NCBI GenBank assembly: GCA_964016885.1
Contig: OZ024740.1
Location: 146,010,001-146,074,000, forward strand
Source: Eledone cirrhosa
Taxonomy: Eukaryota
Reading direction: 5' to 3'
Length of the DNA: 64,000 bases
How positions within the stretch are numbered: the stretch's first letter is position 1; each line of letters starts with the position of its first letter. This document shows positions 1 through 64,000 of this stretch, one piece after another. Under the pieces are notes generated by a model. The model ran no database searches. It had not been told where the DNA came from and saw nothing but the letters and a program-made list of their open reading frames with translations. Both the position numbers and the translations under genes were made by a program.

Positions 1-3000
1 TAGCTGTGTAGGATATATATATAGTATGTGGTTTGTGTAGTATTACTGGGTTGTAGCTGTGTAGGATATATATAGTATGTGGTTTGTGTAGTATTACTGG
101 GTTGTAGCTGTGTAGGATATATATATAGTATGTGGTTTGTGTAGTATTACTGGGTTGTAGCTGTGTAGGATATATATAGTATGTGGTTTGTGTAGTATTA
201 CTGGGTTGTAGCTGTGTAGGATATGTGTAGTATGTGGTTTGTGTAGTATTACTGGGTTGTAGCTGTGTAGGATATATATAGTATGTGGTTTGTGTAGTAT
301 TACTGTGTTGTAGCTGTGTAGGATATATATAGTATGTGGTTTGTGTAGTATTACTGGGTTATAGCTGTGTAGGATATATATATAGTATGTGGTTTGTGTA
401 GTATTACTGGGTTATAGCTGTGTAGGATATATATAGTATGTGGTTTGTGTAGTATTACTAGGTTGTAGCTGTGTAGGATATATATATAGTATGTGGTTTG
501 TGTAGTATTACTGGGTAATAGCTGTGTAGGATATATATAGTATGTGGTTTGTGTAGTATTACTGGGTTATAGCTGTGTAGGATATATATAGTATGTGGTT
601 TGTGTAGTATTACTGGGTTGTAGCTGTGTAGGATATATATAGTATGTGGTTTGTGTAGTATTACTGGGTTATAGCTGTGTAGGATATATATAGTATGTGG
701 TTTGTGTAGTATTACTGGGTTGTAGCTGTGTAGGATATATATAGTATGTGGTTTGTGTAGTATTACTGGGTTGTAGCTGTGTAGGATATATATAGTATGT
801 GGTTTCTGTAGTATTACTGGCTTGTAGCTGTGTAGGATATATATAGTATGTGGTTTGTGTTGTATTACTGGGTTATAGCTGTGTAGGATATATATAGTAT
901 GTGGTTTGTGTAGTATTACTGGGTTGTAGCTGTGTAGGATATATATAGTATGTGGTTTGTGTAGTATTACTGGGTTGTAGCTGTGTAGGATATATATAGT
1001 ATGTGGTTTGTGTAGTATTACTAGGTTGTAGCTGTGTAGGATATATATATAGTATGTGGTTTGTGTAGTATTACTGGGTTGTAGCTGTGTAGGATATATA
1101 TAGTATGTGGTTTGTGTAGTATTACTGGGTTGTAGCTGTGTAGGATATATATATAGTATGTGGTTTGTGTAGTATTACTGGGTTGTAGCTGTGTAGGATA
1201 TATATAGTATGTGGTTTGTGTAGTATTACTGGGTTGTAGCTGTGTAGGATATATATATAGTATGTGGTTTGTGTAGTATTACTGGGTTGTAGCTGTGTAG
1301 GATATGTGTAGTATGTGGTTTGTGTAGTATTACTGGGTTGTAGCTGTGTAGGATATATATAGTATGTGGTTTGTGTAGTATTACTGTGTTGTAGCTGTGT
1401 AGGATATATATAGTATGTGGTTTGTGTAGTATTACTGGGTTATAGCTGTGTAGGATATATATATAGTATGTGGTTTGTGTAGTATTACTGGGTTATAGCT
1501 GTGTAGGATATATATAGTATGTGGTTTGTGTAGTATTACTAGGTTGTAGCTGTGTAGGATATATATATAGTATGTGGTTTGTGTAGTATTACTGGGTAAT
1601 AGCTGTGTAGGATATATATAGTATGTGGTTTGTGTAGTATTACTGGGTTATAGCTGTGTAGGATATATATAGTATGTGGTTTGTGTAGTATTACTGGGTT
1701 GTAGCTGTGTAGGATATATATAGTATGTGGTTTGTGTAGTATTACTGGGTTATAGCTGTGTAGGATATATATAGTATGTGGTTTGTGTAGTATTACTGGG
1801 TTGTAGCTGTGTAGGATATATATAGTATGTGGTTTGTGTAGTATTACTGGGTTGTAGCTGTGTAGGATATATATAGTATGTGGTTTCTGTAGTATTACTG
1901 GGTTGTAGCTGTGTAGGATATATATAGTATGTGGTTTGTGTAGTATTACTGGGTTGTAGCTGTGTAGGATATATATATAGTATGTGGTTTGTGTAGTATT
2001 ACTGGGTTGTAGCTGTGTAGGATATATATAGTATGTGGTTTGTGTAGTATTACTGGGTTGTAGCTGTGTAGGATATGTGTAGTATGTGGTTTGTGTAGTA
2101 TTACTGGGTTGTAGCTGTGTAGGATATATATAGTATGTGGTTTGTGTAGTATTACTGTGTTGTAGCTGTGTAGGATATATATAGTATGTGGTTTGTGTAG
2201 TATTACTGGGTTATAGCTGTGTAGGATATATATATAGTATGTGGTTTGTGTAGTATTACTGGGTTATAGCTGTGTAGGATATATATAGTATGTGGTTTGT
2301 GTAGTATTACTAGGTTGTAGCTGTGTAGGATATATATATAGTATGTGGTTTGTGTAGTATTACTGGGTAATAGCTGTGTAGGATATATATAGTATGTGGT
2401 TTGTGTAGTATTACTGGGTTATAGCTGTGTAGGATATATATAGTATGTGGTTTGTGTAGTATTACTGGGTTGTAGCTGTGTAGGATATATATAGTATGTG
2501 GTTTGTGTAGTATTACTGGGTTATAGCTGTGTAGGATATATATAGTATGTGGTTTGTGTAGTATTACTGGGTTGTAGCTGTGTAGGATATATATAGTATG
2601 TGGTTTGTGTAGTATTACTGGGTTGTAGCTGTGTAGGATATATATAGTATGTGGTTTCTGTAGTATTACTGGCTTGTAGCTGTGTAGGATATATATAGTA
2701 TGTGGTTTGTGTTGTATTACTGGGTTATAGCTGTGTAGGATATATATAGTATGTGGTTTGTGTAGTATTACTGGGTTGTAGCTGTGTAGGATATATATAG
2801 TATGTGGTTTGTGTAGTATTACTGGGTTGTAGCTGTGTAGGATATATATAGTATGTGGTTTGTGTAGTATTACTAGGTTGTAGCTGTGTAGGATATATAT
2901 ATAGTATGTGGTTTGTGTAGTATTACTGGGTTGTAGCTGTGTAGGATATATATAGTATGTGGTTTGTGTAGTATTACTGGGTTGTAGCTGTGTAGGATAT

Positions 3001-6000
3001 ATATATAGTATGTGGTTTGTGTAGTATTACTGGGTTGTAGCTGTGTAGGATATATATAGTATGTGGTTTGTGTAGTATTACTGGGTTGTAGCTGTGTAGG
3101 ATATATATATAGTATGTGGTTTGTGTAGTATTACTGGGTTGTAGCTGTGTAGGATATATGTAGTATGTGGTTTGTGTAGTATTACTGGGTTGTAGCTGTG
3201 TAGGATATATATAGTATGTGGTTTGTGTAGTATTACTGTGTTGTAGCTGTGTAGGATATATATAGTATGTGGTTTGTGTAGTATTACTGGGTTATAGCTG
3301 TGTAGGATATATATATAGTATGTGGTTTGTGTAGTATTACTGGGTTATAGCTGTGTAGGATATATATAGTATGTGGTTTGTGTAGTATTACTAGGTTGTA
3401 GCTGTGTAGGATATATATATAGTATGTGGTTTGTGTAGTATTACTGGGTAATAGCTGTGTAGGATATATATAGTATGTGGTTTGTGTAGTATTACTGGGT
3501 TATAGCTGTGTAGGATATATATAGTATGTGGTTTGTGTAGTATTACTGGGTTGTAGCTGTGTAGGATATATATAGTATGTGGTTTGTGTAGTATTACTGG
3601 GTTATAGCTGTGTAGGATATATATAGTATGTGGTTTGTGTAGTATTACTGGGTTGTAGCTGTGTAGGATATATATAGTATGTGGTTTGTGTAGTATTACT
3701 GGGTTGTAGCTGTGTAGGATATATATAGTATGTGGTTTCTGTAGTATTACTGGCTTGTAGCTGTGTAGGATATATATAGTATGTGGTTTGTGTTGTATTA
3801 CTGGGTTATAGCTGTGTAGGATATATATAGTATGTGGTTTGTGTAGTATTACTGGGTTGTAGCTGTGTAGGATATATATAGTATGTGGTTTGTGTAGTAT
3901 TACTGGATTGTAGCTGTGTAGGATATATATAGTATGTCGTTTGTGTAGTATTACTGGGTTGTAGCTGTGTAGGATATATATAGTATGTGGTTTGTGTAGT
4001 ATTACTGGGTTATAGCTGTGTAGGATATATATAGTATGTGGTTTGTGTAGTATTACTGGGTTGTAGCTGTGTAGGATATATATATAGTATGTGGTTTGTG
4101 TAGTATTACTGGGTTATAGCTGTGTAGGATATATATAGTATGTGGTTTGTGTAGTATTACTGGGTTGTAGCTGTGTAGGATATGTGTAGTATGTGGTTTG
4201 TGTAGTATTACTGGGTTATAGCTGTGTAGGATATATATAGTATGTGGTTTGTGTAGTATTACTGGGTTGTAGCTGTGTTGGATATATATAGTATGTGGTT
4301 TGTGTAGTATTACTGGGTTGTAGCTGTGTAGGATATATATAGTATGTGGTTTGTGTAGTATTAATGGGTTGTAGCTGTGTAGGATATATATAGTATGTGG
4401 TTTGTGTAGTATTACTGGGTTATAGCTGTGTAGGATATATATAGTATGTGGTTTGTGTAGTATTACTGGGTTGTAGCTGTGTAGGATATATATATAGTAT
4501 GTGGTTTGTGTAGTATTACTGGGTTATAGCTGTGTAGGATATATATAGTATGTGGTTTGTGTAGTATTACTGGGTTATAGCTGTGTACGATATATATAGT
4601 ATGTGGTTTGTGTAGTATTACTGGGTTGTAGCTGTGTAGGATATATATAGTATGTGGTTTGTGTAGTATTACTGGGTTGAAGCTGTGTAGGATATATATA
4701 TAGTATGTGGTTTGTGTAGTATTACTGGGTTATAGCTGTGTAGGATATATATAGTATGTGGTTTGTGTAGTATTACTGGGTTGAAGCTGTGTAGGATATA
4801 TGTATAGTATGTGGTTTGTGTAGTATTACTGGGTTATAGCTGTGTAGGATATATATAGTATGTGGTTTGTGTAGTATTACTGGGTTATAGCTGTGTAGGA
4901 TATATATAGTATGTGGTTTGTGTAGTATTACTGGGTTATAGCTGTGTAGGATATATATAGTATGTGGTTTGTGTAGTATTACTGGGTTGAAGCTGTGTAG
5001 GATATATATAGTATGTGGTTTGTGTAGTATTACTGGGTTGTAGCTGTGTAGGATATATATAGTATGTGGTTTGTGTAGTATTACTGGGTTGTAGCTGTGT
5101 AGGATATATATAGTATGTGGTTTGTGTAGTATTACTGGATTATAGCTGTGTAGGATATATATAGTATGTGGTTTGTGTAGTATTACTGGGTTGTAGCTGT
5201 GTAGGATATATATATATAGTATGTGGTTTGTGTAGTATTACTGGGTTATAGCTGTGTAGGATTTATATAGTATGTGGTTTGTGTAGTATTACTGGGTTGT
5301 AGTTGTGTAGGATATATATATAGTATGTGGTTTGTGTAGTATTACTGGGTTATAGCTGTGTAGGATATATATAGTATGTGGTTTGTGTAGTATTACTGGG
5401 TTGTAGCTGTGTAGGATATATATATAGTATGTGGTTTGTGTAGTATTACTGTGTTGTAGCTGTGTAGGATATATATATAGTATGTGGTTTGTGTAGTATT
5501 ACTGTGTTGTAGCTGTGTAGGATATATATAGTATGTGGTTTGTGTAGTATTACTAGGTTGTAGCTGTGTAGGATATATATAGTATGTGGTTTGTGTAGTA
5601 TTACTGGGTTATAACTGTGTAGGATATATATAGTATGTGGTTTGTGTAGTATTACTGGGTTGTAGCTGTGTAGGATATATATATAGTATGTGGTTTGTGT
5701 AGTATTACTGGGTTATAGCTGTGTCGGATATATATAGTATGTGGTTTGTGTAGTATTACTGGGTTATAGCTGTGTACGATATATATAGTATGTGGTTTGT
5801 GTAGTATTACTGGGTTGTAGCTGTGTAGGATATATATAGTATGTGGTTTGTGTAGTATTACTGGGTTGTAGCTGTGTAGGATATATATATAGTATGTGGT
5901 TTGTGTAGTATTACTGTGTTGTAGCTGTGTAGGATATATATAGTATGTGGTTTGTGTAGTATTACTGGGTTATAGCTGTGTAGGATATATATAGTATGTG

Positions 6001-7217
6001 GTTTGTGTAGTATTACTGGGTTGTAGCTGTGTAGGATATATATAGTATGTGGTTTGTGTAGTATTACTGGGTTGAAGCTGTGTAGGATATATATAGTATG
6101 TGGTTTGTGTAGTATTACTGGGTTATAGCTGTGTAGGATATATATAGTATGTGGTTTGTGTAGTATTACTGGGTTGAAGCTGTGTAGGATATATATAGTA
6201 TGTGGTTTGTGTAGTATTACTGGGTTATAGCTGTGTAGGATATATATAGTATGTGGTTTGTGTAGTATTACTGGGTTGAAGCTGTGTAGGATATATATAT
6301 AGTATGTGGTTTGTGTAGTATTACTGGGTTATAGCTGTGTAGGATATATGTATAGTATGTGGTTTGTGTAGTATTACTGGGTTATAGCTGTGTAGGATAT
6401 ATATAGTATGTGGTTTGTGTAGTATTACTGTGTTGTAGCTGTGTAGGATATATATAGTATGTGGTTTGTGTAGTATTACTGGGTTATAGCTGTGTAGGAT
6501 ATATATAGTATGTGGTTTGTGTAGTATTACTGGGTTGTAGCTGTGTAGGATATATGTATAGTATGTGGTTTGTGTAGTATTACTGGGTTATAGCTGTGTA
6601 GGATATATATAGTATGTGGTTTGTGTAGTATTACTGGGTTATAGCTGTGTAGGATATATATAGTATGTGGTTTGTGTAGTATTACTGGGTTATAGCTGTG
6701 TAGGATATATATAGTATGTGGTTTGTGTAGTATTACTAGGTTGTAGCTGTGTAGGATATATATAGTATGTGGTTTGTGTAGTATTACTGGGTTGAAGCTG
6801 TGTAGGATATATATAGTATGTGGTTTGTGTAGTATTACTGGGTTGTAGCTGTGTAGGATATATATAGTATGTGGTTTGTGTAGTATTACTGGATTATAGC
6901 TGTGTAGGATATATATTGTATGTGGTTTGTGTAGTATTACTGGGTTATAGCTGTGTAGGATATATATAGTATGTGGTTTGTGTAGAATTACTGGGTTGTA
7001 GCTGTGTAGGATATATATAGTATGTGGTTTCTGTAGTATTACTAGGTTGTAGCTGTGTAGGATATATATAGTATGTGGTTTGTGTAGTATTACTGGCTTG
7101 TAGCTGTGTAGGATATATATAGTATGTGGTTTGTGTAGTATTACTGGGTTGTAGCTGTGTAGGATATATATAGTATGTGGTTTGTGTAGTATTACTGGGT
7201 TGTAGCTGTGTAGGATA
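1..7217. repeat. 51-bp tandem satellite (~140 units, runs off the left edge)
   Basis: Unit TAGCTGTGTAGGATATATATAGTATGTGGTTTGTGTAGTATTACTGGGTTG; 53/55-bp variants arise from extra AT; strongly G/T-skewed on + strand. Confidence 0.99.
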
Positions 7218-7360
7218 TGAGTTGTTGATGTTATTGTGTAGGTATCAATTATCTTGGAGTTTGAGTTGTATTTTATTGGCAGTTGACTATGTAGAGTAGG
7301 TTTTGTACGAATTGTGTCATTTTATTGAATGCTTATTATATAGGGTATGTGTTGTGTACA

Positions 7361-7608
7361 GGCACTTGGCCTTGTGGTAAGGGTGTTGGACTTATGATCA
7401 TAATGTTGTGGGTTCGATACCTGGGTTGCGTGTTGTGTTCTTGAGCAAAACACTTCATTTCATGTTGCTCCAGTATACTCAGCTGAAAATGAGTACCAGC
7501 AATAGCTGGGGGTTTAACGCTGTAATGGACTGGTACTCTCAGTCGCTTCATGCCATGAAACCGGGATAGCACAGACCAAACGAGCCTTCTTTCTTAAGAC
7601 AGACTTTA
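7361..7608 (+). mobile_element. tRNA-derived SINE with CORE/Meta-like central domain
   Basis: A box TGGCCTTGTGG, B box GGTTCGATACC, central TTGAGCAAAACACTTCATTTC; flanked by direct repeat GTGTTGTGTACAGG (7349-7362, 7609-7622) consistent with a TSD. Confidence 0.85.
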
Positions 7609-7787
7609 GTGTTGTGTACAGGGTGTGTACTGTTTCAGTTGTGCTATTAAATTGAATTTGTATTGCATAGGATGTTGGTTGTACCTATCAGAGCTATTTT
7701 TGGACTGTATGTAGCATTGTGAACCCTGGTATGGCTTCTATGTTTTTGCTCATATTTTTTTTTATTATTATACTGCCAATCCACCCA

Positions 7788-7982
7788 GGGCGGTGGATTG
7801 GCAGTATCGGTAGAGGGCCAGACGCCATTCTTTGCAGCATAGAGTTATACCCCTTTATGGTCTGAGTTCAAATCCCGCCGAGATAAACTTTGCTTTCCAC
7901 CTTACAGGGCCGATAAAATAAAGCACCAGTAATACACTGGGATAATTGCTGGCCTTGTGCCTAAATAAGAAACAATTATTAT
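7788..7982 (+). mobile_element. SINE with Nin-like domain (family also at ~18526+, ~19818+, ~23361-, ~34811-, ~56815-, ~63082+)
   Basis: TGGCAGTATCGGTAGA head, GAGTTCAAATCC B box, AACTTTGCCTTTCATCCTTACGGGGTCGATAAAATAAAGTACC consensus domain, (ATT)n tail; repeated several times in window. Confidence 0.85.
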
Positions 7983-7984
7983 AC

Positions 7985-8495
7985 CCAGTGCTCCAGTTAT
8001 TATTGGTACTGTTTTGACTTTCAATTTCAAAATCATTTATTTTTGATAGTTTCTCCACCTTCTTTCATTAATCCTTTGGTTGAAAAGGACTGCAATGTCT
8101 ATTAGTGTGCAGGTAGTTTGTTCCTGTCTTTGATTATTATATCTAGAAAGTTTCCTCTGATTTCGTTATCAGTTTGGATAGATATGTCCCAGATGATTGT
8201 GACCGTGTCTTTGTCATTTACTGTGTTTGATAAATGTTTATACCACTTTTAGTTTGTCTTCACATCACAGTAGACATAGCTGCTGCCTTAACCATATCTC
8301 CCTATTTATATATACTTGGACATGACAAGGACTGGGCAGCCAAAGATAATGTGGTAAACTCTTATTGTACTGGTTGCATAGTTTGTGGCTATGTATTGAT
8401 CTTGTGCTGTTAGAATCAATTCTGTTTCTGCTTCTAGCTCAGAGATTTTGAACTATTGATGGCTTTCACTCTGCCTTACTTCCTGCCCATTGTGT
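7985..8495 (-). mobile_element. Decayed R4/Dong-like non-LTR fragment (restriction-like endonuclease region)
   Basis: Minus-strand peptides ETELILTAQDQYIATNY, HIIFGCPVL and TIIWDISIQTDNEI match the R4-clade zinc knuckle/RLE region. Confidence 0.65.
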
Positions 8496-8647
8496 CATCA
8501 TCATTTAACATCCATTTTTCCCTGCTAGTAATGGTTGGATGATCGCCACAAACCAAGTCAGTATTTAATTGGAGCTGCTGATTTCTCAGACAGGCTGTTG
8601 GCCACTGTGCATTTTATCATTGCAACAGTACTTGAGAGGTTGTTATT

Positions 8648-9455
8648 ATAATAATAATAATGAAATATTGTGTACAGTGCTCAGGTGCACTACAACTCAT
8701 CAAAAAGTGTATGTATAGTACATAGGGTAATGTACAAACGCCAGGAAAATGAACAGTACATGAGTCATGATATACACATGTGTGCATGTGTATGGAAGGG
8801 GTACATCAGGTGTAGTTTTGGCGAATTTCGGGAAGCATGAGGGTTTTAAAGGATGCAGTGTATCGGCAGCTAACAACTGATGCAGGCAGTTTGTTCCATG
8901 CTTCAGCATCTCTGAGCGTGAAAAGATGTTTACGAAAGTCATGGGAGCTGTGCTGTTTTCTGATTTTGTAGGCATGTCCATGTGTGTTAGACACATGGAG
9001 ATCAAAAAGGTGCTCAGGGTTGTTGTTGGCGAGATGGTTAATAACTTTGTGGGTGTTTACCAAGTCCATTGCCAGACGTCGGAGCTTCAATGAATCCATG
9101 CCCAGGGAAGCAAGGCGTTCAGAGTATGGTAGGTGTCTGATGGAGGGTATGCGCTTGGTTGCACGTCTCTGAACAGTTTCCAGGAGGTCAATGTTCTGAG
9201 CAAGATAGGGGTTCCAGACTGATGATGTGAATTCCAAGTGTGATCGTACCATAGCTGTATACAGCTTTAAATAGATGGCTGGAGAGCGACTAACAAAGGT
9301 CTTGCTGAGTGATGCCAAGACACCCTCGGCCTTCTTGACAATCTTAGAGACATGCTTTGTCCAACGCACATCGCTGCTGACAGTAATGCCCAGGTCACGT
9401 TCACAAGAGGACTTCTTGATATCAGTGTTGTGGAGGGAGTATGTGGACACTGCCC
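8648..9455 (-). mobile_element. 5'-truncated CR1-group LINE (RT C-terminus, 3'UTR, (TTA)n tail)
   Basis: ORF 8806-9450 ERDLG...LYTAMVRSHLEF...WNP...LETVQRRATK...YSERL...WNKLP; a second 3'-end copy lies at ~18040-18320 on +. Confidence 0.9.
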
Positions 9456-10149
9456 TCTAATCTGAGAAAGTCCCACAGTCTTGGTTATGCTAATTTTCTT
9501 TGGACAGATAATAAAAAAAAAATAAGATTTGCAAAATAAAGTATGTAAATTGAAGTCCACATTGCAGTGAGGTTTTTAAATTTAAATGGAAATTATTTAG
9601 ACTTTACATTTACAATCTAGGAGATAAGTGAACTCACAATTCACTTCTAATAGTTCTTCTTATTTGAAGCATAAAGGTATTGTCAGCATAATTAATATGC
9701 TTGTTAGGCTTGTCTTTTTCTCCTAATGTAATAAGAAACATATCAGTGCAATATAGAAGATTGGTTGACATCTTAATACAACATTTAATTTATGTTATTT
9801 ACAGAAAGGTTTATACAAAATTTGTCTCTTGATCAATATATATCCAAAAGATTCTTTCAAGAAATCTTACATTGTTAAAGCTATAAGATGTGAATATTTT
9901 TGGCACTGACTTCAAAATAATACACTTATACAAGAATTATAAATTAGTTTATTATTGTGAATGATGATTTTGTATCAAGATAAGTTTATATAGTATGGGA
10001 CATATAAAGACTATTAGAATATATATAAGTAAAAGGTGTGCTGAAATAAACCACATTGTAGTTTTTAACACTATTCCTAGTTAGTGGGTGAAATAAGATA
10101 ACGAGATAAGAATATTTATGGAAACAGCATTCTCTCCTATCTTGAATAG

Positions 10150-11973
10150 TTAATAGATATCTATGAGGAGTTTAGTATGTCTGATGTAGTTCTTGTTTTT
10201 GAATCATTAATTCTCAGCAACCTGCAATGATTTAGCAGAAAAGAACTAAAAAAGCAACAACACAGGTTTGGCAGTTCAAATGTTTACAGTACCTTTACTA
10301 GTGGACAGATTGTTGTAGAAATTTACTGTATGAGAGTAAAGACTTCAATTTTTAAATTGATGCAGTCACATTACTTTTCAAGAAAGTATTATTAGTAAAA
10401 ATGTTTAGTGAATTGAGATCTAATAGCATGATAAGATTTTGAGCAAGATTAAATTTATCAACTTTAATTACAAGTAGACAGGCCTTACTCACCATTAATT
10501 CAGTTGAAAGGTAGCAGTAAGAAATAGGGCAAATTGTGCTTCTACCTCGCACATAAAAAAGGAATCTAATGCTGTGTGCATTCTGGATTCTTCTATTACA
10601 AAGCAATTCATGTTAGCAGAATATTGTCTAAAAAATCTCTCTCTGCTTTGCTGCTTCTCTGCTGGTTAGAGTAATTTGCAATAAAGTGGCCCATGATTTG
10701 CTATATCTTGGTGATGTGGTTACAGAAGAATTGAGTTGTAAAAAGTCTTTTTGGTATTAATAGTGTCTTTGGGCACATTTTGAATACATTTCTGAGCTGA
10801 TTCCGGCATCTATTCAACACAAAATTTTACTATGAGACTCTATTAACTCTTCCAAATATTTCATATTGACAATTTGCATTCTCCCTTCATTGGCTTGTGC
10901 AAATTGTCAAATTCCCAAAAGCCATTGCATACTTCGGCCCATAGCTTCTAAACTCTTTTCATGCAGTTCTCGGGTACTTTATCCCAGGATTCTTTGGTAT
11001 TTTCTATGACTTTCATGATACAGTAGGTTTACCAAAGATCCCTAGTAGATTATCTTGGTGAGTTGTTTCTTCAACAAGTTGTTTGAAAGTCTGATGAAGA
11101 TGTTAGCTTTAACATTAGAAATTACATACTGCTCCATTGATTGGATTAAGGAAGTGGCATTTGGTGTTATGTAAATTACTTTGTTAGAAATGTAGGTCTG
11201 AAGGGTATTAATTTTCTAAGTGTGGCCCAGAGTATTATCAACCACCAATAATACCATTAGGCTATGTTCGTAAAAAAAAAAAAAGCGCTGAAAATTTTCA
11301 AGCAGATGCATTTATGATATTTCCCTCATCGATTGTGGGGTTTCTGAATGGAGGCTCCTAAAGCATTTTCACCAAGTAGTAATGTAAATAGTCTGTTAAA
11401 ACGTTTTTTTCTCGGAAGGTGAAAGTGTAAGATGGTATTTTTTCCAGAAAGATCTCTGAATACAAGTTCGGTAGTTGCTATACTCGATAATACTCTTAAG
11501 AAGCTTGAGTATCTGCACTTGAATCTTCACTAGAGATATTGTTGTATATGTTATGCCATTGTTTAAAACCAACCTTTACATGCTGTGAATATTTCTTAAT
11601 TATTTCCTTGTAAGTGACTGAAGATGCTCTTTTGTTTTGCTTTATAAGTTAGCTTAGTAATATGTTGTTGCCCATATTACTACAAATAACAACATGGTCA
11701 GCATGGCATAAGCTTTTATTTTGTCAGCATTTTTAAAATCATTGTTCTGGTCAAGTTTAAAGACTTACATGCTCTTAATGTTTGTCAACTTCCAATTTAC
11801 AGTTTTATACAATTATGATGCTTTTATCGGCACTTTGAATGAACTTTCAAGCAATTTTTTACTTATAATCGATGAACAATTATGTGAATAATTCAAGTAT
11901 ATGAGGGGAGTATGCATGAGTGTGAATCATAGTTTTTTTAATATTAGCATGCAATTATCATTATAATGTACTG
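10150..11973 (-). mobile_element. Heavily decayed pogo/Tigger transposase element
   Basis: Minus-strand LLVVDNTLGH...PNATSLIQSMEQYVISNVKA and ENTKESWDKVPENCMKRV*KLWAEVCNGF match the DDE_1 Tigger consensus; ends approximate. Confidence 0.75.
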
Positions 11974-12321
11974 CTATCCCTCTTAAGATATTGTCTCCAA
12001 GAAAAAAGATTGTTACAGCGAATCAGCAAATAAGCTGAGTATTTATTCTATTGTTAATCCAAGTAATATTAAAAGTAAAATAATTTTTCAAAGTTCACTT
12101 TGATAACTATTTGCTTATAATGTTGTACTTGTGTCAATGTTCATTCGAGATGTGTCATTAAGCAATCCATTTTCTCATAGGAACAGAATCAGTTTCTTTC
12201 TTTAATATTCATTCCCTGACTTTGCTGTTATATGAAGTCAAAGTTAGACCTGTAAATTTTAGCCTTTGCTTTACTTTATCTCTAATGGATAGGATATGTT
12301 ATTCCCTCTTTTAATGTTTAG

Positions 12322-12365
12322 AGGAGCTTTACCAGTTGCAAGAAAGCTTTGGAAATATACCTGAA
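12322..12365 (+). CDS. DENND2: Possible upstream exon of DENND2-like gene (ELYQLQESFGNIPE)
   Basis: tttag acceptor, gtaatt donor, open frame, phase-0 end compatible with 12610; no homology support. Confidence 0.35.
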
Positions 12366-12609
12366 GTAATTTAGCTAAAACTTTTTTTTGCATATTTTTA
12401 AGGTGCATCTCTAGAAACCATCATGTCTTCTTGCTAAGTTCAAGCTCTTTATATCTATAACTGATATGACATTTCTATTAGTTTATTTTAAAAAAATTAA
12501 ATTTATATTTATTTTATATATAATACTTAATTATATTTGAATTCCATATTTAAAATTACATTTTGCTTTATGCAATCTTTAGTAAATTGCTATCATTTTC
12601 TCATTATAG

Positions 12610-12750
12610 AGTTCCAAACAATTTGATTTAGCTGAAAAAATCCAGCATCTTAAGCGCCGTTTTGGAGACCCTGCTTCAAAATTTATAAACACTCCTCTCA
12701 GAAATTCCAGCGGTTCTGATCACAAGTTAAATCGTGGAAAAGTTAATTTG
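12610..12750 (+). CDS. DENND2: Probable exon of DENND2-like gene (SSKQFDLAEKIQHLKRRFGDPASKFINTPLRNSSGSDHKLNRGKVNL)
   Basis: Polypyrimidine tract plus tag acceptor, open frame with coding-like composition; phase-0 donor at 12751 (or 12742) fits exon 18759. Confidence 0.6.
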
Positions 12751-12844
12751 GTACAATGTTTTCATTTTCTTCTCTCTACATTGTTAATGTTGGCACTTCA
12801 CTAAATATTCCTTTTAGTCAAGTTTCATTTTGTATCTAAGAACT

Positions 12845-14274
12845 CATCATCATCATCATCGTTTAACGTCCATCTTCCACGCTAGCATGGGTTAGACGGT
12901 TTTGTTCCATTTGATGCAGGGATGGGTTAAGAGGTGCCTACTGACTGTAGGTTAGTATGCAATGGCAGTCGGGTCTTCTGTACAACTGTATGGCGCCAAA
13001 GGTCTTGATCCAGTGTCATTGTCTTAGAGAGGTGTAGGCGAGCAAGGTCAGTTTTTATCACCTCGTCCCAGGTTTTTCTTGGTCTACCCACTCCGTAGCT
13101 TCCATCAATTTTCATTGCCCTGCACTTTTTTAAACAGCTGTTGACCTTCATACACATCACATGTCCATACCAACACAATCTCCTCTCCAGAACACAACAT
13201 TTGATACCTCTTATGCTTAGTCTCTCTCTTAATATGTTTATGCTTCGCCTTTCGCACACATTACTATTACACATCCACCGGAGCATGCAAGCTTCATTTC
13301 TTTCTAATCTACGCAGGTCTTCAGCATGCAATGCCCACGTCTCACTACCATGCAATATCGCTGTTCGTATACATGCATCATACAATCTGCTTTTTATTTT
13401 TAGAGAAAAACCCCTTGTGGCCAACAGCGGTATTAGCTCTCTGAACTTTTTTCATCCTGCTCTAACTCTGGCTACTACACTTTCAGAGTACCCTCCTCCA
13501 CTGTTGATTTTGTCACCCAGGTAACAGAAGGTGTCTACTATTTCTAAGGCCTTTTGATTCAAGGCCATGCTTCCATGTTTGGAACTTCCTCTCTAGTTCA
13601 GCCATGGATTCAGCTATGAGAGTTAGATCATCTGCATATAGAAGTTCCCATGGGTAGCCAGTCTTAAACCCCTCTGTTATAGCCTGTAGGACAATAATAA
13701 ACAGGAGGGGGCTAAGAACGGAGCCCTGGTGAACCCCTACTATTACGCTAAATTCATCACTATATTCATCGTTAATTCTAACCTTGCTGACTGTTTCTCT
13801 ATACGTGGCTTGTATAGCTCTCACAAGCCATTCTTCCACTCCTAGTTTTCTAAGAGCCCACCAGATTAAGGTGCGTGGGACTCTGTCAAAGGCCTTCTCC
13901 CGGTCAACAAAAGTTAAGTAGAGGGGTTTACTGTTAGCTAGGAGGTACTTCTCCTGTAGTTGACGTACTAGGAAAAGCGCGTCTGTGGTACTTTTACTGC
14001 ATTTCATCTAGATCAACTTGGTCTCTAATCAGTTGAGTAATAACTCTTTCTGTGACTTTCATGACTTGGTCAACTAATTTAATACCCCTATAGTTTCCTC
14101 TATCCAGGGCATCTCCTTTGTCCTTGTAACAGTTGATGATGATGCTGCTATGCCAGTCATTTGGTATGGCCCTATTCTGTATTACTTGGTTTACTATCCA
14201 GGTGACCTTAGTATGTCCCACCATTCCAGATACCTTCAACATTTCAGCTATTATCCCCGAAGGCCCAGCTGCCT
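12845..14274 (-). mobile_element. RTE-clade LINE, 5'-truncated with internal deletions, (ATG)n tail
   Basis: ORFs 12927-13424, 13513-14007 (GVHQGSVLSPLLF, LLYADDL), 13994-14242. Confidence 0.95.
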
Positions 14275-14352
14275 AATAAATTATATTCACTAGGACTCTT
14301 TTCAACACACTGACGCATATGTGTGTGTATGTGCATATGCATACATTTATAT

Positions 14353-16417
14353 GTCTTAGTCTTAGTCTTAGATTCTTCCGGCGCATGAAGCAGTAAGTAC
14401 TCGCCAACGGTCACGATCAGCGGCAATTCTTTCAAGACCGGGCCAGGTGATGTTGGCTGCCATCAGGTCCTTCCAGAACGTTCGTCGCCACTTGATCCTT
14501 GGGCAAACCCGCATCTGTTTACCGCCAGGCGGAGTCCAGTTCATTGCTGTTTTTGAACTTATTGCACCAGAGCACCGGCCACATATAAAATCTATATTCT
14601 TAGTTAGCTTACCTGTGATCCCACTACATCTTTTATGCACCCATACTTTGCATTTGGGACATAAAATGGAGTTTCTGCCTACTCCTTTCCTACACACTGA
14701 GCATGGCCATTTCCCAGATGGGACCAATGCCCTATTTTCCTTCCTACAAACTAGAACTTTAGTCTTAGACAGGTTAATTTTAAGGCATTTTGATTCTAGG
14801 TCATGCTTCCATGTTTGGAATTTCTTCTCTAGTTCAGCCATTGATTCAGCTATGAGCGTTAGATCATCTGCGTATAGCCTGAACTCCTCTGTTATAGCCT
14901 GAAGGGCAATAATAAATAGGAGGGGGCTAAGGACGGAGCTCTGATAAACACCAACTTTTTTACACTAAATTCTTCACAATATTCATTGTTAATTCTAACC
15001 TTGCTGACTGTTTCTTTATACATGGCTTGTATAGCTCTCACAAGCCATTCATCAACACCTAGTTTTCTGAGAGCCCACCAGATAATGGGGCGTGGGACTC
15101 TGTCAAAGGCTTTCTCCAAGTCAACAAAAGCTAAGTATAGGGGTTTACTTTTAGCTAGGTACTTCTCCTGTAGTTGTCGTACAATGAAAAGAGCGTCTGT
15201 GGTACTTTTACCTGACACAAACCCGAACTGCATTTCATCTAGATCAATTCGCACTCTGATTAGTTGCGCTATTACTTTTTCTGTGACCTTCATGACCTGA
15301 TCAACTAATTTAATGCCTCTATAGTTTCCCCTATCTAGGGCATCTCCTTTACCCTTGTAGCAGTTAATGATGATGCTGCTACGCCATTCCTTCGGAATGA
15401 CCCCATTCTGTATGACTTGGTTTACTATCCGGGTGACCGTAGTGTGCCCCACCGTTCCAGATGCTTTCAGCATTTCAGCAACTATTTCCGAAGGCCCAGC
15501 CGCCTTGCCCGTCTTCATATCTTTGATTGCCTTACTTATTATACTACCTTCAACTTGCACTGCTGGTCCCTCTATTGGATCGATGTGGGGGAGACTGTCT
15601 TTCTCTCATTTATTCTCCTCATTTAGTAGCCTTTCGTAGTGACACTTCCAAGCTACCTTCTTATCAGTATCAGTGAGGGCAAGTACACCATCATCATTAA
15701 GGACACACTTCTCTCCGACAATATCACGGTTTTCCTTGACACATTGCCTAGCAATCCTGAACACCTCAGGTTTTTGGTCCTCGCGTTGTAGAACATGCTT
15801 GAACTTTCTTTCCTCTGCTTCCCTTCTTGTGAAGTACACTTGTCTCCTAGCTTCCCTCCTGGCCACTTGATAGTCTTCTCTACTTCCCCCATCCCGCCAT
15901 ACTTTCCAAGCTTGCTTTTTGGCCTTGATTGACTCCTCCATCTTACTGTTCCACCACCAAGTTACTCTCCTCCTGCCTATAGGTCTGCTCCAGCCACAGA
16001 TTTCATCTGTCGCCTTCAGCAAGTTAGCTTTCAGGAATTCCCACTGTTCCTCTATATTGTACGACTCTAATTGCTCTTCCTTACTATCAAAAGCATCAAG
16101 TAATATGCTTTTAAATTTATTACTGGCTGTGGGGTCCTTTAGCTTCCATATTTTTCTCCTGAGGATAGTCCTCCTCTGTTGTCGAGTACGTCTCGTCCTG
16201 ACTATGAGGTCGCTAATTATGAGTCTATGTTGAGAGGTGCATTCTTCATGGGGGAGGGATTTAGTGTTTACAACAGACACTCTGTCACGTCTTCTGGTAA
16301 GGATATAATCTATCTGGCTGGTGTGCTCCCTGATCTATAGGTGATCAAGTGATTGTCTCGTTTTTTGAAGTTAGTGTTACAGATAGTTAGGTTATTTGTG
16401 TCACAGAATTCCAGGAT
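14353..16417 (-). mobile_element. RTE-clade LINE (APE end, linker, RT, Cys-rich finger) joined to the 3' end of another LINE with a (TAAGAC)3 tail
   Basis: ORFs 15606-16280, 14892-15560 (NYRGIKL, FVDLEKAFD), 14368-14841; APE motifs SQIDYIL and SQHRLII at ~16230-16320. Confidence 0.9.
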
Positions 16418-17287
16418 TCTGGAGCCTTCCTCATTTCTAGTACCAGATAGTTAGCGAGAAGGTTTAAATAAAATCCTCGAATTTTGGGCATAATTGAACA
16501 AGCATATATAACAGTAATAAGAGAAGAATTATGGGATTTTAAAATACAAGAAGATTGTTTTGAACAATCAGACAGAATTATCGAATAGCATTGAAAAAGC
16601 AAAGATTGGATTCTGGACAAAATGATACAGATAGATGAATGGAGCGGGGAAAAAATGGAGAGAAGAGTAAAGAAAATAGCATTTGTATGTTACATTTCCC
16701 CGAGCGAGCAAGCAGCCTAGCCAGGAATAGGGATTGACGAATTCTGAATTTCGTACTCGCACCAGGTTTATTTTATATTTGGAGAGAGAGGAAGGGATTG
16801 AGAGAGAACCAGCAGGCGCGTATACGATATATAGGGGGGGGGGATGAAGAATAGGAGGGAGCAGAGAAGGTTATTTTATAAAATCCTAGAATTTCTTTTT
16901 TTATAAAATCCTAGAATATCTTTTTTTTTCCCACACTTACATAATACAGTACATCTCCTATATTACTCAACTCCATAACTTAATAAATATTGCCATTTCT
17001 ACATTACATGCCACTACATTATACCATACATCTGCGATGGGGCATGAATACTAACACATATACAACTGCTTTGCTATTTAAAATTTACAAATTTCCCTTT
17101 GTTATTGTAAACTAGCGTTTTAATGTACTATACTTTTAACATTATTTTCAAACTTGTCTAAGCACCTGAAGATTAGGTCATAATTTTGATTTCTCTTACA
17201 ACCTGGAGATATGGTCAATATTGGACCTTGATACCTTAGGTAGCACTTTTGTTCTTTCTATGAACATAAATAAATTATATATATATA

Positions 17288-18020
17288 TCATCATCATCAT
17301 CATTTTACCTCCGCTTTTCCTTGCTTGCAAGGGTTGGATGGGTCCTATTCAGCACAGCATCTCTCCACTTGTCACGGTCCTTCGTCATCTCGGTGAGTTT
17401 CAGCGATGTGAGGTCTGCTCTCACTACCTCCGCCCATGTTTTTCGTGGTCTACTTCTATTGCGACTTCCCTCCACTAGGACTTCCTGGCACTTCTTCACC
17501 CAGCGGTCATCCTCCATGTGCATCACATGTCCATACGATCTCAGCCTTCTCTCCTGCACACCACAACTTATCCTGCTTAAACCCAGTCTCTTTCTCAACT
17601 CGTCTATGCTTGGTCGTTCACGCACATTGACATTGCACATCCAACGGAGCATACTTGCTTCATTTCTCTTCAGCTGTCGCATATCTTCTGCAGTTGCCGC
17701 CCATGTCTCACTACCATGCATCTCACACAAGCATCATATAACCATCCTTTCGTACGCAGGGAGAAACCCTTCTTTGTCAACAGAGGAAGCAGCTCCCTAA
17801 ACTTCTTCCAACCCGTCCTCATTCTAGATACTATGGCCTCGGAACACCCCCTCCTCCCATGCTAACCCAGGTACCGGAAGCTATCAACCACTTCTATAGA
17901 ACCCACCTGCATTGGAAAAATGAGTCTATCACAGTGATTACTACTGCCAACTTTCCCTGTACATCTACTGCATATGTAGTTTTCCCTACCTGTTAGTTTG
18001 CCTGCTATCCCACTACATCT
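17288..18020 (-). mobile_element. RTE LINE 3' fragment (second subfamily)
   Basis: ORF 17305-17730 HGSETW...RRLRSYGHV...RPRKTW; (ATG)n tail. Confidence 0.9.
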
Positions 18021-18758
18021 CATATATATATATCAGAAACATTTTTTCACGCTTAGACTTGCTGAAGCATGGTACAAACTACATGCATCAGTTGTTTGCT
18101 GTCGGGACACTGCATCCTTCAAAACTTCCATGCTTCCTGAAATTCGCCAGCACTACACCTGACATTCCCGCTCCATACACACACACATGCATGTGCATGT
18201 GTGTGTATCTGTGTGTATATCATGACTCATACACTGTTCACTTTCCTGACATTTGTACATTATTCTATGTACTATACATGTACCTTTGATGAGTTGTACA
18301 CAATAATTTTCATTATTATATATATATAAAGTTTATGTTCTTTTATTTTCAATTTTCAAATAATGTAAAATATCTGATGAAGGTAGATTATTCGTGATGC
18401 ATTTTTGATAGCTTCTTCTGAAAGTTTTACAAAAATAGCTTATTTCTTCAAAGGAGTCAGTCAAAAACAATAAAAAATAGTTATTTCAAAACAGGTTTTA
18501 ATCCTTGTGCCACTACTGAACTAGCATTTTGGCAATATCGGTAGAGGGTCAGACGACATGCTTTGACGCATAGAGTTACGGTCCTTGCCATTCTGAGTTC
18601 AAATCCTGCCGAGGTTAACTTTGCCTTTCATCCTTACGGGGTCGATAAAATAAAGTACCAGTAATGCATTGGGTAATTGTGGCCTTGTGCCAAAAGTAGA
18701 AACAATTATTTCAATTTGTTTTTGTTAATCAGAAGTCTTTTTTTTTTTCATTTCATAG

Positions 18759-18855
18759 GTGAGACAGAAAATAAACCAGTCTTATGCTGTGATGCACAGA
18801 AATGTGAAACCAACAAGTGAATCACCTGATAGATTATCTTTAGAAATTGATGAAG
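18759..18855 (+). CDS. DENND2: DENND2-like exon (VRQKINQSYAVMHRNVKPTSESPDRLSLEIDE)
   Basis: tttcatag/gtaaat; phase 0 to 1, matches next exon. Confidence 0.8.
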
Positions 18856-18882
18856 GTAAATTTGTTGTTTCTTATTTATGTG

Positions 18883-19540
18883 AAAAGGGTTTATGGAGGG
18901 AGCTACACATGCAGAGGATGAAGAAACTGGTTCTTGGGAATCGTGTGAAGCTGGAAAGTGTGTAAACATTTTGTTACCTTGGAGACATGTTAGATAGAGA
19001 GGGTGGATCAGATCTGCATTTGTAACTAAAGTGAGATGTGCATGGAAAAAGTTCTGGTAACTGAGGAGAGTGTTGGTGAAACTGAAAGGTAAGGTGAATG
19101 CTGCATGTGTGAGAAGTGTCATGATTTATGGAACTAAGACATCGTATGAGAAACAGAGCAAAAGAGAAGGCTAAACAAAATGGAAATGAGAATGGTTTGG
19201 TGGATGAGCGAAGTATTATTCAGAGAGAGGAAGACAAACAATGAATTGCAAAAGAAGATGGGAATAGAGCCACAAATGAATGTTGTTGAAGAGAAATGAA
19301 GTTAGTTGACTGGGTCATGTTTTCAGGAAGTATGAAAGTGCCTGAGAGGAGTAATGAAAATGAATGTGGTGAAAAGTAGAAGAGGGAAACCAAAAAGGTG
19401 TGGCTAAAGATGATGGAAGAGGAACCTAAAGCCTGGTGGGCATGCAGATGATAGGGGAAAATGAAAAAGCTTGTCATGGGGCCTGTAAGGCTAACCCTTG
19501 CTTTATCAGAGAAGATGGTCTTAAAACACTTATTGTTGTG
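18883..19540 (+). mobile_element. Old decayed RTE fragment
   Basis: FCYLGDML...KVRCAWKKF...ACVRSVMIYG remnants. Confidence 0.7.
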
Positions 19541-19548
19541 TAGGTTAA

Positions 19549-19767
19549 CCCTTTAGCATTTACATTGCTCTATATATACTATTGTATTTTTGTGTTAAAG
19601 GCTTATCTTACATAATTATCTTACATAATATCCAATCTATGAGATTTTGATATTATTTATTTGAGTACAATACCTTAACATCAGTATTAGAGGCCATTTA
19701 CAGTCGGTTTCAACAGAAAGAGGTGAGAGAATTCTGGCCAGATACAGTCAGTTTAAATGCTAAAGGG
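19549..19767. mobile_element. piggyBac-type MITE (copies at 30021-30233, 42958-43165, ~52854-53052)
   Basis: TTAA TSD on both sides, TIR CCCTTTAGCATTTA...TAAATGCTAAAGGG. Confidence 0.9.
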
Positions 19768-20081
19768 TTAAGAGAGCAATATTTCAGTTTATTTTTCATT
19801 ATATAGATAAGACAAGGACAGTGGATTGGCAGTATCGGTAGAGGGTCGGACACAATGCTTTGCAGCATAGAGTTATGTCCCTTTATGATCTGAGTTCAAA
19901 TCCCGCCAAGGTTAACTTTGCCTTTCATCCTTACGGGGTCAATAAAATAAAGTACCAGTCACACACTTGAGTCGATTAAATCCCCCCCCCCCTTTTAAAA
20001 AAAAAATTTGAACCAGTCTTGTGCTTGACAGATACACAGACAAATGATGCCAGTATTATTCTTACTGTTTTCTTGCTATAG

Positions 20082-20155
20082 ATAATGACAGTTTGGTTGA
20101 TGAATCAGAAATAAAGAAAAGAGTAGAATATTGTAGTACTATAAGATGCAAAACG
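20082..20155 (+). CDS. DENND2: DENND2-like exon (DNDSLVDESEIKKRVEYCSTIRCKT)
   Basis: ctatag/gtaagt; phase 1 to 0. Confidence 0.85.
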
Positions 20156-20391
20156 GTAAGTGGCACTAATATTTTGGAGATTAAAACAATATTGTACTAT
20201 TTGTATTTTGTTTCTTTTCTTACTTTTTTTTTTGTAATTTTATTATCTAAATTTAATTACTGTTTATGACTTGAACAATTTAACATATTTGAATTAAGCA
20301 GTAAAAATATTGGAGGTTAAATCAATAATATTAAATACTAGAAAAAATGTTTTTAATGTGTTAGTACTATTATATGTTGATAATAATTATG

Positions 20392-20725
20392 GAGGCACAT
20401 GGCTTAGTGGTTAGAGCATTGGGCTTGCAATCGAAAGGTTGTGAGTTCAATTCTCAGACCGGGTGATGTGTTGTTTCCTTGAGCAAGACACTTTATTTCA
20501 CATTGCTCCAGTTTACTCAGCTGGAGAAATGAGATGATAGGTCTAAGTTCCCTATCATTCCACTGCAAAGTGGTCGTGGAGGTGCCACGGCAAAAAAGCA
20601 CCCAGCACTCACTGTAAATGAGGTTGGTGTTAGGAAGGGCATCCAGCTGTAGAAATCAAGCTAGAAGCAGTTCCCGTCCCACCCTTGCAAGCAGGGAAAA
20701 AGTGGACGTAAAATGAAATGATGAT
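20392..20725 (+). mobile_element. Composite tRNA + CORE-like + RTE-tail SINE (near-identical copies at 32589-32912 minus and 60468-60803 plus)
   Basis: A box TGGCTTAGTGG, B box GAGTTCAATTC, TTGAGCAAGACACTTTATTTCAC, 3' half matches RTE 3'UTRs in this window. Confidence 0.9.
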
Positions 20726-21417
20726 AAATTGTTTCTACTGTAGACACAAGGCCAGCAATTTTGAAGTGGAGAAGGAAAATCGATTAAATTGACCTCAGTG
20801 TGTTACTGGCCTTGTGCCTAAATTAGAAATCAATATTTTTGTAAATATTTAATAATATTATAAATACTGTGTTCTACTAAAATGGCAGAGAATTATCTGA
20901 AATAGTAGAACACTGGACTAAATTCATTACAGTATTCAGTAGAACACTGGACTAAATTCATTACAGTATTCAAATTGATTTCTATGGTTAACATTTCCCT
21001 TTCATCTTCCTACCATTAATTAGCGTAAATAACAGAGGGGCGGGGGGTTCTTTGAACCAACTAAACTTACCACCTGACAGTAGACTAGATGCTTTTTATC
21101 GTGGGCCCAGTACTACCACTTTAGAGTGGGCTGTGTGCATTTTATTGTGGCACCAGCACTACTACCTTTTAACACTAGGGCACTCATTGTATCCTCAGCC
21201 AGGCTGAGGAGGCAGTGATATAGAGTTGAAGGAAGTGGGCTACATGTTGCTTGCTGAGAGGTAGGGGAGGGAGTTATAGAAACTAGCCTGAATCTGATGG
21301 CACATTAATGGCTACACAAGTGTTGTATATATATTGTTTTCTTATTGTCATTGTTTTTGTTTCATTAATAACAGATATAAATAAATGAAAATTTCTTTAT
21401 TGTCTATTATTTAACAG

Positions 21418-21558
21418 AGTGAAAGAGTAAAAAAGTCTTTACGAGTCCTTGACAAAATTTATCCGCAATTATTTGAGTATGTTATTTGTGTTGGTCTCCG
21501 ATTAAATACTGAAAAGTTGGTGTATGAACCTTATGTTATCTATAAGTTTCCTGAAATA
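21418..21558 (+). CDS. DENND2: DENND2-like exon, uDENN start (SERVKKSLRVLDKIYPQLFEYVICVGLRLNTEKLVYEPYVIYKFPEI)
   Basis: acag/gtgagt; QLFEY..V.L...Y.P.V...FP is the uDENN N-terminal motif of DENND2/ST5. Confidence 0.95.
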
Positions 21559-21795
21559 GTGAGTATATACACATTTCATATTTTATTCTTTTATTCTTTT
21601 TTATTGCAAGATACTAATGCTACTCTCATAGCCCAATTACTATGATACACTTTTAACAATACATATTCATTTTACAAATGTGTTTCTTGAATAAACTTGT
21701 TTTGATTAATAATCTAAAAGAATTTTCATAAATATAAAAGTTTCATAGGAGGATTTTATAATGTTAGTAATATATTTTTTGAAAGACTTCTTAGG

Positions 21796-23127
21796 TCTCT
21801 CCTGTTCATCATGGTCCTGCAGGCAATAACGGAGGAGTTTAAGACCGGATGCCCATGGGAACTCTTGTATGCAGATGACCTCGCACTTATAGCTGAATCT
21901 ATGGTAGAACTAGAGAAGAAATTCCAAACTTGGAAGCAGGGACTAGAAAGAAAGGGTCTCAAAGTCACCATGACAAAGACTAAGGTCCTTGTAAGTAGAC
22001 GAGAAAACAGAACCCAGATCACCTGAGGGAAATGGCCTTGCTCAGTATGTAGGAAAGGTGTAGGTAGGAACTCCATTCTCTGCCCCAAATGCAAACAATG
22101 GGTACACAATAGATGTAGCGGGATCTCGGGAAGCTTAACTAAGAATGTAGGCTTTACATGTAGCAGCTGTGCTGGACAGCAAGCAGCAAACAGCTACAGG
22201 AAACAAGTACCACCAATCTCTGGGAGGGCTCTGTAGAAACAGTAGACAGCTTCTGCTACCTATGTGACCGAATTAGCAGCGGAGGTGGGTGTTCGGAAAG
22301 TACAATAACTAGGGTAAGAACAGGATGGAAGTAGTTTAGGGAGCTACTGCCACTGCTAGCTGCAAAAGGCTTTTCCCACAAAATGAAAGGCAGACTGTAT
22401 GATGCGTGTATACGAACAGCAATGTTACATGGTAGTGAGACCTGGGCGCAGTCTGTGGAAGACTTGCATAGATTAAAAAGAAATGAAGCCCGCATGCTTC
22501 GATGGATGTGTAATAGTAATATACGCGAACGGCAAAGCATTAACGAATTGAGAGAGAGACTGAGCATAAGAGGAATCAAATGCTGTGTGCAGGAGAGGCG
22601 GTTGCATTGGTATGGAATGTGATGCGTATGAAGGATGACAGCTGCATAAAAAGGTGCAGAGCACTAGAAGTCGATGGAAACCGCAGAGTGGGGAGACCCA
22701 AGAAGACCTGGGATGAGATGATAAAAGCTGACCATACCCAATTACAGCTCTCAAAGGCGATGACACACGACCGTAACCTCTGGTGTCACGCAGTAATACA
22801 GAAGACCCGACTCCCCACGGGTACAAGCCGAAGCTGAAGCATATAGATAATATGACCCCACTGCAAAGTGGTCGTGGAGGTGCCACGGCAAAAAAGCACC
22901 CAGCCCTTCACTGTAAAGTGAACATGTAGGCGCCATGGAAAAAAGCACCCAGCACTCACTGTAAATGAGGCTGGTCTTAGGAAGGGCATCCAGCTGTAGA
23001 AATCAAGCCAGAATCAGTTCCTGTATGAGCAAGGCATAGTCAGCCGACCGGACACTGCCCTCAACAGGACAACCCATCTAACCCATGCTAGCGTGGAAGA
23101 ACGGACGTTAACCGGTGATGATGATGA
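21796..23127 (+). mobile_element. RTE LINE, 5'-truncated, with long 3'UTR and (GAT)n tail
   Basis: ORFs 21811-22026 (LLYADDL), 22383-22622, 22580-22837. Confidence 0.95.
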
Positions 23128-25200
23128 TTTTTTATTCTAAACAATTGGAATTCCAACGACAGTTGTTTCCTGTATTTTCTGGAATACATTGTTAGATAAT
23201 GTTTAATGTTAGTTATTGAGATTTTTAGGAGTATCTGAAAGTAAAACAATTAATAAGATATGTGAGCGTTGTAGTTTGCTTGAAACATTATGAAAACTGT
23301 AGAAAATAATGTTTTTTTAGAGAGCTACAGCAATGCAAATTGGACATTAAATGTTAAAAATAATTGTTTCTACTTTTGGCACAAGGCCAGCAATTTCCCC
23401 TGAGTGTTACTGGTGCTTTATTTTATCGACCCCATGAGGATGAAAGGCAAAGTTAACCTCGGCAGGATTTGAACTCAGAACGTAAAGGGCCATAACTCTA
23501 GGCTGCAAAGCATGGTGTCTGAAGCTCTACCGATACTGCCAGTCCAATGACAACAAAGAGGTTGGAATGTTACTTTGGAGATGTTTAATTAGTCTTTAAT
23601 ATTTCAAGATAAAATCCCTTGGGTTGTGGAAACTAAGTTGGAGCAGGATACCTTGTGTTGTAAATGCAGTAAAATAAACAATTCGATAGAATTGTTTATT
23701 TTACTGTATTTATTACATACAGTTGTACTAATAGCGTTTTAGTTCCTTAAGTAAACCCTAAATTCTCAAGCTGAACCAATAAAGCCACCTGCAATCTCTT
23801 CATCCACATAATTTTTTTAAACAACCTACTTTTTGAGTATATTGTTTTCAAGAAGTAATTAATTATGAAACAGGACTGATTCCTCTATAATATTATTTGT
23901 CATGTGTTTGTATGTTACACTTCAAAGGGATATTCTTATCTGTTGTAATTAGGGAGAGAAGCAGGCAGTAAGACAGCAAGGGAGGGGGAATACGAAAGTG
24001 TTTTTCTGGAATAAAAGTGAAAGCTGCATTAATTTTTGTTTAATTAAAAGGATAAACAGATTTAGTATCTTTAATTACTTGCTCAAATCCATTGTTTTTG
24101 TAAATGATAAAGGGCTTCGTGGCATCAGGAATGTGCCAGAAACAGCTGTAGATTACCACCAAGTGACTCAAATTTACCATTTAAAATAGAAAGGATCCAA
24201 TTTACACTCTAAGTTCAATGACTACAATGTACAAGGGCAAACTTTCAATAAAGAAGAAAGATATTTTCTGCAGCCAGTGTTTGGCCACACAATTATATGT
24301 ATCTTTTTCTAGAGTGGAAAATCATTGGATATTTGGAGTTAAAGTTACGTAGATGAACAAGCAAGAAAAACAACAAGGAAAGATTGTAATGAAAAACATT
24401 GTGTACAGTGATGTTCTCAACTAAATATTGTATACAGTGAGCTCCTGAGCTAAACATTAGAATTTTCTAATTTTATTAACTTGTCTTCTAATATTCCTAT
24501 TAAATTTATATCTGCCGAAGTAGCCATGATACATATTCTTACTAACACTATGTTACCTAAATCCTAATTTTTCAACATTCCCTATCCATTGTGTAGCAAT
24601 GAAACATTCTTACACAACAAGTGTTGTAAGGCCATTGATCAATATCTGTTTGATATCTAGTTGTTAGCAGGTTCAAACTTGCATATATGCATCTATATTT
24701 GTGTTGTGTATTTAATGGGGCAAGAATAGGATGACAAATTATTGGAAATTAGTTGCTAAGTCTAAGTTGGAAACCTTTTGCTCACAGTAGAGAAAGGAAA
24801 AATTTCAAGATGTTTACTTGTTAGAATTATAATGTATCATAAAAAAATCAAGATTTTAGAGAACTATGATAAAAGTTTTCATTTGTTTAGGCATAAATGC
24901 AAAGTATGTTTATATACTTCTTTTTTTTTTTGCTTTTCTGTTTTTAACTTATATTAACAGTAACAATTAATTAGAAATAATTTTGTAATATATTTTTGTG
25001 AAAAATAACCTTCCTAATTTACCATTACTAATTGCTTTTCTTTTCTAAACTTCTCATTTTGTGTTTGTGATTTTCATTTAATGCTTAATTTTAATTATTG
25101 CTGCTCAACTAATAAGTGTTTCTAATGTTTGTGTTTTCGTGAGTATTTAACTTTTGCAAAATGATTTGGCCTATAACTTGAATGATATTGAACTTTCTAG

Positions 25201-25251
25201 CGGAACTACAAACTAGACACAGCTGGCCATTTACTGCTTTGCTCAGCAGTG
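25201..25251 (+). CDS. DENND2: Candidate symmetric 51-nt cassette exon (RNYKLDTAGHLLLCSAV)
   Basis: tttctag acceptor, GTG|gtaagt donor, phase 0-0, stop-free in host frame. Confidence 0.5.
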
Positions 25252-26533
25252 GTAAGTAATGTCGCCAACTACTCTCTACACATTGTAACTAATCATCCAT
25301 TTTCTTCATTGCTTAGGCATTTTTATTTTATTATGTAAGACACTGAAGCTTTTAATTTGAGTTTGTAAGTCAGGATTCAAAATGTGATCTTTTTGTCTAC
25401 TCATCCTTTCACCTCCAATATTCTATTTCATTTGCTGTAATAGTTAGTGTCATGGTTATTATTGTAATTTTTCTCCTTCCCTATTCTTATTGCTAAAATT
25501 GCAATCCCTATATGGGTCATATATACCTGTATAGACTCACTGTAATTAAATAGAAGCACTAGTGTTGGTATAGACTAGAGTCTGTATGGCTGACAATAAA
25601 ATGAAACTGAAAGGAAGTGAAAATTAACAGTAAAATGTAAGTGAATGTCAGGAAGTCAAATAATCTCTGATGGTTGGTTAGTGTATAGCAATCAAAATCA
25701 AATTTCAGGTTGTGTTTACATTTATGACACCATTGTTCAGAGCTTTGTAGACTTCAACTATTCCAATAACTTACATAGAATATTATAAATACATGATAAC
25801 AGACAAAGAAAAAGCTCCAAATTAACAAGAATCACTAATAAATTATTCAGAATTTATTGAAAAATCAGGTACCTTTCAGTTATATTGTGTTTCATTTTAC
25901 TGTCAGCCATATCAGAAGTTTTAATAGTTCTATTTTAATTAATTTAAAATAAGTTTAGAAAATTTAAGAAATAATTCACTGACAAATTTGAGACCGAATG
26001 AAAATTGAAAGGTAGGCTTAGGTATGTTTCATACATCAAAATATCAAGTTAATTAAGTTACACAGATTTTAATGATCATATTATCCAATGTATTGGTGAT
26101 TTTTGAAACAAAGAAACTTGAATAAAAGGGATCAAAAATTAAAATTCTTTAATGAGACAGTCTCTATAAATGAATAACCATAATAAATTGGCATTTATTT
26201 TATCATCACCATCATTTACCTTTGGATTTCCATGCTAATAAGATTTGGATAGTACTTAGCTAGAAGCATTAACCTTACAGACTGGGTGAGGTACATTTCA
26301 CTTATATATGTTCCCATACTCTACAGTGTGTACTGGTTGCATTTTATCATAGCACCAGCACTTGGGAGGCTGTCATTTGTTTGACACAACTGAAGAGGGT
26401 CTGATGCCCTTTTGTTTGGCAAGTTTTCTATGGCTGGATGTCCTTCCCTATTGCAAACCACTTTACAGAGTGTAATGGATGAGATTTATCAAGTTAGTTA
26501 TATCCTTGACAAAACTGAAGGTCATATGTGTCT

Positions 26534-28365
26534 AGACACATATGACCTTAGCAACCTGTGCCCTACAAGACCAGCAAGAGGCAGACCACCTACCATTACC
26601 TCAATGGCCAAGAAAACCCACACAGATAGATGGAACGGGTGGACCAGAACCATACGGACACCCGAAAACCACGATGAACTGAAGAAAATGATTGCACATG
26701 CGGTAGGGGCCAGCATAAAACTAACCCTTAAGGAACATATGTTCAAATTTAATGGAAAAACATATGCCCAAGAGGAAGGAGCAGCCATTGGTGTTAGCAT
26801 TGCAGGTGACATAGCTAACTTATTCATGGTATGGTGGGACAGTAGACTTAAACTTAAACTTAAAGAACAATTAGAAGACCCCTTAACCCTGATAATGTAC
26901 TCCCACTACGTTGATGATATAAACATCGTAGTTAAGACACCCCCACTAAAGAACAGTCAGGAACTAGAGAAAAACACAATGGAAAGCATCCAGCAAATAG
27001 CTAACTCCATCCACCAGAGTATTAGAGTTACTATAGACTACCCAAGTAAACACCCCAACCATCGATTACCTGTACTAGACACAGAGCTCTGGTTAGATAC
27101 CATTAATAATAAAAAACAAAAAACAAATCCTCCATTCCCATTATGCCAAACCCATGACTTCCAAACATCTGATCCACCGAAACTCAGCTGTTTCGGACCA
27201 TACCAAAATCAACATACTGATTGCGGATTTGGTACGGGTGATGAGAAACGTGTCCCGCATGTGCAACCCCGAAGAACTAGAGAGACACATACAACACTTC
27301 ATCCACCATATGCAGTTCTCTGGTTACAATCAGAGAGATAAAATCAGAGTGTATAGAGGAGCCAGAACCATATGGGAAAAAAATGGTAAATAATGATACA
27401 AATGGGACCTGCCCCTTGTATAGGAGCAAATTTTGGAATAGAATAGAAATAACTAAGAATAAGGCTAATAGAATAAACCCATGGTATGATAGCAATAAAT
27501 ACCAGAGCGTAATGTTCATCGATACAACCCCTAGAGGTGAATTAGCTTACAAATTTAGAAGGGCCCTAGATAAACATAAACTCAATATTAAGATAGTAGA
27601 AAGAGCAGGTACCTCCATAAAAACACTTATTAGCAAGACATACCCTTTTCAAAGACCCCCCTGTATAGATAAGAAATGTATAATCTGTAAAATAAGCCCC
27701 CATATTAACTGTAAAACTAGAAATGTAGTATATAGCATAAGATGTACTGAAGGACAATGTAGAGACAAAAATATAGTGTACATCGGTGAGACAGCTCGTA
27801 GTGTAGGGGAATGGATAAATGAACACTGGTGAGACCTTCAAGATAGTAAAGAATCATCTGTACTCTACCAACATGCTAAAATAGAACATAAGGGTAAATT
27901 AGAGAACATAGAAATAAAAATAGAATCTACACACAGAAAAGACGCAATGTTTAGACAAATCACAGAGGCAATAAACATAAAAGAACTACAACCAAAATTA
28001 AATAGAAAATATGAGTGGAACAGCAACATCACAACTTACAATTAAGGACAAAATGAAAACACACACGCACATAGAACAAACAACCAACCGGTAACATGTA
28101 AATAAACAAATAAATAAACAAATATAAACACACACAGACACCCGGATGTGGCGCATGCGCAGACTGAGCACACAACACACACACAGAAACAAAATGGCGT
28201 AGGACAGAACAAAGGAAAAGCACAAAAACAAAGAAAAGAATCCCCAGTCACTGAAGAGGTCACAGAATGTGTGACGAAAGAACTTTGACAATATATAAAC
28301 AACTATCTGGTTGTGGAACCAACCAACCAACCAGAAATTTATAAATTCTTAAATTTATAAATTTA
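26534..28365 (+). mobile_element. Penelope-like element, Naiad-like; RT + GIY-YIG pseudogene and 3' pseudo-LTR
   Basis: EGAAIGVSIAGDIANLFMVWWD, YVDDI, LPVLDTELW, KPMTS, WY..SVMF..TPRGEL, CKTRNVVYSIRC..YIGETARS, RQITEA, LNRKYEW; two frameshifts and a TGA at 27830; frame ends at 28045. Confidence 0.9.
28247..28289 (+). ncRNA. Minimal type I hammerhead ribozyme in PLE pseudo-LTR
   Basis: GUCA-CUGAAGA(G)-GUCACA gaaug UGUGAC-GAAA-G aa C-UU-UGAC; stems I and II pair. Confidence 0.75.
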
Positions 28366-30249
28366 TTATAATAAATTGAAGTGAAAGCAACTGGTGCGTG
28401 TGTTTCTTATTGGCAACATGACCCTCCCAAAGTATAACAATATGAATATAAGATTGCCAACAATTTTGTTAGATATATTATGGCACTTTAAATAGTGCGA
28501 CAATAAACAGAATGTCTAGAACACATAGAATAGTTGAGAAGTTCAGGTAATTTTTGTTTTTACAGACAATAAGATTTTCCTTTTTTAAACACAGCAACTC
28601 ATGTAATTTATGAATAATAACTTAGAAATGTGGTTGGTAGTATATAGAACATATGAAGTATTTTTCATTATTTGAAGCAGTTTGAACCTAACAAAGGAAA
28701 TTACCAAGGACCTACTATATTTCTAATTTCATATTAAATCATAATAATATTTCTTTGTTAAGTAAGCTGTAATGTTTTAAGATATATGTTTTATGTAAAT
28801 TTAATCTTAGGAACCAATATAAAACTATGTATAAAAATTAAAACAGAATTGTGGGAGAAAATCAAGTATAGTAGTTTTACTTAACTGGAGTCTATTATGT
28901 AGTATTTAAAAATGCATTGACTACCTATCTTAATTTATATCTCACTTCTTAAACTAATAATTTTGATTTTATCTTCAAATGAAACCCTTTCAAATAATTG
29001 TTTTGTTTTACATTTGTCAAATGCATGTTGCACCTGTTTCTCTGCATAATTTCTTTAATGAATTGTACTATTTAGTTGCATGATCTTAAACTCCTGTCTC
29101 CTACGATTATCTCGTAATTAATATTTCATTATATTTTCTTGAATATTCAGGCAGTCCTCTACTTTCATACTGGTTGCATTTTGGAAAAAGTGTATAAAAG
29201 TTGAATTTCCAAATCTTGAATCATTGAGTTACATATTAATTAGGGGGTTCTGTTCTCTGAGACCTAAAAATGTACAAATGTACAGGTAGTAGACTTTCCT
29301 TTTAAAGCTCTAGGATTTTCTGAGTCATTAGACTAGCATTGGTTTTAGTTTAAAGTCACCAGCTATATTGCCTCCAACAAGTAGTGCCAGTCTGTCCATA
29401 GCTGCTTTAAACCCAATTTTCTCTTCAACTAATGAAATATAGTCTTTCAGGCATCCTCTTCCAAAATAACCCAGTCTCATCACCATTAAAAATTTGCTGG
29501 ACAGTCTAACCTCCTACTTCAACAATATTAACAAAAATGTGAATAAATTTTGTTGCAGCTTCTTTATTTGCACTAGCTATTTGTACAGTCAGTTTAAGGT
29601 TATGTAAAGTTGCCTTTTCCTTGAATTTTTCCAACCATCTTTTGCTTGCTTGGATTTCTGTGGAATCAGCAACCTGTTCTTTCAAGTCTTTCTTCCAATC
29701 TATATAAACTGATAACTTTGCCTTGAATTATAGCATAGCACACTGGAACATGTTTTTCTATGTTGATTATTAATCCTGACTGTTAAGAAATTCTCCATTT
29801 TTTCATCACTATTCTTCATTTAGTTTTTTTTTTATATATATAATTGTTGTTGACTTATTTCCTGTATTACGTATATGTTCTTTAATTTTATTTTTATCCT
29901 TAACAATTGAACATATAGTTGATTTGTTCATGTTCAAAGCCTTGTTTATAGAAGATTGATATTGGTCAGTTTCTGAACAGTTAATAATATTTGTCTTTAA
30001 TTCTATTGTATGAAAATTAACCCTTTAGCATTTAAATTACTCTATATATACTATTATATTTTCACGGTAAAGGCTTTACCTCAATTATCTCACATAATAT
30101 CGAATCTATGAGATTTTGAAATCATTTACTTTGAGAACAATACCTTAACATCAGTATGAGTGGCAGGATACAGTCAGTTTGAATACAAAGAGGTGAGAGA
30201 ATTCTGGCCGGATACAGCCGGTTTAAATGCTAACATAACTGTATACATA

Positions 30250-31603
30250 TCATCATTTTACGTCCGCTTTTCCCTGTTTGCAAGGGTGGGACAGGTCTTA
30301 TTCAGCACAGCATCTCTCCACTTGTCACGATCCTTTGTTCTCTCCACTTGTCACGATCCTTTGTTATCTCCACTGTGAGCTTCAGCGATCTGAGGTCTGT
30401 TCTCACCACCTCCGCCCATGTTTTTCATGGTCTACTTCTACCACGTCTTCCTTCAACTGTCATTTCCTGGCACTTCTTCACCCATCGGTCATCCTCCATG
30501 CGCATCACATGTCCATACCACCACAGTCTCCTCTCTTGCACACTACATTCTATCCCTCTCACACAGTTTCTCTTTCAACACATCCATGCTGGGTCGTTCA
30601 CGCACATTGACATTGCAGATCCAACGGAGCATGCTTGCCTCATTTCTCTCCAGCCATCGCATATCCTCTGCAGTAGCTGCCCAAGTCTCACTACCATGCA
30701 GCATCGCGCTCTTCACACAGGCATCATATAACCGGCCTTTCATACGCAGGGAGAAACCCATCTTCGTCAGCAGAAGAAGCAGCTCCCTAAACTTCTTCCA
30801 ACCCGTCCTTATTCTAGATACTATGGCCTCGGAACACCTCCCTCCCATGCTAATCTGATCTCCTAGGTATCAACCACTTCTGCGTGCAACCAGTTTAGTG
30901 CCTACGTCCCCTGATACCTTCAGCATCTCAGCAACTATCCCCGACGGTCCAGTGGCCTTACTATTTTTCATTTCCTTAATCGTCTCTTGGACCCTATATT
31001 CGTCAATCTCAATAGCTGGTCCCTCTGTCGAATCTACTGAGGGTAATTTCTCTCTCTCCCATTTGTTCTCCACATTCATCAGTCTCTCATAATGACATTT
31101 CCAGGCCTCCTTTTTCTGATCATTCGTGACACTAAGTACACCGGCATCATTCCGGACACATTTATCTCCAACAACATCCTGATTTGCATTGACACACTAC
31201 CTTGCAATGTGGAACACCGCACGCCTCTGATCTTCCCGTCGCAGAACATTGGCAAACCTCCTACTCTCAGCCTCCCTGTGTGCTAAGTACACCTGACGTC
31301 TAGCTTCTCTCTTAGTGGCTGTATATCCTTCTCTACTCCCACCCTTTTTCCAAGCCTTCCATGCTAGTCTTTTGTCTCTAATGGCCCTATCTACTGTGCT
31401 GTTCCACCACCAGGTCACTCTCTGTCTGGTTGGAGCTTTGCTCCAGCCACAAGTTTCATCAGTAGCCTGCAGTAAGTTGTCACATAAGAAATTCCAGTTA
31501 TCATCTATGTCATACAACTCTAAATCGTCTTCTTTTTCATCATACACATCTGGAAGGGCTTTCCTAAATTTGTATTTTAGTGAAAGGTCTTTTAGCTTCC
31601 AGA
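30250..31603 (-). mobile_element. RTE LINE lacking the RT core, nested in the Tigger
   Basis: ORFs 31197-31547, 30870-31079, 30543-30848; (ATG)n tail at 30250. Confidence 0.9.
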
Positions 31604-31847
31604 CCTTTCAGCTATAAATTTGGAAACTGATGACGTAGCGCTAGAGGATTGCAACAGAAGCAAAGGGTGAGTAACAGTCAAAGATGTTGTTTCTGACTGG
31701 TTGTTATCAAGGCAGTGCTCCCTTACCCTGCTCTCTGCTGGAACTCAATACAGACGAAAACATATAGTTTTGGTTACACACCCATTGCTTCTGCTGGAAT
31801 CCACTAGATGGCGCTACGTCATCAGTTTCCAAATTCATTGCTGAAGG
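31604..31847. mobile_element. Small fold-back element with ~72-bp arms, related to 63302-63940
   Basis: Arms 31604-31675 and 31773-31847 (AATTTGGAAACTGATGACGTAGCGC and its complement). Confidence 0.8.
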
Positions 31848-33260
31848 CTTTCAAAATGTTTATTTATAAACATACCATATATCGTTAGATATACAAAATA
31901 CTCTATTGTATTATTTTTTATACTGTTCAAAAGTCTGTGGAATACAAAATTCAAATGCATGAAACTCAAAGACTACCTGTATTGAGTTTGAGAAGATCAA
32001 TATGAACATGTTAATGAAAGCCTGCTGTATATACTTTTATATAAGCCAAGAAATATGTGACAAAAATAAAAGATCAGTGGTAAAATGGAGGGTTAGCGTA
32101 TTTGAGGTCAATACTTTGATAATTTTCACCAACTTCAAATTCGACATAAATAAGGTGCTAAAATATGGAGTGATTATTTCACAAAGAAGCACTATTTTTC
32201 TACATTTACTACATCGTCATGAGTGTTGTTTATGTATTCCCAACAAATTTTTATAATTTGAACTTTTTAATACATAAATATCCCCTATGCATACATGTGC
32301 ACACACACACATGCGGCAACTGTTTTTCTCTACAACTTAATTATACTATTACTTTCAATCTTACTTCTGTCTTGCATTTTATTGGTCTTGCTCTTGCCCT
32401 TCCTCTCCACTCTCTTGCTTGCTGTCTCCCACCCTCCGTTTTATTCTGAATCCTTATACAATTTTCTCTTAGTCAATCTCTTTCTTTCAACTATTCCTTA
32501 TTCATCAATGTCCCCTGTATATAGTTTTGATTTGCTCCGATTAGACAAAAATCCGAAAAACTTGAAACTGTAAACAATCATTATGTAATCATCATCATCA
32601 TCATTTCATTTTACGTCCACTTTTCCCTGCTTGCAAGGGTGGGACGGGAACTGATTCTGGCTTGATTTCTATAGCTGGATGCCCTTCCTAACACCAACCT
32701 CATTTACAGTGAGTGCTGGGTGCTTTTTTGCCGTGGCACCTGCACGACCACTTTGCAAGTCCCTATCATCTCATTTCTACAGCTGAGTAAACTGGAGCAA
32801 TGTGAAATAAAGTGCCTTGCTCAAGGAAACAACACATCACCCGGTCTGAGAATTGAACTCACAACCTTTCGATTGCAAGGCCAATGCTCTAACCACTAAG
32901 CCATGTACCTCCATGGAGTTGTGAAATAAAAACTATACTCTAAATAACATTTAAAACATTTTAAATGTCAAAATATTTAAACTACCTAAATATATTAAAA
33001 AATCACACTATAGATGGGGTTTGGATTTTTGCCCATTTCTCAGACATAAAATAAGGGGTTGACTTATAGTTGAGTATATACGGTAAGTAAAGAGCTTTAT
33101 GGTTTGCATAATTAATGTAATCAGTATATAATTCTTATGGTTTTGTAGATTTAATCTGACATAATTCAGTGGTTTCAGATTTTTATTAGAAGATTCAAAT
33201 GAAATCATTTAGGACTTTAAAATTTCAATATATTCATTATTAGAAAATTCTATAATTTAA

Positions 33261-33487
33261 CCCTTTTGATGCCAATTCACTCAAAACCACCCCCGGTTCT
33301 ATGAAATAGGACCACCCATTTTAAGGGGATCCTATTTAAATTAAAATATACCAACATAATTTTATATAAGAACCATATATTAAGTTTTTATCTTAATGAA
33401 ATAATTTGTAATTTAAGTAAATCTCTCAAGATTCTTTATTAATTAATTGAAATAGAGTGTATTTGATTTGAAATATGGTAAAAAAGG
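33261..33487. mobile_element. Second TTAA MITE family, decayed (relatives at ~39035-39283, ~39458-39676, ~57275-57500)
   Basis: TTAA|CCCTTTTGAT...AAAAGG|TTAA ends; shared internal TTTAAATTAAAA...CCA.CATAA..ATAATGAAATAA. Confidence 0.65.
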
Positions 33488-34087
33488 TTAATGTTATTTC
33501 ATTAAACCCATTCTGTTCTTCATTGTCATTTTATTTATTTGTTATTATTATTTATTACATCTTTATATTTTTTTGGTTTGCATGTTTTTATAAATGTTTT
33601 AAAAACATTCTAAATAATCCTATTTCTTACTAAAACAATTTCTATTAATATTTAAGACTAACTAACAGTGATAAATATATTGCTTTTATTTAAGCAATGA
33701 CATTATAATTGTATATGTATAGTCCTTTAGTTTATTTGAACCATCACAACCAAGTCCATGCTGGAGCACTGCATGTGTGTGCGTTCATACGATGTATATA
33801 TTTAGTATTAGTGAAATAACATCCTGGTTCTTGGAAAGCATTTTCTATAACTCATCTTGGTTAAACTTTGAAATATATCTTTACAAAGTTTAGACAAAAG
33901 GCATTTCACAAAATTATATTCAGTCTATATGTTCAAGTACTAACATGATACCTCTTTACAAGAAACAGCTTTAAGACTCATTCTCTCTTATATACACATA
34001 TATACACCAGGTCCAAACACAAAAGAACCAAACTCCCATTATTACTGCCTTCGTCTCTCACTATTATGAGCAACTGGAGGCCCATGC

Positions 34088-34582
34088 ATTAGTCGCCACG
34101 CAGCCCTGGCAAACAGAATAGAGAAGGCGTTGACCCAGAGGATGATGAGGGAGACACGCTGGAAGAGCCATTCCAGCTTGCGAGGCTCACACCTGTGGGG
34201 AGCCTACTCTGTGCCGATGGTGGTGAGCAGGGAGGTGGCCCTAGGGCCAAGGACTCCGGAAGTCTCCACTGCCACGGGCTTGACTGCAAACTTGTCGGAG
34301 AGCGACCAATATTTGGAGAGTTTACCCTCCTCAGCCCGAAGTGCAACAGAGCCTGGGTTAGTCGCAGACTGCACAAGGTTGCTGCTGAAGAATGTGTCGC
34401 TGCATGTGGCATCCTAGGTGAAAGGTTTACACCATGGACCGGGGAGATTGTCGTGCCTTCTGGCTTTTTGCTGTCCCCTCAGTCCAGTCCCATCGGCTCG
34501 AGCTGGGAGGGGAAACCTGCAGCATCAAAGCCATGCTTGATGACCTCGTTGAGAGCAGCATGGCATGGAAAGTGGCCTGCAA
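34088..34582 (-). mobile_element. CRE-clade non-LTR retrotransposon 3' fragment (restriction-like endonuclease)
   Basis: Minus translation HAALNEVIK..AGFPSQLEPMGL..DSKKPEG..DATCSDT..AEEGKLSKY..PVAVETSG..LFQRVSL..NA matches the CRE RLE pattern; GC-rich island. Confidence 0.8.
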
Positions 34583-35512
34583 ATTAAATTCTATTTTGGA
34601 GTGTTAATGGTGATGTTTCACATATTGATGTATAAAGTTTCGTGTTATTCCTCTTTTAAAGAAACTCTAGGATAGAAAATATTGTCTGGTATTATATCAA
34701 ACTAGCTGATAAAGGAAGTTTTTCTGGCAGTGTATTTCACACATTTCTAAAAGGTTGTTGTTTATATAATTAGATAATAGGTACACATGAAGTACAGAAA
34801 GAAAGATAGAAATAACTGTTTCTACATTTGGCACAAGGATAGAAATTTGAAGGGAAGAGGCAAGTTGATTGAATCGACTCTAGTGCGTTGCTGGTACTTT
34901 ATTTTAAGGATGAAAGGCAAAGCTAACCTCAGTGGGATTTGAATTCAGAATGTAGCTTTATGCCACAAAGTATGTTTCCCAATGCTCTATTGATACTGCC
35001 AATTCACACCCTAAGAAAGATAGAAATAATATAATTTGTTCATAAGCTTGTCCTGAAGGCTTCTCATATAGAGCTCTCTAGATGACTTAGACAAGACTAT
35101 CAGTAATATTGAGATATATTACAAAGCTATTTTATTTTATTAGCACCCCATCTATGTATATTTTCTAATTTGAATTAACACTTTGAATTGAATTTCCAAA
35201 AAGCATTTTGTGGAGCATAATTTCAAATTATGTACCACATAATATGTATTTTAAAAATTATTTAAAATAGGCTGTACAAATTATGTTAGGCTCCTTGATA
35301 AATTGTTTAAATCTATTTTGCAATGACATAATATACCCTTCACGCATCTAAGTTAAGTCATCAATGCTAGGATAAGTATACAGCTAAAAAAAATGCTCTA
35401 ATAATTCAAGAAAATTTGTAGGACTATTCTACCTGTTATAACTAAATTTGAAGCTTTTCAAAATAATTTGTGATTTATAAAACATCTTTCTTAAAATGGC
35501 ATTTTCCAATAG

Positions 35513-35589
35513 GTTGACAGCAATTTATCCATACCTCACTTTTGTTTTCCTGATGCTGAAATTTATAAACCACAAGAAGAAATGACCAG
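35513..35589 (+). CDS. DENND2: DENND2-like exon (VDSNLSIPHFCFPDAEIYKPQEEMT)
   Basis: aatag/gtaagt; IP.FCFPD uDENN hallmark; phase 0 to 2. Confidence 0.97.
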
Positions 35590-36678
35590 GTAAGTTTAAA
35601 ATAGATTCTACCCTCTATGATTGTAAAATGGTCGGTTATATCAACCACCCTAGATTAACACGATAAACACTCCCAGTACACTCTGATATTCTGTAAAGTC
35701 ATTGGTGATAGAAAGGGCATCCAACCATAGAAAACCTACCAAACAGAAGTCGGGAGGATCCTACAGCTGTATCAAAGACATAACAACCTCTCTAGTGCTT
35801 GTATCATGATAAACTGCACTCAGTAGAGTGCAGGATCATATGTTAGTGAGATGCAGCAAGATTTGAGGTGCAGAAGCCTCAGTAATAGTGTCTTTGCAGG
35901 TTTTAGTTGCATATAGTCATGACTAGGGGTTATGGAGTACAACAGTGTTTCCTTCTGTTTGCGTTTATGTGTTTGTTCAAAATAATGTGATAATTGTCTT
36001 ATTTTTATTTAGAATGTTTTCTACTCTTGTTTTGGGTGGCAATGCAGATTTAGCATGAGTTGCCTGTAAGACAGTGTGTGTGTGTGTGTGGGGGGGGGGG
36101 GGGGCTTGAGTACTGAAGCTTAGGGAGAAGTTAAAAAAACATTTGTTCTTGTTTGTTGTAAGATATATATTATATTTATGTCAAGTGGGGGAAAAGGTAG
36201 CATTATATAAAATACTTTGAAGTATTTAATTAACATCTTTAGGGGTCATATTTCTTTTTATTTCTTTGGGGGGTGGGGGTCAATAAAATAAATACTAGGG
36301 CCAATTTGATTAAATATACCCCACCAAGTTGCACAATCTGAAAATGAGCACCAGAAAGAGCTAGGGAGTTAACAATGTGATGGAGTGGTGTACAGTTCAA
36401 TGGATACTCTTGTACTTGATGACATAAAACTGAGATAAACACCATCCTGATGAGCCTTCATTCTCAAGAACTTCAACTTTTTCTTTGGATGAATTGAAAT
36501 TAATCTTTCTGCACAAAAATTAGAAACTAAAAAGCAAGAAGAAAAAATTACATTTGTGGTCTTTTGCCAAAATTATAAATCAATATTATTTTCTTTTAAA
36601 TCTTTTTACATAAAATTAAATTTAGATAACATAAAATTTTATATAATGTGTATCAATTGTGTAATTTTTATTTTCTAG

Positions 36679-36748
36679 TAACCCCTATAGGTTTGTTCTG
36701 ACTAACTTTGATGGTGCCAGGGTTTTTGGATATTGCAGAAGAGTGTGG
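36679..36748 (+). CDS. DENND2: DENND2-like exon (SNPYRFVLTNFDGARVFGYCRRVW)
   Basis: ttctag/gtaagt; FVLT..DG.R.FGYCRR uDENN hallmark; phase 2 to 0. Confidence 0.97.
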
Positions 36749-36879
36749 GTAAGTAAAGATTTATTATAAATAAGATTAAAATAAGTTTTGTTTTTGCTAT
36801 TCACAGATTTACATATTTAGGAATAAAAGATTTGAGGAATAAGGCAGGTTTTCTGAAGTCATGGAACATTTTTATAACA

Positions 36880-36946
<67 letters not shown>

Positions 36947-37068
36947 TTAGTTAAGCAAAACAAGACCACAAATTTCACAAGGAAGACATTATTAAAAGAT
37001 TGTCAACATATTTTAGTTTGATATAAGGAATGTAGAGAATAATAATAATATTAATAATAATAATGTCC

Positions 37069-37187
37069 ATTTACAATTGTTTCGCTACTCCATATAGTAT
37101 TTCTGGATCAAATGACTATATATCATTATTGATCTGGTTCAGTTGAAAATAATTAACATATTTAAAAACAGAGCGGCTCATCGGAAC
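37069..37187 (-). ncRNA. Degenerate type I hammerhead with ~80-nt stem II loop
   Basis: Minus strand GUU-CCGAUGA-GCCGCUC...GAGUAGC-GAAA-CAAUUG-UA-AAU; core U4C substitution. Confidence 0.45.
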
Positions 37188-37751
37188 TTCAAAGGAATAT
37201 AAATTAAGATAAGGAGAGAATGTTACATAATGTAATGTTCCATATATTGGTATTTCACTATGGTGTCCTGGGTATATCTATTGTCTGCCATAGTCGAGCA
37301 GTATTCTTCTGTCGAGGTTGCATTGTGTGAGATCTGCCTATGGGTAACAAGATGGCCACAATGGACATATTTACCTTACTAATTAGAGGGTGGTTTCAGG
37401 GGAAGTAACTCCTCGAGAGATTAGAAATTGTGGGTAGTTTATAGTTAAGTGCTAATTTTTTAATTTTTTAATTGAGAGACAATATAATTATCTAAGTTAG
37501 TTATAGCTATTTAACTTATTAGCTACAAGTAAAAATGGGGCTAGATGACTATGTTGGGTCAAATATTCTGTTGGCGAAGGAATTAACCCTTCGATGTTGA
37601 CAGCTAATAGTTACCTCCGTTCTATCGTTAATCGGTAGAGGTCGTGATAGAGTTATGTAATATGCTTCGGTTATGTAATATGCTTCTAACTAATTCACCA
37701 ATCTCTCCTCTCCTATCTCCATCTCTCTCTTTAAGATTGGTTACTCTTGAA

Positions 37752-37798
<47 letters not shown>

Positions 37799-38391
37799 TA
37801 GATTTAATATGCAAATGAAGTTTGTGCATATGCTGCAACACTGACTTTAACTCCTTTAAATCTATTTACACTCTGTACACTACAGCCATAACACTGGAAT
37901 ACAACCCAACATAACAGCATCAAGTGCTTTGAATGGCATGCCATGTGTAACTGTTGTTACACAGCTAACTAACATACACACACACATATGTGGGTATATA
38001 TATATATATATATATATATCATCATCATCATCATCATCAACGTTTAACGTCCGTGTTCCACGCTTGCATGGGTTTGGACGGGGGTAGTCCCACTTGAGGC
38101 AAGAGTGATTGTCTTGCTCGCATAGGACTGTCTGGCAGGTTTTCTACAGTTGGATGCCCTTCCTAACACCAACCACATTTACAGTGTGGGTCTGGGAGGT
38201 TTTTACCGTGTTGCCTACACTATATATATACATACACACATACATACACATACAGACAGACAGGGTGACACAAAAGTTGAACACCAGTAAAATAACACTT
38301 TGCCATGTCTTCATATTTGTTATTTTTGTAAGTAAATGTGATAAATGTTCATAAAAGGATGATTATTTTTATTTTATATATATATATATAT

Positions 38392-38668
38392 GTCGGTTAT
38401 GATTACAAGTGTTTCAGCTATACGAACAATAGAACAACTTTCTCATGAAATTAACAGGTATGTGGCTGAGCATTCCACTATCATATATCCCCATAATGTA
38501 GTTCTCGTGGAGATTCAGCATAGCACAGGATGTGACAAGGCTGGGCTTTTGAATTAAAAGTACTAATTATTTTAAAGTGATTTGCTTAAGGATACAACAC
38601 GCTACAGGAATCAAACCCACAACCATAAGATTGTAAGCTGAACACCCTAACCACTAAGTCACACACCT
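38392..38668 (-). mobile_element. tRNA-derived SINE (related copy ~42560-42865)
   Basis: Minus-strand TGACTTAGTGGTTAGGGTG A box and GGTTTGATTCC B box; shared CTCATGAAATTAA..TGGCTGAGCATTCCA..TGTGACA segment. Confidence 0.7.
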
Positions 38669-38915
38669 TCACACACACATGCACACACACAAATATATAT
38701 ATATTTATTTCCTCATTTGATTGATAGTTGAAACTTCACTTTTACCAGAAATGATTGTGTATGTGTGTGTGGTTTTAAAAATTTCATAACTCATGTTAAT
38801 GTTTATTTTTTTAATATTAACCAGAATTGAATTGCATTTGTTATTTAAAATGTTGTGAAATTTTTATATATAAATTGTTTTTTTCTTTTAATTTCTATTC
38901 CTTTTGTCATTTTAG

Positions 38916-38990
38916 CCTTATGGCCCCAGTTTATTACCAGAAGTCATATGTATTATCACTCCCATTGAAGCTGTCAATATGTACAACTCT
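38916..38990 (+). CDS. DENND2: DENND2-like exon (PYGPSLLPEVICIITPIEAVNMYNS)
   Basis: tttag/gtaagt; LPEV.CII cDENN start; phase 0-0. Confidence 0.95.
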
Positions 38991-39939
38991 GTAAGTAAAT
39001 ATTTTATTGCTGCCTTCTAATATAATTATTTAATGTATATGCTTATCCAAAGTAGAGTTGGATTAATTCTTTTGTTATCACATTTCTGATGAAATACACT
39101 GCGTATGTGTGTTATGAAATAAATAACTTTTTCATTAGTAAGCTGATGTTCCAAACCTTACTTAACAAATATTTCTTAAATAAAATTATGATGGAAATTT
39201 TTAATATAAGTATGAGCATTTTAAAATGAGCCTTTGTGTATCATAAAACTGGCTTGGTTTCAGGGAGGTTGTTATCAAAAGGGTTAACTGAATGGCAAGT
39301 GTAGTATATGCTGGAAGACCAAGGGCTCTGCATTAAATGCCTGCATACTATCAAATCCAGTTTAGTGATTCTGCACATTGGATCATTACTATTGTAATAT
39401 ACTGTATCAAACTTTTATGAAAGACTAGATTTTTAAGTGGGATCTTATACACCTTAACATTTTTTATATCAAATCACCAAAAGCTGCCTCTTGTCCTATA
39501 AAAAAAACAGCGTATTTTAAAGGGATTCTGTTTAAATTAAAACCTTCCAACTCAATTTTATTTTGGTTATGTTACAGATACCATCTTTATAATGAAATAA
39601 TTAATGATTTTAGTTCATCCCTCGAAATCTTTCAATAACTAATTTAAATACAGTGTATTTCATGGTAAAGAAAGGGTTAAATTAAACATATTATTAATCT
39701 TATTTATTGGAAATCGTAAGTGGGAAGATTTATTACATTGTTGTCAGACGCTACTCAATACACTTGACATTCTAATCCTCTAATTCTATGCATTAAACTT
39801 GTCATACAATAATTGAACTTAATTATTATTTTTCTCATAAATATAATTGGTTGATTGAATCAAATTGTTACTAATATATGATCTCTGTCAAAAAAGTATC
39901 TGTCATTAGGTTGAAAAAAGTAAATTATGTAGTTGGTGG

Positions 39940-40355
39940 GGTACAGTTGCTAATACCATTCAAAGTTCATTTAGAACAGTGATCCTTCCACTGTTTGAAG
40001 TCCATCTGGAATGCTTCTTCCAGAATGGCTTTGAGCTCTGCTGCTGCAGTTTGTATTATGTCCTCTCGGCTCTCAAAGAAGTCAAAAGGAGCCATATCTG
40101 AAGAGAAGGGAGCCTGGCGATTGAGTGAAATACATTTCTTTGCCAAGAAACCTTGGATCAGCTACAGTGAGTGAGCTGGGGTATTGTCATAATGCGGTAT
40201 TCAGTTTTGCGAGGCCTACAGATCCTGTTTCTTGCATCAAACTGTATCATGAAGACATTTGGTAATACTCCTCTGTAACTTTATCCTTCTGTGCATCTCA
40301 GTGATGCACAATGCTTTAGTAGTCAAAGAAAACAGTCAGCATCACCTTGATTTGA
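39940..40355 (-). mobile_element. Decayed mariner transposase fragment
   Basis: Minus RQAPFSSDMAPFDF (YSPDLAP.DF motif) and an HDN motif (CATAAT region at ~40190). Confidence 0.65.
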
Positions 40356-41084
40356 TATCAAAAGAATTAATTTGACTTTGATTCAAAATAGATATAATGT
40401 TAATCTATGTTTGTGCCGCCAGAAAAAATGTATTAGAGTTTGGTGTAAGAAAAGTTCTTGATAAACTAAAAATATTTTGCTGTTAGAACATTTTTTTCCA
40501 TTTTTTTTTTTAGCATAGAGCAAAATGTGTACAATTGTGTGTGAATGGGTATACTATACAAATATTTGCATGCATACACATGCGTTCATACACACATGCA
40601 TGTGCATACACTACTTTGAGCAAAATATTTGATCAAACAATTTTTCCTGATGGTCACTTTTGTTACCTGGTATACATCTAAAGTTCTGATTCCTCTGTTT
40701 GTGTTTCTAATTCTTGCAGTGAATACACAATCGTGTTTCCCAGTGTAATACACAAGGACACTTATCTAGTGTTACTAGATATTTGTGCAATATTCATACA
40801 AATAGTTTTATCCAGGACATGTTGACCTTTAAGTCTTTTCACATAGATGACTTTTCTGCTTCAGCTTTTTTCAACTGCTCTTTGATAACGAGAACCGGGC
40901 CTCTAGCATGCATGCACAGGCGCTCACACACACACAGTCATATATTTGCATACATACAGACAATCATGTACTGAATCTTATGGTTGAACCAATCAAAGCT
41001 GCAGAATTCCTGGACCATTTGAATTCAATTTAATGTCACACATTTCATGGTTTTAAATTTTACAGTGATTGTTGTTAATGATTT

Positions 41085-41767
41085 TTTAGCAGAAATATCT
41101 TTAAAATATGATTTTTTTGGTAGCGAGAAGGATCCTTTAAGAAGATTAGGTTATAAGGCTGTGTGTTTAGTGTTTCATGGTGAGAAAAAGATCAAATAGG
41201 TAAGCACAGTGAGGAAATATAAAAAAAAGGTTTATTTTTCTCCGTAAAATATTACAATAGAATGTTAGGCACCAGTTGCCTGACACCTTGTACGTCGCAT
41301 ATTAATTTGCATTCTCTGCGCCCTTGTCAGACGCAACTTGCCTCTATTGGACCCCAGGTCGGTCGTGTAATTAATATGCAAAGTTTTAGGTCTTTGACGA
41401 GCCAACATGAAGCAACTGGCAAGATGAAACATTTACCAAGGAACTTTGGCCCTCTCGGCAAGGGCCCAGCAACATCCTATCTAGATATAATATTCACCAA
41501 CTTTAGCAGAAATATTTTTAAAATATGATTTTTTGGTAGCGAGAAGGATCCTTTAAGAAGATTAGGTTATAAGGCTGTGTGTTTAGTGTTTCATGGTGAG
41601 GAAAGGATCAAATAGGTAAGGAAATATAAAAAAAGGTTTATTTTTCTCCATAAAATGTTACAATAGAATGTTAGGCACCAGTGTGGCATATATCTAGGTA
41701 GGATGTTGCTGGGCCCTTGCCAAGAGGGCCAAAGTTCCTTGGTAAATGTTTCTTCTTGCCAGTTGCT
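41085..41767. repeat. Interleaved direct (~185 bp) and inverted (~79 bp) repeats
   Basis: Direct 41085-41276 / 41502-41682; inverted 41411-41489 / 41689-41767. Confidence 0.9.
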
Positions 41768-42251
41768 GTATGGAACGCCATTAGTAACGTCTTGTCTCTA
41801 CGAAAATGAAGCTGCAACTCTTTAGAAGTGAAAAGGAAGGCGTGAAGCAACTGCTGGGCAGAAGTCGACTTTTTAGTATTCAAACACTGCTAAGCCTAAG
41901 GGCTGGTGAGTGACAAAGTACAACCCTATCATTCCTCTGCAATATGGTAGAGTCATTGCTTGCTACATTTACTCCTCCGTAGACGAAAGACCGCTATAAT
42001 ATTTTTAAAAAAGGGAAAGCAAAGGCAAATATATTTACACAATGAAAATGTTCACAAGAGTGTAAGAAAAGGCAAAACACTGCAATTTCTAAAATAATTA
42101 GCGAGGTATCATTAGAAATTTTATACCACATAGGGTTTCTAAATTGCATTAAAAATCAATAAAATTTACATTTGGGAGTTAAATAATAATGAGTAGTGTG
42201 ACAGACAATGGGATAGCTAATATCTGTTTCATATCAAATTTCATTTTATAG

Positions 42252-42371
42252 TTATTGGTGGAAATGGAATCACGAAGGAAAAAATCACCTGAAGGCATGC
42301 AAGAACTTATGGCTTCTTCATTTGGTAGACCTTTACCAAATCCAGGAAAAGTTGTGACAATAAGAGCTATG
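42252..42371 (+). CDS. DENND2: DENND2-like exon (LLVEMESRRKKSPEGMQELMASSFGRPLPNPGKVVTIRAM)
   Basis: tttatag/gtaaat; P.P.PG.. cDENN motif; phase 0-0. Confidence 0.95.
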
Positions 42372-43189
42372 GTAAATGTTATTTTGTTTGTTTATTTCTC
42401 TCCCTTCTCCATCACATAGTTTTATATTAGGAATTGCAATGATGTGAAATTTTGTGAGAATTAAAAAAAAAAAATTTAAATAAACCAAAACATCAGCGAA
42501 CTTTAAAATTATACATTTTAAATGATGATAACAATAACACTGCATGAACCTCCTTCAGTTTCTATGAGTGTTCTAGATCAATGGAACAGTCTACTCATGA
42601 AATTAATGCTTTCATGGCTGAGCATTCCATAAATGTGCACGTAATTCTCAATGAAATTCAGCATGACCCAGTTTGTGACAGGTTGGCCCTTTGAATTTCA
42701 GGTACAGTCCATCCAACAGGCTTCCAAACAGTTTCTACCTATTCAATTTTACTCACAAGGCATGGGTCAACTTAAGGCTATGGTCATTGACATTTGCTCA
42801 AGCAGTTGGGCTAAACCTGGGACCTAATGATTGTAAAGGGAACTTCTTAACCATTCAGTCATGCTACATCCACAAGTCCAGCCATGCTGTAGCAGTAGTA
42901 AAAAGAGACACAAGACAACCAAGAGAAGATCATGGAAACTGAAAAACATAGGTTTAACCCTTTAGCATTTAAACTGGCCATATCCAGCCAGAATTCTCTC
43001 ACCTTTTTCTGTTCAAATTAGTTGTAACCAGCTGGTCATACCGACGTTAAGGTATTGTTCTCAATATAAATAATATCAAAATCTCGTAGATTCGATATTA
43101 TGTGAGATAAAGCCTTTTCTGTGAAAATACAATAGTAAATATAGACTAATGTGAATGCTAAAGGGTTAAAGAAATATTGGATGGCACAT

Positions 43190-44340
43190 ATATTTAGAAG
43201 GAGATAAAGACTATATTATAGAAAACAGCTGGGTGTTTCTATGAGACAAACCTACTGGAAACCACAGACCAGATCTGTGGATGAAGCAAAGTTCCAGTCA
43301 GTTAAGGTAACATGGTGGTGGAATGATACAGTAAATATAGTCAAACAAGCTACGATACTGGCCTGGAGAGAATGAAAGAAAATGGAGGAGCAAATAACCA
43401 TTCTCTGTAGTCTGGTGTTTACTAAGAGAACTAGATGTAAATGAATGGCTTGTGAGAGCTGTGCAAGTCATGTATGGAGATGCAGTCAGCAAGATGTTAG
43501 TTACCAATGAATTCATTGAGTAATTTATTGTGCAGATAGGCATCCATCAAAACTCAATTCTCAGTTTTCCAAGCCATAACAGAGGAGTTTAACATTGGCT
43601 CTCATTGTGAACTTCAGTATGCCAATGATCAAGTTCTTGTAGAAACAAAGATAAACCCCAGCTGAGTGGACTGGAACATCATAAAATGAAGTGCCTTGTT
43701 CAAAGGCACAATATGCCACCGACCCTAGGGATTGAACTCATAACCTTATGTTCATGAGCCCTACACTCTAACCACTATGGGTGTACAAAACGTCTAGTGG
43801 GATTATAGGCAAGCTAACAAAGGACTCCATATGTTATACATCTGCAGTAGTTAGCTGTAAGTGAACCCATGAAATACCTTAAAATTCTTGGGAGGCTCCC
43901 TAAAAGAAGTTGATAGCTTAGCTTCTATTACTTTGGTAACCTAATTAGCAATGGAGGTGGGTGTTCCAAATGTTTAACTGCCAAAGTAAGAACAGGGAGG
44001 ATAAAGTTCAAAGAGCTATTACTTTTGGCAACAAAGGAATTCTTTCTCTGAGGGAATTGCAGTCTGTATGATGCATATATAAGGAGTGCAATGCAGCATA
44101 GAAGCAAAACATGAGTATTGAATGCAGTGAATATATGAAGGCTGGAAAGAGATGCAGCAAGTATGCTTCACTGAATGCATGAGTATGTATCAACAACAGA
44201 ACACAGTTGAGTTGATAAAAATACAAGAGAAGAGATGCCAAGCTATCTAATTGGGAAGAACCTATAAAAGAGCAAGACCAAAGAAGACATGTGAAAAAGT
44301 GATGTAGGCTGATCTCATAAAATGATGATGAATATGGTGA
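43190..44340 (+). mobile_element. Highly decayed RTE fragments with a nested SINE (~43655-43778, minus)
   Basis: VTWWWND, EWLVRAVQVMY, GGGCS..KVRTG remnants. Confidence 0.65.
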
Positions 44341-44369
44341 TCTTTTTTTCTTTTCTTTTTTATTTTCAG

Positions 44370-44432
44370 AATGAAATAGGAGAAATAGATGTAATTGAAC
44401 TACGGAGACCAATGGATACTCATCTTGATGGG
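44370..44432 (+). CDS. DENND2: DENND2-like exon (NEIGEIDVIELRRPMDTHLDG)
   Basis: ttttcag/gtagat; ELRRPMD matches ST5/DENND2B; phase 0-0. Confidence 0.93.
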
Positions 44433-45329
44433 GTAGATATATTATCTTGCATAATAAAAATAATATGTGCTTATTCTAAACTTAGTATTTATTAATATTC
44501 CTAAACAATATATTGCCGTTCTTTTTTTTTCATCTTCTGAGTTTAAATCTGCTGGAAATGACATTGCCTTCCATACTCCCAAGAATGATAAAATAAGTAG
44601 ACGATCTATTTCCACACAAATTTGGGGCTTTGTAGAGTAAGAAATCATAATTTTAATAGTGTAAAACTGAAACAGACGTTTAGAATGCTAATTTTTTCCA
44701 AGTTGTGAACAATAAATTACCATATAGTTGTTAAAAAAGCAGTTCATGTAGATATTGTCATTTCTGACAACATAGCTAATATATTTTTTTAGATGACTAA
44801 ATTTTATTATTTAAATTATTCAGAATAATATAGAAGTTGGTGTTCAAAGTGAGAAAAGAATATTCCAAATTAACATACTAACATTTTGTAATCATGTAAA
44901 TCATTTCTGAATATCTATGAAAAAAGATATAACACAGTATTTGTAATGTTAAGGGATGACATACAATTTCAAAGTAAGAAGAGCAATTTCAAAATGTGTA
45001 CACATCACTTCAAAGTGGGATATAATCACTTCAAAGTTGGAATAGCAATTTCATAGTGAGCTCACTTAAAACTTAAACCTACTTGATTTTATTAATCAAG
45101 AATACATAATGTATCGACTCCATGCTACTCTAATATATATCTTCATTGTATTGTATTTTCCTGTGTTGTTTATTGGTTTACTTTTTGCATGTATGTGTGT
45201 GTGTGTGTGTGTGTGTGTGAGAGCATGGCTGTATGGTTAAGGAGTTTGTTTTGCAACCATATGGTACCGAGTTCATTTCCATTCCATTCCATGGAACTTT
45301 GTTCAAATATCTTCTACAATATCCTTAAG

Positions 45330-46170
45330 TGGTACTCAGATAAGACCCTGATTCCCTCTGGAAAGTGGCCCTGCTTCATATGTAGAAAAGGATTAGGCAT
45401 AAACTCCATATGGTGTATACAATGTAAATCTTGGGTACACAAGAGATGTAGTGGGATAACAGATAGACTAACAGGAAAGGAAGACTTTGTATGTAGTTGT
45501 ACAGGAGAAATCAAAGGGAAGAGTAGCAGTGATATAAACCTCTTCAAGTCATAGGAAGGGTCCATAGAAGTGGTTGACAGCTTCTGCTATCTAGGTGACT
45601 TAATCAGCAGTGAAGGAGGGTGCTCTGAGAGCATAATAGTCAAAATAAGAATAGGATGGAAGCTGTTTAGAGAGCTACTCCCACTGTTGACAACAAAAGG
45701 TTTCTCTCTTCATACAAAAGGGTGACTGTATAATGTCTGTGTGCAAAGTATGATGCTGCATGGTAGTGAAACATGGGCAGTGACTTCAGAAGACATGTGT
45801 AAACTGGAGAGAAATGAAGCAGTCATGCTTTGTTGGAAGTGCAACGTAAATATGAAAGAGATAGGCAGAGCTTGGATGAGCTAAGGGAGAAGCTGGGTCT
45901 AAGAGGAATCCAAGGTGGTGTGCAAGAGAGATAACTGTGTTGGTAGAGAATGGTGATCAATAGGTGAAGTGGTGCCAGGAAATCCCAGTGGATAGAAGCC
46001 ACAGTAGAGGTAGAATGAGAAAGACCTGGACAGAAGTAGTGAGAGCTGACCTCAAACCACTGAGACTCGTTGTGGAGATGACGAAGAAACATGGTAAGTG
46101 GAGAGATGTTATGTTGAAAAAGATCTGTCCAACCCATACAAGTGTGGAAAAACAGTGATGATGATGATGT
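45330..46170 (+). mobile_element. RTE LINE 3' fragment
   Basis: PSGKWPCFICRKG..WVHKRCSGI, FCYLGD, HGSETW; (GAT)n tail. Confidence 0.88.
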
Positions 46171-47532
46171 TGCTTATATAAGACTGAATGACTTTAAGAA
46201 ACTCAGCCTCACAAGGACTGCAAGGGCTGGCACTATGCTGTGGTGGTGAAGACCTGGCCACAAGCATACAATGTGACCTAACTCATCCCTGTGTCTCGCC
46301 TCCACAAGCACTCCCAAGCAGCTATCCTCATCACTGCCTCCACCCATGCCCCTTCCTGTACCACTCCTTAGCTATTCCTTCCTCTAATCCCCTAAGATAC
46401 CATCACTTTCGCACCTGGGTAGCTACTCTCTCTACCCCCTGTGCACTTCCTCCACTACCATCACTTAGTTATCTCTCCATCACTACATCCTCTGCATACT
46501 ATTGACAACATCATGAAGTCCTCACTGCCACATCCTCTCTCCCCATATACTATCAGTCACTTCTTCCCTTACTCATCTCCCTGCCAAATTACCACACTTG
46601 CTATACACCCCTAACTCCATACCTATCTACCATCCCTTATCGTCTCCACAAAAAAATCCCACAGAGGAGAGAGGGCTGTTCACTTGGGACTATGACCAAC
46701 AACCACTCTAGTAACAGTGCCTCGAAAATGCACCTGGTACACCCTGTAAGGTGGTTGGCAACAAGAAAGGCATCCTGCTGTAGAAACCATGCTTAAAAGG
46801 GTTAAGGGGATCTCTCAGTTGTGTCAATGGCATAACAACCTCTCTACTGCTGGTAATTTACACAATAAATACACCCAGTACACTCTATAAAGTGGTTGGT
46901 GATAGGAAGAACATCTAGCAGTAGAAAGCTTGCCAAACAAAGGATTGGGAGGACTCTCCTGTCATGTCAAAAACATGACAACCTCTCTCGTACTGATGCT
47001 ATGATAAAATGCATTTGGTAGAATGTAGAACCATTTGTAAGCAAGGTATGAACTTGTGGCCTCTCTGGGAGGTCAGTAGTAGCCCTGTTTCAGTATTGAC
47101 TCTGTCTGTAAAGACCCATATAGCCCTTGTTAGCAAGGAAAGAGGATGTTAAATGATATATATATATACATCACAGTTTCAATCTACCAAATTTTACTTA
47201 CCAGCCATTGGTTACCCTGAGACTGTGATAGAAGTCACTTCCCCAAAGTACTGCATACCAGAATTGAACCTGACCTGTGTAGCTGCAAAGTAAATTTCTT
47301 AAACACACAATCATGTCTGTACCCATAATGATAGGGAAGAAACTAAGGTTTTCCTATGGTCATATTCCACATGTATCATGTATAATACTATTCTGAAAGA
47401 ACTATTTGCTCTCCTCAACTTTTCTTTATTTAAAAATGTTGGTGCTAGATTTTGTTTTTATTAAATGTTTTAATGTATTGTTTTCTCTTTTAAACATTAA
47501 AAATTGCTTTTCATTTTGTTTCTAAATTTCAG

Positions 47533-47639
47533 TTGAATTTGGAGTCTTTATTGTCATTGTTAGGAATAGAGAAGCTTATATGGATATTCTCTACACTTTT
47601 AGTTGAAAGAAATGTTATCCTATGCTCCAAGAATCTCAG
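47533..47639 (+). CDS. DENND2: DENND2-like exon (LNLESLLSLLGIEKLIWIFSTLLVERNVILCSKNLS)
   Basis: tttcag/gtaaca; LL.ER.VI cDENN motif; phase 0 to 2. Confidence 0.97.
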
Positions 47640-47708
47640 GTAACATTCACTTGGATATTAAATTAATTTAGAATCTAATTAAAATACAAATGTCTTTTTA
47701 TCATTTAC

Positions 47709-47872
47709 TGTATTTCCTGGCACCGAAGACGCTTCATCCTCAAGGACACACCCTAATTTTGACCACCAAAAATTTGAAAAAAATAATAAACAACTTTCGG
47801 CCTCCAGGACGCATGGTAAATTTTTTAGACTTATTTTAAGAAAAAAGTAGTATCTTCGACGCTGGGAAATAT
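47709..47872. mobile_element. pogo/Tc2-type MITE
   Basis: TA|CTGTATTTCCTGGCACCGAAGAC with imperfect complement TCTTCGACGCTGGGAAATA. Confidence 0.55.
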
Positions 47873-48011
47873 TTGATAGCTTAGCATTATGTGTGTGAAT
47901 ATAAGAAGATAAAATTAAGAAATTTGAAAGAAAATAAACAAAATATTCTAGATATCTTTAATCATATGTTGTATTCATACCAGTGTTCTTTCTACTTTTC
48001 TCAGCAGATTA

Positions 48012-48493
48012 TCTAAACTATAATAAAGGAAGGTCTGCGGGATTGCGTACGGTTTATTTTTTTTATCCCGTTTGTAAAATAAGTTGGATTACTTTGAATA
48101 AATAATGAATGAATATTACATAATTTATCTACTAAATTTCGTGGCTGTTCATTAAATATATTTTGTTTATTTAAAGATTCACTTCTTTAAAATTTCTGAA
48201 ATGTCAACACTTCCGGTGGCGATCGCTTAAATAAATATACTAATTTTCCGTCACTAATTTTCTCCTAATGCAGTTTATATATAATATTGTCTTTTTTAAT
48301 GTATCATGGATTACGTTACTGATTACATAAGAGAGTGTAACACAGTCTTCATTCAATTTCTATGTATAATATATTGTCAATTACGATTTTATTTGATGTA
48401 TCATATCTACATGTATATATACTTGTGTATAATATCAATATACACTCTACACATGCTAGCAGAAAACCACCCGAAGGGTGGTTTTTCTGCTAG
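48012..48493 (+). mobile_element. Non-autonomous Helitron
   Basis: A|TCTAAACTATAATAAAG 5' end, subterminal hairpin CCACCC-GAA-GGGTGG, CTAG|T 3' end. Confidence 0.75.
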
Positions 48494-49342
48494 TGTGATT
48501 AAATATAGTTGTCATAGGCAAGATAAATAGCACTCCTGCTGATAAAACCTGTTTTGCATATACCTCCTGTTTCGCTTCCAGTTTCACAAAATACACATAC
48601 ATATGTGTGTGCATGTGCTCGCTCTCTCTCTCACACACATAATATAAAACTCTTCCCAAGCTCTTCTCCACTTCATATATCTCACCACAATAAATACCTT
48701 GTTGTTAAGTATGAAAATTTATTTGTTTACTCTAACCCTACAAAGTGAATGTTTTTGGTGGTGTCCATTTCATTTTCTTGAAACAAGACACTCCAGAACT
48801 AACTCTTCTCACCAAACACTTCTATGGTTTTTTCTTTTCTCTCTACAGAGATCTATCCTAATCTGTGGAAAAAATATTTACCATTCTTAAAAAGGGGTAA
48901 CGTTTCTGACCTCGCCATCTATTGTTTTTGCTTTTCATATCTCAAAGATGAGCCATGGAACTTCTTTTATCACAATGAGTCTTATTTCCATGTTAGTGAC
49001 CTCCAGAACAGTTTCAGTATAGCCAGGTTTACTGAAGACTTACTCTTCTACATGACACATTCCAATGAAAAATTTGGCAAAAGCAACATTCTTGATCTTT
49101 GCATCAGCAAAGGTTTTGGCTATGTCTAACATATGTGCCTCCTAGCTAAGTTACTCTATTTTTTGGATTGGAGTCCTCTCATTAATTAATTAACATTTTT
49201 TAAAATGATAACATACATAACTGAACTAGTGTAGTGAGTAGGGAAATGATTATATTTATCAAAATTAGAAAGGAATTTTTATAAAAATGTCAGTTTGTTT
49301 ATCCTTCGTGTCACTTCTCTTTTCCTTTTTATTTTGTTTCAG

Positions 49343-49520
49343 TTTCTTATCACAAACAATTCATGCTTTGGTTACTTTGCTTTATCCATTCCAATGGCAA
49401 CACACATATGTTCCAATTTTACCCTCCAACATGTTGGAAATAGTTTGTTCTCCAACTCCTTATATCGTTGGTATTTTATCCTCATATATACATGATGTGA
49501 AAAATATGCCAATTGATGAA
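49343..49520 (+). CDS. DENND2: DENND2-like exon (FLSQTIHALVTLLYPFQWQHTYVPILPSNMLEIVCSPTPYIVGILSSYIHDVKNMPIDE)
   Basis: tttcag/gtaagt; LLYPF.WQHTY.P.LP...PTP...G cDENN core; phase 2 to 0. Confidence 0.98.
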
Positions 49521-49863
49521 GTAAGTATCTATTAATTTTGTTTTCTTTTTTTTGAGAGTTAACTTGCAAAATGTTTGATTTTTTTTAATCATTATTATTA
49601 AATAATGTCTTTTGGGAATGCTCCAAATGAAATTTCTTTGAGTTGATTTGTTCACTGGAGAACTAGATAACTGAAATGTTATTTTAGATCCTTGTTCAAA
49701 TTGCATCAAATGGTACATAATATGTGCATAAAAATAAAATAATACCAAATATTCATATAAAACATTAACTAGACCTCTCCATACTGCATTAACTACTAAT
49801 AGAAGGGTTAAACCTCTTTCTTGTAGGGTATTAATCTAGTAAGTAGATAAAACCAGTGTAGAT

Positions 49864-50885
49864 TCATCATCATCATCATCATCATCATTTAACATCCATT
49901 TTTCCACATTAGCCTTGGTTAGATAAGTTGTCCAGATGTGAGACAGGCCAGATCAGATGACGATGTCTTCATACAGAACTGATTCTGGCTTGGTTTCTAT
50001 GGCTGGATGCCCTTCCTAATACCAACCATATTTGCAGTATATACTGGGTGCTTTTTATTGTGGCACTAAAATGACCACTTTACAGTGTGGGCTGGGCACT
50101 TTTTGTTGTGGAACAAAAACAACCACTTTAGAGTGTAGACTGGTGGCTGGGGTGAGGGAGTTGCATGGAGATTGGAGCGGTAGATCTAGGGTGGGGCAAT
50201 ATCTGGTGAAGGGTGGGGTGTACGGACATGGGTAGAGAGAGGGGAGGTAGAAGGTGGTGCATATTAGATGTACTTCAATTCGTGAACATGGGAAGGTGGG
50301 TTGTCTGTCTTACTGCATAATGCCAGAGATCTCGATCCTGTGTCATCGCTTTTGAGTGGAGCAATTATGTATGGTCAGCTTTTATCACCTCTCAAGTCTT
50401 CCTAGGTCTTCCTACTCCATAGCTTCAATCAACTTTGAGCACTTTACATCTTTTTATTTAGCTGTCATCCATCATACATATCACATGTCCATATCAATGC
50501 AATCTCCTCTCTGGTGCACTGCATCTGATCCCTCTTATACCCTGTTTGTCTCTCAGTTCACTTACACCTTGCCATTCATATATATTACTATTACACATCC
50601 ATTGAAGCATGCCAGCTTCATTTCTTTCTAATTTTTGCCAGTCCTCTCCACACATCGCCCAGGTCTCACTACCATCCAACATTGCTATTCTCACTACCAT
50701 GCAACATTGCTATTTGTATACACGCATCATATAATCTGCCTTCATTTTGAGGATAAACCTTTTGTAGCTAGCAAATAATAGTCGTTCCCTGAACTTTTCC
50801 CATCCTGTTCTCACTCTGGCTACTGTACTTTTGGAACACCTACTTCCACTGCTAATTTTTCGCCCAGCTAACAAAAGCTGTCCAT
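49864..50885 (-). mobile_element. Decayed RTE 3' fragment with long 3'UTR
   Basis: ORFs 50494-50700, 50710-50988 (GSETW, RVRTGWEKFRE); (ATG)n tail. Confidence 0.85.
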
Positions 50886-51042
50886 ACAAATAAGAATATG
50901 AAACAATTAAAAAGATAATATCTATTTCTAATATTTTGGTATTAATTCCATGTCTACCTCCTTTTTTTAAAATTAAGATATGATACATTATAATAACTAT
51001 TCAATAATTTCTGATTAAATGAAATTTTTATTTCTTCTCTAG

Positions 51043-51166
51043 GTTGTTATTCTTGATTTGGAGAAGAAGCATTTTGTAAGTAATATTGGTGATGAATCCA
51101 GTATTTTACCAAAAAAAGTGCAAAAAGCCTTGAAATCTGCACTAGAGATTGCCCGCAATGATATTG
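51043..51166 (+). CDS. DENND2: DENND2-like exon (VVILDLEKKHFVSNIGDESSILPKKVQKALKSALEIARNDI)
   Basis: ctctag/gtaaga; V..DL....GDE..ILP.K motif; phase 0 to 1. Confidence 0.97.
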
Positions 51167-51390
51167 GTAAGAACTTCTTTTAATATGGCACTTAAAAAAT
51201 TAAAGACATATGTACTCTGAAACAAGTTGTTGGGTGAATAGTATCTGTAGAGTGAGAAACAAAAAAATTGGCTTCATATGGTAGCAGACCTTAGGAACCC
51301 ATATTGAAAGTTTATATTTTGCTTTTTCCGTAGTTTGGTATCACATAGCAAAAACAAATCTAATTAAGCCTTCGTGTCTATTTAAGATAT

Positions 51391-52814
51391 TGTAGTAACC
51401 TACATTCCACGGGCTCACATACATTCTCTGTGCGTGATTTGGCTCAGTTCAGCCAATCAGCGCCAGTAGAAGAGGATGTATCCCTACGCGCCCTGAGGAA
51501 GAAATTCCCCGCGAAGATTTGAAGAATCTCTCTCTTGTACCAGGAATTTCGAACCAGCAACACGCATAATGTAACGGTGAGATTTTGCACCCTAGCCTCG
51601 CCGGCTTTTCGGCGCAATGGCACATTCCCTTTTGTAACCTCTTATCTGTAACTTCAACCATATAAGTTAACAAACATTGTTTGTGCTACATCAAAAATAA
51701 ACATACATTTCATCTCTAATTTCTGCTGTTGAAATCATTTTTATGTTACTCGTGTCTCAATAACATCTATAATCCATGCTGCTGGAATTGGCGACCTGAC
51801 GAGAAGAATATTGTAAATAGATTGAGGGACCTTCCCTCACGTCTATGTCAACAAGATAATCCAACGAGGATTCAACCACCCTGCTAAAGTGGTGACCGAC
51901 GTAAGAATTTAACGCAGCCCTTCTTATTCATTCAGTTGAACTTGCCAACCTTTTTCGCAACTTGCGAAAATTCAATATATTCCTTTCAAAATTTTTTTGA
52001 AAAATTGGCAGTATTTCAAAAACTTTTTCGCCACGAAAAAATTTCAAGATGGCTACCGACATGTCATGGCTACACTTGACAACAACAACAACAACGATAG
52101 CAGCAGCGACAGCGTTGTTTAACCACTGACCAATACGGGGAACAGTGAGTGGCAGCTTCGTGGCCTTACCGACGCAAACCACCACACATCGGAAATTTCA
52201 AAACGGCTTGTAACTTTACCGACGCAACCACCATACCTTCTGTCTCGTTACCACAGGGACTCGAGAAATTGAGACAGTAGTTTTCTCACTATTATGGCGC
52301 CAGACGTGGCTGCCATGTTTGGTGACTGCTACTCTACAGAAGATTCTTTGACTTTGCTTTAACAATAAGCAACACAACCGTGTGGCGGGACGGTAAAATG
52401 GCCACGAAAACTCACAAAAACACCATACATCTAACCCCTAACGGCATTAACAAACTTCTTTTTCAGTTTTCAGATAGAACTAGTGTCTGTACACTGGTGA
52501 TGTGTGAACTATTTGACTTTGAAAAACTTTGAACTTATTGAGCAATTTCTCTGCTCCCTTAGATTGACTTTGAATTATCAGTTTGTTACATTCACATATT
52601 TCTTTGTAGAATGTATTTACTTGTTTTGTGCTCTTTTGCTATGCTGGAATTGGCAACCTGACGAGAGGAATGTTGTAAATACAAAGATGGTAAATAGATC
52701 GAGGGACCTTCCCTCACGTCTATGTCGACAAGATAATCCAACGAGGATACTATCACTTACCACACTGGCAACTAACGACCATCATCCTTCTACCCTGTTA
52801 AAGTGGCAACTACA
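51391..52814 (+). mobile_element. Deleted LTR retrotransposon remnant (Gypsy-like), no ORF
   Basis: TGTAGT...ACTACA termini, AATAAA at ~51696, internal direct repeat ~51780-51895 / ~52642-52805, PBS-like TGGTGACCGACGT at 51890. Confidence 0.65.
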
Positions 52815-53129
52815 TTATTCTCTGCTAAAATATTAATAATTTCTTGTATAAATATTTAAACCAGCAATATCTGGCCAGAATTCTCTCACTTTTTTCTTTT
52901 CAAACCAGCTGTAATCAGCTGCTCATACTGATGTTAAGGTATTGTTCTCAAAATGAATAATATAAAATTTTCATAGATTTGATATTATGTAAGATAAAGC
53001 CTTTACCACAAAAATATAACAGTAAATATAGAATAATGTAAATGCTAAAGGGTTAATATCTAAAATTCTTTCAAAATCATCAACTTCATCATTGTTTAAC
53101 ATCAACTTTCCTTACTTTATACAGAAATA

Positions 53130-54068
53130 TTAGATTGTCTCACATGAAATGTCGTATTTTTAATAAGTTTCTTTATCAGCCATTTATAAGCTCGATTATG
53201 TGTATGCTTGTGTTTAATCTTAACTATCTTTTATTCCAAACAATATTACCATTCAAAATCGCTACCCACAATCCTATGACAATGTTGACAACTGAACAAT
53301 ACCGAGTGGTTTTCTTGTACGAATACAAGCTGGGTCACTCAGCCTCAGAAGCCCTATGAAACATTAAGCAAGCTTTTGGTAACGATTCTGTTGACACCAG
53401 AACTGTCCAGAGATGGTTTCAAAGATTTCATTCAGGAAATGAGAGCCTTAAAAATGAACCGAGAGGGAGACCCATATCAGTAATTCGTCATGATGAATTG
53501 AATGCTTTGGTTAAACAAAATAAGAAAAACGGTTCGAAAAATCTCATCTGAGCTCCAGACATCTTGCTCAACTGTTTCTCGACACCTGAAGAAAATTTGA
53601 AAAGTCAAAAAGATGGACAGGTTTGTTCCACATCAACTTAATGAGATTCAAAGAGACAGGCGTCTTACAGTGTGCTCAATGTTGGTTTCTCGGCTCGAAA
53701 GAGATCCATTTTTGCATCGACTCATTACGTGTAATGAGAAATGGATACTCTTCGATAACAGCAGAAGGACTGGGCAGTGGTTAGATGCAGAAGAGTCACC
53801 GAAACACTACCCGAAACCACCATTGCATCCTAAGAAGTTGATGGTCACTGTATGGTGGTCTGCAAAGGGGGTTATTCATTATTCATTTTTGCAACAAGAC
53901 CATATTGTAACAGCAACATCATATTGTCAGGAAATTGATCGTATGCATGAAAAATTGAAGAAGAAGCATCCCAGACGAGTGAATAGAGATGGCCCAATTT
54001 TGCTTCACGATAATGCACGGCCCACAAGTTGCAAAGTCTGAATTATGAAATTTTGCAACATCCTCCCT
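53130..54068 (+). mobile_element. Mariner transposon, 3'-truncated transposase pseudogene
   Basis: TA|TTAGATTGTCTCACATGAAATGTC TIR; HTH remnant, FVPHQL, TCNEKW (catalytic D to N), HDNARP; stops and frameshifts. Confidence 0.92.
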
Positions 54069-54560
54069 GTGCTGGTATAGCCCTCTTCCCTTCCAGCTCT
54101 CACATCAGATCGAATAAGGGAGAGTTAAAAGGGTTTATGTGTCTTCTTGTGACAGCATGGACACCTAAAACCCTTAGTGAAAGCATACTACTAAGTCATA
54201 CTTGATTGTGAGTGATAGCTGTAGTTATTATCTAATCTTAGGTATAATTCAGTATATTTGCAATTTATCTCGTATATTGGATCAATAAGACTATTGAATT
54301 CCTATTTTCATATGTTTATACCAAGTAGATTTTTCACATTTAGCTTTTATTTTTTTTTTATTGCTGTTTCCTTAGTATTTTAGCTTATTCTGCACAACAT
54401 TATAGCCATTTAGTATTGCTACCTCAATAATTAATATGCTCTTGTCATGAAAAATGATATCAGGCTTATGTGACATTTAGTATTTATTTTAATTTTCATT
54501 TATTAAATGTAATATTTGAAAATTTGGATATACATTTTGCTCTTTTCTTTTTTCATTTAG

Positions 54561-54679
54561 ATAATGATGGCTCCAAAAACCTCATGATTTCTGAAGCATT
54601 TCTTCGTTTATTTGTTGAATTAGTTGGTCACGCACCTTCTTACATTCTTACCCAACAAAATGGAGAAAAGATTTTTCAG
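54561..54679 (+). CDS. DENND2: DENND2-like exon, dDENN (DNDGSKNLMISEAFLRLFVELVGHAPSYILTQQNGEKIFQ)
   Basis: catttag/gtaata; SEAF.R.FVE.VGH dDENN motif; phase 1 to 0. Confidence 0.97.
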
Positions 54680-55149
54680 GTAATAAATTGTATTTGAATA
54701 TCTTTGGGGAAAAGCATATGCTTTAATCTTTCATTAACTTGAATTCTCCTCTAATGTTTATAAATTAAACATTTTTTAGTTTTTCAACTGATTAAAAAGT
54801 ATCTACTATTATCAATATTAAGAGAAGAAGGACTTTTTAATACTTGAATATTTATCTCTAGTTAAATAAGTTTCCTTTGTATTTGTCTTACTAAATTTAA
54901 AGTAAAACTATACCTAACTTGAGACATGTGCTTCCTATCAGTACAAGATAGCAAAAATTAACAGTACATATCAGATGCAGCTAATCAGGATCATATCAAA
55001 GAACTATATGTAGAGATTAATATCAGGTAAATCAAAAATAGAGAAAAGGAAATCTGGTTAAAACCTTATTTCATACCTATAGTTCCCAAAAGAGAGCTGC
55101 AAATTGAAGCACTAAATGTATTTCATCATGTGTTTCTGTGTGTTTATAT

Positions 55150-56330
55150 ATAGATCTTGATCTTGTTTATCTCTGCTCATCTATATTGGGTTGGGGACTA
55201 TGGACAATTGCATCAATGTTCACCTTGAATCCGTATCCGATCAAACTTTGGAAACTGGTTACCGAGCCATAGCTCATCTACCTCCAACACAAAGATGAAG
55301 CCGTTACCCTCTTGAAAGGTTGTTACCAAGGTGACTAAGGAGTCCCATCTACCCAGTTTTAAAATCAGTGATCCTTCTAGATGGAGTGCCAACCAACAAG
55401 CTCTACCTACCCAGTTTTTTTACACACTATTGGATGGCTGTTGACTCTCCTGAGTTCCTCTGCTCTTTGACACGTTTTATTTTTCATCTCGCAGGGTATC
55501 TAAAAATCACCCTTAAATCTAGGATTTTATAGAGTAAAAGGCTTAAGCCTATAGTTTTTAAGATATCCTCTTAGATTGGTAGAGTGGCATGATTTAATAG
55601 AGTTTAAAAGGTTTTTAGAATGTATTGTCAGAGAGTATACAAGTAAGTAGCCAGAGCGGAAGTCATAGTTTGAGGTATTTCTCAACAGAATAACCCTTTA
55701 CCTGTTTGAGGAGGGTAAATCTCTAACACAAAGTGGTACAACACTTTCTTTGCCTTGTTGTTCCAGCCACAAACTCTGGCACTGCCAATTGTAACACAGA
55801 GAAGCAGATGCCAGAACTTTAGCAGCTACTTCTTTTCATGTCAGTCATTATCAAGAGCTCTGGTGGCCTCAGATCCAAAATTGAATTGAGAGGGATGCAT
55901 CCCACCTGGGAAAGGAGCCTGGTTAAGTAGAGTGGCTGATGCAGCAGGTATTGCTGTCTGTTCTCTGCAGTAATGCTTTCACCATTTACTGAGCACAGCT
56001 GAGACATCCCATCTAGATAGAGATGTAGAGTTCGCTGCTCTCCCTTTGCTCTTACATACATTTTTTTTTTCATTGCCAACATTATATAGTTGTGGGAAAG
56101 TAAGGAATATACATATTTGCACTCCCTTGGTAACATGACAGAAATAAGCTTAAGTTTTTTTGAAGCTGTTAACATCACAGCTGGTACATGTAGATTTTGG
56201 GAATAGACTCTGAATATCGACTGTATGGAAGTCTTAAGTTGAGAGTTGTCCATAAAAATTGGGTTCGCTGAGTGTTTTTTAATAGCAATAAGCAACCCTA
56301 TAGACTCTAGTTTTCATAAGTCGGGAAATA
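55150..56330 (-). mobile_element. Very decayed CR1/L2/Jockey-group LINE 3' remnant
   Basis: ORF 55819-56295 has weak RT C-terminal similarity (TASKKL...); long 3'UTR-like segment. Confidence 0.4.
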
Positions 56331-57117
56331 GAAAAATTACAATAAATATAAATGGAAGAACTTCATTATCCTTATCACCGTTTAATATCTATTTTTCATG
56401 CATGGGTTTGACAGGTTTTCATATACTGAGGTTTGACTGATTAGGTGACCCCGTCTTGCTTGTACACATCATTTTTGGCATGGTTTCTATGGCTAGATGC
56501 CATTCCTAATACCAAACACTTTACAGAGTGGACTATAATGGAATTATTGGTCCATGTGATCAATGCAGCCAGTACTGTGTAACTAGAGAGTTGAACTATT
56601 ATAAACTCTAGGATGACTATTTCCCCTTTAGTTCTCATCTAATTACGTACTTCCTAACTTGCAACAATTCAAATAAAACAGTGATCACATCTGCCTATCT
56701 TATCCTTCCATGAGGTCTATAAATGTTTGATGGAGGTAAAATTGATATTCTGAGATCTGACTCCTCCATATAGATGAAAATGTGAAAATAGTTGCTTTAT
56801 AAAAAAATATGTAGTAATAACTTCTAATTTAGATACAAGGCCAGCAATTTGGACAGAGGGGGAAATTGATAATATCAACACCAATACCTGACTGGTACCT
56901 TATTTTATCGATACTGGAAGGTGGAAATGCAAAGTCGACCTGGGCAGGATTCAAGCTTAGAATATAAAGTGCCAGTTCAAATAACACAAAGCAGTTTGTT
57001 TGATGGTCTAACAATTCTACTAACCCACTGCCCTTAAGAAACATGATAATGATTTTTTTTTTTTCACAATTTAATTTTGATGCTTTTTTCATAATTATTT
57101 CTTTCATTTTTTTCCAG

Positions 57118-57238
57118 AAAGAACAATTTATTCGGAGTGTGAATTCAAAAAGCATCCGTAAGTTCCTCGAGTGGTTCACGGAAACACAGATGTTTGATGT
57201 GTTCAAACACTCCCTCCTAGAAGCGTCTAGTTCATTAG
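57118..57238 (+). CDS. DENND2: DENND2-like exon, dDENN (KEQFIRSVNSKSIRKFLEWFTETQMFDVFKHSLLEASSSL); gene continues beyond window
   Basis: ttccag/gtaaga; S.S.R.FLE.F.ETQMF motif; ends in phase 1 with no convincing next exon in window. Confidence 0.97.
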
Positions 57239-57649
57239 GTAAGATACATTGGCATTAATTAAAACTTTTATTAACCCTTTTGATTAACCTGCCCCAATCT
57301 GTCTCTGGTTCTATAAGACAGAACCACTTATTTTAAAATGTTTCTATTTAAATTAAAATTTTCCATCATAACTTGTTATTTGAAACTTTTGTTATGTTAC
57401 AAATACGATCATAATAATGAAATAAATAATAATTTTACTTTACCCCGTCAAATTCTTCATTAATTAATTTAAATACAGGGTTTTTCATGAGAAATGAAAT
57501 GGTTAAATAGTTAAAGGGTCTATATTTGGCCTTCTATAACTCTATTTTCATATTTGATGAATGGATAGATGTCTGCGATGTTAAATGTTAATTTTATAAT
57601 TTTTCAAACTATTAACTTCATCTTTAGAGAATGTTTAATATACTTCTAC

Positions 57650-58110
57650 ACTGGGTGTTCTTCATTGTGGCACCAGTAAGTCCACCATGTAAGTTGATCA
57701 TACTGGTGCCACGATGAAAAACACCCAATCCCTCATGTAAGGATGTTGTACTGGTACCACAACAAAAAAGCACCTAGTCTACCCTGTTCGGTAGTTGTTT
57801 TAGTGCCATGATGAAAAGCACCCAATCTACCCTGTAAGTTGGTTGTGCTGGTGTGCTGGTACCACAACAAAAAGAGCACCCAGTTCATCCTGTTAGGTGG
57901 TCATTGTGATGTCATGATGAAAAGCACCCAGTACATGCTGTAATATGATTGATGTTAGGAAGGGCATCTAGAAATGTAAACTGAGCCTTAAACTGATCCA
58001 TATGAGCAAGATGTAGTCACTTGACCTGGCTAGCCTCATAAGGTGACAACATGTCTAACCCATCTAACCCATTCAAGCATGGAAAATAGACATTAAATGG
58101 TGATGATGAC
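57650..58110 (+). mobile_element. RTE 3'UTR fragment with amplified ~50-bp subrepeats
   Basis: Five AAAA(G)CACC(C/T)A units, then TAGGAAGGGCATC...CCATCTAACCCAT...TGATGATGA as in 22860-23127. Confidence 0.8.
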
Positions 58111-58684
58111 TGCTATTCAATTGATCTGATCCCAGATCAGCTTTGAGTGTCATATTCCTGGATGTTTATACAATACCAGGTTGAATTTAAACCTTTATTT
58201 AAGGGGAATAACATTGTTATTCATTAGATCACTGGTGCATGTAGCTTATAGTGAGCACATATGTTATTACCTTTAGTTTATATATTAAGGTTCTTGGTTC
58301 AAATACAGGCTGGTGCTACATATATATCTAGGACTAAAACACCTGATAAATGCTAGTAGATCAAAGCAATCAAAATGTAGTGCAGTAGTAAATATTAAAC
58401 ATTTTTTCCTTCTCCAAAGAAGTTCTTTTATTCTTATAATAGTTAAATGTTAATGGTAAAAAAACCAATTCATAATCTTATTTTTTCTGAGATAATACAT
58501 GTCATAACTATTAACCTTGCTTTCTCAGGATGTGGTAGAAGTTTTGGAAGGAATTTAATTTATCTAAAGTGTTACTTCATTTAAGGCTGATATTTTGACA
58601 CAATCACTAGTACAGACAAATCTCTACTGAATATAATAAACTGGAGTCAAGTTTATTTGAAGTTGTATATACATTTTATTAATG

Positions 58685-59120
58685 AATGCAAGAATTGTAG
58701 GAGCTGGTGCAGTAATGCACCAGCTTCAGTATTCGGTCATCAGAAGTAGGGAGGTAGGTGAAAAAACCAAACTCGCTATCTTCTATCAGTGTTTGTGCCA
58801 ACCCTTACCTATGGTCATGAATCTTGGGTAATGACCGAAAGAATAGAATCACAAAAACACACAGCCAAAAGGGGGTTCTTCTGAAGGGTCTTTGGAATAA
58901 TGTTCCTCAATAGAGTGTGTAGCTTGGAGATCCAGGAGTCACTCTAGGAAGAGCCTTTACTTCTCGGAATGGAGAGATCACAGCTCTGATACTACAGACA
59001 TGTGGTCAAAATGTCTAAGGAAAGAATTGCAGGATACATTTGGTGGGATACCAAAGGCTAGACCCTGAGCAAGATGGTTGGATAACATCCATGAGCTTGA
59101 CTTCCCTCACTTGGGGATCA
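58685..59120 (+). mobile_element. Decayed RTE (Expander/BovB-like) fragment
   Basis: KTKLAIF..VPTLTYGHESWVMTER remnant. Confidence 0.7.
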
Positions 59121-59214
59121 ACAATCATTTAATACTAATGCACATACATCTAATGACAATATGTAAATCAATCATATAATCGATATAACTCCTATAAAAC
59201 CAATAAACCTTGTA

Positions 59215-60960
59215 AAAGAATCAGTTCTCTTCTATTTTATGGTATTCTCCTCCACTATCACTAGGAATCAGGAAAAATTTAGCTCACCTATTTTTTAATG
59301 CTCTTGATAAATGCTTCCACAAAACGCATTAATATAGTAGTTTTTTTAATATACATACAATTAAACTCTCATACTCAACCACTATGAATATTGCCCAAAA
59401 TATAGCTACAATTCATAATAGAAATCTCAGAACTATCCACATGGAATTAACCCCTAATGATAATCAGCCAATCACTAATAGTATAATCAACTCCCTGTTT
59501 AACAACAATTATACCAATAACGTGAACTATGAAAATTGAGCGGCATCATTGAATAACAGTGGAGGTAATTGCAATTGTAAAAATAGTTAATAACTGTTTT
59601 GACCGTAATTTAGTTTACAAATGCATTGTCAACACAAAAGATAAATCTTACAATTATATTGATGCCACTTCCTCTAAATTTAAGGAAAGGAGGTATAATC
59701 ACTGCCACAAGAGAGAAGATAAAAGATTTAGTTTTGCTTTATCTGAATTAATTTGGTCTCTCAAAAATAAAAATATAGAATATTCTCTTTCTTGGCAAAA
59801 ACTTTCTAGCGCTTTACCTTATATAAATTCTTCCATTTCTAAAGGTTGTAACTTATGTACCACTGAAATTCTTTATATTCTTAATAATAGGAAAATAATC
59901 TATATATATAAAACTGAGGATGTCTGTCTGTGTGTGTGTGTGAGTTTGAATCCCTAAAACTCGAGAAACACCCAACCGACTGTTTTCAAACTTTACATGT
60001 GTATTACTTATGTTTCAGGGAGTGTTATGCACATAAAAAAATTCCACTTTTTGATCCCCTAGGGCCCGCATTAGGTGAAAAACTGCGTTTTTTCAGCTTT
60101 TTAGGGTTTTTTTGAGGCGTTACGTCAGACCGATTTCCTTGAAATTGTAACTATGTATTAGTCAGTCTCTTCTTATCGTGAGCAAAGAAAATCCAACTTT
60201 TTATGGCCTAGGGCCCGCATTAGGTGAAAAACTTCATTTTTTTTCAGCTTTTTAGGGCTTTTTTGAGGCATTAAGTCTAGCCGATTTTCCCGAAATTTCA
60301 AGGCATATTATGCACATCCCCTAGGGCCTGCATTAGGTGAAAACCTGCATTTTTCCTGCTTCATCGAGTAAAATTTTAAAGATTATCCTGCCATCAGAGT
60401 ATTTGGTTTATTTTCTCTACATAATGATAATCAGCCAATCACTAATAGTATAATCAACTCCCTGTTTGAGGCACATGGCTTAGTGGTTAGAGCATTGGCC
60501 TTGCAATCGAAAGGTTGTGAGTTTAATTCTCAGACTGGGTGATGTGTTGTTTCCTTGAGCAAGACACTTTATTTCACATTGCTCCAGTTTATTCAGCTGT
60601 AGAAATGAGATGATAGGACTGGGGTCCCTATCATTCCACTGCAAAGTTGTCGTGGAGGTGCCACGGCAAAAAGCACCCAGCACTCACTGTAAATGAGGTT
60701 GGTGTTAGGAAGGGCATCCAGCTGTAGAAATCAAGCCAGAATCAGTTGCCGTCCCACCCTTGCAAGCAGGGAAAAAGCGGATGTAAAATGATATAAAATG
60801 ATATTGTCCAGGCATGCAGTTTTTCCACGATTAGGTCTGTTGGCGGCCCGCGTTCCAAAATACCTTATCCGGGCAACGCCGGGTACCACTGCTAGTTATT
60901 AATAAAAAAAACATCTGAGATCTTCAACTTTACCTCCACCGATTCTCAAAAATGTTCCAT
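59215..60960 (+). mobile_element. Neptune-like Penelope-like element remnant (thumb + GIY-YIG), interrupted by a Helitron
   Basis: FNIHTIKLSYSTTMNI..HN, NLVYKC..YIDAT..FKERRYNH..ALSELIWSLK..CNLCTTE; resumes INKKTSEIF after 60895. Confidence 0.85.
59899..60895 (+). mobile_element. Non-autonomous Helitron containing a SINE
   Basis: A|TCTATATATATAAAA 5' end, (TG)n, three CTAGGGCC(C/T)GCATTAGGTGAAAA subrepeats, hairpin CCGGGCAACGCCGG, CTAG|T 3' end. Confidence 0.9.
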
Positions 60961-62049
60961 AGAGTCTTTAATTAAGTTTTAAAATAGTTAACATATTTAG
61001 TGAATATTCCTTTATATGTAGTTTTAATTCTCACCTCCACTTATTCTCGAATACATTTAAAATGTTTAATTAAGCTTTATATATGAAAAATAATAAAATA
61101 ATAAGATAGGTATTACTCATTTATATATGTTTTTTATGATTTTCTATTTTCTTAAAAAATCTAGACTATATGACTAAATAAGTTAACTAATTTCTTCCTC
61201 CGTTATTTTTCTGTTATAATCTTCCTCTAGTATAATTTTTCATCTACTTTAAATTTAGGTTGTATCTAAGTAAATTTAATTTAATATAAATTGATAAATT
61301 CGGCTATAATGCATACATTTTTCTTTCTCAATAATTATACAAAGTTTTAATAGTCTCCCATATATATATCAACTACTTAAATAAGATTGTTGAATTGATA
61401 ATTTTTAACATAGATAATTATCTCCCTTCTTTTAAAATAAATAATTTATCACAATATTAAAGCATACTCAACTATATATTTTTAAAAATATATATATATA
61501 TAAAAAGAACCATATCAATTATTAAATACTTTTCAATAATTTCAGTATCTAAATATACATAAACAAAGATAGCTTACTTACAAATTCTATAATCCAAACT
61601 CTTTTCCCCTTTATTATTATATTTTCATAATATTATTTCTGTCTTCCTAGAATATTTTTTCCCTTGATATAATATATACTTTTGATTTAATGCCTATCTT
61701 AAATGATTCTAAGCGGAATTGAAACTGAATAACGATAAATTTTTTTTTTTTTTTTTTTTTTTTTTTACCAATCTAATTATGCTATATTTTGAATAATTTA
61801 TGAAATGTTTAAACCAACTGTAATGTTTTCTCCCAGTCACATAAACCACTATTTGTTGAGTTTTTTCTAGTCATATGCTTGGTGGTCACCGATCTGTCCA
61901 GCTTGTTTGTCTACCAGCCTATCATAAAAAAATTATACATTTTCTATGTATTTTATCTGAGGAGGACATTTTTTGCTTTATGTTATACTTTACATCTTCG
62001 AAATATATACAATGAAATAAATAATGATGATATAAAGTATTATGAAAAT

Positions 62050-62952
62050 ATTATGAAAATAAAACAAAGAAGCCTTCAATACATCAAAAGTCTTTATTAG
62101 CCAACAATGTTTCGTCCTATTAAGGACTCATCAGGGCAATCAAAACCACAAGAAGTACTATCGGCCAATACAAGCCGAAAACTCCGAAGAATATGGAGTG
62201 TACATACACTAAAGTATTGGAAGATTATGGGTAAAAATATATAATAAAAATCACTAAGGAGGTGATAACATTTTGAACCATATTACAAATATAGTCCAAA
62301 GCAAAAAAAACTAGAGCTAAACAAAGGTGGTTATATAGAGCGGGAATTATAGTACTATATGTAATACAATATAATATAATATAATATACTTGTAACAAAA
62401 TTAAAATTAAAATTCACAATATACATATGTATATATGTACGCACACGTACGCACATATACATATACATCAATACACATTTCCATCATGAACAGCACAAAT
62501 TAAACTTTATTAAGAGTTTAAATATAAATGAGCATAATAGGAATAAAAATAAAAATAATACGTATATCTAATATACAGTATAACATGAAGTAATGAAATG
62601 ATTAAAAGTAACACATATAATATATAATAAACTATATAACTATATAATATATAATATAATATAATAGATAATCTCCGGTTAATTTACACAAACAATATAG
62701 ATGTCACAATAATACTATAATAATAATATATAATATATAATGGCATGTAAGTTAACAAATCAATTCATGTAGAGTTACAGAGTAGGTGAGAAAAAAATAT
62801 AAATTGTACAATACCCAAAATTATGATGGTACAAAAATATAAACATCTTACATGATTGCCCTGATGAGTGCCCTGATGATAATAGGACGAAACATTGTTG
62901 GCTAATAAAGACTTTTGATGTATTGAAGGCTTCTTTGTTTTATTTTCATAAT
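62050..62952. mobile_element. Fold-back element with ~93-100 bp hammerhead-containing arms (PLE-derived)
   Basis: 62050-62142 is the reverse complement of 62853-62952 apart from a rearrangement at 62869-62879. Confidence 0.85.
62096..62141 (-). ncRNA. Intact minimal type I hammerhead ribozyme
   Basis: Minus strand AUUGCC-CUGAUGA-GUCCU uaau AGGAC-GAAA-C auu G-UU-GGC(U)AAU. Confidence 0.88.
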
Positions 62953-63301
62953 TCTTCGGCTCTGTTTAATTACATTGAGCTATACCTTTTACTGTCATTT
63001 CTATAATACGAAGAGGGTGTTTAACTCCAACACACTCCAGTATTTTAATCCGATGATATAAAGTATATATCTTTTGTTTTTGGCAGTATCAGTAAAGTGT
63101 CGGACACCATGCTTTGTAGCATGTTATGGCCCTTTATGATCTGAGTTCAAATCCTGCCGAGGTTAACTTTGCCTTTCATCCTTACGGGGTTGATAAAATA
63201 AAGTACCAGTAATACACTGGAGTAATTGCTGGCCTTGTTCTAAAAGTAGAAACAATTATTATTATTATTATTACAATATATATATATAAGCAAAGGGATA
63301 T

Positions 63302-63839
63302 CTAACACTCTCTGGTGTTGTCCAGCAGAAACAAGGGGGACAACCGTCTATGCATTTCAGGCTTGACTGGCCATCGTCAGGACCATACCTCCTACTGCTC
63401 TGCGACTGCTGGACTTGAAAACAGCCGAGAACATATAGTTTTCTCGTCTGTGTAAATGAGGTGATTAATCTCATTTGCATATGAAGCTGTATAAGTTGGC
63501 TCAACTTATAATAGTAAAGCAACAGGATTGCGCTTCAAGCATAGCTAAAATCGTATTTCTTTCGAAATACAAAATTTGTATACATATTGTATAAAGCTAT
63601 GCTTGAGGCGAAATCCTATTTCTTTTCTATTATGAGTTGAGCCAACTTATGCAGCTTCATATGCAAATGAGATTAATCACCTCATTTACACAGACGAGAA
63701 AACTATATGTTCTCGGCTGTTTTCAAGTCCAGCAGTCGCAGAGCAGTAGGAGGTATGGTCCTGACGATGGCCAGTCAAGCCTGAAATGCATAGACGGTTG
63801 TCCCCCTTGCTTCTGCTGGACAACACCAGAGGGCGTTAG
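63302..63839. repeat. Long inverted repeat, ~245-bp arms, 48-nt spacer
   Basis: 63302-63546 vs 63595-63839; mirrored ORFs 63271-63522(-) and 63637-63885(+) give the same peptide. Confidence 0.97.
63758..63795 (+). ncRNA. Minimal type I hammerhead ribozyme (identical copy on minus strand, 63346-63383)
   Basis: GUC-CUGACGA-U-GGC cagucaa GCC-U-GAAA-UGCA-UA-GAC; palindromic stem III (UGCA). Confidence 0.8.
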
Positions 63840-63946
63840 CCCCCCCCCCCCCCCCCCCGGTGTTCGCATAGCTACGTCTTCCTAAAATCGTATTTCTTTC
63901 AAAATACGAAATTTATAAATTTCTTTTACGAACTCTGAAGGTAATT

Positions 63947-64000
63947 CATCATCATCATCATCACCGTTTTACGTCCGTTCTTCCACGCTAGCATGGGTTA
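63947..64000 (-). mobile_element. 3' tail of RTE or RTE-tailed SINE running off the right edge
   Basis: (CAT)n then CGTTTTACGTCCGTTCTTCCACGCTAGCATGGGTTA as at 12845 and 23080. Confidence 0.85.

Follow-up and report, generated by a model that had tools for sequence, protein, structure and literature searches.

A long hairpin with twin hammerheads in Eledone cirrhosa as a probable 5′-inverted copy of a dispersed non-LTR retrozyme with a U6-type upstream box

The question raised by this locus is whether a long hairpin that carries a hammerhead motif in each arm is itself a mobile unit, built to fold, or the outcome of the way in which something smaller was inserted. The hairpin lies in a stretch of 64,000 nucleotides of the Eledone cirrhosa genome (contig OZ024740.1, positions 146,010,001 to 146,074,000), referred to here as the window. 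Its arms, 63302-63546 and 63595-63839, are 245 nt each and 96% complementary, with a spacer of 48 nt, and the near-perfect pairing announced by the original prediction holds, with 10 mismatches in 245 nt. Six of the mismatches fall within the inner 40 bp, one at arm position 57 and three within the outer 30; placed along the arm, seven occupy positions 13-57 and three positions 216-240, and positions 58-215 are mismatch-free. The inner part of the arms is indeed the more diverged, as had been noted, and a 158-bp identical tract lies farther out. Both arms also carry the same outward-facing motif, CUGACGA...GAAA UGCA UA, with cores at 63761 (+) and 63380 (−); the accompanying claim that these hammerheads are minimal did not stand, stem I being long and internally looped. 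The window copy has open frames of only 69 and 78 codons and folds into a rod of −474.6 kcal/mol. Elsewhere in the window, three diverged copies of a repeat of about 150 nt lie at 60035-60355, and a tRNA-like match at 20400-20457 (Rfam, 31.2 bits) is probably the head of a SINE.

A search of the 3.0 Gb assembly with positions 63595-63935 as query returned at least 2474 candidate places (counts of this kind are lower bounds), and the best 40, which were scored, all showed 89-100% identity over the unit. The genome copies whose search had been recommended thus exist, as a repeated family that we call F1. When 30 loci were fetched, the sequence upstream of one unit turned out to be the end of another unit, from which it follows that the repeat is a circularly permuted monomer. 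The hairpin is real, yet no fold-back family is built on it; what recurs is a non-coding monomer of about 335 nt with a type I hammerhead, a GC content of 0.454 and no long frame. At five of 61 distinct loci two hammerheads stand in direct tandem with a period of 315-337 nt, the window copy not being among them; long arrays did not appear in the matches. The features by which retrozymes are recognized, namely a type I hammerhead in the unit, a non-coding length of 150-450 nt with GC below 50%, and at least two consecutive hammerhead units, were each looked for and found. In the window, the forward copy (63545-63917, +) spans 373 nt or about 1.1 monomers, and the inverted arm (63302-63546, −) is a 5′ partial copy of monomer positions 63595-63839. 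The direct repeat of the spacer sequence, correctly pointed out beforehand, is explained by this arrangement: 63545-63580 (+) recurs at 63882-63917 and is the end of the preceding monomer in a partial tandem.

The way in which the copies begin and end indicates how they were made. Over 61 loci, 30 copies have a short 3′ end, placed just after a small stem-loop, 29 have a long one about 43 nt further on, and two read on; the window copy belongs to the short class. The stem-loop, at 63889-63908 (+) just before the first 3′-end class, is found in sister families too and is a candidate signal for the start of reverse transcription. A dinucleotide repeat follows 54 of 59 3′ ends, compared with 774 and 1013 of 5000 control windows (15-20%), and the window copy is one of the five 3′ ends that no such repeat follows. 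An inverted piece of 40-371 nt with scattered breakpoints stands at the 5′ side of 18 of the 30 copies, the other 12 having no inversion; in a second set of 39 copies, chosen on the 3′ part only and overlapping the first by 8 loci, 26 are inverted. All the marks of Penelope-type insertion are accordingly present: copies truncated at the 5′ side, partial tandems, 5′ pieces in inverted orientation, a choice of two 3′ ends, and flanks of the (TA)n type. The two 3′ ends about 43 nt apart fit the Penelope "tail" between two reverse-transcriptase start sites, and the mobilisation by a Penelope-type enzyme proposed in the original prediction is supported by this anatomy.

Taking into account that the inversions are variable and are a described by-product of Penelope-like insertion, the hairpin is best regarded as a by-product of insertion as well. 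The first model for the locus had instead held that it represents a fold-back family whose arms are selected as a rod that masks twin ribozymes by design. The stability of the window rod and the frequency of inversions speak for that model, which is nonetheless largely refuted by the variable breakpoints: fixed terminal inverted repeats common to the copies, as in fold-back or MITE families, are absent, with 12 of 30 copies uninverted and the rest inverted over 40-371 nt. Nor are closely matched arms general, since those of 25 other loci with long inverted arms differ at 234 of 4201 positions and have a longest identical run of 81, against 158 in the window. The identical tract itself (63652-63809, partner 63332-63489) bears four derived bases shared by the two arms, three of which occur in at most one of 29 other copies. 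Among the four is a stem I mismatch at 63757, present in both arms and private to this locus (0 of 29 other copies), and outside the tract each arm has private changes of its own. The identity of the arms is probably due to gene conversion between them, which would also have spread the stem I mismatch to both. A damaging change that has come to stand in the two arms alike speaks against twin ribozymes being selected for, and taken together these observations make the fold-back model highly improbable.

A third origin of the hairpin, or of its identical tract, would be an error of assembly or polishing. The 158 identical bases are atypical, and in the three contig sets compared no contig spans the stretch. 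The arms, however, hold 10 private differences and have distinct ends, and the same type of inversion is seen in many copies, so that an artefact could account for the identical tract only; we consider it very unlikely. The preferred reading remains that of a 5′-inverted insertion homogenised later by probable gene conversion.

The hammerhead of the forward copy occupies 63754-63799 (+), with its core at 63761-63767, stem II at 63768-63782 with a U·U at its base, a GAAA segment and a palindromic stem III; the same hammerhead, with the same stem I mismatch, lies at 63342-63387 (−) in the inverted arm. Sequence and folding together place it inside an extended, internally looped stem I (63727-63821, +), in which 63727-63735 pairs with 63813-63821. 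Among 76 F1 motifs matched without insertions or deletions, copies with such changes being left out, C3-G8 is present in 73, GAAA in 73, stem III in 74 and the individual stem I pairs in 68-74, whereas the first pair of stem II is U·U in 48 and A-U in 23. The full core together with six stem I pairs is found in 42 of the 76, the window copy not being one of them. Across the five families described below the hammerhead sequence differs and the pairs are kept, stem I pair 1 being C-G, C-G, G-C, U-A and G-C, and in family F2 U3-A8 is found in nine of ten. The fold is kept by paired changes across the five families, and variation within F1 is mostly decay and not compensation. The conserved type I fold and the retrozyme-like logic anticipated for the element are supported. 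Self-cleavage, predicted here from sequence, would occur after 63792 in the window copy (+), and the palindromic stem III would allow two hammerheads to cut as a dimer. As an isolated motif the hammerhead does not adopt its own fold at minimum energy (z +0.78), and for whole monomers the fold is more stable than that of shuffled sequences (z −3.98 and −1.89). No Rfam hammerhead was found in the hairpin at the gathering threshold or at E ≤ 10, and matches to miRNA families in it, far below their cut-offs, were rejected as hairpin artefacts. A separate inverted pair in the window (62050-62142 and 62853-62952; 73 nt, 100%) contains minimal type I hammerheads followed by AATAAA and is probably an ordinary Penelope pseudo-LTR remnant; its matches to RF00163, at 62096-62140 and 62855-62906, score 29.1 and 23.0 bits, short of the cut-off, which is 34.

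The enzyme that copies the repeat was sought among the GIY-YIG loci of the host. GIY-YIG matches number 10,596 candidates in the genome, of which the best 150 were scored, and many of the loci examined end in (TA)n and carry U3-A8 hammerheads; one family also has the U·U in stem II. Two loci have open frames of 938 and 1096 codons with reverse-transcriptase matches, one of them with a scored GIY-YIG domain, and in the long-frame Penelope-like loci a cysteine motif precedes the nuclease, a feature already reported for Neptune/Nematis. The locus with the 938-codon frame (L228, C1:145869500-145876500), a long Penelope-like element with reverse transcriptase and GIY-YIG, lies some 135 kb from the window and has two pseudo-LTRs, each with a U3-A8 hammerhead. 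No DNA similarity was detected between F1 and 34 Penelope loci (30 of the 150 listed GIY-YIG matches plus four long-frame loci). Matches of the sister families F2-F5 at Penelope loci were considered as a link to a partner and rejected, being separate insertions beyond the Penelope ends. By class, the partner is likely to be a Penelope-like element.

The same survey bears on the alternative that an autonomous Penelope-like element, through 5′ truncation, left the monomers behind as its solo or tandem pseudo-LTRs. Every insertion mark is Penelope-like, which agrees with this alternative, and so does the closeness of Xenopus retrozymes to pseudo-LTRs reported in the retrozyme literature. Copies longer than one unit, on the other hand, continue into another unit and not into an ORF; none of the 30 loci has an adjoining reverse transcriptase and GIY-YIG ORF, the longest sense open frame within 1400 nt upstream being at most 174 codons in 30 of 30, and only short unrelated repeats are shared. 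Together with the lack of similarity to the 34 Penelope loci, this makes the pseudo-LTR origin unlikely. The original prediction had named a 5′ inversion of a Penelope pseudo-LTR as the case that would undo it; the inversion is there, and what is inverted is a non-autonomous monomer with no ORF upstream. With good confidence we therefore interpret the window element as a dispersed, 5′-inverted copy of a high-copy, non-coding hammerhead repeat of about 335 nt, a likely non-LTR retrozyme copied by a Penelope-like reverse transcriptase and endonuclease.

F1 has sisters in the same genome. F2, F3 and F4 give at least 913, 1236 and 2938 candidates, respectively, and the alignment scores among F1-F4 are above those of all 50 shuffles; a fifth family, F5, was seen at L002. 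The decayed relative that had been pointed out at 31604 is a decayed related element as claimed, and belongs to the sister family F2 (internally inverted copy, 31607-31860). F4 (L072, L122-L133) is younger, with 93-96% identity, and shares the tail stem-loop and the U·U hammerhead. In F5 (L002:2275 and 2694; L029; L095) the hammerheads stand 419 nt apart in direct tandem. The CTCF-like motif expected downstream of the hammerhead is present at 63823-63835 (+), with one mismatch to a 13-mer CTCF-like pattern; such a match arises in 12 of 2000 mononucleotide shuffles. It is found in 43 of 60 F1 copies and also in F2. As its conservation is no higher than that of the rest of the monomer and it is absent from F3-F5, it is not counted as a core part.

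A further element of the monomer concerns its transcription. In the host, a box of the form ATG(C/G)(A/T)AAT(G/T)AG is located at −76 to −78, with a TATA at −30, in three independent U6 loci, in one of five U6atac loci and in the single RNase MRP gene, and it is absent from 8 of 8 U1 and 3 of 3 U2 loci. Host U1, U2 and U5 genes have TCAG at −55 to −58 and a TATA-like motif about 26 nt later. The box is also lacking in six U6 matches with a located start (of 14 further ones) and in four U6atac matches. Boxless U6 and U6atac copies (L101-L109, L118-L121), several of them in or beside (TA)n or other microsatellites, are likely retrocopies. Some U6 genes of the C19 array (L037, L038, L040) have a SINE-like insertion between TATA and start, with the TATA region duplicated.

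The box also occurs in the retrozyme. In the window copy it lies at 63659-63672 (+), mirrored at 63469-63482 (−), and a TATA-like motif stands at 63704-63711 (+), 43 nt after the box start. The original prediction rightly listed an octamer at 63661, which the box contains, and missed the match to the host Pol III promoter box. A profile built from the five host boxes was tested on the ribozyme strand against 200 dinucleotide shuffles. Its best site precedes the core by 101-102 nt in F1-F3 and by 85 nt in F5, and for all six copies tested from these families only 0-1 shuffles reached the same score; no box was found in the two F4 copies tested. Few parts of F1 vary as little as the box, in which 5 of 377 positions differ over 29 copies, compared with a mean of 4.0%. 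F5, barely alignable to F1 otherwise, keeps 11 of 14 box bases, with flanks that match at only 4 of 13, 10 of 31 and 4 of 24 positions, so that the box is almost the sole part of that region that can still be aligned. The TATA-like motif stands 42-43 nt after the box start in four of the five families (42 nt in F5), as compared with 46-48 nt in all five host genes; the repeat thus has a box of the U6, U6atac and MRP type and a TATA outside the host interval. When the host spacing is imposed, 2-22 of 200 shuffles score equally high, and the choice of the wider range was made with the data already in view. The longest T run is of 3-4 in 60 of 62 F1 segments, compared with 5-10 T in host terminators; F5 has a run of six. 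A Pol II promoter of the snRNA type, with TCAG 27 nt before the TATA as in U1, U2 and U5, was tried and rejected, a profile of 12 host promoters being non-significant on 8 of 8 copies (14-165 of 200 shuffles).

Box and TATA suggest, as far as motifs can, an internalised type-3 Pol III promoter on a circular or multimeric RNA. The main evidence against a promoter is the spacing mismatch, the absence of the box from F4 and the predicted base pairing of the box in the folded monomer. In the same retrozyme the box may instead be a generic octamer enhancer that binds POU proteins and serves transcription by Pol II or read-through, or it may be kept for RNA pairing. Such a role would be consistent with a spacing 3-5 nt shorter than in host genes, with the spread of F4 without a box and with the pairing of the box in the monomer fold; metazoan retrozymes are, moreover, seemingly promoterless according to a review (PMC7761336), and newt satellite 2 is cited as transcribed by Pol II from an snRNA promoter (PMC2220036). 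It fits less well with a match that spans 13-14 nt, beyond the 8 nt of an octamer, with the constant distance of the TATA-like motif in four families, with the constancy of the box across F1, F2 and F5, in which its pairing partner differs, and with the non-significant Pol II snRNA profile. This alternative is a serious contender that we entertain without adopting it, and a working internal type-3 promoter in the repeat is likewise put forward tentatively.

Whether such a promoter could persist depends on the template that is copied. In the second set of copies, 28 of 39 reach upstream of the predicted transcription start (63734-63738), the length being measured on the upstream unit at the few tandem loci. 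In these 39 copies the 5′ ends pile up neither at the predicted start nor at the cut site, a single 5′ end lying within 2 nt of the latter. Copies that pass the start could not come from a linear monomer released by cleavage, nor from a transcript confined to the interval between start and tail, and we infer that the template of reverse transcription is a circle or an uncut multimer. With a template of this kind the upstream promoter would travel with the element.

Monomer, hammerhead fold, insertion anatomy and the resemblance of the box to that of host Pol III genes are all observed, and from them we propose the following cycle. In the model, transcription would begin with a tandem source copy and would probably be driven by the U6-type box and TATA inside the monomer. 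Two hammerheads would cut as a dimer through the palindromic stem III, and the RNA so released, one unit long, would be open to circularisation. A nick in (TA)n DNA would be made by the Penelope protein, and reverse transcription would start at one of two sites by the conserved stem-loop, the circular or uncut multimeric RNA being copied for a variable length. Extension of the template past the start site would bring the upstream promoter into new copies, and strand switching would generate the inverted 5′ piece. The window hairpin would be a by-product of these events, homogenised later by probable gene conversion.

The hairpin as such is ordinary; what the family may mean lies in the box. 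It is conceivable, and is advanced here with reserve, that four or more retrozyme families form a long-lived lineage with an internalised host upstream Pol III promoter of the U6/MRP type, the circular or multimeric RNA made by the ribozyme carrying the promoter, once copied, into every full-length insertion. Ordinary retrocopies lose external promoters of this type. If true, the element would be a self-expressing circRNA cassette, with thousands of type-3 promoter boxes scattered over the genome and CTCF-like sites in two families. For animal retrozymes, the field has yet to settle both the mode of transcription and the protein that does the copying, and this family offers handles on the two: a box and a TATA to mutate, and Penelope marks that tie a retrozyme to the Penelope machinery by anatomy and not by co-occurrence alone. 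The frequent inverted copies would give long double-stranded RNA if read through; the ADAR or Dicer substrate suggested earlier would be possible for any read-through transcript. As a by-product, the analysis provides host Pol III and Pol II snRNA promoter motifs (L031-L033, L116, L117; L146-L169), which could serve in guide-RNA expression constructs.

A metazoan non-LTR retrozyme with Penelope-type mobilisation is an already known kind of element. Such retrozymes have been described in coral, mussel, axolotl and many vertebrates, and F1 resembles them in being a non-coding repeat of 150-450 nt with GC below 50% and a type I hammerhead (Cervera and de la Peña 2020, PMC7229834; Li, Clavereau and Pollet, bioRxiv 10.64898/2026.07.22.740005). 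They occur as monomers, dimers or multimers and have been proposed to be mobilised by Penelope-like elements via circular RNA (PMC7229834; bioRxiv 10.64898/2026.07.22.740005), and the U·U at the base of helix II is common to F1 and the axolotl HHR_Amex2. Unlike the described retrozymes, F1 consists mostly of 1-1.7-mers that lie dispersed and show the complete set of Penelope insertion marks, namely inversions, (TA)n and two 3′ ends. Published cleavage tests of similar elements were often negative, with 8 of 9 Xenopus retrozyme dimers failing to cleave. Pseudo-LTRs belonging to Penelope-like elements (Neptune/Nematis and Poseidon clades; bioRxiv 10.1101/2021.04.23.441226; PMC11167929; PMC4209133) show the same partial tandems and inverted 5′ copies, and these elements share with F1-type repeats AT-rich or (TA)n targets and hammerheads, including the U3-A8 variant. 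The optional tail between two reverse-transcriptase start sites is 30-40 nt in Penelope-like elements, compared with about 43 nt in F1; that of the anole element sits between two internal start sites, and in vitro the anole Penelope worked on RNA that had not been cut, its own hammerhead being dispensable. F1 differs from pseudo-LTRs in having no attached ORF and no similarity to those checked in the host genome.

Promoters inside hammerhead repeats have precedents of other types. In the Schistosoma satellite the Pol III promoter is gene-internal and tRNA-like. This satellite is cited with its Pol III promoter in PMC2220036, together with the snRNA promoter of newt satellite 2 as driving Pol II. 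Newt satellite 2 (PMC2114352) comes close to F1 as a 330-bp hammerhead repeat with dimer cleavage through a weak palindromic stem III; its internal snRNA-type promoter, however, is cited as serving Pol II, whereas the F1 box matches the Pol III genes U6, U6atac and MRP and not U1 or U2. Among the literature matches listed (subscription journals, supplements and repeat libraries lying outside their scope), none described a cephalopod retrozyme or a U6-type promoter inside a retrozyme, and the supplements of PMC7229834 and bioRxiv 10.64898/2026.07.22.740005 might contain F1. The F1 monomer thus holds a host Pol III-type upstream box where the review has metazoan retrozymes seemingly promoterless and relying on read-through (PMC7761336), and this U6-type upstream box inside the monomer is what is new relative to known retrozymes.
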